Shown here in pieces: positions 1-64,000 of a stretch of DNA of 64,000 nucleotides. Below the pieces are notes generated by a model. The model worked only from the letters and a program-made list of their open reading frames with translations, searched no databases and was not told where the DNA came from. Within the stretch, counting starts at the first letter, position 1, and each line of letters begins with the position of its first letter. Source of the stretch: a phage. The translations under genes were made by a program, and so were the position numbers. The DNA lies in sequence record OZ335964.1, one strand, 5' to 3'.

Positions 1-739
1 CACACCCGTTATCAATAAACAATGAATCGATCGGACCTTCTAAGAAATACACTGGTTTGCTCGGATCGGCGCGTTCAAGACCATAGACCTTACTCGCTAA
101 CTCATGAGTTTTAATCGTCATATATTTGGTCTTTCCGTAATCCTTTCTCAATGCTCGCCCCTGAATGGATTCTATCTTGTTCTCACGGTTAAAGATAGGA
201 ATCACTAAACGCGGTTCAGGTTGTGGATTCTTGAAAGTATCAGCTTTAATGTGATTTGCTACCTTTTGCCATTCTCTCGTGAAATACAGAAGATCCCATT
301 TATCGTGAGGAATACAGCGATCACTAACATACTTTACTATAGGATGATTAGCCGGAAGAGTATCTAATCTCTCGCAGAAAGGCAATGTTTGCACTTTCTT
401 AATCTCCGGCTTTTCTACCTTTTTCAGTGGCTTGAACGTGGTGTTCTTGTGGTCGCCTTGTTCCTTCCGTCTCTCCATAAGCCATTCCCTGAATAGGTCC
501 GGCTTATACTGTTTGAGAAATTCACCTAACGGCTGATTGTAGTTACAGTTGAAACAACCACAACGCAAACTATCCTTATAGGTATAGATACGGAATCGCG
601 CCATTGTGCTATTCTTTTTGGAATCTCCGCAGATCGGACAACTTGCTACTAACGTAAATGAGTTAGTATGTAACCGCTTGAAATTTCGTTCGCCGTATAA
701 TGCTTTTTCGGCTATTTCATAATCTGCGTAGTAAATCAT
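1..739 (-). CDS. 61: DNA primase gp61, partial (C-terminus cut by window edge; ATG at 737-739)
   Basis: Reverse translation from 739 gives MIYYADYEIAEKALYGERNFK...CPICGDSK...CFNCNY (zinc ribbon) and ...PRLVIPIFN...YFLEGPIDSLF, matching recalled T4 gp61; lies downstream of gene 41 as in T4. Not in ORF track because open at window edge. Confidence 0.85.
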   Translation of the reverse strand, partial: MIYYADYEIAEKALYGERNFKRLHTNSFTLVASCPICGDSKKNSTMARFRIYTYKDSLRCGCFNCNYNQPLGEFLKQYKPDLFREWLMERRKEQGDHKNTTFKPLKKVEKPEIKKVQTLPFCERLDTLPANHPIVKYVSDRCIPHDKWDLLYFTREWQKVANHIKADTFKNPQPEPRLVIPIFNRENKIESIQGRALRKDYGKTKYMTIKTHELASKVYGLERADPSKPVYFLEGPIDSLFIDNGC

Positions 740-746
740 AAGATCC

Positions 747-1310
747 TCACTGTATATTTTTACTTCTTTGCTTTCCTATCCAGATCCGTCTAACTGTTTC
801 CGCATTAACATCATATATTTTTGCGATCTTTGCCGCAGATCCGGTTCCTTTTAGAGTTTTGATTTCTTCAATCTGATCTTTGGTTAATTTAGCCCAATGG
901 TGTGCATCACCATAACACGAACTCAGACCGTGTGTCAATGCATGAATCTGATTTTCTGATTGTGTAACCCATTCAAGATTATATAGGTCATGGTTTCTTT
1001 TGTTTCCATCGATATGATTAACAAACGGCAAATTGTTTACGTTTGGTATAAACGCTTCTGCTTTTGCTCTGTGTATGTATATCGATAGAGATTTAACCCT
1101 AGACCCTGAACTAGTTTTATTACCGTAAGGATCTCTGATTCTTGCTACGGCGTATCCACCGCTTCTTCCGGCTACAGATTCTCTATAAATCTTTCCTGTT
1201 TTCTTGTTTCTAATGCGTCCATATGAGCTAACCTCGTAGCCTGGCATTTCGACGCCCATATAAACAAGGTCTTTCCATTCTTCTGGATGTTCGTCACAAT
1301 ACCGTTTCAT
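747..1310 (-). CDS. free-standing HNH homing endonuclease (HNH_3-type with C-terminal HTH)
   Basis: Motif FVNHIDGNKRNHDLYNLEWVTQSENQIHA plus C-terminal helix-turn-helix AKIAKIYDVNAETVRRIWIGK; sits between primase and the 61.x-region ORFs. Confidence 0.8.
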   Translation of the reverse strand: MKRYCDEHPEEWKDLVYMGVEMPGYEVSSYGRIRNKKTGKIYRESVAGRSGGYAVARIRDPYGNKTSSGSRVKSLSIYIHRAKAEAFIPNVNNLPFVNHIDGNKRNHDLYNLEWVTQSENQIHALTHGLSSCYGDAHHWAKLTKDQIEEIKTLKGTGSAAKIAKIYDVNAETVRRIWIGKQRSKNIQ

Positions 1311-1325
1311 GATGTTATTAACCTC

Positions 1326-1529
1326 TTATAGCTCAAATTTCATGAAAGTTCCTACACTTTCATTTTCATTCTCTCCGTTCTCATCTAAGCCAAATTTGTA
1401 GACACTACCATCTGGCGATGTGTAAGAGAATACACGAAAACGGCCTACCGGATCAAGTTCCATGAACTCATATTCTTTTCCGGCTTCAAACAGTGCATAT
1501 GTGCTCTTAAGACATTTCATCGTAATCAT
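1326..1529 (-). CDS. hypothetical protein (67 aa)
   Basis: Co-oriented ORF in 61-41 interval; no recognisable motif. Confidence 0.35.
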   Translation of the reverse strand: MITMKCLKSTYALFEAGKEYEFMELDPVGRFRVFSYTSPDGSVYKFGLDENGENENESVGTFMKFEL

Positions 1530-1717
1530 TTAAGTGCCACCGACAACAGAATGAGAACTACACCAACATACATTGTGATCTCGGATAACTTTTCTGTTTT
1601 TGTTTTGTGTCCAGATAATCCGAAAACAACAACACCGATAATAGCGGACAGCAAGCCAACGATAAACATGATGATACTAAGCACCGTCTTTCTCCTTCTT
1701 GCGTTTTTCTTTACCAA
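1526..1717 (-). CDS. small membrane protein (63 aa)
   Basis: Two hydrophobic stretches (LSIIMFIVGLLSAIIGVVVFGL; MYVGVVLILLSVAL); stop/start overlap with neighbour. Confidence 0.4.
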   Translation of the reverse strand: MVKKNARRRKTVLSIIMFIVGLLSAIIGVVVFGLSGHKTKTEKLSEITMYVGVVLILLSVALK

Positions 1718-1849
1718 CTACACTAGGTCCACGATTGGTAATAGATCCGCTCGTTTCCCCCGCTGCGATCTTCTCAGGATTGCCGCCAGCATCGCCAGCG
1801 GTCATATCTTCTTTGAGTTTATTTTCTTCAACAAACTGTTTAAAGCCAA

Positions 1850-2224
1850 TCATAGAATAATCTCTTTCAGTAAGTCAACAATCTGGTCTTTCGTCAGTTT
1901 ATCCTGATTCTCTACAATCTTGATGACACAAGCGTTAACATCTTTGCGAGTCACGCGGGAGATCGTTTTAATACGATGAAACGGTTCGTAGAAATATACT
2001 GCTTCATTATAGAGCGCAGCAATTTTTCGACGCATTTGATCTTTATCAGCCAGAAAAACAATTGCAGTTTTCGGATCTACGCCAGCCACATCATAAAGTT
2101 CGGCGACTCCCCAGCGTCCTTCCGGTTCAATCATTCCGGCGTGTTTACCGTCGATAAAAATAAGAATATCTCCGTTGAATGCGGTTTTGAATGCTACATC
2201 TTCCGGCGTAATCATATTTTTCAT
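1850..2224 (-). CDS. hypothetical protein (124 aa)
   Basis: Co-oriented ORF in 61-41 interval (T4 61.1-61.5 region by synteny). Confidence 0.45.
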   Translation of the reverse strand: MKNMITPEDVAFKTAFNGDILIFIDGKHAGMIEPEGRWGVAELYDVAGVDPKTAIVFLADKDQMRRKIAALYNEAVYFYEPFHRIKTISRVTRKDVNACVIKIVENQDKLTKDQIVDLLKEIIL

Positions 2225-2254
2225 AATATAGTCTCCTTAGAGTTTCATTATAGA

Positions 2255-2890
2255 TCAAGCGAATGTAGAAAGCAAATGTTTTGTTTCTTTCAGTTGTCGT
2301 TCAAGATCTTTGCGTTTCTCTTTAAGTTGCATTTTAGCATTGTTTCGCTGTTTTTCAACATCTTTATCGATGTGCTTAGTCCAATTATCAATATCAGAAT
2401 AAGTTGGCATACCCAATTCTAAGCCTAATGCGGTTGGATACAGGGTAACAGTCCATAAACCGCTAATCTTCTTAAATAGGTCGGGATGTAGTGTACTACC
2501 TACATCTTCCGGTGTCAACTCTTTTTCTTCTTTCAGTGGTGGGATCTCGTCATATGGTTCCAGCGCATTTACTTTAATATCAGATACCTCATCAAAGAAT
2601 CCGCGTACATCCGCAGGAAATACACAGGCAATTTCCCAACCGTGATCACGCAGAGAAGTAATATTTTTCACTCCCCCACCATGCGTGATGATTGATGTGA
2701 CATTGCCATCAAGGTCCACCGAATTTACGAGAAATGGCTTATCGTCTGTCAGATCATTATAAAACTGTGCTTCGGCTGTAGTCATCTCCAGAAACAGATC
2801 TCGGATCGGACGACCATCAGGTGCGTTACCTTCCTTGAGAGTATAAAAGCGACTTACGATCCATTTTGGCGGTAAAGCATTAGCGATCAT
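2255..2890 (-). CDS. hypothetical protein (211 aa), 61.x-region
   Basis: Co-oriented ORF immediately downstream of gene 41; coding-like composition; no motif recognised. Confidence 0.45.
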   Translation of the reverse strand: MIANALPPKWIVSRFYTLKEGNAPDGRPIRDLFLEMTTAEAQFYNDLTDDKPFLVNSVDLDGNVTSIITHGGGVKNITSLRDHGWEIACVFPADVRGFFDEVSDIKVNALEPYDEIPPLKEEKELTPEDVGSTLHPDLFKKISGLWTVTLYPTALGLELGMPTYSDIDNWTKHIDKDVEKQRNNAKMQLKEKRKDLERQLKETKHLLSTFA

Positions 2891-2940
2891 GTTATATCTC
2901 CTATCAAATCATTCACCAGCGCCCCGTAGGGCGCATTTTA

Positions 2941-4353
2941 TTAGAAAGTCATGTTATTTGCTAGCTCGTCGAGTTTTTCTCGTTTCTCGGCTTGCTGTGC
3001 GCTTTGTGGTTTAACTTGTGCATTCTCCTGATCTGCGATCTGGTTTGGAACTTCATACCAACGCTGATTTCCTTTTTTCACACCAACGTTAAACCGTGAA
3101 TAGTAGTTCTTATCGCCGTAACGAGACTTGATCTGCTTCATGAGTTGAACGCCCATTTTAGCAAGGTCTTCGGTTTCGATAACACCCAACATAAAATCGG
3201 CTGTAGCCGGAAGACCTGCTGATTCAGCGGTATCACTCATGTTAAGGTCTGACGCATCCCAACCCGCGCGGGTAGTCTGTGCCGCAGTCCAACCAACAAC
3301 ATCCCACTTAACAAAAAAACCTCGCAGTTCTTCCGCAATCGCCTTAACTAGTGTGTAACTATTTTCAGAGTATACACGCAAGCGAGACGATGCGCAAATC
3401 CCCAGATAGTCAACAATCACAACATCAGGTTTAAACTGTTTCTTGAGTCGCAATTCATTCATTAACGCCTCAAAGTGATTGGAGTTCGCGCCACCAGTCG
3501 GATACTGCTTGATCATCAATTTTCCAACCGGACGATCTCCGATCTTCTTATTCTTAACACGCTTCATACGTGCGGAATATTCCGCAAAAGAAACATTACC
3601 ATTATCCAATTCATCTAATGTAATGTCAAGCAAGTTTGCGTCAATACGTTTGGCTACGACATGCTCTGCCATCTCCATTGAGATATACAATACATCATAA
3701 CCACATTCCATATAATCCGCAGCAAGAGAACACAATCCAAGCGATTTACCAACATTTACACCAGCAAGCAACACATTTAGCGTTTTTCTTTCCGCCCCTC
3801 CTTTCGTGATTTTATTCAACATCGGCAGCTTAAACGGGATCTTATTCGCTTTAGTCTGATATAGCAAGAATCGTTTTTCAAAGTCATTAAACCAGTCATG
3901 ACCTACATCAGAATCAAACGTAATGGATAGTGCTTCCTGCATGATCTCAGGAATAGCTCCCTCACCCGGCAATTTCTTATTCTGTTTCTCTTTTGGTAGT
4001 TGTGCGTTCGCTTGAATCTCTAGCGCCCGTGACATTGCATTGTACATAGCGCGGTCGCGGATAAATTTTTCGGTTTCCTTCATTAACCAATCAAGGTCTT
4101 CCGGTGTATTCTCCAGCGAATCGAGAAGAGTTTTAGCCCCTTCATATGTTGTCTGATTGCCTCTCTCCTTGTCTAAAGCAATCTGTAATGCAGTTGGCGT
4201 AGGAATGTTGGAATATTCGTCTACGTGCTTTTTAATCAGCTTATAAATCAGTTTTTCTTCGTCTTCGGTGAAGTAGTCCGCTTTAAGATGAGGCCATACA
4301 TTCGTAAAGAATGCGCCATTGTAAATCAACTGTGAAAAGATAGTTTTAATCAT
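2941..4353 (-). CDS. 41: replicative DNA helicase gp41 (DnaB-like)
   Basis: 470 aa; Walker A LLAGVNVGKSLGLCS; strong collinear similarity to recalled T4 gp41 (e.g. ...QYPTGGA..., ...WTAAQ..., ...IKSRYGDKN...). Confidence 0.92.
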   Translation of the reverse strand: MIKTIFSQLIYNGAFFTNVWPHLKADYFTEDEEKLIYKLIKKHVDEYSNIPTPTALQIALDKERGNQTTYEGAKTLLDSLENTPEDLDWLMKETEKFIRDRAMYNAMSRALEIQANAQLPKEKQNKKLPGEGAIPEIMQEALSITFDSDVGHDWFNDFEKRFLLYQTKANKIPFKLPMLNKITKGGAERKTLNVLLAGVNVGKSLGLCSLAADYMECGYDVLYISMEMAEHVVAKRIDANLLDITLDELDNGNVSFAEYSARMKRVKNKKIGDRPVGKLMIKQYPTGGANSNHFEALMNELRLKKQFKPDVVIVDYLGICASSRLRVYSENSYTLVKAIAEELRGFFVKWDVVGWTAAQTTRAGWDASDLNMSDTAESAGLPATADFMLGVIETEDLAKMGVQLMKQIKSRYGDKNYYSRFNVGVKKGNQRWYEVPNQIADQENAQVKPQSAQQAEKREKLDELANNMTF

Positions 4354-4667
4354 ACATAGCCCCCAACTACACGCATAACAAAGGTCTTGAGTTTATACCA
4401 GAAAGTTTCTTTTTTCAACTTTTCTTCTGCTTCTTTGATTTGCGCTGTTAACGCCTTAATGACGTGAGGATATACCACATCACGATCTGACGGCGTGGAG
4501 TAGTCGACCACAATACCTTTAGTGTCTGGATCGTATTCAACATTATGAATATAGACAATATGATGTTCTCCCTCTTCATCAACAATTATCAATTCCTGAA
4601 TAACTGTCTTCATTGCTTCTTGAATCAAGCCGTGTGCTTCTTCTAAACTGGTTGGTTTCTTATCCAT
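4350..4667 (-). CDS. 40: gp40-like protein (head vertex assembly chaperone by synteny)
   Basis: 105 aa ORF between uvsX and 41 exactly as T4 gene 40; stop overlaps start of 41. Assignment by position only. Confidence 0.45.
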   Translation of the reverse strand: MDKKPTSLEEAHGLIQEAMKTVIQELIIVDEEGEHHIVYIHNVEYDPDTKGIVVDYSTPSDRDVVYPHVIKALTAQIKEAEEKLKKETFWYKLKTFVMRVVGGYV

Positions 4668-4687
4668 AATATAATCCTCTCTAGATA

Positions 4688-4710
4688 TGAAAAAGGGGCA
4701 CGTAGCCCCT
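4688..4710 (-). terminator. rho-independent terminator after uvsX
   Basis: Minus strand reads GGGGC-uacgu-GCCCC followed by UUUUUCAU directly after the uvsX stop. Confidence 0.55.
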
Positions 4711-4722
4711 TTACTACCATTG

Positions 4723-5793
4723 TTATGCTAACATATCTTCGATTTCTTTGTCAACTGCTTCGTCGCTGATCACTTGCCCCAGCTTATAATGATCGTTGAT
4801 TGCTTCGTTAAACTTATCGTTTGTCAGAAGTGGTTTCCAGAACTCAATGCTATTGGTTTCTTTAGCACGGAACTTGCGTTCTTCGGTTTCCATCTCTCCG
4901 GTCTCCGTATTCAGGATTGAACGAGAATACCAGCCGTTTGACGGTTTCACTACCCAACCTAACTCTACAGCCAACTCCAGCAAACCGGAATAAGGATCGA
5001 TGCCACCGCTAAACGTTACGCTAATCGGGAACTTAGATTTTTCTTTAACGGTTCGTGATTTTTCCGCATTCAGGATAAAATCATAGCCAGTAATTTCGGT
5101 TCCTTCTTTCTGCTGACGACGACCAATAATGAAAACTTCATTGGCTGAATACATCGCGCCCGTACCGCCGGACATAACGGTCTTACTAAACATTTCTTGC
5201 GTTTCGTAAGTGTGGTTAATAGCGATGCACGGGATATCATTCATAGTCAGATATGGCGTCACCATACGGAACAAGCCTTTAAGTGCTTTAGCTCGCGTCA
5301 TATCCTGTGCGGATTTCTCATTAATCGCGTCTTCAACTTCTTTTTTACTTGCTAAGTTACCGATTGAGTCAATAAAGATGATCACTTTATCTTCACGGGT
5401 AATTTGCTCAAGCTGGTTCATGATTTCAAATTTAAGTTCTTCGATGTTCTTGATTGGAACATGCACCACGCGATCAGGATCTACACCCATAGATTCAAGA
5501 TAAGCGGATGTAATACCGAACTCAGAATCAAAGAACAAACACGCCGCATCAGGATTCTGTTTCATGTATGCACTAACGCAAGTTAATCCCATGTTTGATT
5601 TAAAGTGCTTAGACGGACCAGCAAAGAAAATCAGACCAGATTGAAAGCCTTTTTTAAGATCACCGGAAAACGCAATATTCAGCATCGGGATCTTAGTGCG
5701 AGTATTTGTTTTTTCGTTAAAGAAGCTGGATTTAGACAGTACCGCAGTAGTTTTCAGGGTAGAGTTCTTTTTCAGTTTTTCCAGTACAGACAT
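4723..5793 (-). CDS. uvsX: recombinase UvsX (RecA-like)
   Basis: N-terminus ...FFNEKTNTRTKIPMLNIAFSGDLKKGFQSGLIFFAGPSKHFKSN... closely parallels recalled T4 UvsX; P-loop GPSKHFKS. Confidence 0.9.
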   Translation of the reverse strand: MSVLEKLKKNSTLKTTAVLSKSSFFNEKTNTRTKIPMLNIAFSGDLKKGFQSGLIFFAGPSKHFKSNMGLTCVSAYMKQNPDAACLFFDSEFGITSAYLESMGVDPDRVVHVPIKNIEELKFEIMNQLEQITREDKVIIFIDSIGNLASKKEVEDAINEKSAQDMTRAKALKGLFRMVTPYLTMNDIPCIAINHTYETQEMFSKTVMSGGTGAMYSANEVFIIGRRQQKEGTEITGYDFILNAEKSRTVKEKSKFPISVTFSGGIDPYSGLLELAVELGWVVKPSNGWYSRSILNTETGEMETEERKFRAKETNSIEFWKPLLTNDKFNEAINDHYKLGQVISDEAVDKEIEDMLA

Positions 5794-5804
5794 TATTAAT
5801 ACCT

Positions 5805-6032
5805 CTATTCAGTTAATCCGTAATACTTTAATTGCTTCATTGTTATTCGATCTTTGTAGTGCTCTTGAATTAACTTTTTCATCGCATCAACATCGATCGT
5901 CACAAATACTTCGTTGCTGTGATTTCCGTGAACTTTCTTGAAATGCTCTATGCCTTCCTCACGTTCACGTTTAATCTTTTCAATGTCTCTCATAGTATAT
6001 TTCTCACGTTGGCGGGTATCGTCACCCAACAC
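5805..6032 (-). CDS. hypothetical protein (75 aa)
   Basis: Only ORF between uvsX and polymerase; T4 carries beta-gt/42/imm here. Confidence 0.35.
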   Translation of the reverse strand: MLGDDTRQREKYTMRDIEKIKREREEGIEHFKKVHGNHSNEVFVTIDVDAMKKLIQEHYKDRITMKQLKYYGLTE

Positions 6033-6054
6033 CCGCCATTATACACACTTTATC

Positions 6055-7239
6055 TTAAATGTCAAACAGGTCAGTCAGAGAAGCAACTTTTTCATATTGC
6101 AGCTTTGCAGCCGTGGTAATGTTCTCCAGTGGTTTGACGAAAGTCTTATTAAACAACAAAGGCCAGTCTAACCACTTTAACACCTCGCTTTCAATTTCTG
6201 GAGGAATACGAGTACCGGACAACCAACCAAAACAGATTTCTCCAAACGGATTTCGATCTTTAAGCGGTACGATCATAACCTTCTCGCCTTCACGAATCGG
6301 ATCTAGTCCGAATTTTCGAGCATTACGATTATAACACAATACACTCTTAACCGCATACGGACAACCCTTAATCGGATACCCGTTTGAATCGCTGTATTTC
6401 TGTAGGTTGTTTGCAGATGATACCGCAGCAACCTCAAGATAGTCAAGTTTTCTAAACTCTTGCTCAAAAATACCGTAGTATTCCTGTAGCGATTCTTCCC
6501 CTTCCTGCAACATACGGCGAATACATTCTTTCAGTGATTTCTGACATGCTTTAGGGGTGGAGCTACGTTGCGTTTCCAAGCCCATGATTTTTAGCTTAGG
6601 TTCAGCAAAGCGCGTTCCTTCCATATCCCAAACATTAAGAGCATAACGCTTTTTGCCAGTCCAGAATCCACCGATACCCGCAGATTTCAACGGAGGACCA
6701 GCAATTGCCTCACGGTCCATAAACATCAAGTGCTCATAGTTATTCATGTACTCGCATAACTCGCGATATCCCTTGTCGATAATAGGTTCCATCCGATGTT
6801 TACCGAAATTATCAAGGAAGTCAACAAGTTTTTCGGTATCGTCGAAACGGTCTTCCCCGCCAACCTTATCAACAACATTGTTAACCAGCACATAAACGGA
6901 GTCAGTATCACAATAACGAACATATGCAAAATCAGTTGTTCCGCAAAGCTCGTTTAAGTATTCGTTAATCTTACGCTCAATCCATCTAATAGCGACCTGT
7001 CCAAATAGCGTAATCGCACTAGCATTACGCAGATCGTATAGGCGGAAACGTGGATTCCCAAGCGCGCCATAAAGGCTATTAATCAATACCTTACGAGAAA
7101 GCTGGTTTGTATTACATAAAACCGATTCGTTTTGACAATAGGTTAATAACTGCTTTAACTCATCTACAGACATTGACTCGAATTGTTCTAGCTGTTCGTC
7201 GGTGAAGTCTGAACGAACATCAATATTTTTAATATCCAA
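6055..7239 (-). CDS. 43: DNA polymerase gp43, C-terminal fragment (polymerase domain; '43B')
   Basis: 394 aa; starts just before KVLINSLYG (motif A), contains YCDTDS (motif C) and WTGKKRYA; collinear with the C-terminal ~390 aa of recalled T4 gp43. Probable TTG start preceded by GGGGGTGA SD. Confidence 0.9.
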   Translation of the reverse strand: MDIKNIDVRSDFTDEQLEQFESMSVDELKQLLTYCQNESVLCNTNQLSRKVLINSLYGALGNPRFRLYDLRNASAITLFGQVAIRWIERKINEYLNELCGTTDFAYVRYCDTDSVYVLVNNVVDKVGGEDRFDDTEKLVDFLDNFGKHRMEPIIDKGYRELCEYMNNYEHLMFMDREAIAGPPLKSAGIGGFWTGKKRYALNVWDMEGTRFAEPKLKIMGLETQRSSTPKACQKSLKECIRRMLQEGEESLQEYYGIFEQEFRKLDYLEVAAVSSANNLQKYSDSNGYPIKGCPYAVKSVLCYNRNARKFGLDPIREGEKVMIVPLKDRNPFGEICFGWLSGTRIPPEIESEVLKWLDWPLLFNKTFVKPLENITTAAKLQYEKVASLTDLFDI

Positions 7240-7259
7240 TATTTCACCCCCATCAACGA

Positions 7260-7817
7260 TTAATGTATAATTGCATATTCGCCATGATATTGTACTATAT
7301 GCCTATTATACGCGTCAATAGCTTCTTCTTCCGAATCAAAGTATCCTATATGATGCGTCTCGTGGTTTACTGTTATTCGAACACGCCATTTATCATAACC
7401 TCTCACCTTTGAGATTCCTTTGTATTTTGAAGTCCTTCCCTCAATAGAAATTGATCCATTGCTATTAATCTGATTTTCGTTATGAGAAGCCGCCCTTAAA
7501 TTTTCAATTCTATTATTGGTTCGAACTCTATCAACATGATCTATTTGAGTTTTTCCATTAATAGGTCTTTCCTTGCTAGGACAATGACCATGAAACATAT
7601 GGTATATCACACGATGAATTTTTCTAGCTTTGCCATCTATCCAAACTTTGCAATATCCTTGCTTGTCAGGAAACCTCCCGATCACCTGACCTTTTTGTGC
7701 TTGACTGCTGGTAGATATCTTTCTAATCAATATTCCATCGTCATATTGAAATAATCTGTGATAGAGTTCATAAAGTCTCTTATCTTCGTCATTGTAATGA
7801 ATAACTTGATACATCAC
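7260..7817 (-). CDS. HNH-AP2 homing endonuclease inserted within gene 43
   Basis: HNH motif QIDHVDRVRTNNRIENLRAASHNENQ followed by AP2-like DNA-binding module YKGISKVRGYDKWRVRITVNHETHHIGYFDSEEEAIDAYN; start overlaps stop of 43 N-fragment. Confidence 0.8.
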   Translation of the reverse strand: MMYQVIHYNDEDKRLYELYHRLFQYDDGILIRKISTSSQAQKGQVIGRFPDKQGYCKVWIDGKARKIHRVIYHMFHGHCPSKERPINGKTQIDHVDRVRTNNRIENLRAASHNENQINSNGSISIEGRTSKYKGISKVRGYDKWRVRITVNHETHHIGYFDSEEEAIDAYNRHIVQYHGEYAIIH

Positions 7818-9331
7818 AACTCACCTCGCTTCTTCAATATTTCTTTTATTCGTTCAGCATTACGGTCACACGCCAACATCATGTTTTTGTACTGCTTACG
7901 CTGATCGAATACTTTCTTGATCTCAATCGGTATAATTCCATGAATATCTTTACGATACATCCAACCGTTAGGAGAACACGAGTATTCATCGCTAGGTCGT
8001 GGTGCTGTCTTATTAACATAATCATCAATTGGCGCGGCTTCAAACGATCCAGCGATTGTTTCCGGCGAAATGTTAACCTGTCGAATAATAGATGGGTACA
8101 GACTTGTTAAGTCAAAGCTCATCATCCAACGGTAAGCATTAGGTACTGGCTCTTTTACGAATGCGCCCGGATAAGTCTGCTTAGGCTGTATCTTATTTTC
8201 CGGTACTACTTTACCCTCAGCTTTCAGAGATCCGAAGATAATAGCATCCCATACTTTCATCGGGTTATAAACATGGTTAAATTTAATCTTTGCATAGAAA
8301 CATAGACTATACACAAGATCGATAAATCCACGCTTTTTATCAATCGCCAGCACACGATCAACGTCGCCGATGTTATAATCGATGTAAAGTTGATGGTTAT
8401 CATCACGCAATTTCTTTAACGGACCATCATAATCAACCTTACCGATTCCTGTCTCATATTCAGCAACATAATCTAATGCATATGTTGGTTGAGTCGTAAA
8501 GCTAAATTTCTTGTATAAGTCAATGTAGTCAAGGCTTTCGATCCCCATGATCGTAAATGCTTCACGCTCGTTGCCAAAATCATCCTGTGAGATTCGGGAT
8601 TTAATCTTACCGCACGGGCTTAGACGGTTAGCGGTTCTACTTCCGAACTTATTACTGATACGTTTAATGATATATGGAATATCGAATGTTTCTGTGTTCC
8701 AGCCAGTGAAACCAACGGGTCGGTTTTCCTCAAAGAATCGGATGTATTCTAACAGCAATTCATCTTCTGTATCATAGACGTTATAAACAACGCGCTCTAC
8801 AATATCAGGTCGAAGAATAGACTTTCTTGCTTCCCAGATTTCACCGTTTTTTCCTTTCAAATCAAACACAAAGAAACGATCATGTACGGAATCATAATGC
8901 GTAATTGCATCGATAGGATATTTCGCTTCTTCTGGTTTAGGAAATTCCGGTGCAGTGACCTCGATATCAACCCATGCTACACGGATTTTATTTCGGTCAT
9001 ATCGAATCTCGCCTTTATATGTATCGGACAGATAGGAGATGATAAAATCATCCATCCCTAGCGCCTCTTGCCCCATTTCCCCCATCTTTTTACGCCATTT
9101 GTTGGCCTCGTTCATAGATGGGAATTTTTTAGCAATGCAAGGCTTGCCATAGATATCTTTATAATTTGTAACCATACCAGGCGCGGCATGATGAAATAAA
9201 GTTGGCGTATATTCAACGTAACGCTCTTGTTCTTGTCCAGCATCATCAATATAACGCTCGTAGATCTTATCACCTACTCGCTCACATGACAGAAAATACA
9301 TAATATAAACTCCTTCACTTACGAAAGACAC
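7814..9331 (-). CDS. 43: DNA polymerase gp43, N-terminal fragment (3'-5' exonuclease/N-terminal domains; '43A')
   Basis: 505 aa; collinear with N-terminal ~500 aa of recalled T4 gp43 (ERYIDD...REVEY.P..F, FTGWN.E.FDIPYI, LDYIDLYKKFSFT.QP.Y.LDY, MSFDLTSLYPSIIRQVNISPETIAG). Confidence 0.9.
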   Translation of the reverse strand: MSFVSEGVYIMYFLSCERVGDKIYERYIDDAGQEQERYVEYTPTLFHHAAPGMVTNYKDIYGKPCIAKKFPSMNEANKWRKKMGEMGQEALGMDDFIISYLSDTYKGEIRYDRNKIRVAWVDIEVTAPEFPKPEEAKYPIDAITHYDSVHDRFFVFDLKGKNGEIWEARKSILRPDIVERVVYNVYDTEDELLLEYIRFFEENRPVGFTGWNTETFDIPYIIKRISNKFGSRTANRLSPCGKIKSRISQDDFGNEREAFTIMGIESLDYIDLYKKFSFTTQPTYALDYVAEYETGIGKVDYDGPLKKLRDDNHQLYIDYNIGDVDRVLAIDKKRGFIDLVYSLCFYAKIKFNHVYNPMKVWDAIIFGSLKAEGKVVPENKIQPKQTYPGAFVKEPVPNAYRWMMSFDLTSLYPSIIRQVNISPETIAGSFEAAPIDDYVNKTAPRPSDEYSCSPNGWMYRKDIHGIIPIEIKKVFDQRKQYKNMMLACDRNAERIKEILKKRGEL

Positions 9332-9383
9332 TCATTATAGGGGAATCGACTTAGTTTGTCAATACCCCTATCCCATCAGTATC

Positions 9384-9746
9384 TTATCGCCCGATCTGAT
9401 ATTTCTCGATCAGCGTCCACTCTTCTTTCTGTTTAAAAGACAGTACACGGAAATTATTAACTTCTGTAGTTTCAAAATCACTATCAATCAGGGTGCATAG
9501 ATTCCACTGCGCAAGAAGTTTTGCAATATTATTACGGCGCAATTCATCTTCCCACGTCATCTTAACACTACGACCATCTAATTTCAACAACTCCTTGAAA
9601 TGAACGATGTAATAGCGCCCCTTCTTCTGGAGAATATGACAAGACTGATACAGTGTCTTGTCTCGATTGTTGGCAATGCCGCAGCGGGTTAAAGTCTCCT
9701 TAATTTTAAGGAAGTTTTCAGGATTAATCAAATTAATTTCAATCAT
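9384..9746 (-). CDS. regA: translational repressor RegA
   Basis: 120 aa; MIEINLINPENFLKIKETLTRCGIANNRDKTLYQSCHILQKKGRYYIVHFKE... nearly collinear with recalled T4 RegA. Confidence 0.9.
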   Translation of the reverse strand: MIEINLINPENFLKIKETLTRCGIANNRDKTLYQSCHILQKKGRYYIVHFKELLKLDGRSVKMTWEDELRRNNIAKLLAQWNLCTLIDSDFETTEVNNFRVLSFKQKEEWTLIEKYQIGR

Positions 9747-9747
9747 T

Positions 9748-10326
9748 TTACCACCTTTCTATAATCTTTTTAAGTCGTTTCCTTTCTGTCTGATTCTTAG
9801 TAACACCCGCCAAAAGTTCATCGGTCGCATACGGTTTAATGTGCTTCAATAACTTGTCCATATATCCCTTTTCATTAGCCAAATCGAGATAAAATCGGGC
9901 GTCATCCATATTTACACAATATGCTTTCGCCACTGCCATTAAAACCAATTTTTGGTCTAATTCTTCTGTTAGTTTAGCCCATTTACCGTATCGTTTCCCC
10001 TTAGAAATACTCTGTAAGAGATAATCAAAATGCATTTGATCTGGGAGGCCATGACCGATTAAATTCATCACATACGCGCTATATAGGCAATCTGCGTGCT
10101 GGGAAAGAGCGGTATTAATCCATCTCTGATTGTATGCAGAATTATTCCCAACATTAACGCGCTGTTTATCTAAGGTGATATGATCCATCAGAGCAAATAA
10201 TGCATTGTCGGTTTTCTCGGTGAATGTGTCCGCTAGTTCAGACACTTTTTCCCAATCACGAGAGCGCCATGCAATTTCATGCTCGTTTAATTGTGTATCA
10301 TCTTCACCGAAAAATTGACCTAACAT
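9748..10326 (-). CDS. 62: clamp loader small subunit gp62
   Basis: 192 aa; ...QLNEHEIAW.S.DW..., ...YVMNLIGHGL..., ...KGKRYGKWAKL... match recalled T4 gp62; between regA and 44. Confidence 0.85.
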   Translation of the reverse strand: MLGQFFGEDDTQLNEHEIAWRSRDWEKVSELADTFTEKTDNALFALMDHITLDKQRVNVGNNSAYNQRWINTALSQHADCLYSAYVMNLIGHGLPDQMHFDYLLQSISKGKRYGKWAKLTEELDQKLVLMAVAKAYCVNMDDARFYLDLANEKGYMDKLLKHIKPYATDELLAGVTKNQTERKRLKKIIERW

Positions 10327-11300
10327 TATACGAACTCCAATTCAACCATTAATTGCATTAACAAAAAGACAATGTGAATCTCTTTATCAGCCGCGTGCGC
10401 AAACATCTGATTATTTTCACCGATAATCTCGGTCAGTCGGATAATCGACGCTGGCTTAACTTGAGTATACAACTCATTATAAAGTTTCTTGACAAATTGA
10501 GCGTATGTGTTGGTATATCGCGGTGCTAGTTTACGCACATTAGCAAACTGTTTAGTTTTAAGTGCTTCCACCACATCGGTTACTTCGGTATTGCTACTTT
10601 CGATAACCATGCTCAATACGCCAGCATCAATTTTACCATGTTTAGCGTAGCGGTCCAAAAGTTTCATTACGCGCCGGAAGTCTGGGAAGTTCTGCTTAAC
10701 CAGTTCCGCCAATACGCGCATTTCTTCTACTGGCACACCTTCTTTATCAAGAATTGCTTTACACCGGACGATCATTTCTTTCATCATGCGAAGCTGATCA
10801 TCTTTGGTCGGAGATCCAAACGTGATTGGGTCAAATCGAGATCGCAACGCTGGGATAATACCTTCTAGATCATTTGCTGTAATGATGAATGTCACATTGT
10901 TTGAGTATGCCTCAGAGAAACTACGCAAGTGTCTTTGAGCATCAGCCAGCCCCGCTCGGTCATACTCATCGATAATAACAACTTTGCCTTTTTCTCGTTT
11001 TTCTTCATCGAGTGATACACTCTGCGCAAAGCGTGTAATCTCATCGCGGATAAAATCAATCTTACAATCTGCGCCGTTAACAAACAGATAATCAACACCC
11101 ACATCTTCGCAAAGCGCCTTAGCAACGGTTGTTTTACCAGTACCCGGCGATGGGCTATGCAGAATCATTGAAGGGATTCGGCCTTGCTTAACAATCTGCG
11201 CGAAGATCTTTTTATCTGCTTCCGGCAGAATACATTCAGAAATTGATTTCGGACGGTATTTCTGTTCCCACTGAAACTCATTTTCATTAACACTCAGCAT
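10326..11300 (-). CDS. 44: clamp loader large subunit gp44 (AAA+)
   Basis: Walker A HSPSPGTGKTTVAKALC; near-collinear with recalled T4 gp44; start taken at internal Met (MLSVNENE...), ORF track extends to 11315. Confidence 0.9.
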   Translation of the reverse strand: MLSVNENEFQWEQKYRPKSISECILPEADKKIFAQIVKQGRIPSMILHSPSPGTGKTTVAKALCEDVGVDYLFVNGADCKIDFIRDEITRFAQSVSLDEEKREKGKVVIIDEYDRAGLADAQRHLRSFSEAYSNNVTFIITANDLEGIIPALRSRFDPITFGSPTKDDQLRMMKEMIVRCKAILDKEGVPVEEMRVLAELVKQNFPDFRRVMKLLDRYAKHGKIDAGVLSMVIESSNTEVTDVVEALKTKQFANVRKLAPRYTNTYAQFVKKLYNELYTQVKPASIIRLTEIIGENNQMFAHAADKEIHIVFLLMQLMVELEFV

Positions 11301-11365
11301 ATAATCACCTCTCACAAATTACATCATTAAAACGGGGAGTATTTACACTCCCCACAAACATTATA

Positions 11366-12055
11366 TTAGTCGGTGTAGCTGGAGTCAAGGTCACACGCGA
11401 TCATATAAGATACGGTTTCACTTGCCAGCCATACAGCCTTACGGCGAGTGAAGCTCAGTTTGTAATCGCCGAAGTCAGTAGCAACCAGTTTCATGTTATC
11501 TTTACGAATAAAGAAATGGAAGTCTGCGGTTCCGGCATATTCGCCCATATCAAGACAAAACATCTCATTAGGATTATTTTTGTCAATCTCTTCCCAACCT
11601 TTGATCATCAGACGACCATCAATCGGTAGAAACTCAAGTCGATCCACTTTAAGCTGATTGCTCATTTTCATAAGCTGTTTCAGATCGTCGTTGCTCAGTT
11701 CGTAATCTACATCGCTTGCAGGTGGAGTAACTCTGCCTTTCGGTGATACGATAGCGGCAGCACTAGCACCAGGATAATTAATTTTCAGACGATCGTTAGA
11801 CACACGAATGTTACCAGTGCGGTTATCAACCGTAATATCTGCTTCATCACCTACCAGATTCAGAATACCCAGGAAAGAGTTAAGATCATAGATCCCGATT
11901 TCGTGTTCCAGTTCTTGATTCAGAGTCGCTTCACCATATACAACGTTTGTCATGTTTTTGGTGATCAGGACGTTTCCTTTTTTCAGGATGATACCTGGGT
12001 TAATAGCGGAAAAGTTTTTCAGGGTAGCAATGGTTTCTTTAGTCAGTTTCATCAA
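11366..12055 (-). CDS. 45: sliding clamp gp45
   Basis: 229 aa; ...LKNFSAINPGIILK..., ...IYDLNSFLGILNLV... match recalled T4 gp45. Confidence 0.9.
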   Translation of the reverse strand: MMKLTKETIATLKNFSAINPGIILKKGNVLITKNMTNVVYGEATLNQELEHEIGIYDLNSFLGILNLVGDEADITVDNRTGNIRVSNDRLKINYPGASAAAIVSPKGRVTPPASDVDYELSNDDLKQLMKMSNQLKVDRLEFLPIDGRLMIKGWEEIDKNNPNEMFCLDMGEYAGTADFHFFIRKDNMKLVATDFGDYKLSFTRRKAVWLASETVSYMIACDLDSSYTD

Positions 12056-12082
12056 ATCACCTTTATCATGTTAATCAATTAA

Positions 12083-12481
12083 TTACGGGTTTACTTCGTG
12101 CTCGTTTTGAATCTTTAGCATTCTTTCGATAAATTTTTTCTCGGCTTCCTTGTCGGAAGAGTGAGTATACTTCAATCCAATGTAAGCTGTCAAGTATTGT
12201 TGCAGAGCATAGACAGTAACAGGATTCTTTGCGGTCTTTTTGCCGTCGAGATATACCAGATCACCACGAACATCAAACGCAAGTTTACGACGAATTACAT
12301 CATCAACAAATTTATCTAGGACAAAATACCACTCAATACATTCTATCCCGTGACGGTAGTTCATTACATCATTATCTTTGATATAGTCAAACGGAATATG
12401 ACATAATTTACGATTTTGTAGGATGAATAGCATTTGTTCTTTTAAGCCCATACGTTTCATTCTATCACTTCCCATCAGCAA
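12083..12481 (-). CDS. hypothetical protein (132 aa), possibly RpbA by position
   Basis: Immediately upstream of gene 45, where T4 has rpbA; no sequence motif verified. Confidence 0.3.
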   Translation of the reverse strand: MLMGSDRMKRMGLKEQMLFILQNRKLCHIPFDYIKDNDVMNYRHGIECIEWYFVLDKFVDDVIRRKLAFDVRGDLVYLDGKKTAKNPVTVYALQQYLTAYIGLKYTHSSDKEAEKKFIERMLKIQNEHEVNP

Positions 12482-12857
12482 TTGCGATCAGACGAGTTAC
12501 TACTACGCTAGCGGCTTCAATCAGCAGTTCATCGGTGTCAATCTGATAACCCTTTTCGAGAATATCTTTACCACGAATAGTTTTAGCGCCTTTAGCAATT
12601 GAATCATCGTAATACTTGCGCATTGCCGCGATCCATTCTTTTTGCACCATATCATCAATATGCGCATACAGTTCAAAGCGTGCTTGCTGCGGGATAACCT
12701 TCATTTTAGCTTTCTCACTTTCCGGCATTTGCAGTACCCACGCTTTACGGATCTTGTTCATTGCTCGGTCAAATTCGAGGCTGGTTTTCTTGTTCTGAAT
12801 GTCTGCTACAGTAATTTTAGCCAGGTTTGCGGAAGTAGTCATAATATTAATCTCCAA
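12465..12857 (-). CDS. hypothetical protein (130 aa)
   Basis: Co-oriented ORF between 46 and 45. Confidence 0.4.
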   Translation of the reverse strand: MEINIMTTSANLAKITVADIQNKKTSLEFDRAMNKIRKAWVLQMPESEKAKMKVIPQQARFELYAHIDDMVQKEWIAAMRKYYDDSIAKGAKTIRGKDILEKGYQIDTDELLIEAASVVVTRLIAIADGK

Positions 12858-12872
12858 AATAAAATCAGTATA

Positions 12873-13103
12873 TCACGTTCTAAAGTTTGTTGCAACCCCA
12901 GCATCAGGGTAATCAAGTTTATCAAAGTTGGGGACCAGCATAAACTCATGATGACGACAAGACAACATTTTTGTTATGTCTTCATCGCTGTATATGCTGT
13001 TTTTCATATCCCCCATACTAACTACATATTCTTCACCGGAATATAGATTGATTAATGTATACAATTCTAACTCCGGCTGCGTTACTCTGTCAAATGTTAA
13101 CAT
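12873..13103 (-). CDS. hypothetical protein (76 aa)
   Basis: Co-oriented ORF, 45.2-like position. Confidence 0.35.
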   Translation of the reverse strand: MLTFDRVTQPELELYTLINLYSGEEYVVSMGDMKNSIYSDEDITKMLSCRHHEFMLVPNFDKLDYPDAGVATNFRT

Positions 13104-14787
13104 TCATTTCAGTGAATCGCCCACGTTTAACCATCTTGAGATGACGGCTAAAATCATCAGGGTTATGGTCACGATGGCTGATAATATACACGTTATCATC
13201 TAACTTGTCAATGATGGAATCAAGTGCTTTTACGCCTTGAACGTCGGTCGCTCCATCATAAATTTCGTCGAGTACCAACAAAGAAATATTAGTACCAGAT
13301 ACCTTACCAGCAACATCACGCCATGTAAAGAGCATCGCAAGATCAATACGTGCTTTTTCGCCTTGACTGAATGATGTATACGAAAACGATTCACGCCCCC
13401 GTGATTTGATTGTTTCGTTAAACTCTTCATCTAGCGTAAAGATATAATCTGCTTCCATGATATCAAGATAATACGCAATCCGATCATTGAAATATGGAAT
13501 ATATTTCTTGACGATAGACGCCTTAACACCGGAATCCTTCAACATTTCTGTTACAAATCCACGATGATATTTTTCAAGAACTAGCTTTGATTTTTCATTA
13601 GTAATCTCTACCAGTTCGTGTTCCAGTTTAGCAAGTTCTTCGGAATTGTCAACCCTTTCTTTTTGTAATTCCTGAATTGCTTTCTGGATCTGTTTAGCAC
13701 GACCTACAGATGCCGTTAAATTCGCTCTCTGTGACTCTATAGCGCGTTTAATTTCCAAGACCTTAGTTTGTGCTGTCTGGAAAGAATTGGCTTTCTCTGC
13801 GTATTCTACGCGTTTCTCGTCAATAAGAGACAGTTTATGTTCCGCTTGTGCTTTTTGTTCGCGTACAGCCTGATCATTACCCTGAATGATCGGTTGTGTG
13901 CACGTCGGGCAGACCCCGCCTTTCTCGTGCATATGGATAACACGATCAAAGTTCTGGATCTGTGCACCAATCTGTGCGATAGCCGTATTAATTTTAGCCA
14001 ATGCCGCGCTAGGATCTTCCGGCATAACAACAGCCAATAGCTCATCGGTCAAGCGCGTTTCTTCGGCTTTGAATGCTTTAGCCGATTCTACCTCTTTATC
14101 ATACATATTCTGCAAACGCTGTAGATTCTCGGCACTCGCCTTGCTAGCGTCTTCTATGTACTTTTTATGAGTGTTGATTTGTTGCTGAACGTGATTAGCT
14201 TTCATTTCCTGCATTTGGATATTCTGGGTAATCTCGCGCACATACGCTTTATTCAGTTTATCCATTTCGCCTAGCGTAGCAATATCAAGCAAATCCTCGA
14301 CCAGTTTACGGCGACCCGCTGCCGGAAGACTCATAAACGGAACATAACCAGCAGTACCTAAAACAACGATCTGTTTAAAGCTGGCTAGGTTCATGCCTAT
14401 GATACCTTCAAAATATTCCTGAAAGTCTTTGGTGCTTGCGCTCTCGTCGATCTTTTGACCGTCGCGATGCACTTCGAATACTTCCGGTTTTTGACCACGT
14501 TTGATATAAAACTCTTTCCCGTCCAGTTCAAACCAGACTTCGACTAACAGTTTCTTTTTGTTGACGCTGTTAATCAATTGGCCTTTCTTGATACTACGAA
14601 ACGGTTTACCGAACAACACAAAGCAAAGAGCCTCGATCATGGTCGATTTACCAGCACCGTTAACACCAGTGATTAGTGTCTTTTTGAATCCGTCTAGCTG
14701 AATCTCAACAGGTTCAGCACCCACGCTCATTATATTTTGATAGCGCAAGGTTTTAAAATTTAACTTTGCCATTAATCCACTCCGCAA
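13090..14787 (-). CDS. 46: recombination endonuclease subunit gp46 (SbcC/Rad50-like ATPase)
   Basis: 565 aa; Walker A GVNGAGKST at N-terminus, long coiled-coil centre, C-terminal ...LLVLDEI... signature/D-loop region. Confidence 0.9.
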   Translation of the reverse strand: MRSGLMAKLNFKTLRYQNIMSVGAEPVEIQLDGFKKTLITGVNGAGKSTMIEALCFVLFGKPFRSIKKGQLINSVNKKKLLVEVWFELDGKEFYIKRGQKPEVFEVHRDGQKIDESASTKDFQEYFEGIIGMNLASFKQIVVLGTAGYVPFMSLPAAGRRKLVEDLLDIATLGEMDKLNKAYVREITQNIQMQEMKANHVQQQINTHKKYIEDASKASAENLQRLQNMYDKEVESAKAFKAEETRLTDELLAVVMPEDPSAALAKINTAIAQIGAQIQNFDRVIHMHEKGGVCPTCTQPIIQGNDQAVREQKAQAEHKLSLIDEKRVEYAEKANSFQTAQTKVLEIKRAIESQRANLTASVGRAKQIQKAIQELQKERVDNSEELAKLEHELVEITNEKSKLVLEKYHRGFVTEMLKDSGVKASIVKKYIPYFNDRIAYYLDIMEADYIFTLDEEFNETIKSRGRESFSYTSFSQGEKARIDLAMLFTWRDVAGKVSGTNISLLVLDEIYDGATDVQGVKALDSIIDKLDDNVYIISHRDHNPDDFSRHLKMVKRGRFTEMNVNI

Positions 14788-15016
14788 TCACACATTCCAT
14801 AATATTAAATGCTAACACATCTTCATCAATGTTGTAAACACTTGCTGCCTTCACTTTAACTAATGTGTCTCTGCGATCTGGCAGCATGATCACATAATCC
14901 AGTGTCGCCGGATCATATGTCATAAAGGGATCAATGTAAATCCCTTTATTCAATGCCAGATATTCGCGAAGACCTTCTATAACCCTGTGTCTAAGGTAGG
15001 TCATCGATAGAATCAT
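14753..15016 (-). CDS. hypothetical protein (87 aa)
   Basis: Co-oriented ORF between 47 and 46. Confidence 0.4.
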   Translation of the reverse strand: MILSMTYLRHRVIEGLREYLALNKGIYIDPFMTYDPATLDYVIMLPDRRDTLVKVKAASVYNIDEDVLAFNIMECVIAEWINGKVKF

Positions 15017-15609
15017 TTTAGTTTATGTTCCTCTAAAAATTCTTCAATTTCACCTTGCAGGTCTTCCGCTTGTTGTTCCAGAATATCGCGAAATTCACCT
15101 ACAGTCAAGCGATAATCACACTTCACCAGTCGATGTGGGAGAATATACCCTTTATACATCGTCTCTGACGCTTCCAGGAATACCCCACTATGCATGACAG
15201 AGATCCAACCTGTTAGCGTCAATGGAGTATTCGGAAAATAATACTTGCTGGATTGTTTCCACTGGACGAAAGCACCATATACAATCGGATTATATTCACC
15301 AACCACACTCTTAATAATGGCTTCTACTTTGTCTTTTACAAATACGCCAATGTCCATAGTTACCATCAAATCCTGTGGATGAATCACTTTAAGGTAACGA
15401 CGATAACCGTCATCATACCACATCTTAACCACTGGCTGACCCCACATTTTAGCAATACGCGCTTTCAGATAGCCATAGATCGGATTCTTGCAATGTGATT
15501 GTTTTAGTGTGTATGTGTGCACCAATTCAATAAAATGTTCCATTACCAGCGAATCAGAATCAGCCGCGACCATAGTCGTATTCATAATATGTTCCTCGTT
15601 CAATTTCAT
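15013..15609 (-). CDS. hypothetical protein (198 aa)
   Basis: Co-oriented ORF between 47 and 46; stop/start overlap with neighbours. Confidence 0.45.
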   Translation of the reverse strand: MKLNEEHIMNTTMVAADSDSLVMEHFIELVHTYTLKQSHCKNPIYGYLKARIAKMWGQPVVKMWYDDGYRRYLKVIHPQDLMVTMDIGVFVKDKVEAIIKSVVGEYNPIVYGAFVQWKQSSKYYFPNTPLTLTGWISVMHSGVFLEASETMYKGYILPHRLVKCDYRLTVGEFRDILEQQAEDLQGEIEEFLEEHKLK

Positions 15610-15904
15610 ATTGTTTCAGGTCTTCTAAAAGCTCATCCATTGCTTGTTTCAGCGTATGACGTAGCGTAAAGTAATAGCTTTCATCAAATTCTATTTCTGC
15701 GCGAGGGATAGAGCGAAACTTACACTTAACGGTAGTATCAGTGAGTCGCTTTTCGACCATCATCCGAACTTCTTCATGCTCTTTGGAATACCATACATCA
15801 ACGGAGATCCCCTTACGTCGAGCAAACATAGGCAAAGCTGCATTAAATTCTACTACTTTTTGTGCAAGTGTTTTCATTTTACATACTCCACGATTCACGG
15901 GCAA
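15560..15904 (-). CDS. hypothetical protein (114 aa)
   Basis: Co-oriented ORF between 47 and 46. Confidence 0.4.
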   Translation of the reverse strand: MPVNRGVCKMKTLAQKVVEFNAALPMFARRKGISVDVWYSKEHEEVRMMVEKRLTDTTVKCKFRSIPRAEIEFDESYYFTLRHTLKQAMDELLEDLKQYEIERGTYYEYDYGRG

Positions 15905-16136
15905 TCACATTCTGGGTAATATCAGCAATCTTACGGGATACGATGTTTGTTAGCCCCTCTTTGGTGATATTTTCACGATCAAATGGGATTTCGTCATGAG
16001 TCCATAACCCAGAGTTAGACCGAAATGATAGCATATACTGACCATCTCGCACAACCTCAAATACATGGATCTTTGTGAACTTCGCTAAACCTTCGTTGAT
16101 TTCTTTCAGTGCATTAGTAATCATAACAACCTCCAA
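15879..16136 (-). CDS. hypothetical protein (85 aa)
   Basis: Co-oriented ORF between 47 and 46. Confidence 0.4.
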   Translation of the reverse strand: MEVVMITNALKEINEGLAKFTKIHVFEVVRDGQYMLSFRSNSGLWTHDEIPFDRENITKEGLTNIVSRKIADITQNVIARESWSM

Positions 16137-16179
16137 TCAATTTTTTAGAGAGTATAACGGGGATTTCTCCCCGCGTCAA

Positions 16180-17205
16180 CTAACTTTTTGCGCTATTTAC
16201 TTCGGCTAAAAGTTCATCAGAAATACGCTTGACCGCCGCAAGTTCTTCTGGTTCTAGGTTTTGTTCTTCCAGATATTCATAGACCATCTGAATAGTGCTT
16301 TTAACTTCAATAACACCTGTTTCCTGTGATGCGCTACTCTCCAGCTTATGGACCACTTTTAGCTTGTGCACAACGGCCTCTAACGCGCTTTCTAACTTAG
16401 TTAACCCATTATCAGCGACCGTTGCGATAAGACGCACACTAAGCCCCTTAAAGCGTTCTACATCGATTTTATCATCTGACGGGTAAGTAATACGCACATG
16501 ATAAGTTTTGTCATTCTGAATAAACTCTTTTTTGTGTGTATCGGTATCGAATACCCAAAAACCACGCGGATCGTTTTCGTCACCCGCCGTTAGTGTGTAT
16601 GGTGTACCAATATATGTTACGTTACCGCCATCGCTGATAGTATGAAAGTGACCGGAAAACACTTCACGGTATTTCTTGAGGAAGTCCGCGCTATAACCTT
16701 CGGATTTTAGCCCTTTATAGAAATAGTAACCGGACAATTCCCAATGGCCTACACAATATTCGCTGAATGAGTTTTGAATAAACTCTAAAATCTCTGATTT
16801 ATTGTCATCACAAAACCACGGGAACAGATCAAATGATACACCATCAAAGGTAACTGTTTCCGGCTTATCAATGACCTTAATGCAATCATACTGGCTTAAC
16901 ACTTCACGCGGTGCGTTAGGCTGGATCTTATTGCGCTTAAACATATCATGATTCCCGACCGTGATATAACAAGTAATACCAGCCTCTTCCAGTAACGGGA
17001 TGACCTTAGTACGGTTAAATTTCATGGTTTCATGAGTAATTGCTTTTCGGCAATCAAACCAATCCCCTGTTTGAATCCATGTCTTAATATTATGCTCTTT
17101 GGAGTATTCAACCGCTTTCTTGATGGTATCAAGAATATACTCATGCACCCACGGATCATCGCCACCGATACCAGTATGCAGATCACCTAAAAGCAAAATT
17201 TTCAT
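16180..17205 (-). CDS. 47: recombination endonuclease subunit gp47 (SbcD/Mre11-like phosphoesterase)
   Basis: 341 aa; N-terminal MKILLLGDLHTG and GNHD metallophosphatase motifs. Confidence 0.9.
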   Translation of the reverse strand: MKILLLGDLHTGIGGDDPWVHEYILDTIKKAVEYSKEHNIKTWIQTGDWFDCRKAITHETMKFNRTKVIPLLEEAGITCYITVGNHDMFKRNKIQPNAPREVLSQYDCIKVIDKPETVTFDGVSFDLFPWFCDDNKSEILEFIQNSFSEYCVGHWELSGYYFYKGLKSEGYSADFLKKYREVFSGHFHTISDGGNVTYIGTPYTLTAGDENDPRGFWVFDTDTHKKEFIQNDKTYHVRITYPSDDKIDVERFKGLSVRLIATVADNGLTKLESALEAVVHKLKVVHKLESSASQETGVIEVKSTIQMVYEYLEEQNLEPEELAAVKRISDELLAEVNSAKS

Positions 17206-17249
17206 AGTCTCTTCCTCTCTTCGTTTTCGATGCTCTCACTATATCACAG

Positions 17250-17285
17250 AAAAATAAAAAGGGAAACCCCTTTCGGAGTCTCCCT
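17250..17285 (-). terminator. putative terminator upstream of gene 47
   Basis: GC-rich imperfect hairpin (GGGAGACUCCGAAAGGGGUUUCCC on minus strand) followed by UUUUUAUUUUU. Confidence 0.45.
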
Positions 17286-17295
17286 TATAAAGCCA

Positions 17296-17583
17296 TTACA
17301 GCATACTTAATACCGTTTGCCGTGTACTGACCCACATAGCAGAAAGCAGTTCTGGCGTGTGTGGCTGTTTGTAGATATCACGTAACTTTCCGATAGCGTA
17401 GATATACGCATCACGGTTATCATCGATGATAGCTTGTTCAGCCCACCGCTTAAGGCGTGCAATCTCTCGCGAGTTCTTACGCAAGATCTTTTCCGCTTTC
17501 TTAGCGGCTTTCGCCTCTAGTTCTGCTTGAACTTTGTCTACTTCATTCACTACAATCTGGTCATGTTGTTCATCGTAAGTCAT
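17296..17583 (-). CDS. hypothetical protein (95 aa)
   Basis: Co-oriented ORF between 55 and 47 (T4 has alpha-gt here). Confidence 0.4.
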   Translation of the reverse strand: MTYDEQHDQIVVNEVDKVQAELEAKAAKKAEKILRKNSREIARLKRWAEQAIIDDNRDAYIYAIGKLRDIYKQPHTPELLSAMWVSTRQTVLSML

Positions 17584-17584
17584 A

Positions 17585-17818
17585 TTATTTTCCTTCTGGG
17601 ATATAGTCGATGATTAAAGAAAATTCATCTTCTGATACATTATAGCTATGTGAGATTGTACCCGTAAAGACCTCAAGATCCGGTGACTTGATATTACACG
17701 GATCGATAATCACCGGAACGCCGCAATCTCTCAAAAATAATTTGGCGAAATACGGCACAAGGTCAGTTTCAAACTCTGCTTCTTCCAGCAAACGGGAAAT
17801 GTTAATTTTCAATCTCAT
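17585..17818 (-). CDS. hypothetical protein (77 aa)
   Basis: Co-oriented ORF between 55 and 47. Confidence 0.4.
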
Positions 17819-18335
17819 AAAATTGGTCCAGGCTAGGCAATTCCTCGGTCAATACATCTTCAACCTTTGGCGCTTTCGGTTTATTGACCGATTCCTCGTA
17901 GTTGTTGATTTTATCGTAAATGTCCTGTATGAATGCCTCATCCGCAATCTGGCACATATCAGCGTCGCGTTCGTCATATACATGATGCACAAAATATTTG
18001 TATTTTGCGGCTGTCGCTGTTCTTTCTTTTTTAATGCGCTGCACAAAAGCATTAAAGCACGCTTGCGTAATGTAAGCATGAGGATTTTTATACTTTGTCT
18101 CGTCAAAATTAATCAAACCCTTGACCGCCGCTTCGATTCCGTCGTCGATCATTTCTTCGCGCCATGTTTGACTATAGCCAGAAAAGTTAAAACGCCGTGA
18201 TAGATTTTTAGAGATTTGCATAATTGCTAGACCGATTTGGTCGCTCATTGGCACTTGCCGACCTTCTGCTGCAATTCGTTGTTTCCAACGGCAAATTTCT
18301 TCGTAAAGCTCTTTATTGTTTACATAATCAGACAC
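17802..18335 (-). CDS. 55: late-transcription sigma factor gp55
   Basis: 177 aa; ...YVNNKEL..., [50 protein letters not shown] near-identical to recalled T4 gp55. Confidence 0.92.
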
Positions 18336-18375
18336 TTCGCACCCTCGCTATTATTTAGGAAATAACCCTTTCGGG

Positions 18376-19845
18376 CTATTCCCCATTACCATTATACTTT
18401 CTTTGCTTAGTTATCCACACTCTAACCATTTCTACTGATTCGCCGTCAGACGGATCAAGAGTTTTTCCTTTTTTCTTCATGCGGTACTTAAATCCGTTAA
18501 ATCTTGCATTCTCTTGCTCGTTAAAGTCGAACATCTTTTTAAATGATTTTCGCCCTTTACGCTCACCACATTCTAGCGGAATCATTCGGTCTGTTATTAC
18601 ATTGGCATTAGGTAGAAACGTTTTTAGATAATCCACCAACGCCCAATCAGGAACATATAGATTAACATTCTCCTTGCTCTCGTTGTCTCTCAGGTTACAA
18701 CGCAAACATAATTGAAATGCTGGTTCCAGATAATCAGACACATGACGCGCTTTCAAAAACTCGTTTGTCGGGAGATCACAACTATTAGCAAGACCTTTTA
18801 AAATATCAATCTCCCATCGTTGAGGGTTAAAGCTGAACATCACAGCAACATTTTTATGATGAATGTAAGAGTTAAGACCATAAGATCCGTAAGGTATCCG
18901 CTCACCAATACCATTTGTGCACGCTTCTCGGTCCCGATTCACGGTATAAATGAAGTCATCACCACATTCATTTTTAACCATATCAACAAGACGTTCAAAG
19001 GTATTGTTTGTTTCTGACTGGTGACGCGACCATCGTTCAGAGTCCGTCATAAGGATGATGTTAACTCTATCTGTATTTTTATACTCTTTGAAATATAGTC
19101 TGGATTCTAGCGCACTCGGAACAAAATCGCAATTTGCATAGTATCGTAGATACTTCCCACTATATGTATCAAAGAGATTTGCACATGCTATCGTAACCTT
19201 TTTAAAGTCTCCCCACGTACCGTGTTTGTTATCGTTCAAGAAAACAATTTTCGACCCATTCTTCCGGTGTCCTTCGTTATGTTTTACCATAACGTTGATT
19301 TTCTTCTCTAATAACGCCTCATAAAGCCCTCTAAGCGAAGAATCGATCATATCAGTACCATCCTTCGCACTTTCTATCTTTTCTTTGATAGCGGACTTCT
19401 CAGAGTCTTTTAGAACTAAGTTCTGTAGGCATTCCGATTCGTCGGCGATTGGTTCGCAATGCTTCGTGATAAGTTCAAGATTAGACTTAAACGGATACTC
19501 ATTAAATTCAACCAGTTGAGGAACTTCATCAATGTAAAGAGCATAATCACCAAACATTTTTGAACGTTCCATATTAGATAACGCTGTATGTGTAATGAAT
19601 ATCACATCAGCACCGTCTTTAACTGATTGCATTATCGACGCTTGCACTGTCTTAAGGCTTCTTAGTCGTGTGCTATCAATCAAGACAGCACGACCGCCCA
19701 TTCTTTTAAACTTATTGTAAGATTGTTCACTTAAAACACGAGATGGCGAAGCAATAACCGCTTTTTCTTTTGTCTCTAGGACGTGGGAAAGTATAGCATC
19801 AGTTTTCCCCGCCGCTGGCAATGCGATTAATGTTTCAATCTTCAT
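18376..19845 (-). CDS. P-loop NTPase, helicase-like (489 aa)
   Basis: N-terminal Walker A LPAAGKTDAIL and Walker B-like YIDEVPQ; no close T4 counterpart recalled. Confidence 0.45.
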   Translation of the reverse strand: MKIETLIALPAAGKTDAILSHVLETKEKAVIASPSRVLSEQSYNKFKRMGGRAVLIDSTRLRSLKTVQASIMQSVKDGADVIFITHTALSNMERSKMFGDYALYIDEVPQLVEFNEYPFKSNLELITKHCEPIADESECLQNLVLKDSEKSAIKEKIESAKDGTDMIDSSLRGLYEALLEKKINVMVKHNEGHRKNGSKIVFLNDNKHGTWGDFKKVTIACANLFDTYSGKYLRYYANCDFVPSALESRLYFKEYKNTDRVNIILMTDSERWSRHQSETNNTFERLVDMVKNECGDDFIYTVNRDREACTNGIGERIPYGSYGLNSYIHHKNVAVMFSFNPQRWEIDILKGLANSCDLPTNEFLKARHVSDYLEPAFQLCLRCNLRDNESKENVNLYVPDWALVDYLKTFLPNANVITDRMIPLECGERKGRKSFKKMFDFNEQENARFNGFKYRMKKKGKTLDPSDGESVEMVRVWITKQRKYNGNGE

Positions 19846-20150
19846 TAGAAACCCTTACGTCGTGCTTTCTGGCATTTCTTGATCATTTTATCAGAAATTT
19901 CGCGCTTAGGTGCAATCTCTTTCACACCGAAAGCACTAATGCCAAATTCAGAGAGAATATATTCAACCAACAATTCACGCACACGCGCTTTACCGATATT
20001 CACGCCGTTATTTTTCAGATATGTCTGGCCTTCGACTTGCATCAGATCTAAATCTGCGTCGGTAATATTGATTTCTTCCATGCGCCCAAATCGAGAATAA
20101 ACCATGTGTGCGATTGCATTGTGTACTAACATAATATATTCCTCACTCAA
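19845..20150 (-). CDS. hypothetical protein (101 aa)
   Basis: Co-oriented ORF. Confidence 0.4.
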   Translation of the reverse strand: MSEEYIMLVHNAIAHMVYSRFGRMEEINITDADLDLMQVEGQTYLKNNGVNIGKARVRELLVEYILSEFGISAFGVKEIAPKREISDKMIKKCQKARRKGF

Positions 20151-20154
20151 GAAT

Positions 20155-20301
20155 TACTTAATGATACTTACTTTACCAGATCCATGACAATGAGCGCAAC
20201 ACCCATCACCACGCAATCCTGTTCCGTTACAGTGTTTACACTTCTTCAACGGTAAAGCCATTATAGCAAATAAAGCAATAATGAATACCGAAACTAAATT
20301 C
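20155..20301 (-). CDS. small membrane-anchored zinc-finger peptide (~48 aa; below ORF-track cutoff)
   Basis: Reverse translation MIIENLVSVFIIALFAIMALPLKKCKHCNGTGLRGDGCCAHCHGSGKVSIIK: one TM helix plus two CxxCxGxG motifs. Confidence 0.3.
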
Positions 20302-20571
20302 TCAATAATCATAAATCGCCCTCAGTTCTTTATAGCCTCCAATGTGCTCGTTGTCAATGAATATCTGGGGGTATACAAACCGGAGGCTCTTTGAGTTCAG
20401 CCTCCCCGCCAGTTCTTCAATCATATCACGGTCGGGAATAATGTCAACCCCGACCTGCTTGAATACTGGTTTAAGTGTATACGGAATACCCAGATCATCC
20501 AGTAGCTTCATTGCACTAATACAACCATAACAATGATAAGCCTCTTTCGGTATACCGTATATCTCGATCAT
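20302..20571 (-). CDS. nrdH: glutaredoxin-like protein NrdH
   Basis: 89 aa thioredoxin fold with CYGC active site and YPQIFIDNEHIGG; adjacent to nrd genes. Confidence 0.7.
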   Translation of the reverse strand: MIEIYGIPKEAYHCYGCISAMKLLDDLGIPYTLKPVFKQVGVDIIPDRDMIEELAGRLNSKSLRFVYPQIFIDNEHIGGYKELRAIYDY

Positions 20572-21068
20572 TTCTCAGCCTTTAATCTTTCTAGTTCTTC
20601 TTCCAGTTCCTTGATCCGTTGGTCACGTTCAAAGTCACGCTGTAACTTAGTGGCGAATACTCGTTTAAACTGATTGTAATCATCGATTTTAAACACTTCT
20701 TCTTCGCCATAGCGACGCACAGAAACTTCGTAGTTATTGAAGAATTGTTGCATCATTGCTTCGGATGATAGCTCTGCTGATACCACTTTAAAATATTGAT
20801 CTTCTGTAGGCGAAAACCAATTACAAGCATAAAGATAAACCTTTTCATTGTCTGGACACTGGTAAGCCTTACCATCGATTTCAATCACAGAAACATATTC
20901 AGGTATACTAGATGAATCAATAGCTAAGACTTTAAACGCACGGTCCCCGATAAACTCGGAGATCACACGATTCGCATCACTGGTTGCAAATGCTTTACGC
21001 GCTTGTTCGTTTTTCCACTGATAGGTCATACCAACAACAAACATATTACCATCCTCGCTCTTTACCAA
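20568..21068 (-). CDS. paralog family A protein (166 aa)
   Basis: N-terminal domain VVGMTYQWKNEQA...IEIDGKAY...NWF related to WEVGKTYxWKD domain of three upstream neighbours; coiled-coil C-terminus. Confidence 0.5.
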   Translation of the reverse strand: MVKSEDGNMFVVGMTYQWKNEQARKAFATSDANRVISEFIGDRAFKVLAIDSSSIPEYVSVIEIDGKAYQCPDNEKVYLYACNWFSPTEDQYFKVVSAELSSEAMMQQFFNNYEVSVRRYGEEEVFKIDDYNQFKRVFATKLQRDFERDQRIKELEEELERLKAEK

Positions 21069-21870
21069 TCAAAAATTCAACTTCACGACGTTTAATGTCT
21101 TCTTGAAGGTCTTTAATCTTCTGGCGATCTTGCATGATTTCATCCATCTTGTCAAGTGCCGCAATGAAATCATCGAAACGTTCAAAGGTTTTACCTTCAT
21201 TTGCTTCGCCAAATTTAACCATTGTCAGTCCGTAACGACTACTAAACAGACGTTTCAACTGTCCAACGATCTTAGAATCAGTGGTTATAACTTCCAATTC
21301 TTCTACTTCACGAAAGAATTTTCTATCAGAATCAATAAACCAGCTAGTTCCTTTATGGTCTCTATCTTCGGTTGCGCTCATTAGAGTATGGTCTTTACCA
21401 TCAATTTCAATTACATCAATTTGCCCACATGGACTAACATTTTTAACAGTAAAAGGTCTATAATTTATTGCTCGTGCAATAACATAATTAAGGTTAGATA
21501 CGTTTTCAGCATAATGGCAGAAGTCGGTCATAGCATTCGCATCTTTCCAAGTATAAGTTTTACCAACTTCCCATTTCTGGGGAACTTCTTCAACTTCACG
21601 AAAGAATTTTCGATCGAATGGACTAAAGAAATATGTTGCAGTCCAAATGTCTTTTCCTGTAGCAGTTTTCGCCGTATGATAAACACCGTCTAGCTCTATT
21701 GCATTAATCCAACCGTTACCCTCGATCTCGATGATGGTAAATGGCTTGTCACCAATAGCTGCACTAATATCGCTGTTAAGTGGAGAAAGAACACCTTCTC
21801 CGTTAGTAATAAACTCAGTTTTAGCGTTTTCATCTTTCCAAGTGTAAGTTTTACCAATTTCCCATTTCAT
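21046..21870 (-). CDS. paralog family A protein with internal domain duplication (274 aa)
   Basis: Two copies of MKWEIGKTYTWKDENA.../...KWEVGKTYTWKDANA... each ending ...DRKFFREVEE. Confidence 0.55.
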   Translation of the reverse strand: MKWEIGKTYTWKDENAKTEFITNGEGVLSPLNSDISAAIGDKPFTIIEIEGNGWINAIELDGVYHTAKTATGKDIWTATYFFSPFDRKFFREVEEVPQKWEVGKTYTWKDANAMTDFCHYAENVSNLNYVIARAINYRPFTVKNVSPCGQIDVIEIDGKDHTLMSATEDRDHKGTSWFIDSDRKFFREVEELEVITTDSKIVGQLKRLFSSRYGLTMVKFGEANEGKTFERFDDFIAALDKMDEIMQDRQKIKDLQEDIKRREVEFLIGKERGW

Positions 21871-21882
21871 AATATATTCCCC

Positions 21883-22362
21883 TTAACCGATTTTATCAAG
21901 TTCGTTTAATGCTTTCTCTGCTTCCTGTATAGCTTGCACCCTTTCCGGCATTTTGTCAAGAAAATCTTTCAACTCTTCAAAACTGGAGATATGACGCAAG
22001 GCGTTAGCACCGATAGCCGCATGTGATTTGCATTCAAAGCGAATTTTATAATTATCCATCGCCAACTTGAGAAGATCAATTAGTTTAGATTCTTCTGGAA
22101 TACTAATTTCTTCAAATCTGCTACGGTCGTGATCCAGAAACCAACAAGATAGACCTACATCGGTTGAACTCATATAAGTTCCATCATGAAGATATACAGA
22201 TCGCACGTATCCTTTTTTCGCATCAACCGACGCAACTTTAAACGGTAATCGCAGATATTTCAAATAATCAACATCATACCATTTAAAAAATTGGTTTGCA
22301 TCTTTTACATCTTTCCACGCATAGGTCTTACCAACTTCCCATTTCATAATATCATCTCTCAT
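21883..22362 (-). CDS. paralog family A protein (159 aa)
   Basis: MKWEVGKTYAWKDVKDA... domain plus conserved C-terminal L..L..M..Y.I...MP.R module. Confidence 0.5.
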   Translation of the reverse strand: MRDDIMKWEVGKTYAWKDVKDANQFFKWYDVDYLKYLRLPFKVASVDAKKGYVRSVYLHDGTYMSSTDVGLSCWFLDHDRSRFEEISIPEESKLIDLLKLAMDNYKIRFECKSHAAIGANALRHISSFEELKDFLDKMPERVQAIQEAEKALNELDKIG

Positions 22363-22885
22363 TTTTGATACGTGATTCTAATTGGATCATACGGTCTCGC
22401 GTTTGCTTGTATTCACGGATATTGCCGATCCGGCTAGGCATACCATCAAGCACGCTCTTAATCCCTTCTAGGGTAGTGATTTTAGCAATGCTATTATGTA
22501 ACCCCATCTTATCGATCAACTGAATGTCGTAGGCTTCCATAAGCAGACCCAGACGTTCTAAAGTTAGGTCTTCTTTTTCTTCCGATTCTGGAATCTTAGG
22601 TTCAATAGTAACTTCGGTAAAGAAACGACGCTCACCAGCCCAAAACCACACACCGGAAAAGCCAATAGGGGATTCTTTTAACGTCATAGAGTCGTAACCA
22701 CTGCCGATAATAGTAATTTCTCTAACATCACCATCATCGTCAATGTCTTCTACCCTAAACGGGCGACCAGCCAACAAGTCCACAATACGTCTGTTAATAG
22801 ACGACGAAAATTTAGTCAGTTCGGCTTTCGACGCTTCGCATTCAATCTTGTAAGTTTTACCAACTTCCCATTCCATAATAATCAC
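22352..22885 (-). CDS. paralog family A protein (177 aa)
   Basis: MEWEVGKTYKIECEA... domain; C-terminal module as in 21883..22362. Confidence 0.5.
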   Translation of the reverse strand: MIIMEWEVGKTYKIECEASKAELTKFSSSINRRIVDLLAGRPFRVEDIDDDGDVREITIIGSGYDSMTLKESPIGFSGVWFWAGERRFFTEVTIEPKIPESEEKEDLTLERLGLLMEAYDIQLIDKMGLHNSIAKITTLEGIKSVLDGMPSRIGNIREYKQTRDRMIQLESRIKNER

Positions 22886-22886
22886 C

Positions 22887-23396
22887 TCAAATAATTTTCA
22901 CTGGAATACTATTAACAATCTTGTATTGTACTTGATTGTCAGACCCCCGCCACGGCTTCTTCGTTGGCATATCTTTAATATAACGCCCATCGATGAACAT
23001 GTCAACTGATTCTACAATTTTTCTTTGCTCATCATTCAATTGGTCAAGGGTATAACCGGACCATAGCCAAATATCTTTATTTGGCATCCATGATTTTACC
23101 TCATCGATGATCCGCTGTACACCCTTTAAATTGCGTTTATACAGTGGATCACCACCTAAGAATGTTAGCCCCTGAATAAAATCAGGTCTAAGCAGATCCA
23201 GAATCAATCCCATTGTATCATCGGTGAATGGTTCCCCGTTCTTAGGATTGAGTAGGCTAGCATTAAAGCAACCATCACATGCGTGTGAACATCCGGTAAC
23301 GTAAAGGGAGACTCTCACTCCCTCACCGTTAACCATATCACAATCTTTAATATCGGCATAGCGTAGTTTGCCGTATGTATCAGAACTCATATTCAA
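22887..23396 (-). CDS. nrdG: anaerobic ribonucleotide reductase activating protein NrdG (radical SAM)
   Basis: 169 aa; CSHACDGC cluster motif near N-terminus, small NrdG-type length. Confidence 0.88.
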   Translation of the reverse strand: MNMSSDTYGKLRYADIKDCDMVNGEGVRVSLYVTGCSHACDGCFNASLLNPKNGEPFTDDTMGLILDLLRPDFIQGLTFLGGDPLYKRNLKGVQRIIDEVKSWMPNKDIWLWSGYTLDQLNDEQRKIVESVDMFIDGRYIKDMPTKKPWRGSDNQVQYKIVNSIPVKII

Positions 23397-23532
23397 TTAC
23401 CCCGAACTCGTTTACAATCTGCGCTTTATAGTAACCACCGCGAGATGCCAATAGATAAGCTGGGCTTAGGTATTCGCATTCACGGATTTCTACTTGTGCG
23501 TTTTCAGTTTCCCAAATCAGTAAAGTCCACAT
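23380..23532 (-). CDS. small hypothetical protein (~50 aa; start refined from ORF-track 23607)
   Basis: Conserved SD AGGAGAATCAAA lies at 23533-23545, so Met at 23530-23532 (MWTLLIWETEN...) is the likely start; the track ORF runs through the promoter cassette. Confidence 0.3.
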   Translation of the reverse strand: MWTLLIWETENAQVEIRECEYLSPAYLLASRGGYYKAQIVNEFGVIEYEF

Positions 23533-23606
23533 ATTTGATTCTCCTGTAAAGTTGTATCTCGTCTTGATGAATATAGTATAGGGGATCTCGCGATCCCCGT
23601 CAAGCA
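23533..23606 (-). promoter_or_regulatory. early promoter-hairpin-leader cassette (PeSL-like)
   Basis: Minus strand: TTGACG - GGGGATCgcgaGATCCCC hairpin in 17-nt spacer - TATACT - leader - AGGAGAATCAAA - ATG. Confidence 0.6.
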
Positions 23607-23607
23607 T

Positions 23608-24156
23608 TTATTTTAAATTTTTTCGAATGTATTCAGACCATTCTCTGCCAGTAAGTTCGGTCCCATTCTGGAAACTGAAATACTCATACGGCATCGAGTC
23701 AAGATAAAACAGGATCATACATCGCGCCATATAATACCAATCACGATTAAAGTAAACTACGTTATCACCAGTACCATCAACCCCTTTATCATAACCATCG
23801 CGGGTACGGGCGACCCATTGAATAGTATCATTTTTCTCACGGATCGTAACAGGTTCCCAATATCCAGCACATCCAGCATGACCACACGAACAAGTAAGGA
23901 AATATTGACCTTTTGCTTTGTTGTCATCCCATTCACGATGGATTGGTTCGATCTCGTGAAACAGTGCTAAGCAATCATGATTATGCAACACTGGCTTACC
24001 ATCAATCAATGCATGGAATGTATACAAACGACCAGTAGACAAATAGCTATCCTCACGCTCAACCAGTTCAATAGCAATCTTTTTAGCTCGTTCTTTGTGT
24101 CGTTGTGCTTTACGCTTACGGTTTAATGATTTCATATTCACCTCACACATTATCAA
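23608..24156 (-). CDS. hypothetical protein (182 aa)
   Basis: Co-oriented ORF between nrdD and nrdG. Confidence 0.45.
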   Translation of the reverse strand: MIMCEVNMKSLNRKRKAQRHKERAKKIAIELVEREDSYLSTGRLYTFHALIDGKPVLHNHDCLALFHEIEPIHREWDDNKAKGQYFLTCSCGHAGCAGYWEPVTIREKNDTIQWVARTRDGYDKGVDGTGDNVVYFNRDWYYMARCMILFYLDSMPYEYFSFQNGTELTGREWSEYIRKNLK

Positions 24157-24695
24157 AGGTCGCGATATAGTACATTATGAAAATGAGAACTTGCATTACC
24201 AATATTGTAGATAATAAATTCTTCATCCGGCGCTTGCGCTACAAATTGAGTATGAGCAACCGCCACAACCTTAAAAATACGATCCGTGATCTTGTGTTTA
24301 ATTTCGGCTCCTACTTCCATAGGAACATATTCATGTGTTTCTGTTTCAGTCGCAAAACAGCCATCTTCTTCATAAGCACGAACAAATCGATCGCAATCAG
24401 TACGCTTAACAAATTCAAGAGTATACAATTCTCGTGAATTGTCGGTATAGACCAATACAGAATTATTATGATAGCGAATCACATACAGGTTATTATCATC
24501 GTCAATTACGCAAAAGCTACGGATTCCTTCGCCTATACTCCAGCAGATATTAACCACCGTTCCTCTAATAAAAAAACTTTCCTTTAAATTAAAACTAGTC
24601 AATGTGCTAGCGTGCATTTTAACAACAACACCATCGCCAATTTCCAGTTTACGAAGTTTAACTTCTTTGCTCAGTACACAAAACATCATCATCAT
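24153..24695 (-). CDS. hypothetical protein (180 aa)
   Basis: Co-oriented ORF directly downstream of a promoter cassette; stop overlaps start of next ORF. Confidence 0.45.
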   Translation of the reverse strand: MMMMFCVLSKEVKLRKLEIGDGVVVKMHASTLTSFNLKESFFIRGTVVNICWSIGEGIRSFCVIDDDNNLYVIRYHNNSVLVYTDNSRELYTLEFVKRTDCDRFVRAYEEDGCFATETETHEYVPMEVGAEIKHKITDRIFKVVAVAHTQFVAQAPDEEFIIYNIGNASSHFHNVLYRDL

Positions 24696-24753
24696 GTTGT
24701 CCTCTCGTTGTTTTCGATGTGAGCATTATACATTAGCTAATCATGTTGTCAAC
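24696..24753 (-). promoter_or_regulatory. sigma70-type early promoter with conserved leader
   Basis: Minus strand TTGACA-16 nt-TATAAT, then GAGAGGACAAC-ATG. Confidence 0.6.
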
Positions 24754-24757
24754 ACCC

Positions 24758-24790
24758 CAAAACGAAAAAGCCGACCCTTTCGGATCGGCT
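24758..24790 (-). terminator. rho-independent terminator after nrdD
   Basis: Minus strand AGCCGAUCC-GAAA-GGGUCGGCU followed by UUUUUCGUUUU. Confidence 0.65.
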
Positions 24791-24795
24791 AAAAA

Positions 24796-26658
24796 TTACA
24801 TGTGCTTAACGCGGTTTACCATCTCGGAGTGTTTCCCGTGGTTAAATGGACGCAGATCAACAGATCCAAGATATCCACTAACGCGCCGGATAACATTCAT
24901 CTTTTCCAGATTGTCATTGCCGCAATCAGGACAAACAAAACCAGACTCGGTCGCTCTCATTTCCTTAGTAGATCCGCATACATGACATACATCAGAAGGA
25001 GTATTAACACCGAAGTAATGCAATTTATCCATTGCATAGTCTACTACAGTTTCAAGACCTTTCAGGTTGTTTTTCATGTCTGGGAACTCAACATAAGAGA
25101 TCATGCCACCGGACGCCAGCCAGTGATAATCTTTCTCAAAGTCGATTTTCTCAAACGGTGTGACTTTCCGGTCTACGTCAAGATGGAATGAGTTGGTGTA
25201 CCAGTCTTTATCGGTAGCACCCTTAACAATACCAAATTGCTCTCGATCCAGTCGATTAAATCGATAGCAAAGGCTCTCGGCTGGCGTACCGTAAAGACTA
25301 AACCCAAGTCCGGTTTCGTCCTTCCATTTTTCAGTATAATGACGCAAGATCTTAAGAATATGTTTACCGTATCGCTGCGCATCTTCCGAATCAAACGGAT
25401 GAACACCAAACAGGACGCTCAATACCTCATGTAAACCAATATATCCAAGAGAGATACTAGCGCGACCATCTTTCAACACTTCCAAAATTTCATCGTTTTG
25501 ATGAATACGGAAAAATGCACCTTCTGTATACAGCACAGGAGCAACATTGGCTTTAGCCCCTTTTAAAGCGTCTACGCGACTCATCAGCGCATCAAAGCAA
25601 ATAGGCATACGATTAGCTAGCTCTTGTTCGAATAGCTCAATTCTGCGCATTACAGACGCTTTACCAGCACGACGCGCGGCAATAAGAGCAATACGCGGAA
25701 GATTCAGAGTCACAACACCTAAGTTATTACGTCCGTCTAATACTTCTTCGCCTTTCTCATTATGCCACACACCCAGGAAGCTACGACAACCCATCGGGCT
25801 AACCGGAACACTAGATCCAGTGATACTACGGTTATTCTTCGCAGAGATATAATCAGGGTAAAGACGCTTACTAGAACATTCCAATGCAAGTTGCTTAATG
25901 TCGTAGTTCGGATCTTCCGGTTTAAGGTTTAATCCTTCTTCTAAGAACATCACCAGCTTAGGAAACACCGGAGTGATACCATCTTTACCTAAACCTTTAG
26001 TTCGAACGTTCAGGATCGCTTTCTGAATCAGTTTTTCTTCCCAGCTAGTACCCATACCAAAGGTTAAAGTCACAAAAGGCGTTTGACCGTTGGTAGAGAA
26101 CAAAGTGTTGATCTCATATTCCAACGCCTGATATCCGTCTAACGTTTCTTTTTCTGTCTTCTCTTGTGCATAGAGAGTATCAGCTTTGATTCCGTAGGTT
26201 TCGGCATCAGCAAGGTGTTTATGATATGTTTTCTCAACATACGGTGCTAACACCTGATCGATGTTTGCAATTGTGGTCCCGCCATATTGATGACTTGCCA
26301 CCTGTGCGATAATTTGAGCGGTTACAGCACAAGCAACGCCGATTGATTTCGGACTTTCGATTTGTGCACTACCCAATTTAAAACCATTCTCTAACATGTC
26401 TTTGAGATTAACAAGACAGCAGTTAGTAAACGGCATAGCGGGTGCATAATCCATATCATGATAATGAATATCACCGTCTACATGCGCTTTATAGATGTGC
26501 TCAGGTAACACGGTTTTAGCAATCTGTTTAGACACAGCACCAGCAATCAGATCTCGACGTGTCGGGAATGTTCGCGCGTCTTTGTTCGCGTTCTCTTTGC
26601 TTACTTCGTTTTCTTTACCCGTTGCGATCTCTGTAATGTCTTTGATTAGTTTTTCCAT
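24796..26658 (-). CDS. nrdD: anaerobic ribonucleoside-triphosphate reductase NrdD
   Basis: 620 aa; C-terminal Zn ribbon CHVCGS...CPDCG and glycyl-radical motif RVSGYLG; appears uninterrupted. Confidence 0.92.
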   Translation of the reverse strand: MEKLIKDITEIATGKENEVSKENANKDARTFPTRRDLIAGAVSKQIAKTVLPEHIYKAHVDGDIHYHDMDYAPAMPFTNCCLVNLKDMLENGFKLGSAQIESPKSIGVACAVTAQIIAQVASHQYGGTTIANIDQVLAPYVEKTYHKHLADAETYGIKADTLYAQEKTEKETLDGYQALEYEINTLFSTNGQTPFVTLTFGMGTSWEEKLIQKAILNVRTKGLGKDGITPVFPKLVMFLEEGLNLKPEDPNYDIKQLALECSSKRLYPDYISAKNNRSITGSSVPVSPMGCRSFLGVWHNEKGEEVLDGRNNLGVVTLNLPRIALIAARRAGKASVMRRIELFEQELANRMPICFDALMSRVDALKGAKANVAPVLYTEGAFFRIHQNDEILEVLKDGRASISLGYIGLHEVLSVLFGVHPFDSEDAQRYGKHILKILRHYTEKWKDETGLGFSLYGTPAESLCYRFNRLDREQFGIVKGATDKDWYTNSFHLDVDRKVTPFEKIDFEKDYHWLASGGMISYVEFPDMKNNLKGLETVVDYAMDKLHYFGVNTPSDVCHVCGSTKEMRATESGFVCPDCGNDNLEKMNVIRRVSGYLGSVDLRPFNHGKHSEMVNRVKHM

Positions 26659-26702
26659 TGTATCACCTATGAAAAAGCGGGATTTCTCCCGCTCGTTGAT
26701 AG

Positions 26703-27197
26703 TTATTTTACCAGTTCTGCTAATTCTTTTTCCGCCGCTTCCAGTTCAGCTTTCAGTTGTTTGATCTCTTGTCGCTTCTTATTAGCGGCTTCCTGCTTAC
26801 TATTTCGGATAACCTGATCTAGATACAACTCCCAATCCTGAATATTTTTGATAATGTAGCCGTCAACGTTCAGAGCTTTAATATTAAGAACTTCTTCCAG
26901 CTTACTTAAAGAACGTTGTGTTTCTGGGAAGAAATAGTCATATTCACCTCGGTCAAACCAGTAGCTTATGCCAGCTTTATCTAAACGACGATGCAATTCA
27001 TAAAAATCTCTACCATCTTCGACGATGAGTTTGTCTACATCGCCATTACAGTTAACAGAGACTTTGAATCTAATATTATCAACCCCACCAAAAACATCAA
27101 TAAGGATAGTTCCGATCGTGTTATCCGCGCTTCCAGTATCCATAAAAGATTCTAGTTTTTCTTGATTAGTAACGTACCAAACATCTTGTTTCCACAT
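26703..27197 (-). CDS. paralog family B-related protein (164 aa)
   Basis: Beta-rich N-domain plus C-terminal coiled coil (KKRQEIKQLKAELEAAEKELAEL); leader GAGAGGATTATATTATG shared with neighbours. Confidence 0.45.
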   Translation of the reverse strand: MWKQDVWYVTNQEKLESFMDTGSADNTIGTILIDVFGGVDNIRFKVSVNCNGDVDKLIVEDGRDFYELHRRLDKAGISYWFDRGEYDYFFPETQRSLSKLEEVLNIKALNVDGYIIKNIQDWELYLDQVIRNSKQEAANKKRQEIKQLKAELEAAEKELAELVK

Positions 27198-27258
27198 AAT
27201 ATAATCCTCTCGTTGTTAAGTGGGAGTATTATAGCATACTCCCTTCGCATGTCAAGCA
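27198..27258 (-). promoter_or_regulatory. early promoter-hairpin-leader cassette (PeSL-like)
   Basis: TTGACA - 16 nt - TATAAT, with TATAAT inside loop of GGGAGUA/UACUCCC hairpin; stop codon of upstream gene lies inside the -35. Confidence 0.6.
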
Positions 27259-28430
27259 CTAACTTTTTTCTTTACTGCTTTCACCTTCTGGCGAATTGCT
27301 CGAATCTCTTCGATCTCTTTTTCAGTCTCTTTAACAATTTCTTTGCGATTCTGAATATCTGTATCGAGATTATCATCAAGTTTAGGCAGCATGTCAATCA
27401 AGAACTTTTTAAAGTCTTTCAGGTTTCTGATAACAGCACCTTCACCCATTACCGCCACCCCTACACCATCCGGCAGATCGCCAAACAGTTTAACCAGTTC
27501 AGACAGATGATCATGATCTTCTAGTGCTTCTTCCGGTTCAGATGGCAGTTCAACAAAGTTATAACGTTCATCATTGCTGATGATGTGATACCAGCAAAGC
27601 CCGAATGATTTCGGTGTATATTCTACACCATCAATTTCAACCGAGTCAACACTTCCATAATCATCTACTTTAGTTACCTTAAATCCTTGTCCCAGCTTTT
27701 GAACAATTTCAACAACATGACTTGATACAGTTTCAGCGGTAAACCAATATGGCAAATTATGCTGATTTGGCTTGTAGCGTTCACCTACTTTAAATCTCTG
27801 ACCAGCCGCTTGCATAGCATGAAATTGTTGTTTCGTGATTTCCGCGAAGTATTCAAATTCGCTACCATCAAACAAGCAATTCCATTGATCACAAAAACGA
27901 TCCGCCTTGACGGTTTCACCTTTCGCGGTGATCACGGTAGCTGATCCGTGCAATTCTTCTTCAACTAAAAAGCCATATTCGACAAAATCGACAAGTTTCA
28001 TGGCTTCTTTGTGCTCTGGATCATTCTCTCCCCAGAATCGCTTAAATTCTTGCAAACCTTCCGGGGTAAACGAATAACATTTACCTTTTTCAAAGTAAGT
28101 CGGCATTGCATCCTCTTTCTTGTTCATAGCTTCGTATGCCTCTTTTGAGATACGTTTAAAGTATTTGCGCTCATTGTGCATAATCATAGTAGCCCAATAA
28201 TAAACGATATCCTCAGCGGAATAAACTACATCTCCAGCTTCAATAGTAATAACATGACCGTGGTCATCTTTTTCTAATACTTTAAAGCCCTTTTCTACGA
28301 TTTCAGCAACCCGAATATGACCACGGCGCGAAGCATCGGTCAGAATAATTGAATAGCGAGAAAAGTCTAGAAACTCATCTTTACCGCCTTCACGGAATGC
28401 ATAGTAATGACCTTCAAAGAATTTAGCCAT
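27252..28430 (-). CDS. paralog family B protein with three tandem domains (392 aa)
   Basis: Three repeats of ~100-aa module (e.g. ...GFKVLEKDDHGHVITIEAGDVVY...HNERKYFKRISKEAYEAM); C-terminal coiled coil. Confidence 0.5.
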   Translation of the reverse strand: MAKFFEGHYYAFREGGKDEFLDFSRYSIILTDASRRGHIRVAEIVEKGFKVLEKDDHGHVITIEAGDVVYSAEDIVYYWATMIMHNERKYFKRISKEAYEAMNKKEDAMPTYFEKGKCYSFTPEGLQEFKRFWGENDPEHKEAMKLVDFVEYGFLVEEELHGSATVITAKGETVKADRFCDQWNCLFDGSEFEYFAEITKQQFHAMQAAGQRFKVGERYKPNQHNLPYWFTAETVSSHVVEIVQKLGQGFKVTKVDDYGSVDSVEIDGVEYTPKSFGLCWYHIISNDERYNFVELPSEPEEALEDHDHLSELVKLFGDLPDGVGVAVMGEGAVIRNLKDFKKFLIDMLPKLDDNLDTDIQNRKEIVKETEKEIEEIRAIRQKVKAVKKKVSA

Positions 28431-28492
28431 AATATAATCCTCTCGTTGTTTAGACGGGAGTATCTTACTACTCCCGTTTCATCATGTCAAGC
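28431..28492 (-). promoter_or_regulatory. early promoter-hairpin-leader cassette (PeSL-like)
   Basis: TTGACA - hairpin GGGAGUAguaagaUACUCCC - conserved leader GAGAGGATTATATT-ATG. Confidence 0.55.
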
Positions 28493-29052
28493 GTTAAATG
28501 ACTTTTGGATCTCTTTCAGTTCAGCTACTTTATCGGCGCTGAATTTAGCGTAGGTATCATGTCGAATAATTTCACTTTCAAGAAAGGTTTCCAGCCGAGA
28601 TCTATTTTCAATAAGGAACTCTTTCAGGTCTTCCGCGTTCTTGATAAAGATTTTATTGTCGGTAATGTCATCTTCAATCGCAAAGGAGATAGAGCGAACT
28701 TTACCAAACAAGTTAATCAGATCTTCCAGAGATTCTTCTTTCTTAACTGGTTTCATTTCTTCAAACTGCTTTTTAGTGATGCGTTTAAAGTATTTGCGCT
28801 CGTTTGCAGCAATCAGAACAGATGCACCTTCATACTCATGAGTTTCTACCAGATACACACGACCCATCGCATCAACAGTGAGAACTTTAAAGCCGTTACA
28901 AAGCACGTCATACAAGAACTTATTATGTTGCGGACATCGTTTGATAAATTCCTCTGCGGACTCAGCATTACGGAAAGTGTAATAACGACCTCGTTCAAAA
29001 ACAGCATCAGTTGAAGACTTAGCCGGATACAATTTATACGTTTTCTGTACCA
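28487..29052 (-). CDS. paralog family B protein (~188 aa; start at MVQKTY)
   Basis: ...NGFKVLTVDAMGRVYLVE...ANERKYFKRITKKQFEEM matches modules in 27252..28430; SD GAGGATTATATT precedes ATG near 29052. Confidence 0.5.
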
Positions 29053-29067
29053 TAATATAATCCTCTA

Positions 29068-29340
29068 TCATTTCACTAATTGAACAGCACGAAACAGAAT
29101 GCGGTCACACGGAAGAAGCATAAATTCCCAACGCGGATCAAAGTCTTTAGCGGTATATGTTTTCCCATCAACCGAGATTTCACTTACATAACCAATAGGT
29201 GACACTTTAAGAATAGTAAATCCATTCTTGATGACTTCGTAGGTATCTTTCAATCCTTCGTAGTCATCCTCTAGGAAGTCTTTACGTGCTTGCTCAGATT
29301 TAAAAACATAGGCCACACCGGATTTAAACATCTTACGCAT
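29068..29340 (-). CDS. paralog family B single-domain protein (90 aa)
   Basis: ...NGFTILKVSPIGYVSEISVDGKTYTA... is a short version of the family B module. Confidence 0.45.
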   Translation of the reverse strand: MRKMFKSGVAYVFKSEQARKDFLEDDYEGLKDTYEVIKNGFTILKVSPIGYVSEISVDGKTYTAKDFDPRWEFMLLPCDRILFRAVQLVK

Positions 29341-29402
29341 TGTTGATTCTCCTTCTTGATTAGATGGGAGTATTTTACTACTCCCATTTCATGCTGTCAA
29401 CT
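29341..29402 (-). promoter_or_regulatory. early promoter-hairpin-leader cassette (PeSL-like)
   Basis: TTGACA - 17 nt containing GGGAGUA/UACUCCC hairpin - TAAAAT - AAGGAGAATCAACA-ATG. Confidence 0.6.
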
Positions 29403-29403
29403 A

Positions 29404-29877
29404 CTATCTTAATCTTTGTATAAATTGTTTCTTATACTTCTTCGTGATCTCTTCTCTTGTATCCGCGTCACAATAATCGAAACCTTCTGCGTCCATAATA
29501 GCAACCATCTCCGCGCGTGTCAAGCGTGAAAATCGTTTTACTTTATCAACAGCATATTGAGGATGTAAATGATTGTTGGTGTAGTCTCCTTTGATGTAAT
29601 TAACATAGTTTGTAGCCCAAACAACGAAATCAGCACCTAAAGCACCAACACCAAACCGTTTAAAGTCTCCGGTCAACGATCCTTCTAGGCGGTTGCAACA
29701 CGAATGAAGCAATCCCCTTACGCGGCCTTGCCCTTTCCCATCTAGATCGTGGTCGTGGTCAAGATGGTTTTTGCTCATATCCTCAAAAAGTGGCAATTGA
29801 CAAAGGGGGCAAATGCCCCCCTGTTTTTCGAATAGTTCTTGTTTGTACTCTTTAGCACTCTTAGCAGTCAGTAACAT
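29404..29877 (-). CDS. 49: endonuclease VII (Holliday junction resolvase) gp49
   Basis: MLLTAKS...GGICPLCQ...NHLDHDHDLDG...VRGLLHSCCN parallels recalled T4 endo VII (MLLTGK...GKCLICQ...NHLDHDHELNG...VRGLLCNLCN); start taken at internal Met. Confidence 0.85.
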   Translation of the reverse strand: MLLTAKSAKEYKQELFEKQGGICPLCQLPLFEDMSKNHLDHDHDLDGKGQGRVRGLLHSCCNRLEGSLTGDFKRFGVGALGADFVVWATNYVNYIKGDYTNNHLHPQYAVDKVKRFSRLTRAEMVAIMDAEGFDYCDADTREEITKKYKKQFIQRLR

Positions 29878-29901
29878 AAATTCACCCTCCAAAGAAGGTA
29901 T

Positions 29902-30195
29902 TTAACCATTAATCTTGTTTTTGACTACAAAGGATCGGAACTCATCAAAGCCACCAATATAATCACCATTATAGAAAATCTGCGGCATGGTGGCAATAAC
30001 TTCTACCCCTGCGCGATCCTGAATATCGGCAATGATAGAATCAATCTTTACAGGGCGACCGTTTTCGTCAACACCATCATTAACCGGAATGTAGATGTAA
30101 GGGATCTTACGCGATTCACAAAGGCGCTTTGCATTCTGGCAATACTTACAGTTGTAACCTTCAAAACCAAAAATTTCTACCATATTATACCTCAA
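29902..30195 (-). CDS. nrdC: glutaredoxin/thioredoxin NrdC
   Basis: 97 aa; CKYC active site, ...NAKRL..., ...MPQIFYNGDYIGGFDEF... as in T4 thioredoxin. Confidence 0.75.
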   Translation of the reverse strand: MRYNMVEIFGFEGYNCKYCQNAKRLCESRKIPYIYIPVNDGVDENGRPVKIDSIIADIQDRAGVEVIATMPQIFYNGDYIGGFDEFRSFVVKNKING

Positions 30196-31004
30196 TCTAC
30201 GTTAGTTACATAAACTTCTTGTGTATCAGAAGACTTGCCTCCTGAACGATCTAGGCAATAGGTCTTATTCAACAGGACGCAGTTTAGATCATTCCTCTTG
30301 ATAAAGTCAAGAAGATGATCATTTACCTTTCCCTTATGATGCGTGACATTACTGATACCAAACTGAAAACCACGCACCATAATAGATTCCACCCACTGAT
30401 AGAATTTAATCTCTTCCTCGTCACTCCAGAACTTATTATATTCCGCAGAAGTGATAAGGTACGGCGGGTCCAAATAAACGAAATCGCCTGGCAAGATCTC
30501 GATCTCGTCATATCGTCCAGAAGTAAAATTGATTCGACCGTCTTTGTTTTCTTCTTTAAAATTCAGGACACGCTCTACCGCGTTTTCGTTAAAAGTCCGG
30601 CGACCAAAATTAGCATTAAATTCGCCCTTCCGGTTATGTCGGTTAATGTTGCTAAAACTATGCTGAATCAACACAAACAGCGATAGCGGATCTGGATTCT
30701 CGTTATACTTCTTACGGAATGTCATGTAAGCGTCTTTATCTTCGCGAGACAAACCATTCTCGGCAATAATCCGCTTGATCGTAGAAACCGGATCAGGACA
30801 CTCGTCAATGGCCTTGTAAGCGTCAATTAAACGATGGTCGTAGTCATTAGCCAGCACATCACCTTCGACGTACAGAGACACGCTCAAGCCACCACAAAAG
30901 GCATCGACAAAGCGGTTATAGTGCTTAGGGAAATACTTACTAACACCAGGCAATAACTTTTCCTTATTGCCCGTATAGGGAATTAAACCTAATGCTTTCT
31001 TCAT
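30192..31004 (-). CDS. dam: DNA adenine methyltransferase Dam
   Basis: 270 aa; FVDAFCGGLSVSL (AdoMet site) and DFVYLDPPYLITSAEYNKFWSDEEE (DPPY) near-identical in pattern to recalled T4 Dam. Confidence 0.9.
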   Translation of the reverse strand: MKKALGLIPYTGNKEKLLPGVSKYFPKHYNRFVDAFCGGLSVSLYVEGDVLANDYDHRLIDAYKAIDECPDPVSTIKRIIAENGLSREDKDAYMTFRKKYNENPDPLSLFVLIQHSFSNINRHNRKGEFNANFGRRTFNENAVERVLNFKEENKDGRINFTSGRYDEIEILPGDFVYLDPPYLITSAEYNKFWSDEEEIKFYQWVESIMVRGFQFGISNVTHHKGKVNDHLLDFIKRNDLNCVLLNKTYCLDRSGGKSSDTQEVYVTNVD

Positions 31005-31435
31005 TATCCCTTCCTCAAATACGTTCGCTCAATCTCTACCAGTTCGAAAAATTCTTGCCAACCGCAAGGAAAATTGCAGTTTCCAAAATGATCCTCTTTG
31101 TAAAGTTCTTTACCGGATGGCAGCTTAATATCTGTTACGCTGTAGTATCCGCAACAATCGCAATCACCCTCTGTATATTCTGTTTTAGTCGGAATATCCA
31201 TCATTGCCAGATACAAAGGTACATCGTCTTGCTCAAAGTTCATGTAACCTTCATGGTCAAACGAAACAAAATTGTCATCACCGCCGAAAGGGATATAATG
31301 GTCATAATCGGTTACAGGTTGACCGTGTAATTCCCATTCTACAATTTTAACATTACCGCTAAAATTGATACCCATAATTTCAACAAGAAAATGAGTATCG
31401 TCAATGTAAATCTTACTAGGAGTTGGATAAACCAT
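31004..31435 (-). CDS. hypothetical protein (143 aa)
   Basis: Co-oriented ORF; Cys cluster DCDCCGYY...CNFPCGW. Confidence 0.4.
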   Translation of the reverse strand: MVYPTPSKIYIDDTHFLVEIMGINFSGNVKIVEWELHGQPVTDYDHYIPFGGDDNFVSFDHEGYMNFEQDDVPLYLAMMDIPTKTEYTEGDCDCCGYYSVTDIKLPSGKELYKEDHFGNCNFPCGWQEFFELVEIERTYLRKG

Positions 31436-31445
31436 TATATAATCC

Positions 31446-31742
31446 TCATATCTCAGAGAATAGAATCTCTGTTAATCGCACTGACTGCTCTCTGAATGTT
31501 AGCGTATACTCGAAAGGAAAGTCAACACCTAATTTCAGAAGAGAATAGCCTACCGCCTCTTTATGCTTATCTGTTAGGGCAATCCTAACCAATTCCCGTT
31601 GAATCTCTTTAGGCGGTGAATGGATAGTAACACGGGTATCATGTAATGTCCAGTCACCATTTCGAATTAAGATTAACGGTTTATCATCATTGAAGATCAC
31701 CGACCCCTTTCCGGTCGGTGAGTGTTTTATACTAATCATCAA
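31446..31742 (-). CDS. hypothetical protein (98 aa)
   Basis: Co-oriented ORF. Confidence 0.4.
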   Translation of the reverse strand: MMISIKHSPTGKGSVIFNDDKPLILIRNGDWTLHDTRVTIHSPPKEIQRELVRIALTDKHKEAVGYSLLKLGVDFPFEYTLTFREQSVRLTEILFSEI

Positions 31743-31953
31743 ATTCTAAGAAATATTCTGGAACGATATAACCGTTAAAGTCATTGCACTTATAAAAATG
31801 TGGTGCATTTAATGCTGGATGAGCATTAGTAAAGAGTTTACCCTCTAGAAACAGAATGTAATTAATAGGTCTAATACCGACAGAATCAGGATCTAATCCC
31901 TTTTCTCTCAGTTCAGCCAGCGTTAAAACTCGTCCAGATCGTAACTTAGCCAT
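31732..31953 (-). CDS. hypothetical protein (73 aa)
   Basis: Co-oriented ORF. Confidence 0.35.
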   Translation of the reverse strand: MAKLRSGRVLTLAELREKGLDPDSVGIRPINYILFLEGKLFTNAHPALNAPHFYKCNDFNGYIVPEYFLEFDD

Positions 31954-32239
31954 GATTTACCCCAAATTCATCAAGATTGTGTCGCAGCATTTCAGAGTAT
32001 TTTTCTACTTCCTTGATCTTAGTGTGGATATCCACGATCTCATCTTCACTATCAGATAGTTTAATGGCAATCGCGAGCGTGCTTTTACCAGCTTTCATAG
32101 TCTCTTTCCGTTCAACCAATAGATCCGCGTGTTTCAATAGCAATTCTTCACGTCGAACATAAGCGACGGTCAAAGCCTCATCAGCAATTTCTAAAGCATT
32201 TTCAGCGACACCAACAACCATTTTACGAGTAGACAGCAT
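31946..32239 (-). CDS. hypothetical protein (97 aa)
   Basis: Co-oriented ORF. Confidence 0.4.
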   Translation of the reverse strand: MLSTRKMVVGVAENALEIADEALTVAYVRREELLLKHADLLVERKETMKAGKSTLAIAIKLSDSEDEIVDIHTKIKEVEKYSEMLRHNLDEFGVNHG

Positions 32240-32253
32240 AAATTCACCTCACA

Positions 32254-32562
32254 TTATTTCACGTTAACGCCGTCATCAATCCAGCCGACGCTATTTGGTT
32301 TAACAGTTTTACCATAGGATGCATACTTAATCAAGCATGGTTTAACATCGTTATCAAATCTTCCTAAACGTACTCCAAAATCAGGAATATCCATGTATGC
32401 GGCTTTATATCCCCATGTGCCATATTCAGAATCAATCTCAACCGGACGGCCTTTAAAAGCATACACTACACCGTGACGGTCAACGATAACATAGCAATAG
32501 CCAGCCGGAAGATACACAGTTTCGCCGTAAACTTTAACTGGAGTAGCAGAAGAGATAAACAT
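32254..32562 (-). CDS. hypothetical protein (102 aa)
   Basis: Co-oriented ORF with GAGGATTATATT-ATG leader. Confidence 0.4.
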   Translation of the reverse strand: MFISSATPVKVYGETVYLPAGYCYVIVDRHGVVYAFKGRPVEIDSEYGTWGYKAAYMDIPDFGVRLGRFDNDVKPCLIKYASYGKTVKPNSVGWIDDGVNVK

Positions 32563-32631
32563 AATATAATCCTCACATCGTTCATTTGATGCGGTTATTA
32601 TAGGATAACCGCATTTTCATGTCAACAGTTT

Positions 32632-33006
32632 TTAAAAATCTTCTTCCGGTTTATATCGACCGTCATCGACTGGTTTTGGACTGAATCCTGTATGTGTGCG
32701 CGGTTTAACTTCCGGTTTGCCAGCAATCATCAAACCAAAACATTTCAATCCTTTATAGCACATAACAATATTAACCACTGTCCACGTTATAGGCCATACG
32801 ATTGCAGCAATACAAAATGCTCCTGTATCGACCTCTTTGGTGTCCTTGTCGAATCTGGCGTACAAGCAGAATACTAGATACGAGATCATTGCACCTGTAG
32901 GCCAGATATAAAGCACATTAACAATATCTTGTGTTGTCACGTTATCCTCCTTACATGTCTTGCAGTGCATAAAAGCATTTTTCTTCGTAGTCATAGAAAA
33001 TGTCAA
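32632..33006 (-). CDS. membrane protein (<=124 aa; start probably internal)
   Basis: Two hydrophobic helices (AMISYLVFCLYA; AFCIAAIVWPITWTVVNIVM). Confidence 0.4.
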   Translation of the reverse strand: MTFSMTTKKNAFMHCKTCKEDNVTTQDIVNVLYIWPTGAMISYLVFCLYARFDKDTKEVDTGAFCIAAIVWPITWTVVNIVMCYKGLKCFGLMIAGKPEVKPRTHTGFSPKPVDDGRYKPEEDF

Positions 33007-33229
33007 AGTATGCTTTTTCTACATACTCGCCATTGATCCAAGCGGCAGTAACAATCAGAGTGGTCCAGTTAGATCCGCTCTCAACGGTAAAGGTTTTAAT
33101 ACCCAGCTTCGCTGCTAAGTCGAACGCAAACCGGACGCAACCACGGCAGGAAGTGATATTGGAAGTTTTGATTTTAAAGCCACCGCGAGTTTTAGAAATT
33201 TCTACTTTAGCGAAAGACAGGTTGCTCAT
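32951..33229 (-). CDS. hypothetical protein (92 aa)
   Basis: ORF directly downstream of a promoter cassette with AGGAGAATCAAA-ATG. Confidence 0.45.
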   Translation of the reverse strand: MSNLSFAKVEISKTRGGFKIKTSNITSCRGCVRFAFDLAAKLGIKTFTVESGSNWTTLIVTAAWINGEYVEKAYFDIFYDYEEKCFYALQDM

Positions 33230-33302
33230 TTTGATTCTCCTTAAGAAAGTGTGTTTCGTTTTGATGTGTGTAGTATAGGGGATCGGTGATCCCCTGTCAA
33301 CA
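33230..33302 (-). promoter_or_regulatory. early promoter-hairpin-leader cassette (PeSL-like)
   Basis: TTGACA - GGGGAUCaccGAUCCCC (17-nt spacer hairpin) - TATACT - leader CAUCAAAACGAAACACAC - AGGAGAATCAAA-ATG. Confidence 0.65.
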
Positions 33303-33309
33303 ACTTTTT

Positions 33310-33639
33310 TTATGAGTTTAGTGAATTAACTACTACATCAAAATGATGTACAGAGTACACCTTATTAAACACATACTCATCGTGTTTAGGAATAGCCCCT
33401 AATCGCTCTATTTCGCTCGCTAACACGATAAACCGTTTATCCGGTGCATTTACCTTATATGCTTCAACAACGCACGGGAAACGCGTTTCAGAGAGTTCTG
33501 GATAGTTTTCTGAATCCATCAGGACAATGAATACCCTGTTACATTGATTGTAGAATCCTGTTTTTGATTTCATCAAGTTTTCTTCTCTGTACAATTCGTG
33601 CAATCTTCCTTTCATGATTTCGTTGGTTCTTGTCTTCAC
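33310..33639 (-). CDS. hypothetical protein (start uncertain)
   Basis: ORF overlaps 33539..33880 by ~100 nt in another frame; true start probably an internal Met. Confidence 0.35.
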   Translation of the reverse strand: MKTRTNEIMKGRLHELYREENLMKSKTGFYNQCNRVFIVLMDSENYPELSETRFPCVVEAYKVNAPDKRFIVLASEIERLGAIPKHDEYVFNKVYSVHHFDVVVNSLNS

Positions 33640-33880
33640 AGTTTACCCACTCAACAAGATCTTTACCTAACTCGAAAGCCCATTCTCGGTCTTGCTTTAC
33701 GTTTTGTAGGTATGGACTTTCTGACACTCTACGAAGTGATGTTGTCGTAACAAGAATGATCCCAAGAATGGTCGGATGTTCCTTTCCATATACAATAGGA
33801 CGCGAGTCACTATCAATACCTTGTAAGAAGGTGTATCCTGAATCACTTAGAATCATATACTTTTTCATTTCACACATCAC
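33539..33880 (-). CDS. hypothetical protein (113 aa)
   Basis: Co-oriented ORF. Confidence 0.4.
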   Translation of the reverse strand: MMCEMKKYMILSDSGYTFLQGIDSDSRPIVYGKEHPTILGIILVTTTSLRRVSESPYLQNVKQDREWAFELGKDLVEWVNCEDKNQRNHERKIARIVQRRKLDEIKNRILQSM

Positions 33881-34134
33881 AGTTTCCTCAACCAGTTATT
33901 AAAGCGAGCAAACCATGATGCTTTTCGTGCTTCTTTTACTTTATGTGCACGAAAACCACTGAAACACCATTCATAATCATCACCGAAACATGATTCAACA
34001 GGAACACCCGCATTTCGTAGTTCTCTGGTCTTTATCATAAATCCTTGACATAAGGGGCGACCTTCAACAATGATAGGAAGTTTAACTTTTTCCATGAAAG
34101 TATACCCAGCACGGTCAATAATTTCAATTTTCAT
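33877..34134 (-). CDS. hypothetical protein (85 aa)
   Basis: Co-oriented ORF, stop/start overlaps. Confidence 0.4.
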   Translation of the reverse strand: MKIEIIDRAGYTFMEKVKLPIIVEGRPLCQGFMIKTRELRNAGVPVESCFGDDYEWCFSGFRAHKVKEARKASWFARFNNWLRKL

Positions 34135-34379
34135 TTTACATTGTCTCCATAGATCTTTCCATCAATATCAATTTCACCAGCACGAACATCTAGGATAAGA
34201 TGCGGTAGGTGTATGCAGTTTTCCCACCCTACGCGCTTCATTTCTTCTACGGTAACGTAAGCCCATCCGTTCGCTGTAATAAAGTCTACTTCAACCTTGA
34301 GAGGAAAGCAAGACTTTTTTATGTCTTCAAATCCGACAATGTGTTTTGTCGTTGAATATGGAATATATCCGGTGATCAT
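34131..34379 (-). CDS. hypothetical protein (82 aa)
   Basis: Co-oriented ORF. Confidence 0.4.
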   Translation of the reverse strand: MITGYIPYSTTKHIVGFEDIKKSCFPLKVEVDFITANGWAYVTVEEMKRVGWENCIHLPHLILDVRAGEIDIDGKIYGDNVK

Positions 34380-34837
34380 TTTGTGATCTCCTTATACTCA
34401 ACACACCATAAGCGGGTAGCCCATGATAAACGCTCATAACGCTGGCAGAAATCGGACCATAGATATTGTGTACCGTCTTGCATAGTTGAAATATGCGTTT
34501 TCTCTCCTACTTTCACGAATGAAGTATTCGATTTTGTGATCTCGACCGGAGTATATCCGAAAGCTGGTTCCAAGTCAACATCTGAACTAAATGCTAATTT
34601 AACAGAATTTGTTTTTCTGACCGCTGTCCGGTTTCCTTCTGGGTACAGCACAGCAGGTTTAGCGCCTAAGCGGATAAACTCAGTGTTTTTAATAAACAGA
34701 ATATCATGATAACCGTCATATTCCGACACTTCCATAGTAACAGGAAAATCGACATGTTCTAAACCCGGTAGATCTCGCATATCATGAAATGTAGCCATCA
34801 ACTTTTTCATTCTATATTCCTCACTCTTCTGTTTCAT
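34376..34837 (-). CDS. hypothetical protein (153 aa)
   Basis: Co-oriented ORF. Confidence 0.4.
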   Translation of the reverse strand: MKQKSEEYRMKKLMATFHDMRDLPGLEHVDFPVTMEVSEYDGYHDILFIKNTEFIRLGAKPAVLYPEGNRTAVRKTNSVKLAFSSDVDLEPAFGYTPVEITKSNTSFVKVGEKTHISTMQDGTQYLWSDFCQRYERLSWATRLWCVEYKEITK

Positions 34838-35057
34838 TTCTTTTATATGGTACTATAACAGGATTAATACAGCAAGCACCAATTACGTTATGAGCACCAC
34901 AATTTAAACATTTATAGTCATGGAACTTATTAAGGAATCGACCAAACTCATAACCGACTAGCGCCGCATGTACTTGAGTCTCGATCTCATCCATATCAGC
35001 CAATGTTTTAGCCTTCATAGTATAATCCTCAAACGGTAGTTTTGCGAAGATGGTCAT
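34821..35057 (-). CDS. hypothetical Cys-rich protein (78 aa)
   Basis: CLNCGAHNVIGACC cluster. Confidence 0.35.
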   Translation of the reverse strand: MTIFAKLPFEDYTMKAKTLADMDEIETQVHAALVGYEFGRFLNKFHDYKCLNCGAHNVIGACCINPVIVPYKRNETEE

Positions 35058-35319
35058 TACATGCTTTTAATGCATCAGTCGCGGTGTCATAGCGAGTATT
35101 ATCATAGCACCAGTAACCATCGGTCAACTGATAAATCAATCCATCCCTTTTAGCTTCGATGAAAGATAACTCTTTGAAAGTTTCTACTTTCTTTGCTGAT
35201 ACTCCACGGTCACGGCGCTTATAGAGTTTAGCTAAAATGCGTTCAGCTTGTTCCTCTTTATCACCAGACAGATCCCAAATAATGTTGCGGATATGTTTGA
35301 TTAATTGTTCAGTGGTCAT
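35029..35319 (-). CDS. hypothetical protein (96 aa)
   Basis: Directly downstream of promoter cassette at 35320-35378. Confidence 0.4.
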   Translation of the reverse strand: MTTEQLIKHIRNIIWDLSGDKEEQAERILAKLYKRRDRGVSAKKVETFKELSFIEAKRDGLIYQLTDGYWCYDNTRYDTATDALKACNDHLRKTTV

Positions 35320-35378
35320 CTTTGATTCTCCTTAGTTGGTATGTGTGCATTATAGCACTATGACTTTCATTGTCAACA
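35320..35378 (-). promoter_or_regulatory. sigma70-type early promoter with conserved leader
   Basis: TTGACA - 16 nt - TATAAT (flanked by GUGC/GCAC mini-hairpin) - AAGGAGAATCAAAG-ATG. Confidence 0.6.
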
Positions 35379-35380
35379 AC

Positions 35381-35412
35381 TAAAAACAAAAAAGGCTACC
35401 CCTAAGGATAGC
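35381..35412 (-). terminator. rho-independent terminator
   Basis: Minus strand GGGCUAUCC-UUAGG-GGUAGCC followed by UUUUUUGUUUUU, right after stop of 35421..36221. Confidence 0.6.
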
Positions 35413-35420
35413 CCATAAAA

Positions 35421-36221
35421 TTACACGCGAGCACCGTAGATCGTGCCTACTTTATCCCAGCGAGGGGCATTGCCAGTAACAGCCTTACCAGCTGCACCAG
35501 CACCACTGGCATTATAGTTTGATGTACGAACGGCAGCACCACCAGCCGCACCAACGTTACCACCAGCACCACTCATGTTATTACCATCAACGGTTACTTT
35601 ACCACCTGCGGCGGTTAACGATGCATTACCACCATTACCACGACCACCACGACCACCTGTACCGAAAGGACGACCACCACCGCCGCCTGCAACGCCAGCT
35701 AATGTGAAGTTATAGTCTATGGACCATCCGCCGCCGCCACCGCCACCGCCAGCAATTGCACCATTATTCGTAATACGTAAGCGTGTACCGATGCCATTAT
35801 TGATCGCTGTACCCCCGGCGGTCGCACGAACTAAAGCATCTCCAGATCCACCACTAGACCCAGATCCGTTACCGCCACGACCATATACAGTGACGCCGGA
35901 ATTAATGATAAGAGTTACATATTCATTAGTTAATGAGCTAGGGAAATCCAGACACGGAACACCAGCAGAATTAGAAACAAGATCCCCGGTAATAGTAACT
36001 ACTACCGGAGTAGACCCCTGTGATTTTAGATAGTTAATCAGAGTATCTTTATTGTAGTTGTGGTTTGCACCAATGCTATAATGAATCTCTTTAGAGCGTC
36101 CGACCATCGCCGACATATACGCCGGACGACCTAAGCGAACAGCTTGCATTGCGGCGCTCATCCACCGTTGACCAGTCTCAGCAACAGCCGATGATCCTAC
36201 CCAACCTGCTTTAATTGCCAT
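35421..36221 (-). CDS. glycine-rich protein resembling T2-type gp38 tail-fibre adhesin
   Basis: 266 aa; N-terminus WVGSSAVAETGQRWMSAAMQAVRLG...IGANHNYN...VVVTITGDLVS...VYGRGGNG then poly-Gly runs (AIAGGGGGGGGW, GGGGGRPFGTGGRGG), C-terminal WDKVGTIYGARV; matches my recollection of gp38 adhesin architecture. No alignment run. Confidence 0.5.
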   Translation of the reverse strand: MAIKAGWVGSSAVAETGQRWMSAAMQAVRLGRPAYMSAMVGRSKEIHYSIGANHNYNKDTLINYLKSQGSTPVVVTITGDLVSNSAGVPCLDFPSSLTNEYVTLIINSGVTVYGRGGNGSGSSGGSGDALVRATAGGTAINNGIGTRLRITNNGAIAGGGGGGGGWSIDYNFTLAGVAGGGGGRPFGTGGRGGRGNGGNASLTAAGGKVTVDGNNMSGAGGNVGAAGGAAVRTSNYNASGAGAAGKAVTGNAPRWDKVGTIYGARV

Positions 36222-36275
36222 AAGGTTTCCTCACAAGAAAAGCCCCATTTAAGGGGCATTGATTGATAATATTAC

Positions 36276-36497
36276 TTAGATGATCTCTGCTTCACCATTC
36301 AGGAAGAAAGACCATGTTTTGTTAGGATAGCGAAGCGCCCATGATTCAGCAGTTTTAACACCAGCTTCGAACAATTGACGGCTGGTCACTTTAGCCATAC
36401 CATCTTCGATGGCAACGTTTTCAATAATCATCGGGTACTTAGCTCCACGCATGAAACCGAAGCCAGCGGAAGATTTGATAATTTTAACAGTTGCCAT
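36276..36497 (-). CDS. hypothetical protein (73 aa)
   Basis: Downstream of promoter cassette at 36498-36575. Confidence 0.4.
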   Translation of the reverse strand: MATVKIIKSSAGFGFMRGAKYPMIIENVAIEDGMAKVTSRQLFEAGVKTAESWALRYPNKTWSFFLNGEAEII

Positions 36498-36575
36498 TTT
36501 TGATTCTCCTAGAAAGTGTATCTCGTTTCGATGGGTGTATTATGCAATAACACCGGATCGCTGTCAACACTTTCT
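36498..36575 (-). promoter_or_regulatory. early promoter-hairpin-leader cassette (PeSL-like)
   Basis: TTGACA - 17 nt - CATAAT within GGUGUuAU/AUaACACC hairpin - leader CAUCGAAACGAGAUACAC - AGGAGAATCAAA-ATG. Confidence 0.6.
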
Positions 36576-36585
36576 AAGAAAAATT

Positions 36586-36870
36586 TTAAATTAATCGAAT
36601 ATAGCCCAGAATTTCAGCACTTTTAGCCAGTCCTAAAACTTCCCATTCAAGGTCGCCGTAGTCATAATTTGCAACCATCAGTTCACCATTTTTCATGCAG
36701 CAATCATGAGAGAAAATTTGCCCCGCATAAACTACGATAGTGATAAACTTTCCTGATTCTGGCGGTGTGGAAGACAAAGCGACCATATGACCATTCAGCT
36801 TAGTCACCAGTGATGGAACAATAAAATTCGGGCTTACCTGAATACCGTTAAATTCGTTTGTGTCTTTCAT
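36586..36870 (-). CDS. hypothetical protein (94 aa)
   Basis: Co-oriented ORF. Confidence 0.4.
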   Translation of the reverse strand: MKDTNEFNGIQVSPNFIVPSLVTKLNGHMVALSSTPPESGKFITIVVYAGQIFSHDCCMKNGELMVANYDYGDLEWEVLGLAKSAEILGYIRLI

Positions 36871-37217
36871 GCCAGACCTCGCAAAACACTAATAGCATAA
36901 TCATGCTGGTTATTCATAATATCAATTGCATTGTGATAACGAGCTAAACCATCAAGAATAAATTCTTGTTTATCCTGTTTTAGCTTAGTATCACGCGCAG
37001 CCATAAGAGCATCAAGAACAGGTCCAAAGTGATTATCTAATTCATCTTCGGTTGCAATGTTTCCTATTGCCTCGTCGATCCGTGATTCTAATTCTTGCTT
37101 TTCGTTGATCACTTGCTGGGTATATTCCAACACATCAAGAATATCGCGGGTAACGTCGCCATGATAAGGTATTCCCGCATGAAGGTGATCAATTAGTCGT
37201 TGAATGTCAATGTTCAT
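36867..37217 (-). CDS. hypothetical protein (116 aa)
   Basis: Co-oriented ORF. Confidence 0.4.
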   Translation of the reverse strand: MNIDIQRLIDHLHAGIPYHGDVTRDILDVLEYTQQVINEKQELESRIDEAIGNIATEDELDNHFGPVLDALMAARDTKLKQDKQEFILDGLARYHNAIDIMNNQHDYAISVLRGLA

Positions 37218-37552
37218 TCGTAACCCTCCTCTGAAAGCACATCCCAGATCGTTGCGTCAAGGTGCATTAAATTCCACATAATAGAGTCATAACTACCGAA
37301 GCCAGAAGTAAAAATTACATCACACTGGCGATAGGTCTTATGAAAATCGGTGGCTGTCTCTGCATCAATCGGCATATCGTCACCGGAAAGCACCAGACAT
37401 TTAAGAATCATAACTCTGTTAGCCGTTGGCGCTTGCTTAGTCTTTTCAGCATATTTTTCGATGATCCGTTTTGCCTTTTCTTCTTTGATACGTCCAGAAT
37501 AGACACGGTTTCGGTATTGATTCATAATAACTTCAATTACATCATTTTGCAT
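37214..37552 (-). CDS. hypothetical protein (112 aa)
   Basis: Co-oriented ORF. Confidence 0.4.
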   Translation of the reverse strand: MQNDVIEVIMNQYRNRVYSGRIKEEKAKRIIEKYAEKTKQAPTANRVMILKCLVLSGDDMPIDAETATDFHKTYRQCDVIFTSGFGSYDSIMWNLMHLDATIWDVLSEEGYE

Positions 37553-37751
37553 TCTTCACGGTCTCCATAATTGTTTTGTAAGCCAGTTTAAGATGATCAC
37601 CGAAAAACTTTGCAGTGTTACCCTTCGGATCGCGAAGCATGGTTTCTACGATCTCATCGGCAGTAACAATTTCACCTTTCTTTGCTGCGTGTTCTACCAT
37701 ATACTTCAAAGTTTCTTCGGAAGCAAGTGCTGCGGCTACTGGATTAATCAT
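37542..37751 (-). CDS. hypothetical protein (69 aa)
   Basis: Downstream of promoter at 37752-37812. Confidence 0.4.
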   Translation of the reverse strand: MINPVAAALASEETLKYMVEHAAKKGEIVTADEIVETMLRDPKGNTAKFFGDHLKLAYKTIMETVKNAK

Positions 37752-37812
37752 TTTGGTTCTCCTTTGTTGTCGATGTGTGCATTATGCTATACCCTATTCT
37801 TGTTGTCAACAC
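37752..37812 (-). promoter_or_regulatory. sigma70-type early promoter with conserved leader
   Basis: TTGACA - 17 nt - CATAAT (GCAUaAUGC mini-hairpin) - leader - AGGAGAACCAAA-ATG. Confidence 0.6.
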
Positions 37813-37814
37813 CT

Positions 37815-37846
37815 AAAAACGAAAAAAGCCACCCTTTCGGATGGCT
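37815..37846 (-). terminator. rho-independent terminator (possibly bidirectional)
   Basis: AGCCAUCC-GAAA-GGGUGGCU then UUUUUUCGUUUUU on minus strand; plus strand also has hairpin + TTTTG. Confidence 0.65.
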
Positions 37847-37855
37847 TTTGATTAA

Positions 37856-39994
37856 TTAAGGATTTCGGCCAGGGTAATGCTTAAATCGACCGTAACCAGT
37901 TTCAATGCTCATATCTCGTTGACGCACAATCGCCCAATAACCGTTGCAGGAATCTTGAAGATATAGATCCTTACCTTTTAGGAACTCATTAAAAATAGTG
38001 ATCTGCCAATCATAATAGACCGCATCAGCAAGACTACCCATCCAACCGTGCGGATCTTCCATCAGTTCGACAAGTTCATCAATTACCCAATATGGACAAG
38101 GGCTAAATTTACCCTTACTAAAATCGCTGAACATAGTAACGATCTTGACTTCCGGTCGAGGCTGATCGGGAATATCTGGACGTTTGTTAACTACGACTTG
38201 CACATATTTTGTGTAGCCTACAATTTCACCTTCATCTAAGTTAGTGTTATTGTTTTTGTCGGCAAATGCAACAAATTTGTAAACACCAGAATCATTTAAT
38301 GTTGCATTAGCTTTACGATATACCGGAACACTGGAATCTGCAATAGGTAATTTAATACCACTTTTACTAAATTCATAGGTCGGCACATAGTTAGATGGCG
38401 GTTTAATCATGGTTGCTTCCAGCACCAACGGATCACCCTCAGTAATTTGCACCGGATGCGGACCGTCAAATTCCATATTAGGAATTACTTCAACTTTATA
38501 GGTTGCACGTCCTGCAATATCATATCCGGTATGCGCACTATGAGGATCTCGGCTAGGACTATCGCGATATTCATGCGACCAGATACCATTATGTTCTTTA
38601 TCCGCCGCATCAGTGATCTTATATTCTTTCGTTTCAATCGGCAATTCTGTTACAAGAACATCGTTTTTCAAAATTGCTAACGAACGAGTTTGAGTCGGAT
38701 CATTACTTGCTGGAGGTTCTGGATCAACAATTTTAATAACAATAGGTTCCCCAACCTCAATACCGCTATAATCATGCTCGACGTCATAGATATCTAACAT
38801 ACGGCGATCATAAAATAACGGGCGAGAAGTTGGAGTTCTCTGCGGATCATCATCACGCGCAGGAGCTACCAACAATTGCAGGGCTACACTATTATCATAT
38901 TGCAATTTCTCAAGACTAATACGGTCATAACCAGGATCACCATATTTCTTGCTTTGTAATTGCGTACCACCTAACATCCACGTAAAGTAGACATTATTTG
39001 TTAATAAACCATAATGTCGGTTCCATGAATTATCAACAGGGGAAACTGGCATATCAATACTAACAGAAGACCCAGAAGGATAACGAAATTCAATAGCAGA
39101 AAAATCTCGGCTAAAAAATTCGTTTTCCTTGACGTTAACGCGGAATCGATGGCGCTGACCTTCCAGATACGATTCACTACTACCAGGACCATTTTCAACC
39201 TTATAGGAACGAATACAAGCGACATAATCACCTGCATCTGCTTCGGTAGCATGTTTCGTCACATATAAAGTTTTATTCTTTGATTCATAAACCAAAGTAC
39301 CATCGCCACGTTCCAGACGATAACGAACTATGGTATGTTCAGCGTCATTTGGGGCATCGTCTTCTACAGTATAATAGGCAGGTGCATATTTTTGTACATT
39401 GAATACAGCTAAATTTTCTCGAATTGTTGCTGTAAACGGATATACAAATTTAACATCACCTGTTTCGTCGCTTAATTCCATTCGATAAAGACCGGAAAAT
39501 TCAGGCCATGCGAATTTTGCAATTTTAAATTCACGATGGTCCAATCCCAAATCACCATCTACGGAATCAACTAGACCATTATTATAATACAAGTCAACAG
39601 AGATATTAGCAGGAATATTACTACGAAAAACAATTTTCGCTTTAAGTTCATCACCAATATTAAATGATGTCGGAGGATATACATGTTCAACATATGGATT
39701 ATCAAATAACTTAAATGTAAAGTTTTCCGTGCCAATATCGATAGAATCACCACTAAATGATGTGTCGCCTAGCGCATAACCTCGAACGTTTACAGACCAT
39801 CCGGTAACATCGTCTTCTTTAACGGAATCCAATGTAAATGTCGGAGAGGCACTTGTTGCTATAATCTGGTCATTTTTCTTCCAGACATAACCTTTTTTCG
39901 GTTTTGTTGAATCAGGGCTTTCATCAACAATACAGCAGCTAAAATCGTGCGGCATCCAAATCATATTATTGACCGTGGTGTTTACTACTGCCAT
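37856..39994 (-). CDS. large beta-rich protein with Ig-like motifs (712 aa)
   Basis: At least two Ig-domain-type D-x-G-x-Y motifs (EADAGDYVACIRSY; LNDSGVYKFVAF); rich in N/D/Y/T; no catalytic motif recognised. Confidence 0.5.
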   Translation of the reverse strand: MAVVNTTVNNMIWMPHDFSCCIVDESPDSTKPKKGYVWKKNDQIIATSASPTFTLDSVKEDDVTGWSVNVRGYALGDTSFSGDSIDIGTENFTFKLFDNPYVEHVYPPTSFNIGDELKAKIVFRSNIPANISVDLYYNNGLVDSVDGDLGLDHREFKIAKFAWPEFSGLYRMELSDETGDVKFVYPFTATIRENLAVFNVQKYAPAYYTVEDDAPNDAEHTIVRYRLERGDGTLVYESKNKTLYVTKHATEADAGDYVACIRSYKVENGPGSSESYLEGQRHRFRVNVKENEFFSRDFSAIEFRYPSGSSVSIDMPVSPVDNSWNRHYGLLTNNVYFTWMLGGTQLQSKKYGDPGYDRISLEKLQYDNSVALQLLVAPARDDDPQRTPTSRPLFYDRRMLDIYDVEHDYSGIEVGEPIVIKIVDPEPPASNDPTQTRSLAILKNDVLVTELPIETKEYKITDAADKEHNGIWSHEYRDSPSRDPHSAHTGYDIAGRATYKVEVIPNMEFDGPHPVQITEGDPLVLEATMIKPPSNYVPTYEFSKSGIKLPIADSSVPVYRKANATLNDSGVYKFVAFADKNNNTNLDEGEIVGYTKYVQVVVNKRPDIPDQPRPEVKIVTMFSDFSKGKFSPCPYWVIDELVELMEDPHGWMGSLADAVYYDWQITIFNEFLKGKDLYLQDSCNGYWAIVRQRDMSIETGYGRFKHYPGRNP

Positions 39995-40015
39995 GAATCC
40001 TCCTTATAACTGACA

Positions 40016-40414
40016 TTAAGCCAGTCGAGTGAGTTTATAAATTGTTTTAAAGCATAAAACTTTAATATCGTCTAAAACGCTCTGCAAAGAGCTATCAACA
40101 TCATTATAAATCTCACTAGCCATTTGCGTTAATTCCTGCAAATAGGCAATTTCGTTAATCTCCTTACGGACGACCAACGTTGGTTGATACCGACCAGTGA
40201 TCCCAATATTGGTTTCTGTGAAATTATCAACCAATTCTTGCATTTCAAGATAGAACTCTTCTAGAGCCTTATGTTTTGAATAAGACCCAGGTCCAGTTAC
40301 CCCAAAATGCGCAGAATGCATATAAGTAACGCTCATTAGGCATTCACCAATAAAGCGGTCTACTTTATTAGCTTTTCCTCCCTCGGAAGTCTGCCTAAAT
40401 TCACTGAATTTCAT
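40016..40414 (-). CDS. hypothetical protein, possible ferritin/Dps-like fold (start at internal Met)
   Basis: Segment YMHSAHFGVTGPGSYSKHKALEEFYLEMQELVDNF loosely resembles the Dps helix-A/B signature; weak. Confidence 0.3.
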   Translation of the reverse strand: MKFSEFRQTSEGGKANKVDRFIGECLMSVTYMHSAHFGVTGPGSYSKHKALEEFYLEMQELVDNFTETNIGITGRYQPTLVVRKEINEIAYLQELTQMASEIYNDVDSSLQSVLDDIKVLCFKTIYKLTRLA

Positions 40415-40700
40415 TATATCGATTCTCCATTTTATTAAGCACAATAAATTGATTTGCGGCATACTCTCCCATCATGAAACAATGTTTAGCATCCATACAT
40501 TTACTACGTGCGTATGTTTTCATTATGTGGTCATGAAATTTTTGACTTGTCTCCACCGATGGTTGTATTTTGTTTATATACACGATCATAGCACCGTCGA
40601 AGTAATCAGTAAAGTCACCAACAGGACACTGATCGGCACTTACGCTACCAACTGCCATAACGCATATACCCGCAACGAGTGTTTTACGAATAAATGACAT
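40401..40700 (-). CDS. rI: lysis-inhibition antiholin RI-like periplasmic protein
   Basis: 99 aa with N-terminal signal-anchor (LVAGICVMAVGSVSA); C-terminal ...QKFHDHIMKTYARSKCMDAKHCFMMGEYAANQF... parallels recalled T4 RI (...EQFYSFMRTTYKNDPCSSDFECIERGAEMAQSY...); adjacent to tk as in T4. Confidence 0.65.
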   Translation of the reverse strand: MSFIRKTLVAGICVMAVGSVSADQCPVGDFTDYFDGAMIVYINKIQPSVETSQKFHDHIMKTYARSKCMDAKHCFMMGEYAANQFIVLNKMENRYNEIQ

Positions 40701-40732
40701 AAGTCATTCCCCCAGATTAAAAATTTCAAGTA

Positions 40733-40740
40733 TATTTATA
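40733..40740 (-). promoter_or_regulatory. late promoter TATAAATA upstream of rI
   Basis: Exact T4 late consensus on minus strand ~33 nt upstream of the rI ATG, inside the loop of a 9-bp inverted repeat (40711-40747). Confidence 0.5.
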
Positions 40741-40761
40741 ATCTGGGGATATATTTACGCC

Positions 40762-41358
40762 TTAGTGGGTAGATCCATCAATAAAATGTTTACGACAAAC
40801 AGAAATATATTTATCTTCCGCACCAATTTCGATTTGAGCACCATCGCGAATAACATTACCATCTTTATCTACGCGAAGGACCATAGTTGCTTTCTTTCCA
40901 CAATGACAAATACCCTTCATTTCGACCAGTTTATCAGCAAATGCCATCAATGCCGCAGATCCTTCAAATAGATTGCCCTGAAAGTCGGTGCGAAGGCCAT
41001 AGCACAGTACAGGGATATTTGCATCATCAACAAGCGCACACAAGCCTAAAACATGCTCTTTAGTCATAAATTGGGCTTCATCTACAAATACAGCATCAGG
41101 ACGCCATCGATCCGATCTACGCTTACCTAGTGATTCACGATAAACTAAGTCGAAAAGATCATCCGATTTAGTGAACGTAATAGCCGGAGCACTTAGACCA
41201 ATTCGGGAAACAACTTCACTATCTGAATCACGATTATCAATCGCTGGTTTAAGAATTAATACTCGCATATCACGTTCGGTATAGTTATAAGCACTTTGTA
41301 ACAGGGAAGTTGATTTGCCAGCGTTCATAGATGCATAGTAGAAATATAGTTGCGCCAT
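40762..41358 (-). CDS. tk: thymidine kinase
   Basis: 198 aa; MAQLYFYYASMNAGKSTSLLQSAYNY... and ...PVLCYGLRTDFQG...ISVCRKHF near-identical in pattern to E. coli/T4 Tdk. Confidence 0.95.
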   Translation of the reverse strand: MAQLYFYYASMNAGKSTSLLQSAYNYTERDMRVLILKPAIDNRDSDSEVVSRIGLSAPAITFTKSDDLFDLVYRESLGKRRSDRWRPDAVFVDEAQFMTKEHVLGLCALVDDANIPVLCYGLRTDFQGNLFEGSAALMAFADKLVEMKGICHCGKKATMVLRVDKDGNVIRDGAQIEIGAEDKYISVCRKHFIDGSTH

Positions 41359-41651
41359 TAATTAATCTCCAAAAATCCAGCAAGACCTAAACCAACATAA
41401 ACCCAGATGCAAAGGAAAAAGAAGCAAACACCCATAGCAAAGATAAATCCGCGTAGTGTCTTTGGATAACCTACCCAATATTCCCGACCATCTTCTAACC
41501 GGATCAGTTTATTGCCTTGAGAGTCCATGTCAATCACAACATGCTTATTTCGAGATTGCAATAGATATTGTTTTACAATCTCTACACCCGCCATAATAAC
41601 AATAACGAAATTAAAAGTCCACATAACAAGGTTAATGATAGTCTCAAGCAT
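41358..41651 (-). CDS. small membrane protein (97 aa)
   Basis: Hydrophobic helices at both ends. Confidence 0.4.
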   Translation of the reverse strand: MLETIINLVMWTFNFVIVIMAGVEIVKQYLLQSRNKHVVIDMDSQGNKLIRLEDGREYWVGYPKTLRGFIFAMGVCFFFLCIWVYVGLGLAGFLEIN

Positions 41652-41886
41652 TTTCTATCACCTCCACCCAATCAGGCGTTTCCTGAAATACTCCTTCGCC
41701 TTCGTGGTGGATGCATCCTTTATTGCTACAATACATCCACCAATCCCACATTCCCCACGGTAAACGCTGCATATCGTCGTTACAGCAAGTGAAGATGATA
41801 GGCCAACCACATCTAACACATCGGCAGTTTTCTTTCATGTGAGCGGTATTAGGCTTCTTCATAGATGACTCCAATATAATCGACAT
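41644..41886 (-). CDS. Cys/Trp-rich hypothetical protein (80 aa)
   Basis: CRCVRCGW...FTCCND...YCSNKGCIHHEG. Confidence 0.35.
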   Translation of the reverse strand: MSIILESSMKKPNTAHMKENCRCVRCGWPIIFTCCNDDMQRLPWGMWDWWMYCSNKGCIHHEGEGVFQETPDWVEVIENA

Positions 41887-42089
41887 TTACATTTAGGGCA
41901 ATGCGGTTCTTTAATATAATACCCGTCTGTCTTTGGAACACTAACAGGAGCGGTTTTTATATTGTATTCAGTGAAACAACGAAAACAAGTTACGTTTTCT
42001 ACAGACTGACGTTTCACCCAATCACCGGAATAGAGATCATTTTTATTTGTCATATTCAACCACCACAATGTTAATGTCTGGAGTAGCAA
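41859..42089 (-). CDS. zinc-ribbon hypothetical protein (76 aa)
   Basis: CFRCF...CPKCKC motifs. Confidence 0.35.
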   Translation of the reverse strand: MLLQTLTLWWLNMTNKNDLYSGDWVKRQSVENVTCFRCFTEYNIKTAPVSVPKTDGYYIKEPHCPKCKCRLYWSHL

Positions 42090-42498
42090 TATTAATGATC
42101 TCTTCTACACATTCCCACTCAAGGCCACCGATACCGCAACCGATTTTAGGAATATAGAAAGGCTGTATAGCACCTTCAAAAACATCATTGATAGTCTCAA
42201 ATCCTTTCAGGATAGCACCATATTCAGCATTTGGACCCGGTCGGAATTGGGTATAGAGATTCACCCCGCACCAGTTATAACCATTAACTTGATGCGTCCA
42301 GACACTAAACCCACCCAGCTTTTCTACCTTACCGCGAGAAGTTTGCTTGTCAATTTCTAACGCTTGCGGGAACTCTTTCGCGATATCCGCAGCAATACCA
42401 GCGCCCATAGTATGAAAACAATTACAACCATGAATTAAATGACCGTTTCCTTGTTTAAACAGGGCGATGAGATCGCCCTTTACAGTATCAATAATCAT
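42043..42498 (-). CDS. macro domain protein (TARG1/OARD1-like)
   Basis: 151 aa; GDLIALFKQGNGHLIHGCNCFHTMGAGIAADIAKEFP and C-terminal FYIPKIGCGIGGLEWECVEEIINI match the pattern of TARG1-type macrodomains as recalled. Confidence 0.55.
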   Translation of the reverse strand: MIIDTVKGDLIALFKQGNGHLIHGCNCFHTMGAGIAADIAKEFPQALEIDKQTSRGKVEKLGGFSVWTHQVNGYNWCGVNLYTQFRPGPNAEYGAILKGFETINDVFEGAIQPFYIPKIGCGIGGLEWECVEEIINIATPDINIVVVEYDK

Positions 42499-42513
42499 AA
42501 TATAAACCTCTCA

Positions 42514-42873
42514 TTAGTCACGGGAAGACAACCCAGCCATAAAACGGCTTAAAAGCGTGTCACGATAAGCAAAGCATAATTGCTTATCAGGGGCAGTATC
42601 ACACAGGTTGCGTTTTGTTTTAGCAAAGCTGGCAATACTCAGATCCCACGCTCGATTTTTTCGTTTTTCATCTCGACCTTGTTTGTATGCCTCGTCAAGT
42701 TCAAGTGCGATAAAATCGCTACACATGTTATCATCATCACAGAAGGTTTTAATGATCTTTTTGTTGATCTCAAATCCTTTGTATTCGACCTTTGGATAAG
42801 GGCGCTCATTACTAGCAAGCGCACCAGCCGAGAACATCATAGCAATCATAGCAATTATTGTCAACTTTTTCAT
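42514..42873 (-). CDS. secreted/periplasmic protein (119 aa)
   Basis: N-terminal signal peptide MKKLTIIAMIAMMFSAGALA. Confidence 0.45.
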   Translation of the reverse strand: MKKLTIIAMIAMMFSAGALASNERPYPKVEYKGFEINKKIIKTFCDDDNMCSDFIALELDEAYKQGRDEKRKNRAWDLSIASFAKTKRNLCDTAPDKQLCFAYRDTLLSRFMAGLSSRD

Positions 42874-42880
42874 ATATTCC

Positions 42881-43471
42881 TCAATAGCGTTTAGTTTTAA
42901 GAATGCCTTTACTCTTTAGATGGTTAGCCTTTTTTAGTACGTCATCAGCATAACCCAATCCGGCTTTATAGTTCCATCCAGCATTGTAAGAAGCTAGCGC
43001 GAGTCGGATATTACCGTTTCGAACATCCAGCCAGTATGCTAACTCATCCATCGCGTAGAATGCAGAAACCTCGCGATTCATGATAAATTTGATAGTCTGG
43101 CGATCACTCATTTTAACACCGCGCTTTGCATTTTTCGCTTTCACCGTTTTAAGGTAATTTTGAAATAATCCATAAGCATGATGATTTTTCTTTGGTGCTA
43201 AGTTTGCACCCGCGCTTGATTCTTGCCATGCTATACCCGCCAGGATGTGGCCTAAACCCTTTCCGTCATAGCGAATATTCGGATGGTCATTTTTCAACTT
43301 ACCGCTTTTCTCGAATTGTTCGCCATATTGATAGGCGAAATGTAAATTATCTAGTTGGTGTGCTGTAAAGTTGTCTATCGGCGCTTTTTTGATCGGTGCG
43401 CTAGTCGATGCGTGTGTAGCACCAACGGCTAGTGACAGACTCAATACTATCGCTTTTAGAACTTTTAACAT
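42881..43471 (-). CDS. secreted lytic transglycosylase (SLT-domain) protein
   Basis: Signal peptide LKAIVLSLSLAVGATHA; SLT motifs ILAGIAWQESS (catalytic Glu-Ser), YGLFQ, ASYNAGW. Confidence 0.55.
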   Translation of the reverse strand: MLKVLKAIVLSLSLAVGATHASTSAPIKKAPIDNFTAHQLDNLHFAYQYGEQFEKSGKLKNDHPNIRYDGKGLGHILAGIAWQESSAGANLAPKKNHHAYGLFQNYLKTVKAKNAKRGVKMSDRQTIKFIMNREVSAFYAMDELAYWLDVRNGNIRLALASYNAGWNYKAGLGYADDVLKKANHLKSKGILKTKRY

Positions 43472-43556
43472 TAATTTCTCCTGTTTGGCTTAACTTTCTG
43501 ATTCCATAATATAGCCCTATCACCAGAAAGTCAAGCATTATTTTAACCAATCTCCA

Positions 43557-43979
43557 TTATTGGTCCACTTTCAAAACAACAGCCGACATTTTACCCGCCA
43601 GTCGTTTTGGATTCTCTATAATCATTCGACAGCATAGACCGTGATATGGCTTGCCGTCTTCAATTAGGTCTACTGTCATCCCGATCCACATGTTACCGTC
43701 AGTAATTTCTAATCGATTAGGTCGGTCTTCCATTTTCAGGAAGTCGAAGATCTCCGGCAAACGAGTTTCTACCTTATTGAATAGTTCCATTGTCTTATGT
43801 TCATCGATATGACGATCGGTTAGACGGTCGATCATATGCGGACTAAAGCGAATGAAAATATACTCACCGTAACCATCATTCAAGCACTTTTCTTTGATCT
43901 GCGCATTGGTTTTGCGCATTTCGGTTTCGAAGAATCTACGCAGCTTACTACGGCGAACGTGTACATTAATTGTTTCCAT
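43557..43979 (-). CDS. regB: endoribonuclease RegB
   Basis: From internal Met: METINVHVRRSKLRRFFETE...RLEITDGNMWIGMTV...CCRMIIENPKRLAGKMSAVVLKV parallels recalled T4 RegB (...RLEITDGNLWLGFTV...CRMAIINSRRLPGKASKAVIKT). Confidence 0.75.
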   Translation of the reverse strand: METINVHVRRSKLRRFFETEMRKTNAQIKEKCLNDGYGEYIFIRFSPHMIDRLTDRHIDEHKTMELFNKVETRLPEIFDFLKMEDRPNRLEITDGNMWIGMTVDLIEDGKPYHGLCCRMIIENPKRLAGKMSAVVLKVDQ

Positions 43980-43980
43980 T

Positions 43981-44319
43981 TTATTCTCCTTTCTTAAACA
44001 AATTGCGAAGCCAGTATACAAACGGGATTTCTTTAAACTTGAACTTGTCAATAGTTAATTCTTTAGTAGCAAGATGAATACCATAAGCATCATGTGTCAC
44101 GATATGCCATTTTCTATAGCCCAAATGTGAACAACCGTCTGAATCTAGGTTAATAAGAGTTTCTCGCTCACTAGGATTATTTTTCCACAATTTTGTAACC
44201 GGGTCGCACATAATTCGACCTAGCGTACCATGAATAATCTCACAACGGTAAAGTTTTCCAGCAGTGAGATAGGCGCACCCGTCATAGTCGGTATAAACAA
44301 ACACTTCTTTAACACTCAT
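43981..44319 (-). CDS. paralog family C protein (start at MSVKEV)
   Basis: ...YTDYDGCAYLTAGKLYRC...DSDGCSHLGYRKWHIV; preceded by promoter cassette and SD. Confidence 0.45.
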   Translation of the reverse strand: MSVKEVFVYTDYDGCAYLTAGKLYRCEIIHGTLGRIMCDPVTKLWKNNPSERETLINLDSDGCSHLGYRKWHIVTHDAYGIHLATKELTIDKFKFKEIPFVYWLRNLFKKGE

Positions 44320-44380
44320 TTTAATACTCCTTTGTTGTTTCGATGGGGGTATATTACTACCCCCGATCATGTGTGTCAAC
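44320..44380 (-). promoter_or_regulatory. early promoter-hairpin-leader cassette (PeSL-like)
   Basis: TTGACA - 9 nt - GGGGGUAguaauauaCCCCC hairpin - leader CAUCGAAACAACA - AAGGAGTATTAAA-ATG. Confidence 0.6.
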
Positions 44381-44640
44381 TACTTTTTCAAGAATTTTTT
44401 AATTGCGTTCCAAAGACCTTTATTCTCAGGTTGTTTTGGTTCTTCGATCAGCGTCCATGTTCGACCGTCTAAGTGTGCACAATTTTTAAGGCAAATAAAA
44501 ATCTGGTGTCCCTTATCATCACGGATATAACCACTATTCGCAAATCTTTCATGTGGTGTATATTCATACAGTGTATTTGGTGTAATATACTTGCGGTTAC
44601 TATAAGGTGTCATCACATACATCATGGTACTAACTCCCAA
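44380..44640 (-). CDS. paralog family C protein (86 aa)
   Basis: ...NTLYEYTPHERFANSGYIRDDKGHQIFICLKNCAHLDGRTWTLI. Confidence 0.45.
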   Translation of the reverse strand: MGVSTMMYVMTPYSNRKYITPNTLYEYTPHERFANSGYIRDDKGHQIFICLKNCAHLDGRTWTLIEEPKQPENKGLWNAIKKFLKK

Positions 44641-44816
44641 CGATCACCGCGAAGATGAGAACATCCACCATCAAGAAGGATCGTAATACGAAACCCCGCA
44701 TCATCTTCAATATACCCGATAGTCGGTGGATGTTCGTCGTCTCGTGCCGGGGTAAAATCATACATCTTTCCGGGCGTAATATCTTGTCCTTTATTGCTAT
44801 TGGTATAAACTTGCAT
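44622..44816 (-). CDS. paralog family C protein (64 aa)
   Basis: ...GKMYDFTPARDDEHPPTIGYIEDDAGFRITILLDGGCSHLRGDRWELV. Confidence 0.45.
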   Translation of the reverse strand: MQVYTNSNKGQDITPGKMYDFTPARDDEHPPTIGYIEDDAGFRITILLDGGCSHLRGDRWELVP

Positions 44817-44837
44817 TTTCTTAATCTCCTATATTAA

Positions 44838-45536
44838 CTAACCACGGGTATAGTGTTCCAGAACAACGGTCAGATGAATATATTCTAATAAATCTTTCCA
44901 AAAGTCAACATCTGGTTCTTCCGGCATACCGTTTTTCTTTGCCTCTTCACGCGCGAGTTTAACACGCTCGTAGAGATCTTTCAATTCTTCCCGCACATTA
45001 TCAAAGGTTCTTTCTCCTAACTTACACGCTAAAATAGAAGAACGTCGCGCGAGTGGGAATTGTAGATCACCTGTCTGATAGATTTCAAGTAGCTGATAAC
45101 CAACACGCAGAGCATGAGAAAGATCTTTCCAGTTACTGAAATACTTTTCAGATTTTGCTACCTGCTTTTTGAGATAACCAGACAAACCCCACATCCCAAC
45201 ATGATAGAATTTATCGCGATGTGTTCGGATGTATTCCCATTCTCTGGAGGATTCAATCAACATGTTACTAGGCGCGTGCACCATGTCAATAGCGCCAATA
45301 TCACCTTTACATGCCAGATTGATAAACCGTTTTAGACTGAACATATTAACGTCAATATCGTCTTTGGTGTTCTTGATACCTTGACCGCTAGTGCTTTGGT
45401 CATAGTGTTCTTTCATCGTTCCTAAGATAATTTCTTTCGCAGTCGGAACAAAGATACCACGATAATCTTTATCGGAATTTTCAGTATCAAGACCGTATAA
45501 GTGAGATCCGAAGACCATTTTAACCATTGTATGCAT
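44838..45536 (-). CDS. nucleotidyltransferase-fold protein (Pol-beta superfamily, minimal NTase motif)
   Basis: N-terminal FGSHLYGLDTENSDKDYRGIFV fits GS-x3-G-x5-SD-x-D; 232 aa. Confidence 0.5.
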   Translation of the reverse strand: MHTMVKMVFGSHLYGLDTENSDKDYRGIFVPTAKEIILGTMKEHYDQSTSGQGIKNTKDDIDVNMFSLKRFINLACKGDIGAIDMVHAPSNMLIESSREWEYIRTHRDKFYHVGMWGLSGYLKKQVAKSEKYFSNWKDLSHALRVGYQLLEIYQTGDLQFPLARRSSILACKLGERTFDNVREELKDLYERVKLAREEAKKNGMPEEPDVDFWKDLLEYIHLTVVLEHYTRG

Positions 45537-45578
45537 AATTAAACCCTCAGTTGATTAAGAGATTGCATCATATCATCA

Positions 45579-45612
45579 TAAAACGAAAAAGCCAACCCTT
45601 TTCGGATTGGCT
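45579..45612 (-). terminator. rho-independent terminator
   Basis: AGCCAAUCC-GAAAA-GGGUUGGCU followed by UUUUUCGUUUU on minus strand. Confidence 0.65.
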
Positions 45613-45622
45613 TGATGAAAAA

Positions 45623-46039
45623 TTAGAGAGATTCGGTAAAGGTGCGCGAAATAACATCACGTTGTTGGTCTGGAGTCAGACTATTGAATCTTACGGCATA
45701 TCCGCTAACGCGAATGGTTAGTTGCGGATACTTATCAGGATTAGCAACCGCATCAAGAAGAAGATCGCGACTCATCACATTGATATTCGCGTGCTGACCT
45801 CCTTCGACAACCGGAGCACCAGTATCTACAATAACAGGACGGAAGCTAGTTGTGTGCAGTGCCAGCGAATCGACGTCTTCTGCGGTGATCACATGGTCTT
45901 CTGCGAAAGTTTTACTAACAATTACTTTAGCGCCGATCAGTGCTTTCGGTTCGGATACCAGAATCATAGGCGCGAAATGTCCACCAATAATAGTACCTTT
46001 ATGCTCACCTTTCATGATTTGAATTGCTTTAAATTCCAT
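45623..46039 (-). CDS. autonomous glycyl radical cofactor (GrcA/YfiD-like)
   Basis: C-terminal [11 protein letters not shown]...[35 protein letters not shown] nearly identical to E. coli GrcA C-terminus (glycyl radical motif RVSGY); a T4 homologue (Y06I) is described in the literature. Confidence 0.88.
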
Positions 46040-46174
46040 AATTCACCTCTTATAGATCAGGACGTTCGTCATTAATTTTACCAACCAAAACACCATAGAG
46101 TTTATCAGGTTGGACTTTACGATTCTTATTGATTGTAGCACGAAATCGACGAGCTACGCTATCTTTATTTTTCA

Positions 46175-46660
46175 TCAGTTGATACCTAAGCCAATGAAAA
46201 TAGGTTGGTCTTCTACATTACCCATTCCAACACTACGTCGATTTAATTCTAAAAACTGCAATACGCTGTCAGTAAATCCGCGCATGGTAGTATCTAGGAT
46301 AAAAATTGTTTTGTCAAGACTACGACCTCGCCAAGTGATCGGATTCAGGAAAGTTCGGATCGACGTGCAATCTACATTTGAAATGTTGACATTTTCACCG
46401 CGACCGCGATCTCGGATCGTTTTGGCATGTTCCCGCGTCGTTGAAACGATAAAGACACTATAGCCCTTTCGCGTATAATGGTCATATAACTTGATTGTAG
46501 CGTCTGTATGCCCTGTCTGACGGCCTAAATTGATTGAGACAATGGAATCTAGGTCATCAGCAAAATTGCGTCGCTTACGACGTTCTATGATGTCATTTAC
46601 GGCAGATACACACGCAGCATAAATCAAATCTTTACTTTCTAATTTTACATCAATATTCAT
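46175..46660 (-). CDS. hypothetical protein (161 aa)
   Basis: Co-oriented ORF. Confidence 0.4.
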   Translation of the reverse strand: MNIDVKLESKDLIYAACVSAVNDIIERRKRRNFADDLDSIVSINLGRQTGHTDATIKLYDHYTRKGYSVFIVSTTREHAKTIRDRGRGENVNISNVDCTSIRTFLNPITWRGRSLDKTIFILDTTMRGFTDSVLQFLELNRRSVGMGNVEDQPIFIGLGIN

Positions 46661-46722
46661 GGTAAAGTCTCCAGTGAACGGGGAGAGATCCTTAGATTGT
46701 CTCCCCGTTGATGGTTAATATT

Positions 46723-47112
46723 TTATTTTGGATCTGGGTATTTGCTGTGTGGCAATTGTAGATGAGGACCATCTTTAAACGATACCCAATCCCCACCCCA
46801 TTCAACAGGAACACCCAATTCTCGACCAGCTTGTTTAAATGCATCAGCGATCATGCGGTAATATTTCATGTTCCATGTATCCTTATCTTTCGGATACGCT
46901 ACAACGTCAACCGCGAAACCGTGAAGATGACGAGATTTCATAGTCTTAGATTTACCTTCCGCAACATATTTCTTTTGCGTTTCTAGACTACGCACACCTT
47001 CCGTAATACCAAAATCGACCGGAGTCAGTTCTAATGCACGATGAACGACTTTTACCAGGTCTGGATGTACACCAACAAGCCGATCTTTGCTTCTTTGAGA
47101 TAATTTAAACAT
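46723..47112 (-). CDS. peptidase M15-family cell-wall hydrolase (candidate endolysin)
   Basis: 129 aa; SRHLHGFAVDV (His...Asp zinc ligands) and DGPHLQL (third His) as in L-Ala-D-Glu/D-Ala-D-Ala peptidases; occupies the position of lysozyme e in T4 gene order. Confidence 0.6.
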   Translation of the reverse strand: MFKLSQRSKDRLVGVHPDLVKVVHRALELTPVDFGITEGVRSLETQKKYVAEGKSKTMKSRHLHGFAVDVVAYPKDKDTWNMKYYRMIADAFKQAGRELGVPVEWGGDWVSFKDGPHLQLPHSKYPDPK

Positions 47113-47140
47113 TATTCACCCCCTTTGTGAGTGATAATAT

Positions 47141-47332
47141 TTAGATTCCAGTGATCCTGCATAGAGTTCTTGTATTAGCACCAATCAGGATCGCATTAAC
47201 GACAACCATTCCCCAATCAACCCACTGATTATTATAAATGCTAAACCCGTTTGCAAGACCAAATACAAGCATTCCGGTACACATACTCAGAGCAATAATC
47301 AACATCACGGTAAAACCAAATGCAAATCTCAT
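47141..47332 (-). CDS. small membrane protein (63 aa)
   Basis: Two TM helices. Confidence 0.4.
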   Translation of the reverse strand: MRFAFGFTVMLIIALSMCTGMLVFGLANGFSIYNNQWVDWGMVVVNAILIGANTRTLCRITGI

Positions 47333-47333
47333 A

Positions 47334-47600
47334 TTATTTTCCTTTTCTCTGTTTACGTTTATAAAAGTAATACATTACCTCATCGCGTCCGGTGATCCAA
47401 CATGCTAGGGCGGTAAACAGGTTTACAATTCCCAACACACCTACGGATGCGGCGCTGTCAACAGACATAGGAACAGTAAAGGCCATAGCTAACATAGCAA
47501 CGCCACAAATGACATTAAGCACCATTATAATAAGACCGAAGAAAACCATTGTCAATCCTCCCAAATAAGAAAACCAACAATCACGCCAGTGATAAGACAT
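47334..47600 (-). CDS. small membrane protein (88 aa)
   Basis: Multiple TM helices; basic C-terminus KRKQRKGK. Confidence 0.4.
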   Translation of the reverse strand: MSYHWRDCWFSYLGGLTMVFFGLIIMVLNVICGVAMLAMAFTVPMSVDSAASVGVLGIVNLFTALACWITGRDEVMYYFYKRKQRKGK

Positions 47601-47743
47601 GATGCGCCGCTAATCAGACAACCCGCGCCAAGTGATTCCCACCAGATCAGAGAAGCGACAATAACGCAAATTCCCCAGACTACCGCAATCACAACATAGG
47701 CAATGGTCGCCAAAAACATATATTTGTTCATAATAAATCCCAT
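47552..47743 (-). CDS. small membrane protein (63 aa)
   Basis: Two TM helices. Confidence 0.4.
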   Translation of the reverse strand: MGFIMNKYMFLATIAYVVIAVVWGICVIVASLIWWESLGAGCLISGASCLITGVIVGFLIWED

Positions 47744-47916
47744 TCACCAAACAAATAAGAAAAAAGCCATATCAACAGAAACGAGGCAATTGATCCGGCA
47801 AGCAAAATGATATTAGAGAATCCACCGTTTATCCAGTTGACAAAACAGAATACGCCAGTATAGAAGCATAAACCCATTACAAAGCATACTATAAGCAACC
47901 ATAGATAAAACGCCAT
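47728..47916 (-). CDS. small membrane protein (62 aa)
   Basis: Two TM helices. Confidence 0.4.
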   Translation of the reverse strand: MAFYLWLLIVCFVMGLCFYTGVFCFVNWINGGFSNIILLAGSIASFLLIWLFSYLFGEWDLL

Positions 47917-48138
47917 AGAAAGCCCTCCAGCGAGATAAATTAGTGCGGGTAGGGGAATGTACTACCCGCTTTGTTAATCAACGCAGGGCTTGTTCTAGCG
48001 CGATCCCAAACCATCCACAAACAACGCCCATACAGACAGCTACAAGAAGATTCATTCTCTCTTTAGGGATCATTGCAATCATAACAACAACCATACAGAA
48101 AGCCATTACCATTGAAGTTAACATTTGTTCAACCATTA

Positions 48139-48477
48139 TCACACCTTTAAAGTCATAGACGCATAAACATTAACACCAGGCCAGTTAGGATCGCAATTAT
48201 ACTCAACATCCCACAAATAAAGCGGTTTAGATGTATCAGCCAAGTTTTTAAAATCTTCTACCCACATTTCAATGCTATATGATGGATAAACTAGGCTGTC
48301 ATATCCTCCGTAACGTTGGCCTACTGGTCGGTCAGTAAAAACTACCTCAAGATCCGGTAATTCTTTTTCAAGGATAACCGCCAGCGCATAAATCAGACGG
48401 TCTTCCTTGTTACGCTGCCGAAGGACCGTTGTCAGTTGGCTTTTCTGGTTCACTAGCAAGCACCTCCACATTTTCAC
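48139..48477 (-). CDS. hypothetical protein (112 aa)
   Basis: Co-oriented ORF. Confidence 0.4.
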   Translation of the reverse strand: MKMWRCLLVNQKSQLTTVLRQRNKEDRLIYALAVILEKELPDLEVVFTDRPVGQRYGGYDSLVYPSYSIEMWVEDFKNLADTSKPLYLWDVEYNCDPNWPGVNVYASMTLKV

Positions 48478-48730
48478 AGAATGAAATTTTCACAGACACA
48501 ATTTTACCATAAGTGAAGAATGAATATACATTATCGAGATATTCAACGTCACCTACAATCACATCAAACTGCGGATCAGCAACCGCCGCAACATATTCTA
48601 CCAGTTCATCAAGAGAATGCAACTTAATTTCATCAATTCGGCTGTATTTGGTTGCATCTTTGATTTTAAAACCACGTTCTTTCAGCTTATCAATTAGAAT
48701 TTCACGCGGAGTTTCAAACAGTTTGCTCAT
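48410..48730 (-). CDS. hypothetical protein (106 aa)
   Basis: Co-oriented ORF with GAGGATTATACT-ATG leader. Confidence 0.4.
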   Translation of the reverse strand: MSKLFETPREILIDKLKERGFKIKDATKYSRIDEIKLHSLDELVEYVAAVADPQFDVIVGDVEYLDNVYSFFTYGKIVSVKISFCENVEVLASEPEKPTDNGPSAA

Positions 48731-48752
48731 AGTATAATCCTCACATAGTTAA

Positions 48753-48947
48753 TCAATGGTCAATAATCTTGCACATTATAACAGAAAGAACAAAGACCGC
48801 AACCCACATATAGATCCCAGCAATCAATGCAATTTCAATATCACAATATCCAAGATATACAACAGGAATAAAAACAAACATACAGACCAGCGCAAAGAAA
48901 CTAGCAAAGGCGCTAGAAAATCCGATAGCAGTATTAGTAATATTCAT
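48753..48947 (-). CDS. small membrane protein (64 aa)
   Basis: Two TM helices. Confidence 0.4.
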   Translation of the reverse strand: MNITNTAIGFSSAFASFFALVCMFVFIPVVYLGYCDIEIALIAGIYMWVAVFVLSVIMCKIIDH

Positions 48948-48948
48948 A

Positions 48949-49131
48949 TTAACAATCCTCGCGGCTTAAGTCAACAGCAATTGCATACAGCATAATGAAT
49001 ATGCTAGCCGATCCGAGAATCAATACACCCTCACATTTTGAAACTCGCTCATCAAAATGTAACATTATCCAACCGAGGATGTTAAAGGCGCAGACCGCGC
49101 CTATGTTCGCTAACCAATTAATCTTTTTCAT
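48949..49131 (-). CDS. small membrane protein (60 aa)
   Basis: Two TM helices. Confidence 0.4.
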   Translation of the reverse strand: MKKINWLANIGAVCAFNILGWIMLHFDERVSKCEGVLILGSASIFIMLYAIAVDLSREDC

Positions 49132-49139
49132 AATATACC

Positions 49140-49466
49140 TTAGAAAGAAACAGTTTTCAAGAAATCCAGATTTTTAGTACCGAAAACAGAAAAGTAGTGT
49201 TTTCCTTTTTCGGTTTTAGAGAAAGCGATTGTCTTCTCTACATGGTGACGGAAGCCAGACAGACGATCACCCAGGTCAAGGCGGCAAGCGTAAGTAGTGC
49301 CGTTTTCGAAAGTAACCTCGATTTGAGTTTTGTCATATTCGCTTTCATAGGCTTTTGCTGCCGCGTCCTGTGCTTTACGCTCGAAGTCTTCGAAGTGGAA
49401 TACTTCGTTTGCGTTAGCGAATACAGAAGATTCAGAGAAGATAACTTTAACAGATACTGGTTTCAT
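49140..49466 (-). CDS. hypothetical protein (108 aa)
   Basis: Downstream of promoter cassette 49467-49545. Confidence 0.45.
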   Translation of the reverse strand: MKPVSVKVIFSESSVFANANEVFHFEDFERKAQDAAAKAYESEYDKTQIEVTFENGTTYACRLDLGDRLSGFRHHVEKTIAFSKTEKGKHYFSVFGTKNLDFLKTVSF

Positions 49467-49545
49467 TTTGATACTCCTTAGTAGTTCGTGTTTCGTTTCG
49501 ATGGGTGTATTATGCTATACACCCTCTCGCGTGTCAACAACTTTT
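49467..49545 (-). promoter_or_regulatory. early promoter-hairpin-leader cassette (PeSL-like)
   Basis: TTGACA - 17 nt - CATAAT inside GGGUGUA/UACACCC hairpin - leader CAUCGAAACGAAACACGAAC - AAGGAGTATCAAA-ATG. Confidence 0.65.
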
Positions 49546-49734
49546 TTAGTCTTTTTTCATAATTTCTAGAGCAGTTTCTACAGCACCTTTCCAACCTTCC
49601 CACATAATGGACATAGTAAGGAAGTTAAAGCACCCGCAGGAATCAACCTTTTTAGAGATAAACCATTCTACAAACGCTTCGCTCATACCATGCTCTTTAG
49701 CGGATTCGCGTAATTGTTCAATTTGGTCTTCCAT
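49546..49734 (-). CDS. hypothetical protein (62 aa)
   Basis: Co-oriented ORF. Confidence 0.35.
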   Translation of the reverse strand: MEDQIEQLRESAKEHGMSEAFVEWFISKKVDSCGCFNFLTMSIMWEGWKGAVETALEIMKKD

Positions 49735-49756
49735 AGTATCACCTCAACACTTAACG

Positions 49757-49951
49757 TTATTCAAACTCAAACGGTCTATTCAACCTATTGTAAAAGTACA
49801 TATAACAAGCAAAATTATGCTTTGGCTGTACCGTATCAGATAGACACGCTTTTACAGCCTCGCGGTCCGATGGGTCTACACCCTCAGCTTTAAGTAATGC
49901 TAAAATCTGGTTATAGCGTACTCTTAGTTGTACTAATGGTTTATCCCCCAT
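49757..49951 (-). CDS. hypothetical protein (64 aa)
   Basis: Co-oriented ORF. Confidence 0.35.
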   Translation of the reverse strand: MGDKPLVQLRVRYNQILALLKAEGVDPSDREAVKACLSDTVQPKHNFACYMYFYNRLNRPFEFE

Positions 49952-49960
49952 ATTACCCCC

Positions 49961-50188
49961 TTATAGTTGATCAGCAATGTATGCGGTGCATTTGCGGAGT
50001 TTAGCCATAGCACCACCTTTCATGTCGCTTGCGCCTACAATGTTCATGATCTCTAAGCGATCAGCCGGATTCAGTCTAGTAGCCCAGATCTGGTTAGCCA
50101 GTTCCATTTTACCCATCTGCGGTTCCATCTCAAACATTTCACGCTCAAAGTCGATAATTTCTTTTGCTGCGTCTTTAAAGTTAATCAT
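49961..50188 (-). CDS. hypothetical protein (75 aa)
   Basis: Downstream of promoter cassette 50189-50248. Confidence 0.4.
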   Translation of the reverse strand: MINFKDAAKEIIDFEREMFEMEPQMGKMELANQIWATRLNPADRLEIMNIVGASDMKGGAMAKLRKCTAYIADQL

Positions 50189-50248
50189 TTTGGTCCTCCC
50201 GTTTCGTTGATGGTTGTATTGTAGGGGAGTTATCCTCCCCTGTCAACA
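50189..50248 (-). promoter_or_regulatory. early promoter-hairpin-leader cassette (PeSL-like)
   Basis: TTGACA - GGGGAGgauaaCUCCCC (17-nt spacer hairpin) - TACAAT - leader - GGGAGGACCAAA-ATG. Confidence 0.6.
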
Positions 50249-50254
50249 CTTTTA

Positions 50255-50440
50255 TCAGAAATATGCAATATAGTTTGCCAGTCCTACAGAGTCATCATTC
50301 GGCATTGCTTTTACCGCCAGTTCAAACCCTGCTTCAACTTTCTGTTTAGCGGATTCTTCGTTATAACCCCAGATGACCAGAATAGCTACTACGTTTTCTT
50401 TGCTTACTGCTTTCAGTGCTTTAGTGATGCGACGTGCCAT
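50255..50440 (-). CDS. hypothetical protein (61 aa)
   Basis: Downstream of promoter cassette 50441-50517. Confidence 0.4.
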   Translation of the reverse strand: MARRITKALKAVSKENVVAILVIWGYNEESAKQKVEAGFELAVKAMPNDDSVGLANYIAYF

Positions 50441-50517
50441 AATTTGATTCTCCGTTTAAGAAAGTGTGTTTCGTTTCGATGGGTGTATTATGCTATAGGC
50501 GTGATCTGGTGTCAACA
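50441..50517 (-). promoter_or_regulatory. early promoter-hairpin-leader cassette (PeSL-like)
   Basis: TTGACA - ~17 nt - CATAAT/ATAATA - leader CAUCGAAACGAAACACAC - GGAGAATCAAA-ATG. Confidence 0.6.
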
Positions 50518-50540
50518 ACTTTTTTAAAAAATTTTAGGCA

Positions 50541-50569
50541 ATAAAAAAGCCACTCCGAAGAGTGGCTTA
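50541..50569 (-). terminator. rho-independent terminator
   Basis: AGCCACUC-UUCG-GAGUGGCU followed by UUUUUUAUU on minus strand. Confidence 0.6.
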
Positions 50570-50575
50570 TAGGGA

Positions 50576-50716
50576 AGGTAGCGAATCTTCCTTGTCTCCA
50601 ACCTGCTAGCGGCCTAGCAAGTGAATGCTTTAGCGTACCGGATCACCCCATACGCTGCAATAAATGCGGCTAGGTGACGTCCAAATCATTCTAACCGCGC
50701 TGTCTTTAGTTCACTA
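50576..50716 (-). ncRNA. candidate small structured RNA (ORF-free 140-nt interval)
   Basis: No ORF on either strand; several compact hairpins (GGAAG...CUUCC; GCUAG-gccg-CUAGC; GCGUA...UACGC; GCGGUUAG...CUAGCCGC); a terminator lies just downstream on the minus strand; T4 carries tRNAs/small stable RNAs at the syntenic e-57B interval. No tRNA T-loop signature found. Confidence 0.3.
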
Positions 50717-50935
50717 TTATTTATATCGCTTTCTCTCGCGACGTTTTTGATCTTCTTCCTTGATAGAGTTAAATGCATCAAAAAGACACATGACACTGAT
50801 AATGAACATAACCGTATTTTCTACGATATCCCACGGCTTCGCATCAGTACAGATCCCCCAAACGGTAAGAAATGCAAATAGTGCAGAAGAGATCACAAGC
50901 ATGATACTTGCTAAGATATAAAAAGTCATTTTCAT
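50717..50935 (-). CDS. small membrane protein (72 aa)
   Basis: Two TM helices, basic C-terminus. Confidence 0.4.
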   Translation of the reverse strand: MKMTFYILASIMLVISSALFAFLTVWGICTDAKPWDIVENTVMFIISVMCLFDAFNSIKEEDQKRRERKRYK

Positions 50936-51126
50936 GGTTTTACCTCAATTCTTCGATATTCATCACACATCCACGCAGTAAGCAAGAATCCCAGCACATA
51001 AGCAACAAAATACGTTAATGCTTCTTCTGGTTCTGTGCTGTGTATCATCATTAAACCAGCTAGAACGGTCTTAACAATTACATTTAAAATAATTAGCCAC
51101 GCAAATAATTTCATCGTTTGCCCCAT
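50932..51126 (-). CDS. small membrane protein (64 aa)
   Basis: Two TM helices. Confidence 0.4.
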   Translation of the reverse strand: MGQTMKLFAWLIILNVIVKTVLAGLMMIHSTEPEEALTYFVAYVLGFLLTAWMCDEYRRIEVKP

Positions 51127-51350
51127 TTCGGTCGAGTCTTTTCAAACTTATACATTCCGTAACAATCTCGAATCATCCACGTAACAAGAGCACCAGTCAA
51201 CACAGACAATACACAGAAGAAGTAAAACGGTCCGGTTGCATTATCAACATGAGCAAGCCAGGTAAAGAAAACACATGCTAAGAATGTGAAGAACATCATA
51301 AAACACAAGAAAGCAAAATATTTTATGCTACTCATAGCGCCACCATACAA
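51111..51350 (-). CDS. small membrane protein (79 aa)
   Basis: Two TM helices. Confidence 0.4.
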   Translation of the reverse strand: MYGGAMSSIKYFAFLCFMMFFTFLACVFFTWLAHVDNATGPFYFFCVLSVLTGALVTWMIRDCYGMYKFEKTRPKWGKR

Positions 51351-51438
51351 CAGATCATAAGAAACCCCAACGCAATAAGAATTGCATCAAATTTAGTGAA
51401 CTCAGGTCCACCTATCAACATCATTCGTTCCTGTTCAT

Positions 51439-51681
51439 TCATAGATCACAGAGCCATCTTAAAGCACCACATAAAGCGAGCAGAATACTAGGTATAAAAG
51501 AGACCAAAACAAGTTCGCAAAAATCATCTAAGGTAACACCGGAATAGCTACCTACTGTAACAACACCGATCATCAGACACAGAAAGAAAACAAATGCAAT
51601 CAGAAACAAAGTATTGCTAAACAGTTTAGTGATCATTAGACACCCCACGACGATCAATTTCAAAAACTTTTTTATCATCAA
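51439..51681 (-). CDS. small membrane protein (80 aa)
   Basis: Three hydrophobic stretches. Confidence 0.4.
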   Translation of the reverse strand: MMIKKFLKLIVVGCLMITKLFSNTLFLIAFVFFLCLMIGVVTVGSYSGVTLDDFCELVLVSFIPSILLALCGALRWLCDL

Positions 51682-51829
51682 CGAAGCATGTCACAACTGC
51701 CTCGTTGACTTCCGCAAATTGTTGTGTTACCCACTTAAGGTCAGATCGAAACAATGTTTTGTTAATAACAAATGTTTTACCGCTCTTATCCTTACCCATA
51801 AATTTTGCTTTAACCATATCCAATTCCAT
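51626..51829 (-). CDS. hypothetical protein (67 aa)
   Basis: Co-oriented ORF. Confidence 0.35.
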   Translation of the reverse strand: MELDMVKAKFMGKDKSGKTFVINKTLFRSDLKWVTQQFAEVNEAVVTCFVDDKKVFEIDRRGVSNDH

Positions 51830-51838
51830 ATTATCACC

Positions 51839-51997
51839 TTATTTGCTAATCGCTAAACCCAATCCGAAGAGAGCACCCGATGCTACAGTATACCCGAAAG
51901 TTTCAAATGCAGTAAAGATATCTAAGCCACCAGCTAACAGAGTTGCAGTAAACAGAGTACCAGCTACGAACATAAAAGTTTTACCGATAAATTTCAT
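51839..51997 (-). CDS. small membrane protein (52 aa; below ORF-track cutoff)
   Basis: Reverse translation MKFIGKTFMFVAGTLFTATLLAGGLDIFTAFETFGYTVASGALFGLGLAISK; immediately preceded by conserved SD and promoter cassette. Confidence 0.4.
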   Translation of the reverse strand: MKFIGKTFMFVAGTLFTATLLAGGLDIFTAFETFGYTVASGALFGLGLAISK

Positions 51998-52058
51998 TTT
52001 GATTCTCCTTTCGTTTGTTTGTGGGGGTATCTTACTACCCCCGTTTCATGTTGTCAAC
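51998..52058 (-). promoter_or_regulatory. early promoter-hairpin-leader cassette (PeSL-like)
   Basis: TTGACA - 9 nt - GGGGGUAguaagaUACCCCC hairpin - leader - AAGGAGAATCAAA-ATG. Confidence 0.6.
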
Positions 52059-52063
52059 TGTTT

Positions 52064-52438
52064 TTAAGAAAATTTTACTTCGTCTACAATGTCTTTCATG
52101 ACATTGATTTCCATTCCGGTCAGAACACGTTGGAACATGTGCTGCACATACGCTTTCAGATATTCATTTGATGGCTTGCTATCAAAAGTCTTTTTAGTAT
52201 AGTAGTCATCACCGAAAGCTACTGTAATTACATTTTCGTCGTCGTTCCAAGCGATATAAGCAAATTTGCCGTTATCCCAGAAGCGAGCACTAATTGCTAC
52301 TTTTGTTGAATCGAATCCTACTTCGCTGTGAGATTCAAGAACTACTTGCGTGCCAGTTTCTTTATGAATGTAGTAGCGGGATACTAAGTCAAAGTTACGA
52401 GTGTAGTGACATTCGAATTTATCTTTAAACATCATCAT
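52064..52438 (-). CDS. hypothetical protein (~124 aa; start at MMMFKDK)
   Basis: SD GGAGAATCAAAA lies at 52441-52452, so the triple-ATG at 52430-52438 is the start, not the upstream Met of the track ORF. Confidence 0.45.
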   Translation of the reverse strand: MMMFKDKFECHYTRNFDLVSRYYIHKETGTQVVLESHSEVGFDSTKVAISARFWDNGKFAYIAWNDDENVITVAFGDDYYTKKTFDSKPSNEYLKAYVQHMFQRVLTGMEINVMKDIVDEVKFS

Positions 52439-52440
52439 TT

Positions 52441-52508
52441 TTGATTCTCCTAGTGTGTTTCGTTTCGATATGTGCATTATGATATAGTCGTTTATGGTTG
52501 TCAACACC
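52441..52508 (-). promoter_or_regulatory. sigma70-type early promoter with conserved leader
   Basis: TTGACA - 17 nt - CATAAT - leader CAUAUCGAAACGAAACACAC - AGGAGAATCAAAA. Confidence 0.6.
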
Positions 52509-52539
52509 TAAAAACAAAAAACCCCGAAAAATTTTCGGG
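52509..52539 (-). terminator. rho-independent terminator (palindromic; possibly bidirectional)
   Basis: CCCCGAAAA-A-UUUUCGGGG followed by UUUUUUGUUUUU on minus strand, directly after stop of 52548..53018. Confidence 0.65.
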
Positions 52540-52547
52540 GTATAAAA

Positions 52548-53018
52548 TTACAGTTTGGTCGTCCACTCCAGGTCTAGATCTTCGACATACTCATGAGATC
52601 GGACAATCTCTAAATCGAACTCTAGGTCAGTGCCAAATTTACGCGCACCAACATCATAAGAAAGCGTGATATGCGGTACATATTCAGGATAATCCCACGT
52701 CGCGCCTAAAGCAGTTCCGATATCGTGTCTGAATTGCATGTAGTCGCTTTCAAATGCCAGCACAAGTGCATTAGTACCGGATTGAGTTTCAAACACTTTC
52801 AGATGACACAGAGAGCCTAAGAACTTTTCCCCTTCTTCTGGGATAAACGGAACATAGACACGAGAATATAAGATAGTGCTATGAAGTTTATCACGAGGAA
52901 CGGCATTAGGCAGATCGTAGAACTCCTGCAATTTTTCAATGCGGTCTAGTGTATCCTCAGTGAATTTAACCGCCGCATATGTACCTTTAACGGATTCTCG
53001 AAACGGGGTCATAATCAA
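52548..53018 (-). CDS. 57B: 2H phosphoesterase (gp57B/Acb1-like cyclic-nucleotide phosphodiesterase)
   Basis: 156 aa with two H-x-T/S-x motifs (LHSTILYS; PHITLSY); immediately downstream of 57A as T4 57B. Confidence 0.6.
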   Translation of the reverse strand: MIMTPFRESVKGTYAAVKFTEDTLDRIEKLQEFYDLPNAVPRDKLHSTILYSRVYVPFIPEEGEKFLGSLCHLKVFETQSGTNALVLAFESDYMQFRHDIGTALGATWDYPEYVPHITLSYDVGARKFGTDLEFDLEIVRSHEYVEDLDLEWTTKL

Positions 53019-53272
53019 GCCTCCGTGATCAGTTCTACTTCCTCTTCTGCGTCTTCGCCTTTAGGGAGAAGTGATTTCACTTCTTCGACAATAGCATCAA
53101 GGGAAACAGTGCCGTTTTCGTCTGGCTGAATACCCAGAATGCGTACCAGTTCCATCAATACACGCTCACGATCTTTCAGTTGGCCTTCTAAGAATGCGGC
53201 CTTTTCTTGAGTGTCAAACAGACGGACTTTCAGGACATTAATCATTTGTTCATGCTGATTGGACATATTCAC
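53015..53272 (-). CDS. 57A: gp57A-like tail-fibre assembly chaperone
   Basis: 85 aa coiled-coil ORF upstream of 57B and downstream of gene 1, as in T4; weak pattern match (...LFDTQEKAAFLEGQL...). Confidence 0.55.
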   Translation of the reverse strand: MNMSNQHEQMINVLKVRLFDTQEKAAFLEGQLKDRERVLMELVRILGIQPDENGTVSLDAIVEEVKSLLPKGEDAEEEVELITEA

Positions 53273-53299
53273 ATCTCCTACTTGTTGATAACTTTTTTA

Positions 53300-53956
53300 T
53301 TAAATGTTCGCGAGAATCGCGCTTTCAAATTCTTCTAATGTACCATTATTTATGATAATTGTTTCACCGTCAATAGGCACAATTCCTTTTTCGGTGGAGT
53401 GAGTAGATACAATACCAGTATCACGCTGAATATGCAACACCTTAGCACCCATAGAACGCATGAGAGCAATTTCAATAGGCTGGCGCACATCAACCACTAC
53501 AAAATACCCTTCTTCATTTTTGCGCTTCATAAACTCATTCACGAAGAGATTACACCAATAAAGCGGATTGATCAAGTTAACCATTATATCAGTACCGAGA
53601 GTGGTTAACATGAGACGAATAGACCAGACGTTATTATGTTTTTCGCCGATCTCATTAACGACCTTGTAAATCTCAGCCAGACGATCACAAGTAAAGGAAC
53701 TACCGCCATACTTCGAATCTAGCATAAGCAGACACTGAATAAACCACTTATGCGCGGTGTAGGTATCAATACCTAGATCGGCTTCTCTGTCACGCCCTAA
53801 CCCGTCAAAGTCAAGATAAGTCAGACCTAAGTCTGGTTGACATTCGCACAATATTTCTTTGATCGGTGCTGCCAGTTGATAACTATGTCCATCAATGATT
53901 AACGCGGCAGTGTCTTTTCCTACTCGCTTTTTACCACAAAGTGCAATCAATTTCAT
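53300..53956 (-). CDS. 1: deoxynucleoside monophosphate kinase gp1
   Basis: MKLIALCGKKRVGKDT P-loop start as T4 gp1 (MKLIFLSGVKRSGKDT); ...LMLTTLGTDIMVN... ~ T4 ...LMQALGTDLIVNN... Confidence 0.8.
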   Translation of the reverse strand: MKLIALCGKKRVGKDTAALIIDGHSYQLAAPIKEILCECQPDLGLTYLDFDGLGRDREADLGIDTYTAHKWFIQCLLMLDSKYGGSSFTCDRLAEIYKVVNEIGEKHNNVWSIRLMLTTLGTDIMVNLINPLYWCNLFVNEFMKRKNEEGYFVVVDVRQPIEIALMRSMGAKVLHIQRDTGIVSTHSTEKGIVPIDGETIIINNGTLEEFESAILANI

Positions 53957-53971
53957 TATATAAGCCTCTTA

Positions 53972-54562
53972 TTACTTTCTAAAAGCAGGGTGCATAGCTT
54001 TAATACCTTCCACCCGCTGACGATCCGCCGCCTGAATTGCAGGGCGAGGAACGATCAGTTGACCATCACGTTCAATGCTCATTGTTTTAAAGGGAAGAAT
54101 TGCAGTACACACCAGAGATTCATGCATATCATCGGTGTATGTTAACTCAAGTTCCCCCAATTGTGAACACCAACAACCATAAAAGTTAAAAGTGCACACA
54201 ATGTTACGGCGTTCGTTGTCCATCATGTGAACTTGAACGGCTTCCGGCATTGAATCCTTCCACGCAGTGGAGTTACCGTTATTGTAGTCTACTATAGAAA
54301 GCATCCATGTGTAAAGGTTTAGATAGCTTTCTAGATGTTCATCGACAATAAACCGAACGACCAACGGGTCAAACTCCACATGACTAGACGGATAATCAGC
54401 GACCGCCAAACCATATTGACCAGCAACTTGCTTAGTCGGTGGAATGGTTATAGCCGGAAGTGTAACACCTTGACAGTTTAAAGTAAAGCCTTTTGTTAGC
54501 TGTCCATCTGGAATATTGATCTGCCAGTTGCTAGGGTTAGCATAGTTAAAGAGATTAGACAT
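53972..54562 (-). CDS. 3: gp3-like tail completion/sheath stabiliser protein
   Basis: 196 aa ORF between genes 1 and 2, as T4 gene 3; by position and size. Confidence 0.5.
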   Translation of the reverse strand: MSNLFNYANPSNWQINIPDGQLTKGFTLNCQGVTLPAITIPPTKQVAGQYGLAVADYPSSHVEFDPLVVRFIVDEHLESYLNLYTWMLSIVDYNNGNSTAWKDSMPEAVQVHMMDNERRNIVCTFNFYGCWCSQLGELELTYTDDMHESLVCTAILPFKTMSIERDGQLIVPRPAIQAADRQRVEGIKAMHPAFRK

Positions 54563-54584
54563 TACTGATTCCTCAAATGAAAAT

Positions 54585-54592
54585 ATTTATTA
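54585..54592 (-). promoter_or_regulatory. late-promoter-like AATAAATA upstream of gene 3
   Basis: 7/8 match to TATAAATA on minus strand ~23 nt upstream of the gene 3 ATG in an AT-rich intergenic region. Confidence 0.35.
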
Positions 54593-54717
54593 ACAATTGT
54601 CGCTTCGCGACGTGCCGTAGGCACTGACTACTTTTTAACCGAAACAAATTTTTATTATTCTAAAGATCTTTCTTCGTTTTGGTTATGTTTTAACCAATAA
54701 CTATATTTTTATACAGT

Positions 54718-54725
54718 AATAAATA
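54718..54725 (+). promoter_or_regulatory. late-promoter-like AATAAATA upstream of plus-strand ORF
   Basis: 7/8 match to TATAAATA ~27 nt upstream of the ATG at 54752. Confidence 0.3.
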
Positions 54726-54751
54726 AAACGGGTACTATACGAGGACTTCTT

Positions 54752-55006
54752 ATGACAGAAGACATTTTGTTAAAACTCTATGATCGTTTGGATAACGAAT
54801 TAGCAACATTGCGGGGTGAAGTTCTCTATTTGTCTAAATGCAATACAGATCTGCTTAAGCAGATTGCAGAAAGGGATGATCAAATAAAATCCCTTTCAGG
54901 TGCATTACGTGATCGCGACAAGGCATTAGAGATTTTACAGCGTGTTACCAATAAGGAAGAATTAAAAGACTTCTTACATGGTTATGCTCATGCTATCGAT
55001 CTATAA
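54752..55006 (+). CDS. hypothetical coiled-coil protein (84 aa)
   Basis: Only plus-strand ORF in the early block with its own start, SD-like GAGGA and a following hairpin; convergent with the endonuclease-like gene. Confidence 0.4.
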   Translation: MTEDILLKLYDRLDNELATLRGEVLYLSKCNTDLLKQIAERDDQIKSLSGALRDRDKALEILQRVTNKEELKDFLHGYAHAIDL

Positions 55007-55009
55007 TAA

Positions 55010-55032
55010 AAAAGCCCGTCAATGACGGGCTT
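55010..55032 (-). terminator. terminator between convergent genes
   Basis: GCCCGUC-auu-GACGGGC followed by UUUUUUAUUAU on minus strand; weaker T-run on plus strand. Confidence 0.6.
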
Positions 55033-55036
55033 AATG

Positions 55037-56179
55037 TTAACTATTGATCATATCAATGACGTTTTGTAGCTCTGATATGGATAGCGTTTCTGTATATCCA
55101 TCGGGCATATCTTCTTTACTAACATAGAAACCTTTATACTTTTTCTTTATTGCACATTCCATAGAAAGAGCATCATCACCGTTATCGTATTTTTTATAAA
55201 ATGTCAACTCATGACGAAATATAGATTTTGAAGATTGGTTTTGTATTCTTTTTATTAATCTGTTGTTGGTTATACCAAATTTTATAGCAACCGCAACATC
55301 TTCTTTGTATAAAGTTTGTACATAAATGTATGCAGGTTTATTCCTCTTAAATCCATGATTGCTACACATAGGGCAACCGCTATTTTTTGATACGTAGTCT
55401 CCTAAGTTTGGCGTAAATTCATGTCCGCTACTACAACGCATTACCAATTTTGTTTTTAGCATTCCTCTATACTCACCGCCAACAAAATCAACAAATGTAT
55501 CACCTTTATCAATCGCCTTATCTGTTATTTCCTTTACTACTTGCTCAGTTGACTTCTTGTTTTTACCTGAACATAGTTTACATCTAGATCCATTAACTAA
55601 AAACGAGTGACCAGATGCAGTATATTCATGTCCATTAGGACATTTAACTAAGATATTTCTTTCATAAAAATCTTTATAATCAGACACATAGCCAATAACT
55701 TCGTGGTCTTTTTGGGCATTCCTCATCTCTGTTAGCAACTCTTCGCTATTCCAGCGTTTACCCTTAACGCAGAGACAACCATGACCTTGATAAAGATATA
55801 TAAATTTCTTAGTAAAGTTTTTGTTACAGTCAGGGCAGTGCATTAGTAATTCTGTCATTTGACCTGTATACCCTTTAGGAATATCGATCAATGTGTATTT
55901 TCCGCATATTGTCTTTAATGCATCATCTATTCTTTCTTTGGTCCAGCGTAAGCGACCAGTGCATTCATGACATTTTACACCCAGTCTAAGAGTATCTAAA
56001 CTAAATATAGTTGACGTATGTCCTTTATCACATTTTAACTTAAATCTAGTATCCTTTGCGTTGGTGTATTCTCCAACTAGACCATACCATTCATAACCAC
56101 ATGGGATATGTTCTTTTACCTTCTCTAGATATACACCGAACGGTCTAGGAACTGAATTAGGTTTTCTTTCTTTAGTCAT
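55037..56179 (-). CDS. zinc-ribbon-repeat protein with C-terminal T5orf172 (GIY-YIG-like) domain; putative free-standing endonuclease
   Basis: Four ~55-aa repeats each with G-H...C-x2-C (e.g. KCDKGHTS...KCHEC; KCPNGHEY...CKLC; RCSSGHEF...CPMC) then ...PAYIYVQTLYKEDVAVAIKFGITNNRLIKRIQ...; inserted between genes 3 and 2. Confidence 0.45.
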   Translation of the reverse strand: MTKERKPNSVPRPFGVYLEKVKEHIPCGYEWYGLVGEYTNAKDTRFKLKCDKGHTSTIFSLDTLRLGVKCHECTGRLRWTKERIDDALKTICGKYTLIDIPKGYTGQMTELLMHCPDCNKNFTKKFIYLYQGHGCLCVKGKRWNSEELLTEMRNAQKDHEVIGYVSDYKDFYERNILVKCPNGHEYTASGHSFLVNGSRCKLCSGKNKKSTEQVVKEITDKAIDKGDTFVDFVGGEYRGMLKTKLVMRCSSGHEFTPNLGDYVSKNSGCPMCSNHGFKRNKPAYIYVQTLYKEDVAVAIKFGITNNRLIKRIQNQSSKSIFRHELTFYKKYDNGDDALSMECAIKKKYKGFYVSKEDMPDGYTETLSISELQNVIDMINS

Positions 56180-56234
56180 ATTTTATATCCTGTAAATTAA
56201 AGCGCCGTCACCAGCGGCGCTATTTTTATAATCA

Positions 56235-57056
56235 TTAAAACAATTTCCACACCTTACGAGCATCATATTTCTTGTCTTTGCTCATAAACTGGTAGGTCGG
56301 AAGATACACGACCGTGCTCCAATCTTTTGGTGCGATCTCAATCAGTTTTGTTTGGATGTGTCCAGGCAAATATGCTTTGATCATGTGGTCTGCGCCTCTC
56401 ATACCTTTAACATCACTCCATTTAATTTTTAAACGAGTTTTATTACTAAGAGTAGGTGTACTCGCGTATTGTCGCAACAACGCTTCTAAGAACTGCTGGC
56501 GAGCTTTAGGTGGCGCATAGTGCAAGTTCAAACCTAGCATAATCTCGTTTCCCGCTTTAGATGTACCAAATCCTAGACAGATAATCAAGGGGTATCGGTC
56601 AAAGAATGGCAAAGAATCCCGATATTTTGGGTTATACGCATAAGTATAGATCCGTCCCACTTGTGGTTTTACTACCTGATGACCTTTTACACCCGCCTTG
56701 ATAGTCTTCATAAACCATTCTTGCGACTTCTCTTTAGGGCGACTCTTTGATACAGCACGCATAGACGCACGAAAATCATTAATCATCATCATTGCGCGTT
56801 GCTGCTTATTGAGACCCTTTGCGCCTTTCCCTTTTAGTTTTTCAACTTCTATTGCTGTTTTAATTTCGCTGGCATAACGAGACATACTTTTAGTGAAAGT
56901 TGCATAGGCTATTCCCTTAGAATCTGCAAATGCTTTAGCTGTCATGCCTTTGGCTTTTGCTTTCGCAAATTCTACACCCAATTCGACCCACTGTTTAGAC
57001 TTTCGTTTTTGGGGAGACGGCTTTTCGTCTTCTGTGATTATTTCAAATACGCTCAT
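56235..57056 (-). CDS. 2: gp2-like DNA end-protector protein
   Basis: 273 aa (T4 gp2 ~274 aa) immediately upstream of gene 4; assignment by synteny and size. Confidence 0.55.
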   Translation of the reverse strand: MSVFEIITEDEKPSPQKRKSKQWVELGVEFAKAKAKGMTAKAFADSKGIAYATFTKSMSRYASEIKTAIEVEKLKGKGAKGLNKQQRAMMMINDFRASMRAVSKSRPKEKSQEWFMKTIKAGVKGHQVVKPQVGRIYTYAYNPKYRDSLPFFDRYPLIICLGFGTSKAGNEIMLGLNLHYAPPKARQQFLEALLRQYASTPTLSNKTRLKIKWSDVKGMRGADHMIKAYLPGHIQTKLIEIAPKDWSTVVYLPTYQFMSKDKKYDARKVWKLF

Positions 57057-57067
57057 AATATTATCCT

Positions 57068-57541
57068 CTATTTGTTAAGCCCTTTAAAGCCAAATACTTT
57101 CTTTAATGCATGTTCGGTGATGATCTTAAACTCCATGTTATGCTTTTGGCATAATTTCACGGCAGCTAACCATTTTTCAGTATTTTTTGTGTACGTCCAT
57201 ACTTCATGCATATATCGTTGCTTTGTCTTTGCGGTCATTCTTTTTGGCTTTTCCGGTGGCCTTGTCTCTTTAGCTGGTTTAACTTCCCATAAATGCTCCT
57301 TGCCATCATCAAACTTAACGTAAAAATCCATAAAGTATCTGTGTCTTTTTCCGTCTGTTGATGACTCATAAGGAATTACTACGGTCTCAGATCCCCATTT
57401 TGCAACTCTAGGATTGCGGTCTAGCCACTGCATGATCCATCTTTCCCAGCTTGAACGGTATGTGATCTTACGTATATCCCCTTTATACTTTTCCTTATTC
57501 TCAGGAACATACTTACCCTTATAAGTGTTAGATCCTCCCAT
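57068..57541 (-). CDS. 4: gp4-like head completion protein
   Basis: 157 aa; divergent from gene 53 across a late-promoter region as in T4. Confidence 0.6.
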   Translation of the reverse strand: MGGSNTYKGKYVPENKEKYKGDIRKITYRSSWERWIMQWLDRNPRVAKWGSETVVIPYESSTDGKRHRYFMDFYVKFDDGKEHLWEVKPAKETRPPEKPKRMTAKTKQRYMHEVWTYTKNTEKWLAAVKLCQKHNMEFKIITEHALKKVFGFKGLNK

Positions 57542-57556
57542 TTTAGCACCCTTTAT

Positions 57557-57564
57557 TATAAATA
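57557..57564 (+). promoter_or_regulatory. late promoter TATAAATA for gene 53
   Basis: Exact consensus 32 nt upstream of the gene 53 ATG; a mirror-image GATAAATA on the minus strand (57573-57580) is 32 nt upstream of gene 4. Confidence 0.55.
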
Positions 57565-57596
57565 CATAATACTATTTATCAATTGAGGGTGCTAAA

Positions 57597-58151
57597 ATGC
57601 TCTTTTCTTTCTTCCCTGCCATTGAATACAACGGCAAGATGATTACTGACATTGTGCGCAATTACCGCGCATATTTCAACGCAATAATTTCTGATTATAA
57701 CATACAAACATATTACATTCAAGGTAGTCCACGACCGGAACAAGTTGCATATGAAGTATACGGAAACCAACAACTTTATTGGATCTTGCTGATGCTTAAT
57801 GACGTATACGATCCGTTCCATGACTGGATCACCGATCAAGAGACAGCATATGAATCAGCCGAACAACGATATGCAAACGTAGGAGGAAATCAAGTATTAT
57901 ACCACGTTGATATTGACGGAAACAAGTATTGGAATCTTACCGAATATCCGAAAGGATCAAGCAATTGGTATGATAAAGGGGATATTCATCACCGTTATTT
58001 GCAGTTTCATGGTGCATTATCGGCGGTAGACACACTGGAAGATGCGATCCTCCGCAATGAGGAACGACGCAAGATCAAGATCATAGATCCTACACAAATT
58101 AAACAATTTATTAACGCATTCATTCGAGAAATGGAAAAGGCTGATGTGTAA
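57597..58151 (+). CDS. 53: baseplate wedge protein gp53
   Basis: 184 aa; first late gene after divergent promoter, immediately upstream of gene 5. Confidence 0.65.
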   Translation: MLFSFFPAIEYNGKMITDIVRNYRAYFNAIISDYNIQTYYIQGSPRPEQVAYEVYGNQQLYWILLMLNDVYDPFHDWITDQETAYESAEQRYANVGGNQVLYHVDIDGNKYWNLTEYPKGSSNWYDKGDIHHRYLQFHGALSAVDTLEDAILRNEERRKIKIIDPTQIKQFINAFIREMEKADV

Positions 58152-58162
58152 GGTGATTAATT

Positions 58163-59962
58163 ATGCTAATGTTTAATAACTCCGTTAAATGGTTTACCGG
58201 AATTGTAGAAAACAGGGAAGACCCATTAATGCTGGGGCGCGTTCAGGTTAGGATTCATGGTATACATCCTTCGCTATCCGCACACGGTGACATTCAAGGT
58301 CTTCCAACCGAAGATCTATTATGGATTACGCCAGTACAAGATATTACAAGTGCGGCGATCTCCGGTATAGGTCAAAGCCCTACTGGTATTGTTGAAGGTT
58401 CAATGGTATTTGGTTTGGCTTTAGATGAACGTTATTTAAACTGCGTTATTCTTGGTACTATTGCCGGACAATATACAGAGAAACCACTCACGACAGAAGG
58501 TTTTTGTGACCCTTCTGGTGCATATCCTCGTTATATTGGTAATGATGTTAATATTCTTGCTCGTGGCGGTATTAACCCAGAAACCGGACAAACAACAAAA
58601 CCTGATAGTGTCTATATTCGAGATGAAAACACTGGAGTTGCCGTAAATCCAGACGACGAGCCATTAGACCAAATTCCGGTTGATGATAATCCTGATTTTA
58701 CAATAGAAAAAATGCTGCGGGGCGATGAGGGATATCGCGAGAAATGGTATCTTGATTCAGAAGGATATCCGACAATAGGCATCGGGCATTTGATCATTTA
58801 TAAGAAAACCAGTGATCTTGGTATTATCAATAATGAACTTTCTAAGCTGGTAGGGCGTGAAGTTACAAACGGAAGACTTACAGCCGAAGAAGTTAGTAAA
58901 GTATTTGCTGACGATATAGAAAAGACTCGTCGTGATATGCGCAAACATCCACGAATTGCACCTGTCTATAATAAATGTAATGCCTCACGTCGTATGGCAT
59001 TAGAAAATATGGCGTTTCAAATGGGTGTTGGTGGATTGGGTAAATTTAAGAATAGTCTTGCTGCGATGTTAGCGGAAGAATGGAAACAAGCCTATGATGG
59101 ATTACGTCAATCTGTATGGGCTAATCAAACTCCAGGACGCTCCAGCCGTGTTTCTAAAATTATTTTAACTGGTAACTTAGAATCATATGGCGTAATTGCT
59201 CCAAAGAAAGAGGAATCAATTTCGGATGATCCGCGAGCACGTTTAAGAAATGCCCGTATTGCTGCCTATAAGACACAGAGAGCAGAAGAAGACCCAGAAG
59301 CACCGTTTACCCCACAAGACACACGAATCATGTTTAAAGAGCCTAAGAGTTCGTATTCTGCAAGGTATCCTTATAACCATGTGTACGAGTCAGAGAGCGG
59401 TCATATTATCGAGATTGATGATACTCCTTCTCATGAGCGATATCATCGTAAACATCCTTCTGGTACATTTGAAGAAACCAGACCGGACGGAACGAGGGTA
59501 GAAAAGATTGAAGGTGATGATTATCTAATCGTTAAACAAGGCCGTAAAGTAAACGTTAAGGGTAATTTGCAAGTTGTTGTTGAAGGTGACGCGCAAGTTT
59601 ATTATATGGGTAATGTGATGCAAACCGTTGATGGTAACGTCACTGAATTTATTCGTGGCAATGTTAATCAGACCGTTGAAGGTACTGCTAACATGCATGT
59701 TGTCGGTGATGTTATCGCACAGCTTGACGCTAATTTGACGGCTAATGTCAAGGGTAATGCTGAATTAATGATCGAGGGTAACACTACAGAGACAATTAAA
59801 GGTAACTATGATTTAACCGTTGAGGGTAATTTTAATATGACCGTCAATGGCACTAAATCAGATCAGGTTAATGGTGACTGGTCCCGTAATTGTGGTGCAA
59901 GCGTTAAAGATATTGCATCTGGTACAGTTAAAATTGATGGTAGCCGTATTGATCTTGGGTGA
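58163..59962 (+). CDS. 5: baseplate hub/cell-puncturing protein gp5 with lysozyme domain
   Basis: N-terminal OB region, lysozyme domain YLDSEGYPTIGIGHLI and ENMAFQMGVGG (T4: WDTEGYPTIGIGHLI; ENMAFQMGVGG), C-terminal beta-helix repeats VxGNxxxx, ending DGSRIDLG (T4: DGSRIDIG). Confidence 0.95.
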   Translation: MLMFNNSVKWFTGIVENREDPLMLGRVQVRIHGIHPSLSAHGDIQGLPTEDLLWITPVQDITSAAISGIGQSPTGIVEGSMVFGLALDERYLNCVILGTIAGQYTEKPLTTEGFCDPSGAYPRYIGNDVNILARGGINPETGQTTKPDSVYIRDENTGVAVNPDDEPLDQIPVDDNPDFTIEKMLRGDEGYREKWYLDSEGYPTIGIGHLIIYKKTSDLGIINNELSKLVGREVTNGRLTAEEVSKVFADDIEKTRRDMRKHPRIAPVYNKCNASRRMALENMAFQMGVGGLGKFKNSLAAMLAEEWKQAYDGLRQSVWANQTPGRSSRVSKIILTGNLESYGVIAPKKEESISDDPRARLRNARIAAYKTQRAEEDPEAPFTPQDTRIMFKEPKSSYSARYPYNHVYESESGHIIEIDDTPSHERYHRKHPSGTFEETRPDGTRVEKIEGDDYLIVKQGRKVNVKGNLQVVVEGDAQVYYMGNVMQTVDGNVTEFIRGNVNQTVEGTANMHVVGDVIAQLDANLTANVKGNAELMIEGNTTETIKGNYDLTVEGNFNMTVNGTKSDQVNGDWSRNCGASVKDIASGTVKIDGSRIDLG

Positions 59963-59970
59963 GGTAACTA

Positions 59971-60537
59971 ATGGTTGAAATTCTTCCGATGAGTTCAAAA
60001 TTGGAGGATATCAGCGAGCGAGAAATCTTTGAGGTGGTGTTCTCTTATAAAGCAACGCCACCGGATGCAAATACCACATACACGATTAAAGAGTTTAAGA
60101 TCAGCGAGTATCGCCCTAATAAGGGCGTTACCGTTGAAGAAACTAAAATATCTGGTGAGTATCGGGATAGTTTTTCGCTTGGCGCGGATTCTCTTAAATA
60201 TATAACGAAAGATCGAATTAAAAAATCTGCCGGAAGTTTTGATGATTTACCAGATCCAACTACCGCAGATCTATATTATTTTAACGCTCCTACACGTCTA
60301 CAGGAGGTGTATACTTATAAAGTAACCCTAACCTATATCCAATCTGTTTCAGAGTCTTCTGGTGGTTCCGGTGAAGGAAATAGTGGTGGTTCCAATAGCC
60401 GAGAGGGTGCTGGTGAAACTAATCCGCCTCCGGTAGTAACCGAGCACACAATAGAGAAAGTTTATACTCAAACCGTTTTTGGAAATTGGGATGTGTGGGC
60501 GCAGCAACTAAGAGATTATGTACATAGGGGTGTTTAA
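59971..60537 (+). CDS. gp5.1-like baseplate-associated protein
   Basis: 188 aa ORF between 5 and 5.4; Gly/Ser-rich C-terminal stretch; assignment by position. Confidence 0.4.
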
Positions 60538-60830
60538 TGGCTGGATTATCCTACGATAAAGCTAAAACTACAGGGCACGGAAACTACCCACCTACGGTAA
60601 TTAATGCAACTCAATCTAAGGTATTTGTTGAGGGTATCCCTGTATTAGTCGAAGGAGACCCAATTACACCACATACAAAAACAACGAAGCCTTATGATAC
60701 ACACGGGGGAACTACGGTCGCCAGTACCCCGAAAGTATTTGTTACCGGAAAGAAAGCAATTCAAATGGCAGATCGTATTAGCTGTGGCGATACCGTCGCT
60801 GTGGCATCACCGAAGGTATTCATAAAATGA
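60537..60830 (+). CDS. 5.4: PAAR-repeat spike tip protein gp5.4
   Basis: 97 aa, repeated ...[10 protein letters not shown].../...PKVFVTGK.../...PKVFIK; same size and position as T4 gp5.4. Confidence 0.65.
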
Positions 60831-62731
60831 CAAAGCAAAAGATTACACAAATTCCTGATATTTTTAATGCTGCTACATTCGATGAAATTAAAAGCGCATT
60901 AACAGACTGGATGAGAAACCAGGAAGAATTTAAAGATTTTGATTTTAATGGTGCTGGTATTAACGTATTGATGGACTTGCTCGCATATAATACCCTTTAT
61001 ATTCAGCAATTCGCCAACGCCGCGCTATATGAATCTTTTATCAGAACAGCAATTAAGCGTAGTTCCGTTGTTCAAGCCGCGCAAGATTTAGGATATTTGC
61101 CAGCGAGTAAAACTAGTGCATCAACTACTATTATGTTGCACGTATCACATCCGCGAAATCCGGCAAGTATTCGAATCCCACGAGGAACTAAATTTATTGC
61201 AAGTGTGGATCGCCAGACGTCTTATCCGTTTGTGACTACAGAAGACGTTGTGAGCGTTTTAGGTTCAAATGGTTTATATACGCCTATGCTTAAAGTCGCA
61301 CAAGGTCGTATTGTTCGTACAGAAATGTTATTTGATCCGAAGAAACAAATTCTGATCCGTGATCCTGATATTGACCGCGCTCAGGTTAAATTGTGGGTGG
61401 ATGGTGCTGAATGGAAAGACTGGACACGAGAAAGCATTGTTAATGCAACTGGTGCAAGCAATATTTTCTATATGCGTGAAACCGTAGACGGTCATACAGA
61501 AATTTTCTTTGGTGAAGGTGAATCAACTTTATCTGCTGCTGGCGGTGCACTGGAAGCAAATTATATTGGTGGACTTAAACCGTCAACTGGTGCTAATATT
61601 GTTATCGAATATATCAGCACTAAAGGCGCGGAAGCTAACGGATCTGTCAATTTCACATACGCGGATACCCTTGCATCCATCTCTATTGTTAAAATTATTG
61701 AGAATCCGACAAATGACCGTGATTATGTAGGTGCTGATGGTGGCGGTGATCCTGAATCAATCGAACGTATTCGTGAACTTGCTCCGGTAATGCGTGAATC
61801 TCAGCGTCGTTGTGTAACTGCTTCCGACTACGAGGCTTTTGTGTCTAGCCGTTTTGGTAGTATTGTTCAGGCGGTACAATGTTTCACCGACCGAGAAAAA
61901 CCGGGTTATGCTTTTGTTGCTGTTAAGCCTAAATCTGGCTTGCGCTTGACAACTGTTCAAAAAGAAGATATGCGGGATTATCTGGCAAAATATAATCTTG
62001 CTCCTATCACGCCGAGCATCATTGACCCTAACTATCTGTATATTAAACAGAATATTAAAGTTTCCTATTCAATCAATGACTTGTCAGAATCAGAGCAGTG
62101 GTTGCGCGGTGCGGTTATTGATCAGATTGATGCATATTATACCGACGAAGTGGAAATTTTTAACCAGACCTTTAGTAAGTCTAAAATGCTTGCGCGTATT
62201 GACAAAGCTGATGTATCTGTGATAGGTTCTAGTGCAGAAATCGAGATGGTGCGAGAGATCGACAACTTCTATAAAGCACCGATGGCTGGAATCAAGTTTT
62301 TAAACCAGTATAAGAGCGGAATCAAGTCTAGTTCATTCAACTTCGAAAAGGACGACAAGCAATATCCGATCCATTATGTAAGTACAGAAATGAACAAAGA
62401 ATCCGGTTTAGCTAAATTGCTGGTTGGACCTTTCCCTGTTGGTTCTACAATCGCTTTACCGCACTATTCCGGCACTGATTTTGATAAAGAGGTTATCGAC
62501 GGTGCGGACCTATACTTTGAGGTTGGAGAGGTTCAGCATTATGAAGACCTTATTTCATGGGATCTGGGTAAACTGAATATCAATAGCGATCGCTTTACTG
62601 GTTCATATATTGAGTTGACAGCTAAACCGATTGCTGATAACATCTTTACTAAAGACGGTTCTTTGATCGTGTTTGAAAACGATCTCCGTCCTCAGTACAC
62701 AACTATTAGTCTGGAGGCAATTGCTCAATGA
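60827..62731 (+). CDS. 6: baseplate wedge protein gp6
   Basis: 634 aa; long collinear matches to recalled T4 gp6 ([68 protein letters not shown]). Confidence 0.92.
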
Positions 62732-64000
62732 TTAAAGCGCCTAGTGTAACTAGCTTGACAATAGAAAAATTGTCTGCTAATCAGGCGTATATCACATGGG
62801 ATGACGTAGGCGAAAACTTCTTTTATTTTGTGGAGTTAGCCGAAACCAGAACACGAGACGGGGAGATCATCCCCGTCGATGAGTTAAGCTGGGTAAACCT
62901 GGGATATACTGCCGACCAAAACTGGTTTGAGGATAAAAACCTTTTTCCAGAATATTATTACAAGTTTCGTGTAGCAGTAGCCGCAGAAGGATTTGAACAA
63001 AGTAAATGGGTTGAGACAGAAGAGTTTCAGACATTTAAAACAAACGCATATAATTTTTCTATGATGCGAGAGTTCAACCTTGCAAACGAGTTTATAAAGG
63101 AAAAATTTACATACGATAATAGAGAGTATGTCAAGTTTAATACCGACCTTATTCAAGCATCATTGATGAAGGAAGATTTTGTCTTTAGTCCTGAATATGC
63201 AAACATGACAAATATCTCAAACTACATTGTAGTTGATGAGAACTTTCATGAAATACAGGACCACATAGAAAAAGTTTGTACTGATATAAACCGCACAATG
63301 TTAGCGGAAATGAACGGTGTTTTGTACCTTTTCGAACGGTTCCAGCCGATCGTGAAAGTGTCAAATGATAAAGGTCAATCATGGAAAGCATACAAGGCTT
63401 TTAATGATCGTGTAGGCAATCCGGTTTCCCGTACATGCGTTTATCAGTCTAAAACCACTACTTACGTTTTAGGATATGACCGAATCTTTTACGGACGACA
63501 AGCTAGCGATACTCGATGGAGCGCGGACGATGTTCGATTTAGTGATGATACGATCACTTTTGCAAAGGTTGGTGACGAGAACGATTTAGGCTTTGATGTT
63601 GAGGTATTTGGCGTATTTTCCAGATTAACAGGTGATACCACAAAATACGCCGAAGCTATGGCGTGTAGCGATGACTATTTGTGGGTTGGTGCTAAAGATG
63701 TTATTCGCCGGATTCGTCTTAAGAATACTCCGGTTGATACCGTTCAGGGTTCGCCTACGTTTGGCGAAAAAATATTCGATCCTGATGTTATCCGAGTAAC
63801 AGGAAATGATAAAGCTGTCATTCAGAAAATGGATGTAATCGACGGTAAATTGCTTGTATTTGTTACTGGTGAAGTTAAACAGCGTTATCAAGATCCAACT
63901 AAACCGGAAAACGTTGTTCCGTCAGATGATGCGGGTGTATACTTAATCGGGAGTGATGGTCTGTCTTTTCAGAGAGTATTTGGCAACACTCCGCAGGAAA
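62728..64000 (+). CDS. 7: baseplate wedge protein gp7, partial (3' end beyond window)
   Basis: ATG overlaps gp6 stop (ATGA); translation [45 protein letters not shown]... matches recalled T4 gp7 N-terminus; open to window end. Confidence 0.9.
   Translation, partial: MIKAPSVTSLTIEKLSANQAYITWDDVGENFFYFVELAETRTRDGEIIPVDELSWVNLGYTADQNWFEDKNLFPEYYYKFRVAVAAEGFEQSKWVETEEFQTFKTNAYNFSMMREFNLANEFIKEKFTYDNREYVKFNTDLIQASLMKEDFVFSPEYANMTNISNYIVVDENFHEIQDHIEKVCTDINRTMLAEMNGVLYLFERFQPIVKVSNDKGQSWKAYKAFNDRVGNPVSRTCVYQSKTTTYVLGYDRIFYGRQASDTRWSADDVRFSDDTITFAKVGDENDLGFDVEVFGVFSRLTGDTTKYAEAMACSDDYLWVGAKDVIRRIRLKNTPVDTVQGSPTFGEKIFDPDVIRVTGNDKAVIQKMDVIDGKLLVFVTGEVKQRYQDPTKPENVVPSDDAGVYLIGSDGLSFQRVFGNTPQE

Follow-up and report, generated by a model that had tools for sequence, protein, structure and literature searches.

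Nucleotidyltransferases of the RlaP family (Pfam PF10127, 'RlaP, RNA repair pathway DNA polymerase beta family') were characterized by Carruthers, Fatma and Huang in a December 2025 preprint on two Pseudomonas enzymes, PfRlaP and PaRlaP, which are encoded between rtcB and rtcA (PMC12776372). These enzymes use any NTP, and also dATP, to extend RNA 3'-OH ends by 1-2 nucleotides, prefer Mn2+ or Co2+, are inactive on DNA, protein and 3'-phosphate ends, and do not accept E. coli proteins as substrates (PMC12776372). The broken end of a cleaved-tRNA mimic is preferred and, with a tRNA short of one anticodon-loop nucleotide, addition by RlaP before ligation partly restores aminoacylation; the species that PfRlaP labels in total RNA also include some of rRNA size and of full-length tRNA size (PMC12776372). 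In the crystal structure, an N-terminal nucleotidyltransferase (NTase) domain is followed by a helical domain, and the chain ends in a helix that folds back onto the NTase domain; in PfRlaP, this terminal helix and two helices of the NTase domain form a three-helix bundle (PMC12776372).

Among phages, the orthologs of T4 NrdC.11 were tied to the COG3541 nucleotidyltransferase domain in 2006 (PMC1524935). In jumbo phages, according to Iyer et al. 2021, the distribution of RlaP mirrors that of RNA ligases, and the same authors predicted that RlaP restores nucleotides taken by RloC-type nucleases before ligation (PMC7824862). The RNA-repair hypothesis for phage RlaP is, then, already published, both by Burroughs and Aravind in 2016, as cited in PMC12776372 and PMC7824862, and by Carruthers et al. 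in 2025. In the SSN of PF10127, T4 NrdC.11 belongs to cluster 5 and the assayed enzymes to cluster 1a (PMC12776372). The fragments lost from a viable genome-reduced T4 include nrdC.11-mobD.3, so that nrdC.11 is dispensable in the laboratory (PMC9825161).

Here we describe a member of this family encoded in a stretch of phage DNA of 64,000 nucleotides (sequence record OZ335964.1; hereinafter, the window, to which all unqualified coordinates refer).

A Krischvirus ortholog of T4 NrdC.11

44838..45536, minus strand: nrdC.11-type coding sequence, 232 amino acids (ORF, Pfam RlaP, PHROG 388), very probably the Krischvirus ortholog of T4 NrdC.11

This ORF starts with ATG, and a GAGGG Shine-Dalgarno sequence can be read 7 nt upstream. 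The encoded protein matches PF10127 with 53.7 bits (E = 3.1e-14; gathering cut-off 23) in a single alignment in which residues 7-191 are collinear with model positions 24-198 of 249, whereas T4 NrdC.11 matches model positions 24-142 only. PHROG 388 ('nucleotidyltransferase') is matched at 1.8e-79, in two stretches. The other searches with the window protein added no family: there were zero matches in NCBIfam and nothing credible in PADLOC (a CARF/HEPN match was insignificant, E = 0.032), CD-NTases or cGAS produced no PADLOC match and were not found among the top 50-60 fold matches, and sequence and profile (alignment A1) searches of the PDB gave nothing meaningful, the matches being SAMTOR and AGOG (E = 0.06 or worse) and a hemoglobin (E = 0.19), without recovering HalB.

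The flanking DNA is 96-97% identical to genomes of Krischvirus phages such as RB49, Phi1, GEC-3S and FL15. In RefSeq, the RB49 ortholog (RB49p098, nrdC.11) is annotated as 'nucleotidyltransferase' and differs from the window protein by 2 amino acids (about 99% identity). The initial annotation presented this protein as one of unknown role, but the gene is already annotated, and it is in a named, recently characterized family. The two genes differ at 16 nucleotides, with 13 synonymous and 2 non-synonymous codon changes, which shows that the window gene is under purifying selection. A tblastn search with the window protein detected relatives in 1620 phage records, 59 of them at least 95% identical, and all those inspected among these 59 come from Krischvirus or RB49-like phages; the remaining matches are all below 60% identity and typically fall into two pieces over about 984 nt. 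Compared with T4 NrdC.11 and its PHROG 388 orthologs, the window protein is 41-49% identical to the aligned long forms and shares with them the N-terminal block FGSHLYG..SD.D and NTKDDID, as well as DWKALSHALR and FW in the C-terminal part; unlike these proteins of 300-345 amino acids, it lacks an insert that is discussed below. Taken together, the profile matches and the orthology make it very likely that the protein is an RlaP-family (PF10127) nucleotidyltransferase and the Krischvirus counterpart of T4 NrdC.11. Within the window, we found neither a second RlaP paralog nor a homolog of T4 NrdC.10.

Active site and domain architecture

45201..45536, minus strand: N-terminal Pol-beta NTase domain, residues 1 to about 112 (AlphaFold model, fold matches)
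45465..45509, minus strand: active-site motif G10-S11 ... D22-x-D24, GSHLYGLDTENSDKD (pattern scan, conservation)
45351..45362, minus strand: D59-D60-I61-D62, strand with the third catalytic carboxylate D62 (predicted strand 61-67, alignment)
44934..45191, minus strand: C-terminal helical (HEPN-like / KNTase-type) domain, residues 116-201 (AlphaFold model)
45105..45131, minus strand: helix motif WKDLSHALR, residues 136-144, with K137 and R144 invariant family-wide (15/15)
44847..44909, minus strand: C-terminal helix, residues 210-230 (AlphaFold model)

Residues 9-25 of the window protein, FGSHLYGLDTENSDKDY, fit the Pol-beta NTase signature GS-x3-G-x5-SD-x-D exactly, as originally claimed; a search of all six frames across the 64 kb returned this strict pattern once, and 100 shuffles did not return it at all. 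A looser Pol-beta pattern occurs 7 times, so that the motif by itself is weak evidence and the Pfam and PHROG matches carry the weight. Read against hG[GS]-x9-13-Dh[DE]h, the protein has G10-S11, 10 intervening residues and D22-K-D24. The invariant positions of the T4-like clade (alignment A1) include G10, S11, D22, D24, D59, D60, D62, W136, K137, S140, H141 and R144. An alignment of 15 PF10127 members chosen for diversity (T4-type, short type, canonical bacterial RlaPs, Bacillaceae chromosomal proteins, and myco-, Gordonia, Bacillus and Vibrio phage proteins) retains G10, G15, D22, D24, K137 and R144 in 15/15 and S11 and S21 in 14/15; by eye, all 15 aligned sequences have D or E at the position of D62. 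The conservation shows that the predicted two-metal active site (G10-S11, D22, D24 and D62) and the family-wide Lys/Arg pair of the helical domain are intact. The NTase fold proposed in the initial annotation is thereby borne out: profiles place the protein among the RlaP NTases, and the catalytic acids are kept on alignment.

The AlphaFold model, built with a 13-sequence alignment (mean pLDDT 87.6, pTM 0.85), predicts an NTase domain with strands at residues 2-9, 23-30, 44-48 and 61-67 accompanied by helices, a helical domain, and a C-terminal helix that may be the counterpart of the PfRlaP terminal helix packing on the NTase domain. When the model was compared with the PDB using Foldseek, the top matches were all NTases: Hailong HalB came first (E = 7.6e-5), followed by ANT(4'), LinB and AAD(9)/AadA, with 3c18 also among them. 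HalB, at 12-14% identity and a TM score of about 0.45, is the closest match within the PDB set compared, which implies that this set contains no RlaP structure.

The window protein has in common with ANT(4') and the MNT-HEPN modules the combination of an NTase domain with a HEPN-like four-helix domain, which either comes next in the chain or is part of a paired protein. Those proteins modify antibiotics or AMPylate a separate HEPN toxin, whereas in the window protein the helical domain is fused; from the model, it seems that a HEPN-like domain is supplied in cis, as in kanamycin nucleotidyltransferase, rather than by a neighboring gene. On reading the window protein, we did not see the Rx4-6H motif of HEPN RNases; the conserved motif in this region is K137...H141...R144. 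Minimal NTases of the MNT type are proteins of ~100-150 amino acids. The label 'minimal' given to the window protein is apt in that the ~100-aa insert seen in T4-like relatives is missing, but the label does not extend to a minimal NTase of the MNT type, as this is a two-domain protein.

With the Pseudomonas RlaPs, the window protein shares PF10127, the two-domain plan (NTase and helical) completed by a terminal helix, three conserved catalytic acids, and an insert-less length near that of the 249-position Pfam model (PMC12776372). The sequences are distant, however, with different SSN clusters and a match of only E = 3e-14 between the window protein and the Pfam model; furthermore, the Pseudomonas enzymes belong to an rtcB-rtcA operon, whereas the window protein is phage-encoded and lies outside such an operon.

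Secondary loss of an insert in the helical domain

45129..45146, minus strand: loop, residues ~131-136, where relatives hold an alpha/beta insert of ~91-116 amino acids that is absent here (alignments A1 and A2, tree, T4-type model)

Nearly all close homologs of the window protein consist of 300-345 amino acids (336 in T4 NrdC.11). Between the alignment columns that flank the gap, the window protein has 8 residues, compared with 79-116 in the other members of the clade, and the gap, a clean absence of about 100 residues in the alignment, follows the first helix of the helical domain and precedes the second. In a model of P0079, a T4-type protein with 82% identity to T4 NrdC.11 (pLDDT 87.0), the insert forms a separate alpha/beta module with helices at residues 136-148 and 171-177, a long helix at 213-235, and strands at 154-158, 164-168, 184-191, 195-202 and 205-208.

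Only two short full-length forms are present among the matches listed, the window protein and a metagenomic protein of 234 amino acids (P0002) that is 57% identical to it. The contig of the latter has the same gene order, namely endolysin, vs.8, GrcA-like vs.6, an inserted HNH homing endonuclease and RlaP, which indicates that the short form persisted through substantial divergence. In a neighbor-joining tree of 60 sequences (222 core columns, with the Bacillaceae genes as the root), the insert-less proteins of Bacillaceae, Planctomycetes and Pyrinomonadaceae do not belong to the large insert-bearing clade, in which both short phage forms are placed; the window protein is found within this clade in 100/100 bootstraps and within its crown group in 79/100. 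Because the short form is nested within the insert-bearing clade, the tree and alignments show a secondary loss of the ~100-aa insert in the Krischvirus lineage that restored the canonical core length, and it is owing to this loss that the window protein aligns to the Pfam model in one piece, unlike T4 NrdC.11.

Could this loss have turned the gene into a decaying remnant, with the enzyme inactivated and the ORF on its way out? The insert is kept by every other member of the insert-bearing clade that was examined, and the T4 gene is dispensable. On the other side are the retention of all catalytic and family-invariant residues, the ratio of 13 synonymous to 2 non-synonymous changes, the 59 phage records at 95% identity or more together with the second short form (57%) in a syntenic contig, the clean excision in a loop between two helices with the model still confident, and the fact that the insert-less architecture is normal among canonical RlaPs. 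Judging from these sequence features, the gene is not killed by the insert loss, and we give decay a very slight chance. We found no description of the loss of the ~100-aa insert in the literature searched; this lineage-specific loss is the one new point here, and a small detail. The Krischvirus enzyme is a natural deletion variant, so that the contrast between T4 and RB49 could inform on the contribution of the insert, for example, to substrate recognition.

Genomic context

45623-46039, minus strand: vs.6 (GrcA-like glycyl-radical domain, PF01228, 3.8e-15), the gene immediately upstream of that for the NTase
45589..45613, minus strand: terminator-like hairpin and T-run after vs.6, 10-bp stem AAGCCAATCCGAAAAGGGTTGGCTT, then TTTCGTTTTA
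45567..45595, minus strand: promoter-like TTGGCT-17-TATGAT with extended TG, overlapping the hairpin (consensus scan only, 9/12 matches)
44622-44816, 44380-44640 and 43981-44319, minus strand: three tandem small ORFs of 64, 86 and 112 amino acids, between nrdC.11 and regB

The gene belongs to a minus-strand block with the order endolysin (Peptidase_M15_4), vs.8, a 41-aa ORF, vs.6, the hairpin and promoter-like site, nrdC.11, the three small ORFs and regB, which puts nrdC.11 four genes upstream of regB within one co-oriented early-gene block. The Vs.6 protein is 54% identical to that of T4. In the GEC-3S record, a terminator is annotated in the equivalent gap between vs.6 and the NTase gene, and the hairpin and the promoter-like site suggest that nrdC.11 may begin its own transcription unit. 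The three small ORFs are paralogous to one another (blastp 1e-11 and 2e-4) and have a common C-x-H-L ... W motif; they match no Pfam family and are dissimilar to vs.3-vs.5, their positional counterparts in T4.

The position thus differs from that in T4: here the gene sits between vs.6 and regB, whereas T4 nrdC.11 lies between nrdC.10 and mobD, about 6 kb from regB. T4 internal-protein genes had been placed at the equivalent position, inaccurately: in T4, regB and vs.6 are separated by vs.3-vs.5, and one has to go past vs.8 and denV to reach ipII and ipIII.

A Pfam scan of the flanking genes detected no HEPN, RNA ligase or kinase-phosphatase gene and no membrane-channel family. The neighborhood of an RNA ligase (RtcB or Rnl) from which RlaP takes its name is not found at the window locus, and there are no tRNA genes within the window. 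In RB49, pseT (Pnkp) and rnlA are present, together with another polynucleotide kinase-like gene, but about 75 kb away.

Neighborhoods of homologs

At the T4 locus, mobD overlaps nrdC.11 by 17 nt, and in the P0002 contig, an HNH_3/NUMOD4 gene is located 21 nt upstream of the RlaP gene; homing endonuclease genes accordingly adjoin the NTase gene in two separate lineages (L002 2238-4011; L085 3951-5273). These adjoining endonucleases may be linked to the different positions of the gene in T4 and RB49. The product of the other T4 neighbor, NrdC.10 (L002 4126-5094), yields weak matches to AAA and novel-STAND NTPases, all below the Pfam thresholds; it is a weak AAA/STAND-like NTPase rather than an NTase.

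The mycobacteriophage, Gordonia phage and Bacillus phage loci examined contain no RNA-repair neighbors. In Vibrio phage 1.084.O (L088 2089-4403), a long-form homolog overlaps the end of a 446-aa COG0617 gene, which we take to be of the CCA-adding enzyme or poly(A) polymerase family, and this is the only phage neighborhood examined that points directly to tRNA or RNA 3'-end metabolism. Tandem co-oriented RlaP-family genes are present in 14 of the 77 bacterial loci with a relative (L005 6001-7727; L060 5728-8156; L061-L066; L068-L070; L072; L077; L082). Typically, a divergent copy, often N-terminally extended, is followed by a canonical 250-aa RlaP, and the two copies may work as a pair. No RNA ligase was found in the sampled bacterial neighborhoods, which contain tandem RlaP pairs or unrelated genes only.

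Inferred function and alternatives

We assign a probability of roughly 0.55 to the reading in which the window protein is an active, template-independent RlaP-family nucleotidyltransferase that adds nucleotides to RNA 3' ends and supports RNA repair; for the part of it that concerns RNA 3'-end addition and repair, the odds are about even. The substrate, product and biological role are those that we infer from enzymes in a different SSN subcluster. Under the proposed mechanism, NrdC.11 would add 1-2 untemplated nucleotides to RNA 3'-OH ends; in the course of infection, it would put back the nucleotides that host ribotoxins, such as anticodon nucleases of the RloC type, remove from host tRNAs or other RNAs, and Pnkp and RNA ligase 1, which the phage encodes at other loci, could then seal functional RNA.

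Several lines of evidence are consistent with RNA repair: the Pfam RlaP match above the gathering threshold, PHROG 388 at 1.8e-79 and 45% identity to T4 NrdC.11; the presence of T4 NrdC.11 within the PF10127 network and the chemistry of PfRlaP and PaRlaP (PMC12776372); the invariance of catalytic and helical-domain residues in 15 members, together with the two-domain model (pLDDT 87.6); the excess of synonymous changes relative to RB49 (13 vs 2) and the retention of the short form at 57% identity in a syntenic lineage; the presence of pseT and rnlA in RB49, along with the parallel between RlaP and RNA ligase in jumbo phages (PMC7824862); and the COG0617 gene that adjoins the Vibrio phage homolog. 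Other observations weigh against it. T4 NrdC.11 falls in a different SSN cluster (5) from the characterized enzymes (1a); the window gene has neither an RNA ligase nor a Pnkp gene as a neighbor, with pseT and rnlA about 75 kb off in RB49; the phage homologs examined (myco-, Gordonia and Bacillus phages) and most of the bacterial relatives examined are devoid of RNA-repair neighbors; and among solved structures the fold comes closest to HalB, which synthesizes protein-primed poly-dA and is not an RNA-end enzyme. In addition, T4 nrdC.11 can be deleted in the laboratory (PMC9825161), so that no phenotype backs any role, and the absent insert could have been a substrate-binding module.

A rival reading is RNA 3'-tailing for a purpose other than repair, whereby the enzyme would, for example, mark or stabilize phage or host transcripts after cleavage by RegB or host RNases, or damage host tRNA 3' ends. 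The family chemistry would be identical, only the three small ORFs separate nrdC.11 from regB within a co-oriented early block, and the labeling of rRNA-sized and full-length tRNA-sized species by PfRlaP (PMC12776372) is compatible with such targets. The proximity to regB is lineage-specific, however, given the distance of about 6 kb in T4. RegB-type cleavage, like that by cyclizing RNases, is expected to give phosphorylated 3' ends. These are the ends that RlaP rejects (PMC12776372), and we consider tailing unlikely. The fold comparison brings up another option, a synthase of short (deoxy)oligonucleotides or homopolymers similar to HalB, a bacterial defense component that makes protein-primed poly-dA (PDB 9dbh, 9dbj); such products would keep a Hailong-type DNA-gated channel closed or serve as a decoy. 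HalB has no detectable sequence homology to the window protein (12-14% identity, TM about 0.45, and no sequence-level match to any PDB chain), no gene for a HalA partner is present at the window locus, there is no PADLOC match, and Pfam assigns the protein to RlaP, the tested members of which add no more than 1-2 nt and leave DNA unextended (PMC12776372); this function is very unlikely. Slighter still are the chances of a related conjecture, that removal of the insert turned the enzyme away from the substrate of T4-type NrdC.11 and towards HalB-like synthesis of short untemplated oligonucleotides, which would serve as decoys, or as ligands that close a channel, against a host guard system (Hailong, for example). 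If this were true, the insert-less NrdC.11 would be a phage-encoded counter-signal synthase instead of an RNA repair enzyme.

The initial annotation favored, among other roles, mimicry of an MNT antitoxin, that is, a protein nucleotidyltransferase that AMPylates and neutralizes a host HEPN toxin. The Pol-beta NTase assignment on which it was built stands, but the antitoxin idea does not follow: such antitoxins are small stand-alone NTases with an adjacent HEPN gene, and this is a 232-aa, two-domain protein. The partner HEPN-like gene sought nearby was not found, a HEPN-like domain seems to be fused in the same protein, no defense or toxin-antitoxin profile was matched, and E. coli proteins are not substrates of the tested RlaPs (PMC12776372), so we regard this role as highly improbable. 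The role that appears least probable of all is nucleotidyl transfer to a small molecule, such as an antibiotic or a metabolite, in the manner of ANT(4'), LinB or AadA: the fold matches to these enzymes are weaker than that to HalB and reflect only the generic architecture of an NTase with a helical domain, at 10-15% identity, the sequence profile is that of RlaP, and a lytic phage has no evident use for such an activity. Returning to RNA repair, if enzymes of the NrdC.11 type do replace RloC-excised nucleotides, they would be a third component of the T4 Pnkp/Rnl1 tRNA-repair counter-defense, and this would explain how phages could beat ribotoxins that defeat simple religation.

Annotation of related and neighboring genes

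Many NrdC.11 homologs in GenBank and UniRef (P0019, P0022, P0026, P0032 and others) are labeled 'thioredoxin', and one is labeled 'HNH homing endonuclease'. All these mislabeled entries carry PF10127, and we suspect that the labels were carried over from the nrdC.11 name or from a neighboring gene. Likewise, Vs.6 appears in some records as autonomous glycyl radical cofactor or pyruvate formate-lyase. Elsewhere in the window, the minus strand at 52548-53018 encodes Acb1 (156 amino acids; PF23474, E = 1.5e-51), the anti-CBASS cyclic-nucleotide phosphodiesterase, so that the phage already owns a dedicated enzyme for degrading nucleotide signals; in RefSeq, the RB49 ortholog of Acb1 is still named '57B RNA ligase'.

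Follow-up and report, generated by a model that had tools for sequence, protein, structure and literature searches.

A known RB49-type endolysin at the T4 lysozyme position, preceded by genus-specific genes for small membrane proteins

The locus described here is, with good probability, a known RB49-type endolysin gene preceded by unrelated, genus-specific genes for small membrane proteins. It lies in a window of 64,000 nucleotides, by which we mean the whole stretch of DNA analysed, and the source phage is a Krischvirus, an RB49/Phi1/JSE-like T4-type coliphage. The main finding adds nothing new, as the enzyme has been studied and RB49-type phages lacking gene e have been published; the small ORFs, too, had already been reported as predicted membrane proteins (Nolan et al. 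2006). A new detail for the RB49-type endolysin is a hairpin at its translation start, which encloses a candidate late promoter, TCTAAATA.

The peptidase gene and the four small ORFs that the original prediction placed between 46723 and 47916 are all present there, on the minus strand. The peptidase gene and the structure that follows it are:

46723..47112, minus strand: endolysin gene, encoding a 129-aa M15C L-alanyl-D-glutamate peptidase, orthologue of EndoRB49
46677..46709, minus strand: hairpin without a U-tract, directly 3' of the endolysin stop codon, read from sequence and fold and invariant in 10 genomes

Judged by its translation, the peptidase is an allele of EndoRB49, the enzyme with which RB49-like phages cut the cell wall and which has already been purified and crystallised. 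It aligns over its full length with two PDB entries, differing at one residue from 23ri (128/129 identical) and by four substitutions from 8q2g, which is EndoRB49 (RB49 ORF102, NP_891673; 125/129 identical). Length, genomic position and catalytic motifs are the same as in EndoRB49, and it is this form, 97% identical to the window protein, that has been characterised biochemically. Profile searches identify a Peptidase_M15_4 domain (Pfam PF13539, E 2.2e-11, 44.6 bits with a cutoff of 25) and a match to PHROG 465, 'endolysin' (E 2e-68), which is also how the gene is annotated in relatives. The translation contains both SRHLHGFAVD and DGPHLQL, and from it we read the zinc-ligand/catalytic motif SxHxxGxAxD as S60-R-H62-L-H-G65-F-A67-V-D69 and the second motif, DxxH, as D114-G-P-H117, together with W109. 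EndoRB49 cleaves L-Ala-D-Glu (PMC8140593; Mikoulinskaia 2018 as cited there), and W109 has been named for it as a conserved tryptophan near the active site (PMC10487532). Comparison of Krischvirus genomes gives a pN/pS of 0.07 for the peptidase, in which we found no signal peptide, SAR domain or TM segment (no 19-residue Kyte-Doolittle window with a mean >=1.6). Enzymes of the EndoRB49 type are thermostable and of biotechnological interest.

The peptidase is also related to the T5 endolysin (2mxz, E 1e-20) and to Serratia ChiX (5opz), both of the same M15C fold family. EndoT5 (T5 lys; PDB 2mxz/8p3a) cuts the same bond as EndoRB49, but it is regulated by Ca2+ via a loop that is absent from EndoRB49. 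Both T5 lys and chiX are described as adjoining holin-like genes.

According to the original prediction, the window holds no T4-lysozyme-like ORF besides gp5, and the peptidase, at the syntenic position of T4 gene e, was suggested to be a non-orthologous endolysin replacement. These statements are borne out, the M15 replacement of the T4 lysozyme at the e slot being real but already known: gene e is absent from RB49 and phi-1 in a published listing. The only stretch of the window matched by T4 e (NC_000866) is the following:

58703..59188, plus strand: lysozyme domain of the gp5 baseplate protein, found by tblastn with T4 e (43% identity, E 8e-37)

In the related JSE genome (~99.4% covered), gene 5 is again the sole match of T4 e. 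Checked against the T4 record, the order vs.6-vs.7-vs.8-denV-ipII-ipIII-e-nudE corresponds to vs.6-(41 aa)-vs.8-M15 in the window, with the peptidase gene adjoining vs.8 in the e slot.

The start of the endolysin gene carries two overlapping elements:

47102..47147, minus strand: RNA hairpin over the endolysin translation-initiation region, dG -12.5 kcal/mol, z -3.97
47138..47145, minus strand: TCTAAATA, candidate late promoter in the 5' arm of the hairpin, a 7/8 match to the T4 late promoter TATAAATA

The 3' arm of the hairpin contains or adjoins both the Shine-Dalgarno GGGGG (47123-47119) and the AUG (47112-47110). The hairpin was equalled in stability by 0 of 200 shuffles and is invariant among 10 Krischvirus genomes. 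In L016-19, a lineage 87% identical to this one, 37/37 nt agree, and the stem is longer owing to a 1-nt deletion and an A>G change (-18.2, z -6.2). The T4 e hairpin, refolded as a control, gave -14.9 (z -4.5), and comparable start-site hairpins occur at the M15 endolysins of Bragavirus, Slopekvirus and Pseudotevenvirus.

The octamer TCTAAATA precedes the endolysin ATG by 25 nt and is present as a single copy in the 64-kb window; genome-wide in JSE, two of its three copies are found 25-35 nt upstream of ORFs, namely those of the endolysin and the gp37 distal tail fibre, which is a modest signal (P ~0.02). The site was not called by the late-promoter model of Nolan 2006, and the C that it has at -12 is rare in late promoters outside Aeh1 (Nolan 2006). 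Modelled transcripts beginning 5-8 nt past TCTAAATA lose the hairpin, with folds of -3.8 to -5.1 kcal/mol. From its sequence and position, we infer that TCTAAATA may act as the late promoter of the endolysin.

Endolysin expression would then probably follow the logic of T4 gene e. Early promoters further upstream would give rise to long transcripts that include the endolysin gene, with its Shine-Dalgarno and AUG hidden by the hairpin; transcripts started at TCTAAATA would be unable to form the hairpin, and the endolysin would be translated late. T4 gene e likewise belongs to an early read-through unit and has a hairpin that hides the Shine-Dalgarno and AUG, with a late octamer in the 5' arm (McPheeters 1986; reviewed in PMC3014915). 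The two cases differ in that the genes are non-orthologous and that the octamer is TCTAAATA instead of TATAAATA, in one copy instead of two; moreover, late transcripts of T4 e escape the hairpin, whereas for the window endolysin escape is suggested by modelled folds. A non-orthologous endolysin appears to keep or re-create the control logic of gene e, that is, a start-site hairpin whose 5' arm holds a late promoter. If this were confirmed, the regulatory architecture of the slot would have been selected more strongly than the identity of the enzyme.

Upstream of the endolysin lie four small genes, here called tmA to tmD, and a further hairpin:

47141..47332, minus strand: tmA (RB49 ORF103c), 63 aa; PHROG 15016, a family of unknown function
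47334..47549, minus strand: tmB (RB49 ORF104c), 71 aa and not 88; Shine-Dalgarno GGGAGGA; PHROG 15232
47552..47731, minus strand: tmC (RB49 ORF105c), 59 aa, two TM segments; PHROG 16151
47728..47916, minus strand: tmD (RB49 ORF106c), 62 aa, two TM segments; Shine-Dalgarno GGAGGG; PHROG 19354
47945..47969, minus strand: GC-rich hairpin GCGGGTAG...CTACCCGC between tmE and tmD, read from sequence and fold

The longest ORFs as first listed were 47141-47332, 47334-47600, 47552-47743 and 47728-47916, two of which are over-extended; the true starts were chosen by Shine-Dalgarno sequences, PHROG profiles and all annotated relatives. The four tandem ORFs announced at 60-90 aa do exist, with true sizes of 62, 59, 71 and 63 aa, but they are not a special quartet; they are the proximal members of a series of ~12 small hydrophobic ORFs that extends from 47141 to 51997. 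The two TM segments claimed for each correspond to two hydrophobic segments per ORF, the second one of tmA lying below the Kyte-Doolittle threshold used; in RB49 ORF103c, this second segment was predicted to be transmembrane (Nolan et al. 2006). The start codon of tmC overlaps the stop codon of tmD (ATGA). The C-terminal tail is weakly basic in tmA and basic in tmB (RDEVMYYFYKRKQRKGK, 7 K/R), whose two TM segments and tail resemble the layout of small holins with a basic tail; tmC has an acidic C-terminus and 1 basic residue, and tmD has an acidic tail and no Lys or Arg. As for the hairpin at 47945..47969, it is conserved in L016-19; the annotation of phage G2494 gives it as a putative terminator, whereas TransTerm did not call it in RB49. 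It may be a weak terminator or serve to stabilise the transcript.

Comparison of sequences indicates that tmA-D are genuine genes, specific to the genus and under purifying selection. In tblastn searches of 50,697 phage records, tmA, tmB (96-100% identity) and tmC (83-97% identity) were each found in 59/59 Krischvirus records and tmD in 58, and none of the four had a phage match outside Krischvirus. Their adjacency to the endolysin is invariable and the coupling tight. Of the 10 genomes compared, 9-10 have each reading frame intact, and pN/pS within the genus ranges from 0.09 to 0.53, tmB being the most constrained of the four (0.09), followed by tmA (0.25) and tmC (0.26), and tmD the least (0.53). 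Against the lineage 87% identical in nucleotides, the range is 0.13-0.35, with 0.13 for tmA. In phage Whisky, tmD is frameshifted or fused to tmC, and in ECD7 it is split. The idea that these ORFs are chance hydrophobic frames in an AT-rich spacer, devoid of function, would fit their shortness, their lack of homologues beyond one genus and the absence of domain matches. It is nevertheless highly improbable in view of these pN/pS values, of the intact frames, and of the suitable Shine-Dalgarno sequences and overlapping start/stop codons.

An exhaustive phmmer search with tmB among 1.84 billion representatives returned one real relative, with 80% identity and conserved gene order; two further matches were dismissed, one being a repetitive 285-aa protein and the other a 67-aa chimera sharing the N-terminus only. 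Searches of Pfam, PHROGs, NCBIfam and PADLOC linked none of the four proteins to a holin, antiholin or defence family: in Pfam there was no match whatsoever, the Antiholin family PF24205 included, and in PHROGs each forms its own single-genus family of unknown function. We rejected the idea that the 12 small TM ORFs are paralogues of one another (best z 3.9 over 91 pairs, not significant) and, in the same 91-pair comparison, that they resemble the P88 holin or S21.

The original prediction also proposed that the small proteins might be dedicated holin, antiholin or immunity partners of the peptidase. This proposal is not supported, given the T holin and spanins of JSE, the RI of the window and the lack of any holin-family match. 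The antiholin locus of the window comprises:

40401..40700, minus strand: rI, T4-type antiholin (Pfam PF24205 Antiholin, E 1.1e-20)
40740-40733, minus strand: TATAAATA, late promoter of rI, exact octamer

The close relative JSE has a Phage_holin_T protein at the position of T4 t (E 1.6e-60), and its pseT.3/pseT.2 are annotated as spanins, both holin and spanins being observed in JSE and not in the window's own genome; the T4 spanin family includes RB49, JSE and Phi1. Most likely, the M15 endolysin would reach the wall through a T-type holin under the control of RI, and spanins of the pseT.3/pseT.2 type would complete lysis. An immunity protein would be unneeded, because the endolysin is cytoplasmic and has no signal sequence. 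We conclude that tmA-D probably do not serve the peptidase as holin, antiholin or immunity partners.

A lysis role nonetheless keeps some room because of the adjacency to the endolysin, the architecture of tmB and the holin-endolysin order of P88-like phages. The four genes could be a lysis-control module for the M15 endolysin, in which a class II holin or pinholin (tmB, for example) would act with antiholins or modulators, the whole having been acquired with the endolysin or having evolved beside it. Endolysin adjacency is strict and packing tight in 58-59 of the 59 genomes, as also in the divergent lineage, each protein has two TM segments, and tmB combines a strongly basic tail, as in class II holins, with a pN/pS of 0.09. 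Outside Krischvirus, the closest relatives of the endolysin (63% identical) are those of P88-like phages (Xuanwuvirus), and these lie directly behind a holin: a 107-aa holin/antiholin gene of a late operon overlaps the endolysin start. That holin/antiholin gene has no similarity to tmA-D. We regard a lysis-control module as unlikely. T, RI and spanins already form a complete set; no holin family, P88 holin or S21 resembles the four proteins; no late promoter precedes tmD; and the hairpin insulates the endolysin start from upstream transcripts. Furthermore, both tmC and tmD end in acidic tails and contain 0-1 basic residues, the divergent lineage no longer has the Met-x-Lys-x-Met motif of tmC, viable phages exist in which tmD is frameshifted, and the upstream neighbours of M15 endolysins in Bragavirus and Slopekvirus are soluble.

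Slightly less probable still is that tmA-D assemble in the inner membrane into a complex peculiar to Krischvirus and active in lysis, for instance as a second pinholin- or antiholin-like timer placed over T/RI and tuned to the M15 enzyme. Were this true, they would constitute a new family of lysis regulators without sequence relatives. Two candidates were discarded separately: a dual-start holin motif in tmC (MNKYM), the second Met of which is not conserved in L016-19, and a conserved linkage of TM genes with M15 endolysins in other T4-like genera, which is absent in Bragavirus and Slopekvirus.

To return to the favoured reading, of an endolysin with unrelated neighbours, the transcription unit is delimited by two signals:

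49509..49537, minus strand: sigma-70-type early promoter TTGACA-17-CATAAT in an intergenic gap, 11/12 match
45589..45613, minus strand: intrinsic terminator after vs.6, a 10-bp stem and T-run, which closes the transcription unit

Published predictions and the promoter scan performed here assign the tmA-D unit to sigma-70-type early promoters. The promoter at 49509..49537 is the nearest strong one upstream, matches RB49 Pe:57746 (Nolan 2006) by coordinate offset, and is the likely source of read-through transcripts over tmG...tmA and the endolysin; between this site and the endolysin, no early promoter is predicted. A sigma-70-like site at the tmC/tmB junction (47555-47527) was considered as a possible further promoter: it matches at 11/12 positions, but is intragenic, reads TTGAAA in L016 and was uncalled by Nolan 2006. 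The terminator equals 'nrdC.11<--vs.6' of the RB49 TransTerm predictions. Exact copies of TATAAATA occur three times in the 64-kb window, at 40740, 50725 and 57557, none of them directly upstream of the endolysin or tmD, and the copy at 50725-50718 could provide late read-through across the membrane genes. We found no transcript or protein data for any Krischvirus. The signals present in the DNA suggest that the membrane genes are expressed early. The tmA-D proteins would probably be made from early read-through transcripts and inserted in the inner membrane, possibly as a complex, and their role, by analogy with other small membrane proteins that T4-type phages make early, would most likely be an accessory one, in host-membrane takeover or in the exclusion of superinfecting phages.

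It is possible, if doubtful, that tmA-D are superinfection-exclusion or host-membrane takeover factors in the strict sense, that is, analogues of T4 Imm/Sp acting early and independently of lysis; this reading is a specific form of the accessory role. The unit is of the early type, with sigma-70-like promoters; the Shine-Dalgarno sequences of tmD and tmB are of the GGAG type, the motif that RegB cuts in T4 early mRNAs; and the novel ORFs seem to be co-expressed with early genes (Nolan 2006). Distribution restricted to the genus is typical of the plastic periphery, and the four genes sit within a 12-member block of small TM ORFs. Against it, there is no match to exclusion or defence families, and the class is assigned by analogy only. 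T4 Imm and small early inner-membrane proteins resemble tmA-D in size, two-TM architecture and plastic early location, but show no detectable sequence relationship to them. The four orphan genes and the 12-gene block represent small, defined and testable unknowns in phages used for therapy. In T4 itself, e.2-e.4 are likewise hydrophobic.

The locus most likely combines a known, late-gated endolysin, released by a T/RI/spanin system, with an unrelated early block of small membrane proteins. The endolysin would be gated much as T4 gene e is, and the neighbouring block would consist of genus-specific inner-membrane proteins of probably accessory function. The features concerned are the following.

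Endolysin and adjacent small membrane ORFs in the window
46723-47112, minus strand: M15 endolysin, 129 aa
47147-47102: hairpin (46 nt) over the endolysin start site
47141-47332, minus strand: tmA, 63 aa
47334-47549, minus strand: tmB, 71 aa
47552-47731, minus strand: tmC, 59 aa
47728-47916, minus strand: tmD, 62 aa

The peptidase is a known enzyme. It matches Pfam Peptidase_M15_4 and PHROG endolysin family 465, carries the M15 signature S60-x-H62-x-x-G65-x-A67-x-D69 together with D114-x-x-H117 and W109, and is identical at 128 of 129 positions to PDB 23ri and at 125 of 129 to 8q2g ('peptidoglycan L-alanyl-D-glutamate endopeptidase'); Serratia ChiX (5opz) and the T5 endolysin (2mxz) are homologous to it. 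Its orthologue EndoRB49 was first characterised by Mikoulinskaia et al. (2018, J Gen Virol 99:402). As it contains no hydrophobic segment, the window protein is a cytoplasmic, holin-dependent endolysin. A 3-kb piece around the locus shares 95-99% identity with 59 phage records, every one a Krischvirus (RB49, Phi1, JSE, GEC-3S and relatives), in which this ORF is labelled endolysin or L-alanyl-D-glutamate peptidase. The annotated order in JSE and W115 is rI, tk, tk.4, vs, vs.1, regB, nrdC.11, vs.6, vs.8, endolysin, then a long row of small hypothetical or 'putative membrane' proteins, then dmd, 57B, 57A, 1 and 3. Metagenome contigs of up to 175 kb (L016-L019) represent a Krischvirus-like lineage with the same local gene order and about 87% nucleotide identity over the locus, which makes it more distant than each of the 59 records.

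All ORFs described in the original prediction exist at the locus, and its proposal of a non-orthologous endolysin replacement is borne out by the e slot and the M15 identity: the replacement is real, and already established knowledge. As it had stated, the window holds no T4-lysozyme-like ORF apart from the gp5 domain, the only match to T4 e (NC_000866) being at 58703-59188; the search for an e homologue elsewhere in the genome, which it had proposed, was run on four JSE loci (about 99.4% of that genome) and returned gene 5 alone. The T4 record reads vs.6-vs.7-vs.8-denV-ipII-ipIII-e-nudE-e.2...57B, which places the M15 gene in the e slot, without denV, ipII and ipIII. Uzan and Miller (2010) likewise reported no apparent gene e in RB49, phi-1, RB43 and RB16. 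An M15 relative occupies the same neighbourhood in Bragavirus, adjoining nudix, denV, regB and vs, and others are present in Slopekvirus and Pseudotevenvirus. The nearest relatives outside Krischvirus (about 60-64% identity) are endolysins from small phages; in the one case examined, a P88-like Xuanwuvirus, holin and endolysin genes form a classical cassette, in that order. In JSE (L001:6724-7299) and Whisky (L011:924-1499), an HNH-AP2 homing endonuclease gene lies between endolysin and vs.8, an insertion not present in the window at about 46661-46722. The final ~39 nt of the endolysin gene diverge in these two phages (the BLAST alignment ends at nt 351 of 390), the pattern that co-conversion during homing should produce.

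Late gating is suggested by the hairpin at the endolysin start, which pairs both the Shine-Dalgarno GGGGG and the AUG (-12.5 kcal/mol, z -3.97; none of 200 shuffles as stable). The segment is unchanged in ten genomes. In the divergent lineage it is identical over 37/37 nt, versus 83-92% in flanking genes; it differs only by a 1-nt deletion and an A-to-G substitution, which lengthen the stem (-18.2 kcal/mol, z -6.2). The 5' arm holds TCTAAATA, which agrees with the T4 late promoter at 7 of 8 positions, lies 25 nt from the ATG and is present once in the window. The exact octamer TATAAATA has 13 copies in JSE, of which 12 precede an ORF by 20-42 nt. Two of the three JSE copies of TCTAAATA are so positioned, before the endolysin and, at L006:37566(+), 35 nt upstream of a gp37-like distal tail-fibre gene (background rate 0.09, P about 0.02). 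The tail-fibre copy suggests that a late promoter with C at -12 works in this genus; Nolan 2006 describe such a C as rare outside Aeh1. Away from promoters, late-promoter octamers seem to be avoided, with 3 copies of TATAAATA in the window versus 6.0 expected and 1 of TCTAAATA versus 4.2. Transcripts started 5-8 nt downstream of TCTAAATA fold at just -3.8 to -5.1 kcal/mol. TCTAAATA is a candidate late promoter for the endolysin. Given the hairpin, translation of the endolysin is probably not coupled to that of the TM genes even when they share a transcript.

The layout is the one documented for T4 gene e, which has a late promoter in the 5' arm of a start-site hairpin; refolded as a control (L020:8486-8540, minus strand), its hairpin gave -14.9 kcal/mol and z -4.5. 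Significant hairpins also cover the M15 endolysin starts of three other T4-like genera, with late-promoter-like octamers in or before the 5' arm as in T4 e. The 2010 review of the gene-e mechanism (Uzan and Miller) left these phages out because they have no gene e.

Start-site hairpins of M15 endolysin genes in other T4-like genera
Bragavirus phiP4-3, L004:2960-3016: AATAAATA overlaps 5' arm, AUG in stem; -15.8 kcal/mol, z -7.1
Slopekvirus phi_KPN_S3, L005:2938-3012: SD AAGAGG pairs with CCUCUU, which lies upstream of a CATAAATA octamer; -24.9 kcal/mol, z -5.0
Pseudotevenvirus GAP161, L021:2434-2515: SD pairing as in Slopekvirus, CGTAAATA octamer; -25.5 kcal/mol, z -4.2

The four predicted membrane ORFs are real, with two hydrophobic segments each, but two of them had been over-extended as longest ORFs; we set start sites by Shine-Dalgarno positions, the extent of the PHROG profiles and the annotation of all annotated relatives. 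Nolan et al. (2006) had already assigned two TM segments to RB49 ORF103c, 104c and 106c and to nine ORFs next to them. The genes are tightly packed: tmD and tmC share ATGA, and the following gaps are 2 nt (tmC-tmB), 1 nt (tmB-tmA) and 28 nt (tmA-endolysin). Pooled pN/pS in ten Krischvirus genomes is 0.07 for the endolysin, 0.09 for tmB, 0.25 for tmA, 0.26 for tmC, 0.53 for tmD and 0.22 for the further ORF tmE; against the 87%-identical lineage it is 0.13-0.35 for all five genes of the shared order (tmA-D and the endolysin). By tblastn, tmA, tmB and tmC occur in 59/59 Krischvirus records and tmD in 58/59, and none was found outside the genus among the 50,697 phage records. An exhaustive phmmer search of 1.84 billion representative proteins with tmB returned one true relative (80% identity), on metagenomic contigs with the identical order 62-59-71-63-129(M15)-vs.8-vs.6. 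Selection and distribution thus identify tmA-D as real, genus-restricted orphan genes. In Whisky a frameshift fuses tmD to tmC (L011:2432-2737), and in ECD7 tmD is split; viable phages can therefore do without tmD or accept changes in it, in agreement with its pN/pS.

These ORFs had been proposed as holin, antiholin or immunity partners of the endolysin, a reading that is not supported and that we consider unlikely. Leaving the four ORFs aside, the canonical lysis set is already complete: the tail-fibre genes of JSE are closely followed by a gene for a 218-aa Phage_holin_T protein (E 1.6e-60), and JSE also has pseT.3/pseT.2, annotated as spanins, RB49, JSE and Phi1 being assigned to the T4 spanin family by Kongari et al.; the window encodes an RI-family antiholin at 40401-40700 (E 1.1e-20), with TATAAATA in front. 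Nor do tmA-D match Pfam, NCBIfam or PADLOC, and they are not detectably similar to one another, to the other eight small TM ORFs (47978-51997), to the P88 holin or to S21. The adjacency is itself genus-specific, since the ORFs directly upstream of the M15 endolysin in Bragavirus and Slopekvirus encode soluble proteins.

Expression signals point instead to early co-transcription of the TM genes, a reading drawn from sequence only because our literature search found no Krischvirus transcriptome. The strongest upstream promoter-like sites are intergenic and of sigma-70 type, at 49537, 50246 and 50515, and coincide by coordinate offset with RB49 early promoters Pe:57746, Pe:58430 and Pe:58699 (Nolan 2006). 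In the predictions of the same study, early promoters are absent from Pe:57746 down to the endolysin, the region has no late promoter, and the only strong terminator follows vs.6. The Shine-Dalgarno sequences of tmD and tmB contain GGAG, the motif cut by RegB in T4 early messages (Uzan and Miller 2010). A near-consensus sigma-70 site (TTGACA-17-TATTAT; 47555-47527, minus strand) spans the tmC stop and tmB start and could be an own promoter for tmB and tmA; the divergent lineage has TTGAAA here, and the RB49 promoter predictions of Nolan 2006 do not include the site.

The four ORFs are merely the proximal members of a block of about 12 ORFs of 52-79 aa (47141-51997, minus strand), each with two hydrophobic segments and no detectable similarity among themselves, packed into less than 5 kb between endolysin and dmd. 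By architecture, one of these, tmH (50717-50935, minus strand; 72 aa, two TM segments), resembles a holin more than any of tmA-D, with an MKM start of lambda-S-like dual-start appearance and a very basic C-terminal tail (KEEDQKRRERKRYK). An exact TATAAATA at 50725-50718 overlaps its stop codon, and a strong terminator (50568-50547) follows about 150 nt beyond. T4 e.2, e.3 and e.4, upstream of nudE and e (L020 9153-10194, minus strand), also have strongly hydrophobic segments, so that membrane-protein genes near the e slot are not peculiar to Krischvirus. Finally, two minus-strand ORFs lacking a Pfam match, one of 119 aa with a signal-peptide-like N-terminus and several Cys (42514-42873) and one of 97 aa just upstream of tk with hydrophobic segments at both termini (41358-41651), are candidates for a periplasmic or membrane function near rI.

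Follow-up and report, generated by a model that had tools for sequence, protein, structure and literature searches.

A strongly conserved, structured interval at the 3' end of the dmd early operon of RB49-like phages is most likely an undescribed small non-coding RNA

The DNA analyzed here is a stretch of 64,000 nt from a phage (sequence record OZ335964.1), referred to below as the 64-kb window, and all positions are counted from its first letter. The source phage is an RB49-like (Krischvirus) T4-type coliphage, as identified by megablast of positions 50400-50950, which returned 59 phage records with 95-100% identity, all of them Krischvirus (RB49, phi1, JSE, GEC-3S, and ECD7 among them). This segment holds a gene-free interval that forms the 3' end of a seven-gene early operon and is surrounded by genes that are all on the minus strand. 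The order of transcription is early promoter, small genes including dmd, the gene of a 72-aa protein, the interval, a terminator, another early promoter, and a DUF7421 gene, and the interval is located between the 57B homologue, at a distance of ~1.8 kb on the upstream side, and the endolysin gene. The features of the locus, as they are met by a polymerase, are the following:

51626-51829, minus strand: dmd, in a run of small early genes upstream of the interval
50717-50935, minus strand: gene of a 72-aa predicted membrane protein, homologue of RB49ORF118c (hereafter ORF118c), the last gene of the dmd early operon
50718-50725, minus strand: perfect match to the T4-type (gp55) late promoter box, TATAAATA, overlapping the ORF118c end TAT AAA TAA
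50571-50716, minus strand: gene-free interval of 146 nt, between the stop of the 72-aa gene and the intrinsic terminator
50540-50568, minus strand: intrinsic terminator including its U tract (hairpin and U6 at 50568-50547), AAGCCACUC-UUCG-GAGUGGCUU followed by the U tract
50487-50515, minus strand: sigma-70-type early promoter of the next gene, TTGACA-17-CATAAT
50255-50440, minus strand: 61-aa DUF7421 (Pfam) gene, the next gene downstream, with its own early promoter

An earlier note on this DNA, made from the letters alone, had described an ORF-free interval, the only one of its kind in the early block, lying directly ahead of a terminator. Its coordinates were correct to within ~5 nt (the ORF stop is at 50717 and the last hairpin ends at 50573), and the intrinsic terminator at 50568-50547 on the minus strand indeed follows directly in transcription order. 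Positions 50441-50685 are the longest gap in the 64-kb window without an ORF of ≥ 30 aa on either strand, and the remaining ORF-free gaps are either located at the late-gene boundary (54563-54751) or window-end artefacts. The 3' end of ORF118c carries three in-frame stops in succession (TAA TAG TGA, 50711-50719, minus strand). On the other side, the DUF7421 protein is 72-80% identical to those encoded by coliphages and Shigella phages of ~50 kb, which we take, from this genome size, to be T1-like siphoviruses. This pattern points to a recent exchange of the DUF7421 gene between what would be unrelated phage groups; the interval does not accompany the gene into the T1-like phages (blastn matches in Krischvirus only).

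Folded as RNA, the minus strand forms four hairpins (H1-H4) plus the terminator, preceded by a short leader:

50699-50712, minus strand: predicted 5' end (G50712, a start site placed by the T4 rule) and unpaired A-rich leader GAACUAAAGACAGC
50666-50698, minus strand: H1, an 8-bp stem GCGGUUAG/CUAGCCGC with an inner 4-bp stem and a UUGGAC loop
50632-50656, minus strand: H2, a conserved 7-bp stem AGCGUAU/GUACGCU with a hypervariable loop
50597-50625, minus strand: H3, core CUUGCUAG-GCCG-CUAGCAGG (50621-50602) with a 4-bp extension
50573-50596, minus strand: an invariant purine-rich (G)ACAA linker and H4, the hairpin GGAAG-AUUCGCUAC-CUUCC at 50591-50573

The minimum free energy of the minus strand is -66.2 kcal/mol (z = -3.7), and none of 200 shuffles was equally stable, so the stacked hairpins that had been noticed in the sequence were recovered as four and are more stable than chance. 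Among 6386 sliding 141-nt windows of the same strand, the interval belongs to the four most stable loci (top 0.1%), and pair probabilities of the helices in the predicted 172-nt RNA range from 0.83 to 1.0 (≥ 0.99 for H1, 1.0 for H3, and ~0.85 for H4). The other top-folding 141-nt stretches of the minus strand are at 14810-15010, 9310-9460, 24750-24890, and 57500-57680, with GC-corrected z between -3.4 and -4.6. Three CTAG tetramers occur within 65 nt of the interval (50606, 50614, and 50670), each within a hairpin stem; in the 64-kb window as a whole, this tetramer is under-represented about two-fold, and three or more copies are present in only 0.2% of the 100-nt windows.

Known kinds of genes and RNAs were searched for in the interval. 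The ORFs found there are restricted to edge-overlapping ones of 25-36 aa and a single 19-aa micro-ORF starting in H1, which is frame-shifted by 1-2 nt indels in relatives. A small protein gene was rejected, as the indels in H2 shift every frame that crosses them and the variation is non-periodic and clustered in one loop. The ORFs of ~33-47 aa that depositors annotated across the interval (OZ034687, PP418985, PQ351811, and others) differ in frame and strand and are likely spurious calls, and in none of the records examined is the element annotated as RNA. The earlier note had suggested a retained small RNA or tRNA remnant by analogy with the T4 e-57B interval, while remarking that no convincing cloverleaf or T-loop could be found. 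The remark was accurate: ARAGORN predicted 0 tRNA or tmRNA genes in the whole 64-kb window, positions 50300-51000 had no match to the Rfam tRNA and tmRNA models even at E up to 10, and a T loop (UUCRANY, 7 nt, on a 5-bp stem) is absent from the interval, where the sole UUCG-containing loop outside the terminator, that of H4, fails the pattern with 9 nt and a C in place of the invariant A58. The published tRNA count of RB49 is likewise zero (PMC1524935). As to position, the analogy is fair, since rnaC, rnaD, and 8 tRNAs are located between 57B and e in T4. The remnant itself found no support: blastn-short against T4 rnaC (139 nt) and rnaD (119 nt) gave only chance words of 7-8 nt, a covariance model of the element had no match in T4 66000-76000 (the e-57B region), and the flanking proteins have no homologues in that region. 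The Rfam scan that had been proposed as a check was equally negative at gathering score (0 matches over 64 kb), and the best sub-threshold match (E up to 10, 50300-51000) was RNAI with 22.8 bits vs. the 47 required; the sub-threshold small-RNA matches were discarded, being aligned mainly on the terminator and the hairpin layout. Enrichment in CsrA-type GGA motifs was also set aside (4 GGA in 170 nt vs. ~2.7 expected from a rough base-frequency estimate). Similarity between H3 and type I-F CRISPR repeats was considered and dropped, as no Rfam CRISPR-DR match was found.

The interval is present in all 59 Krischvirus records with 97-100% identity and in 9 metagenome, Logan, or IMG/VR contigs, in which the flanking ORF118c protein is only 81-93% identical. 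The comparison sample consisted of 13 GenBank genomes together with 9 contigs (IMG/VR, JGI, ENA, or Logan), and diversity (pi) was computed on the 17 sequences with long flanks, with which a 21-sequence set agrees. For H1, H3, H4, and the terminator taken together pi is 0.004 (4 of 119 sites variable), vs. 0.130 for codon position 3 of ORF118c (0.02 for codon position 2, a coding-type pattern), 0.050 for third codon positions of the DUF7421 gene, 0.062 for the promoter spacer, and 0.14 for the H2 region, whose loop varies more than any other segment of the locus. The diversity of H1, H3, H4, and the terminator is thus 12-30 times lower than that of neighbouring synonymous sites. Single variable positions were found in H1 (1 of 33; pi = 0.004), H3 (1 of 29), and H4 (1 of 24, a change from A-U to G-U that retains pairing), and the leader has one variable site, G, A, or deleted, at 50704. 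Conservation of the hairpins in related genomes had been named, next to a transcript, as a test of the small-RNA proposal, and H1, H3, and H4 proved nearly invariant there. The H2 loop (pi 0.14-0.16) varies by substitutions and by 1-2 nt indels; at least nine variants of it (50639-50649, minus strand) stand against an otherwise frozen background, and a GATC (Dam) site is present in some of them and lost in others.

As the hypervariable H2 loop lies inside the block, recent spread does not account for the invariance around it. Identity to a 5981-nt IMG/VR contig is mosaic along the region (0.64-1.0), and therefore high identity alone is not decisive; the selection argument, drawn from these alignments, rests on how sharply the invariant part differs in diversity from the H2 loop and from synonymous sites. 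By this measure, the interval is under strong purifying selection, far stronger than that on the adjacent genes, and is functional. A non-functional spacer or decayed gene remnant with a chance fold might be expected from the deletion scars that phage hyperplastic regions carry and from the limitation of the element to one genus, yet it would have to reconcile a diversity 12-30 times below that of neighbouring synonymous sites with a hypervariable internal loop, the fold is an outlier (z = -3.7), and no residual reading frame is left, which makes such a remnant hardly credible.

The homologues all come from this one genus, and blastn with a word size of 11 found none outside Krischvirus. The 21-mer of H3, GCTAGGCCGCTAGCAGGTTGG, occurred in Krischvirus-like contigs only and had no match in a collection with one genome per bacterial species; pattern scans of IMG/VR yielded 2 contigs, the metagenome scan 3 contigs, and the protein route 6 clusters, all 83-93% identical. 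A looser 17-mer brought in 14 further contigs, which were rejected since they have nothing else in common with the interval. No match to the interval was found among 5,426 E. coli genomes, and matches on plasmids were dismissed because they covered the terminator hairpin only. A repeat search of the 64-kb window found the interval in single copy, with the multiple places hit by megablast corresponding to the repeated early promoters, and the covariance model detected no paralogues of the element; one 17.5-bit match (35384-35560) was rejected, as it overlaps coding sequence and aligns only over a terminator. One metagenome contig (L033, OQVL01013596.1, positions 1-62, minus strand, aligned from window position 50593 onward) diverges after GGUUGGAGAC. 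Its divergent part comprises 57 nt with no match in the phage collection before the contig ends, so that H4 and the terminator are missing, which reflects either true recombination or a chimeric assembly.

The variation is also informative about the strand and the kind of molecule. On the minus strand, 795 of 796 pair cells of the helices are standard, while on the plus strand the same helices would be broken in 101 cells, among them those of five invariant G.U pairs turned into C.A (two of these G.U pairs are in H1). At variable stem positions, pairing on the minus strand is kept by substitutions: at pair 60-83 of H2, 14 sequences have G-C, 1 has the intermediate G-U, and 2 have A-U, pairs 59-84 and 62-81 alternate between A-U and G-U and between G-C and G-U, respectively, and pair 127-141 of H4 between A-U and G-U. 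Covariation with related phages, which had been named as a further check, gave pair-keeping changes on the minus strand only and a thin signal, in which a single pair is fully compensated (doubly changed) and a score as high as the observed one turned up in 8 of 500 shuffles. According to the calibration of the covariation tool, related sequences may give such a score without structure. As the structure was derived from the minus strand, we take the strand and covariation signal as supportive, not conclusive.

The same data bear on the possibility that the interval acts as DNA, through protein-binding sites or a recombination sequence tied to the PeSL cassette described below, with the hairpins as an inverted-repeat by-product. 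The motif CTAG(G)CCGC occurs twice in direct and once in inverted orientation, the three CTAG in 65 nt represent a density that 0.2% of 100-nt windows attain, recombination in this group of phages takes place at PeSL cassettes, and several assemblies break just downstream. We nevertheless consider an element of this kind very unlikely: the five invariant G.U and all variable stem positions pair as minus-strand RNA and would be mismatched in a cruciform or on the plus strand, the series from G-C through G-U to A-U is an RNA signature, and the interval is in single copy whereas PeSL promoters are repeated.

The upstream border of the interval is formed by the box TATAAATA, which spans parts of the final two codons of ORF118c and its stop. 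In T4, the late box is positioned at -13 to -6 and requires no -35 element (PMC1524935), and an AT-rich segment follows downstream of T4-type late boxes (PMC2988020). Here, the AT-rich ATAGTGAACTAAA comes directly after the box, giving the site the sequence attributes of a T4-type late promoter. The 64-kb window contains 3 copies of TATAAATA, the other two preceding the homologues of rI and gene 53 by 32 nt each. Complete RB49 contains 14, of which 12 are in sense orientation 19-44 nt upstream of a start codon (RefSeq annotation), belonging to rI, 53, 9, 18, 22, 23, 24, uvsW, 51, 31, 34, and a tail-fibre gene at 150156; that of gene 31 likewise overlaps the TAT AAA TAA stop of a preceding ORF. 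The two boxes that are not near gene starts are the site at the interval and one after gene 23. The total of 14 equals the Markov expectation (~14 under order 1-3 models), i.e., there is no depletion overall. As ~94% of RB49 is coding, yet almost no box lies within genes, the placement of the boxes is far from random.

Among the related sequences, 21 of 22 retain the box, while the codon preceding it varies (CGA, CTA, CGG). The exception is a contig (L032, MAVA01000028.1) in which a 14-nt deletion (window 50715-50728) removes the box and leaves the rest of the interval intact; the deletion also takes away the original stop, the ORF ends in ...RKLN, and the remaining interval matches variants found in other relatives. 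The site is not in the list of 17 predicted RB49 late promoters published in 2006. We infer from position and sequence that the box may well be active as a late promoter, and by analogy with T4 transcription would start at G50712, 6 nt after it. The only other orphan TATAAATA of RB49, after the gene 23 terminator and outside the window, is found at RB49 94996-95368, where ~365 nt without an ORF > 40 aa and without an Rfam match precede the small gene RB49p162; this segment might belong to a late transcript with a long leader or yield another late RNA that is non-coding.

At the downstream border, the terminator has the make-up of an intrinsic terminator (a 9-bp stem with 5 G-C pairs, a UUCG loop, and U6), is invariant in relatives, and is annotated as a terminator in the GenBank records of GEC-3S and G5211. 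Its TransTerm confidence in RB49 is 100 (PMC1524935). Together, the terminator (50568-50547) and the promoter (50515-50487) are a PeSL-type terminator/promoter composite (for the concept see PMC4122927), the promoter part of which belongs to repeat families present in the window. Several contigs (loci L002 and L036-L039) end 170-250 nt past ORF118c, between the terminator and the repeated PeSL promoter (50480-50540), which looks like assembly breakage at the repeat.

A promoter, a 170-nt structured leader, a terminator, and genes in this order form a layout typical of attenuators and of lambda pR'-tR' (PMC7547250), and the interval might then be the leader of a late transcript that controls read-through of the terminator into the DUF7421 cluster in a riboswitch- or antiterminator-like manner. 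When the 3' arm of the terminator was removed or blocked, however, H1-H4 stayed the same and only weak pairing with the leader appeared, with no stable competitor; no Rfam riboswitch or leader was matched, and the DUF7421 gene has its own early promoter. Such a control of read-through is accordingly rated as improbable.

Taken together, the interval is most likely an undescribed small non-coding RNA and not a tRNA remnant. With moderate confidence, and on the basis of sequence features, we propose that it specifies a late small RNA of ~170 nt (~50712-50541) which is also the 3' UTR of the early dmd operon. In the early phase, the interval is certainly read as part of the operon transcript, where it follows dmd and the gene of the 72-aa membrane protein as the untranslated 3' end. 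Later, RNA polymerase with gp55 would recognise the TATAAATA box at the ORF118c stop, transcription would begin near G50712 and end in the U tract of the terminator (~50541-50543), and the product would be a discrete RNA of ~170 nt with four hairpins, a terminator hairpin, and a U tail, sharing its terminator with the early operon mRNA. This RNA may act in trans via sequence-specific contacts, either base pairing with RNA or specific protein binding. Unpaired linkers and loops, e.g., GGUUGGAGACAA or AUUCGCUAC in H4, have remained just as invariant as the paired stems, which favours a partner that recognises the sequence over a passive role as 3' stabiliser. The candidate small RNA of the earlier note is in this way supported by selection, pairing, the terminator, and the late box, the last of which that note had not mentioned, and what falls away is its derivation from T4 RNAs or tRNAs; late firing of the promoter, accumulation of a discrete RNA, and action in trans are what we infer from the same features. 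In the RB49 genome, stretches complementary to the element reach at most 12 nt when terminators are set aside, a length at chance level (one such stretch pairs the H4 loop with the gene 23 sense strand at 93910, another lies at 44218), and a search for a partner covarying with the H2 loop gave nothing beyond 9-10-mers.

A different function of the same RNA segment would be purely in cis, as a 3' UTR element of the dmd operon that sets the lifetime of the upstream mRNA by serving as an exonuclease barrier or processing site. The position at the 3' end of a seven-gene early operon fits this, as do the invariant linker and the presence of RegB among the proteins encoded by RB49, and in one variant RegB could cut the single-stranded GGAG and A-rich stretch (GGAGACAAGGA), detach the module of H4 and terminator, and thereby time the decay of the early message. 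In T4, RegB cleaves early transcripts at GG*AG between genes, with strong sites of the form GG*AGRAYARAA (PMC3014915); in the interval, GGAG is followed by ACAAGGA, so that 4 of 7 consensus positions are matched. This consensus match is weak, and the GGAG (50599-50596, minus strand) lies partly within the H3 extension, where its GGA is partly paired, and structure protects against RegB (PMC3014915). Moreover, neither a stabiliser nor a cleavage site would explain invariant loops and stems over ~120 nt, and the late promoter box is left without a role, for which reasons we regard an exclusively cis-acting element as rather unlikely.

The proposed late small RNA permits a further, more speculative step, which we put forward tentatively as one possibility: among T4-type phages, it would be the first case of a regulatory small RNA under a gp55 late promoter. 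The RNA would then be made in bulk late and also supplied early as an mRNA tail, the ultra-conserved H1, H3, and H4 would be where a factor or RNA of the host or phage binds, and the H2 loop, as a determinant of specificity or evasion, would evolve rapidly, e.g., as part of an arms race against host defences that sense RNA. Independently of this step, the element is strongly selected, in single copy, bounded by a promoter motif and a terminator, and found in all sequenced members of the genus, some of which, e.g., phi1, were isolated for or used in phage therapy (PMC2839356). With it, one can also ask if regulatory RNAs arise from late-promoter boxes that lie outside late genes.

Several known systems share part of this organization. 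Like rnaC and rnaD of T4 (species 1 and 2; PMC3014915), the element would be a small non-coding RNA encoded downstream of 57B, toward the lysis gene, but it has neither sequence similarity nor a covariance-model match to them, and the flanking genes are not homologous. Furthermore, a tRNA-like T arm closes T4 rnaC, and it is a tRNA cluster transcript from which the two T4 RNAs are processed, whereas RB49-like phages, unlike T4, have no tRNA genes. The lambda 6S RNA from pR'-tR' and StxS of Shiga-toxin phages (PMC7547250) resemble the element in having a late promoter, a terminator within ~200 nt, and as product a short RNA, which can have a regulatory role. They are by-products of Q-dependent antitermination upstream of a late operon; for the element, in contrast, no antiterminator is known, the genes downstream are early ones driven by a promoter of their own, and the sequences are unrelated. 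With the PeSL cassettes of RB49-like phages (PMC2839356, PMC4122927), the locus has in common that the adjacent terminator and early promoter form one, and the interval is not mentioned in these papers. Unlike the cassettes, the 146-nt interval is in single copy and lies outside the repeated cassette. The enterobacterial DapZ and MicL are small RNAs derived from 3' UTRs and have their own promoter inside the upstream gene. The promoter of the element differs from theirs in being a phage gp55-type late box and not a host sigma-factor promoter. Traits in common would be a promoter overlapping the 3' part of the preceding coding sequence, a terminator shared with the mRNA, a length of ~100-200 nt, hairpins, and the U tail of the terminator, and by analogy the layout of the proposed RNA would be closest to that of 3'-UTR-derived small RNAs with their own promoter in the upstream gene.
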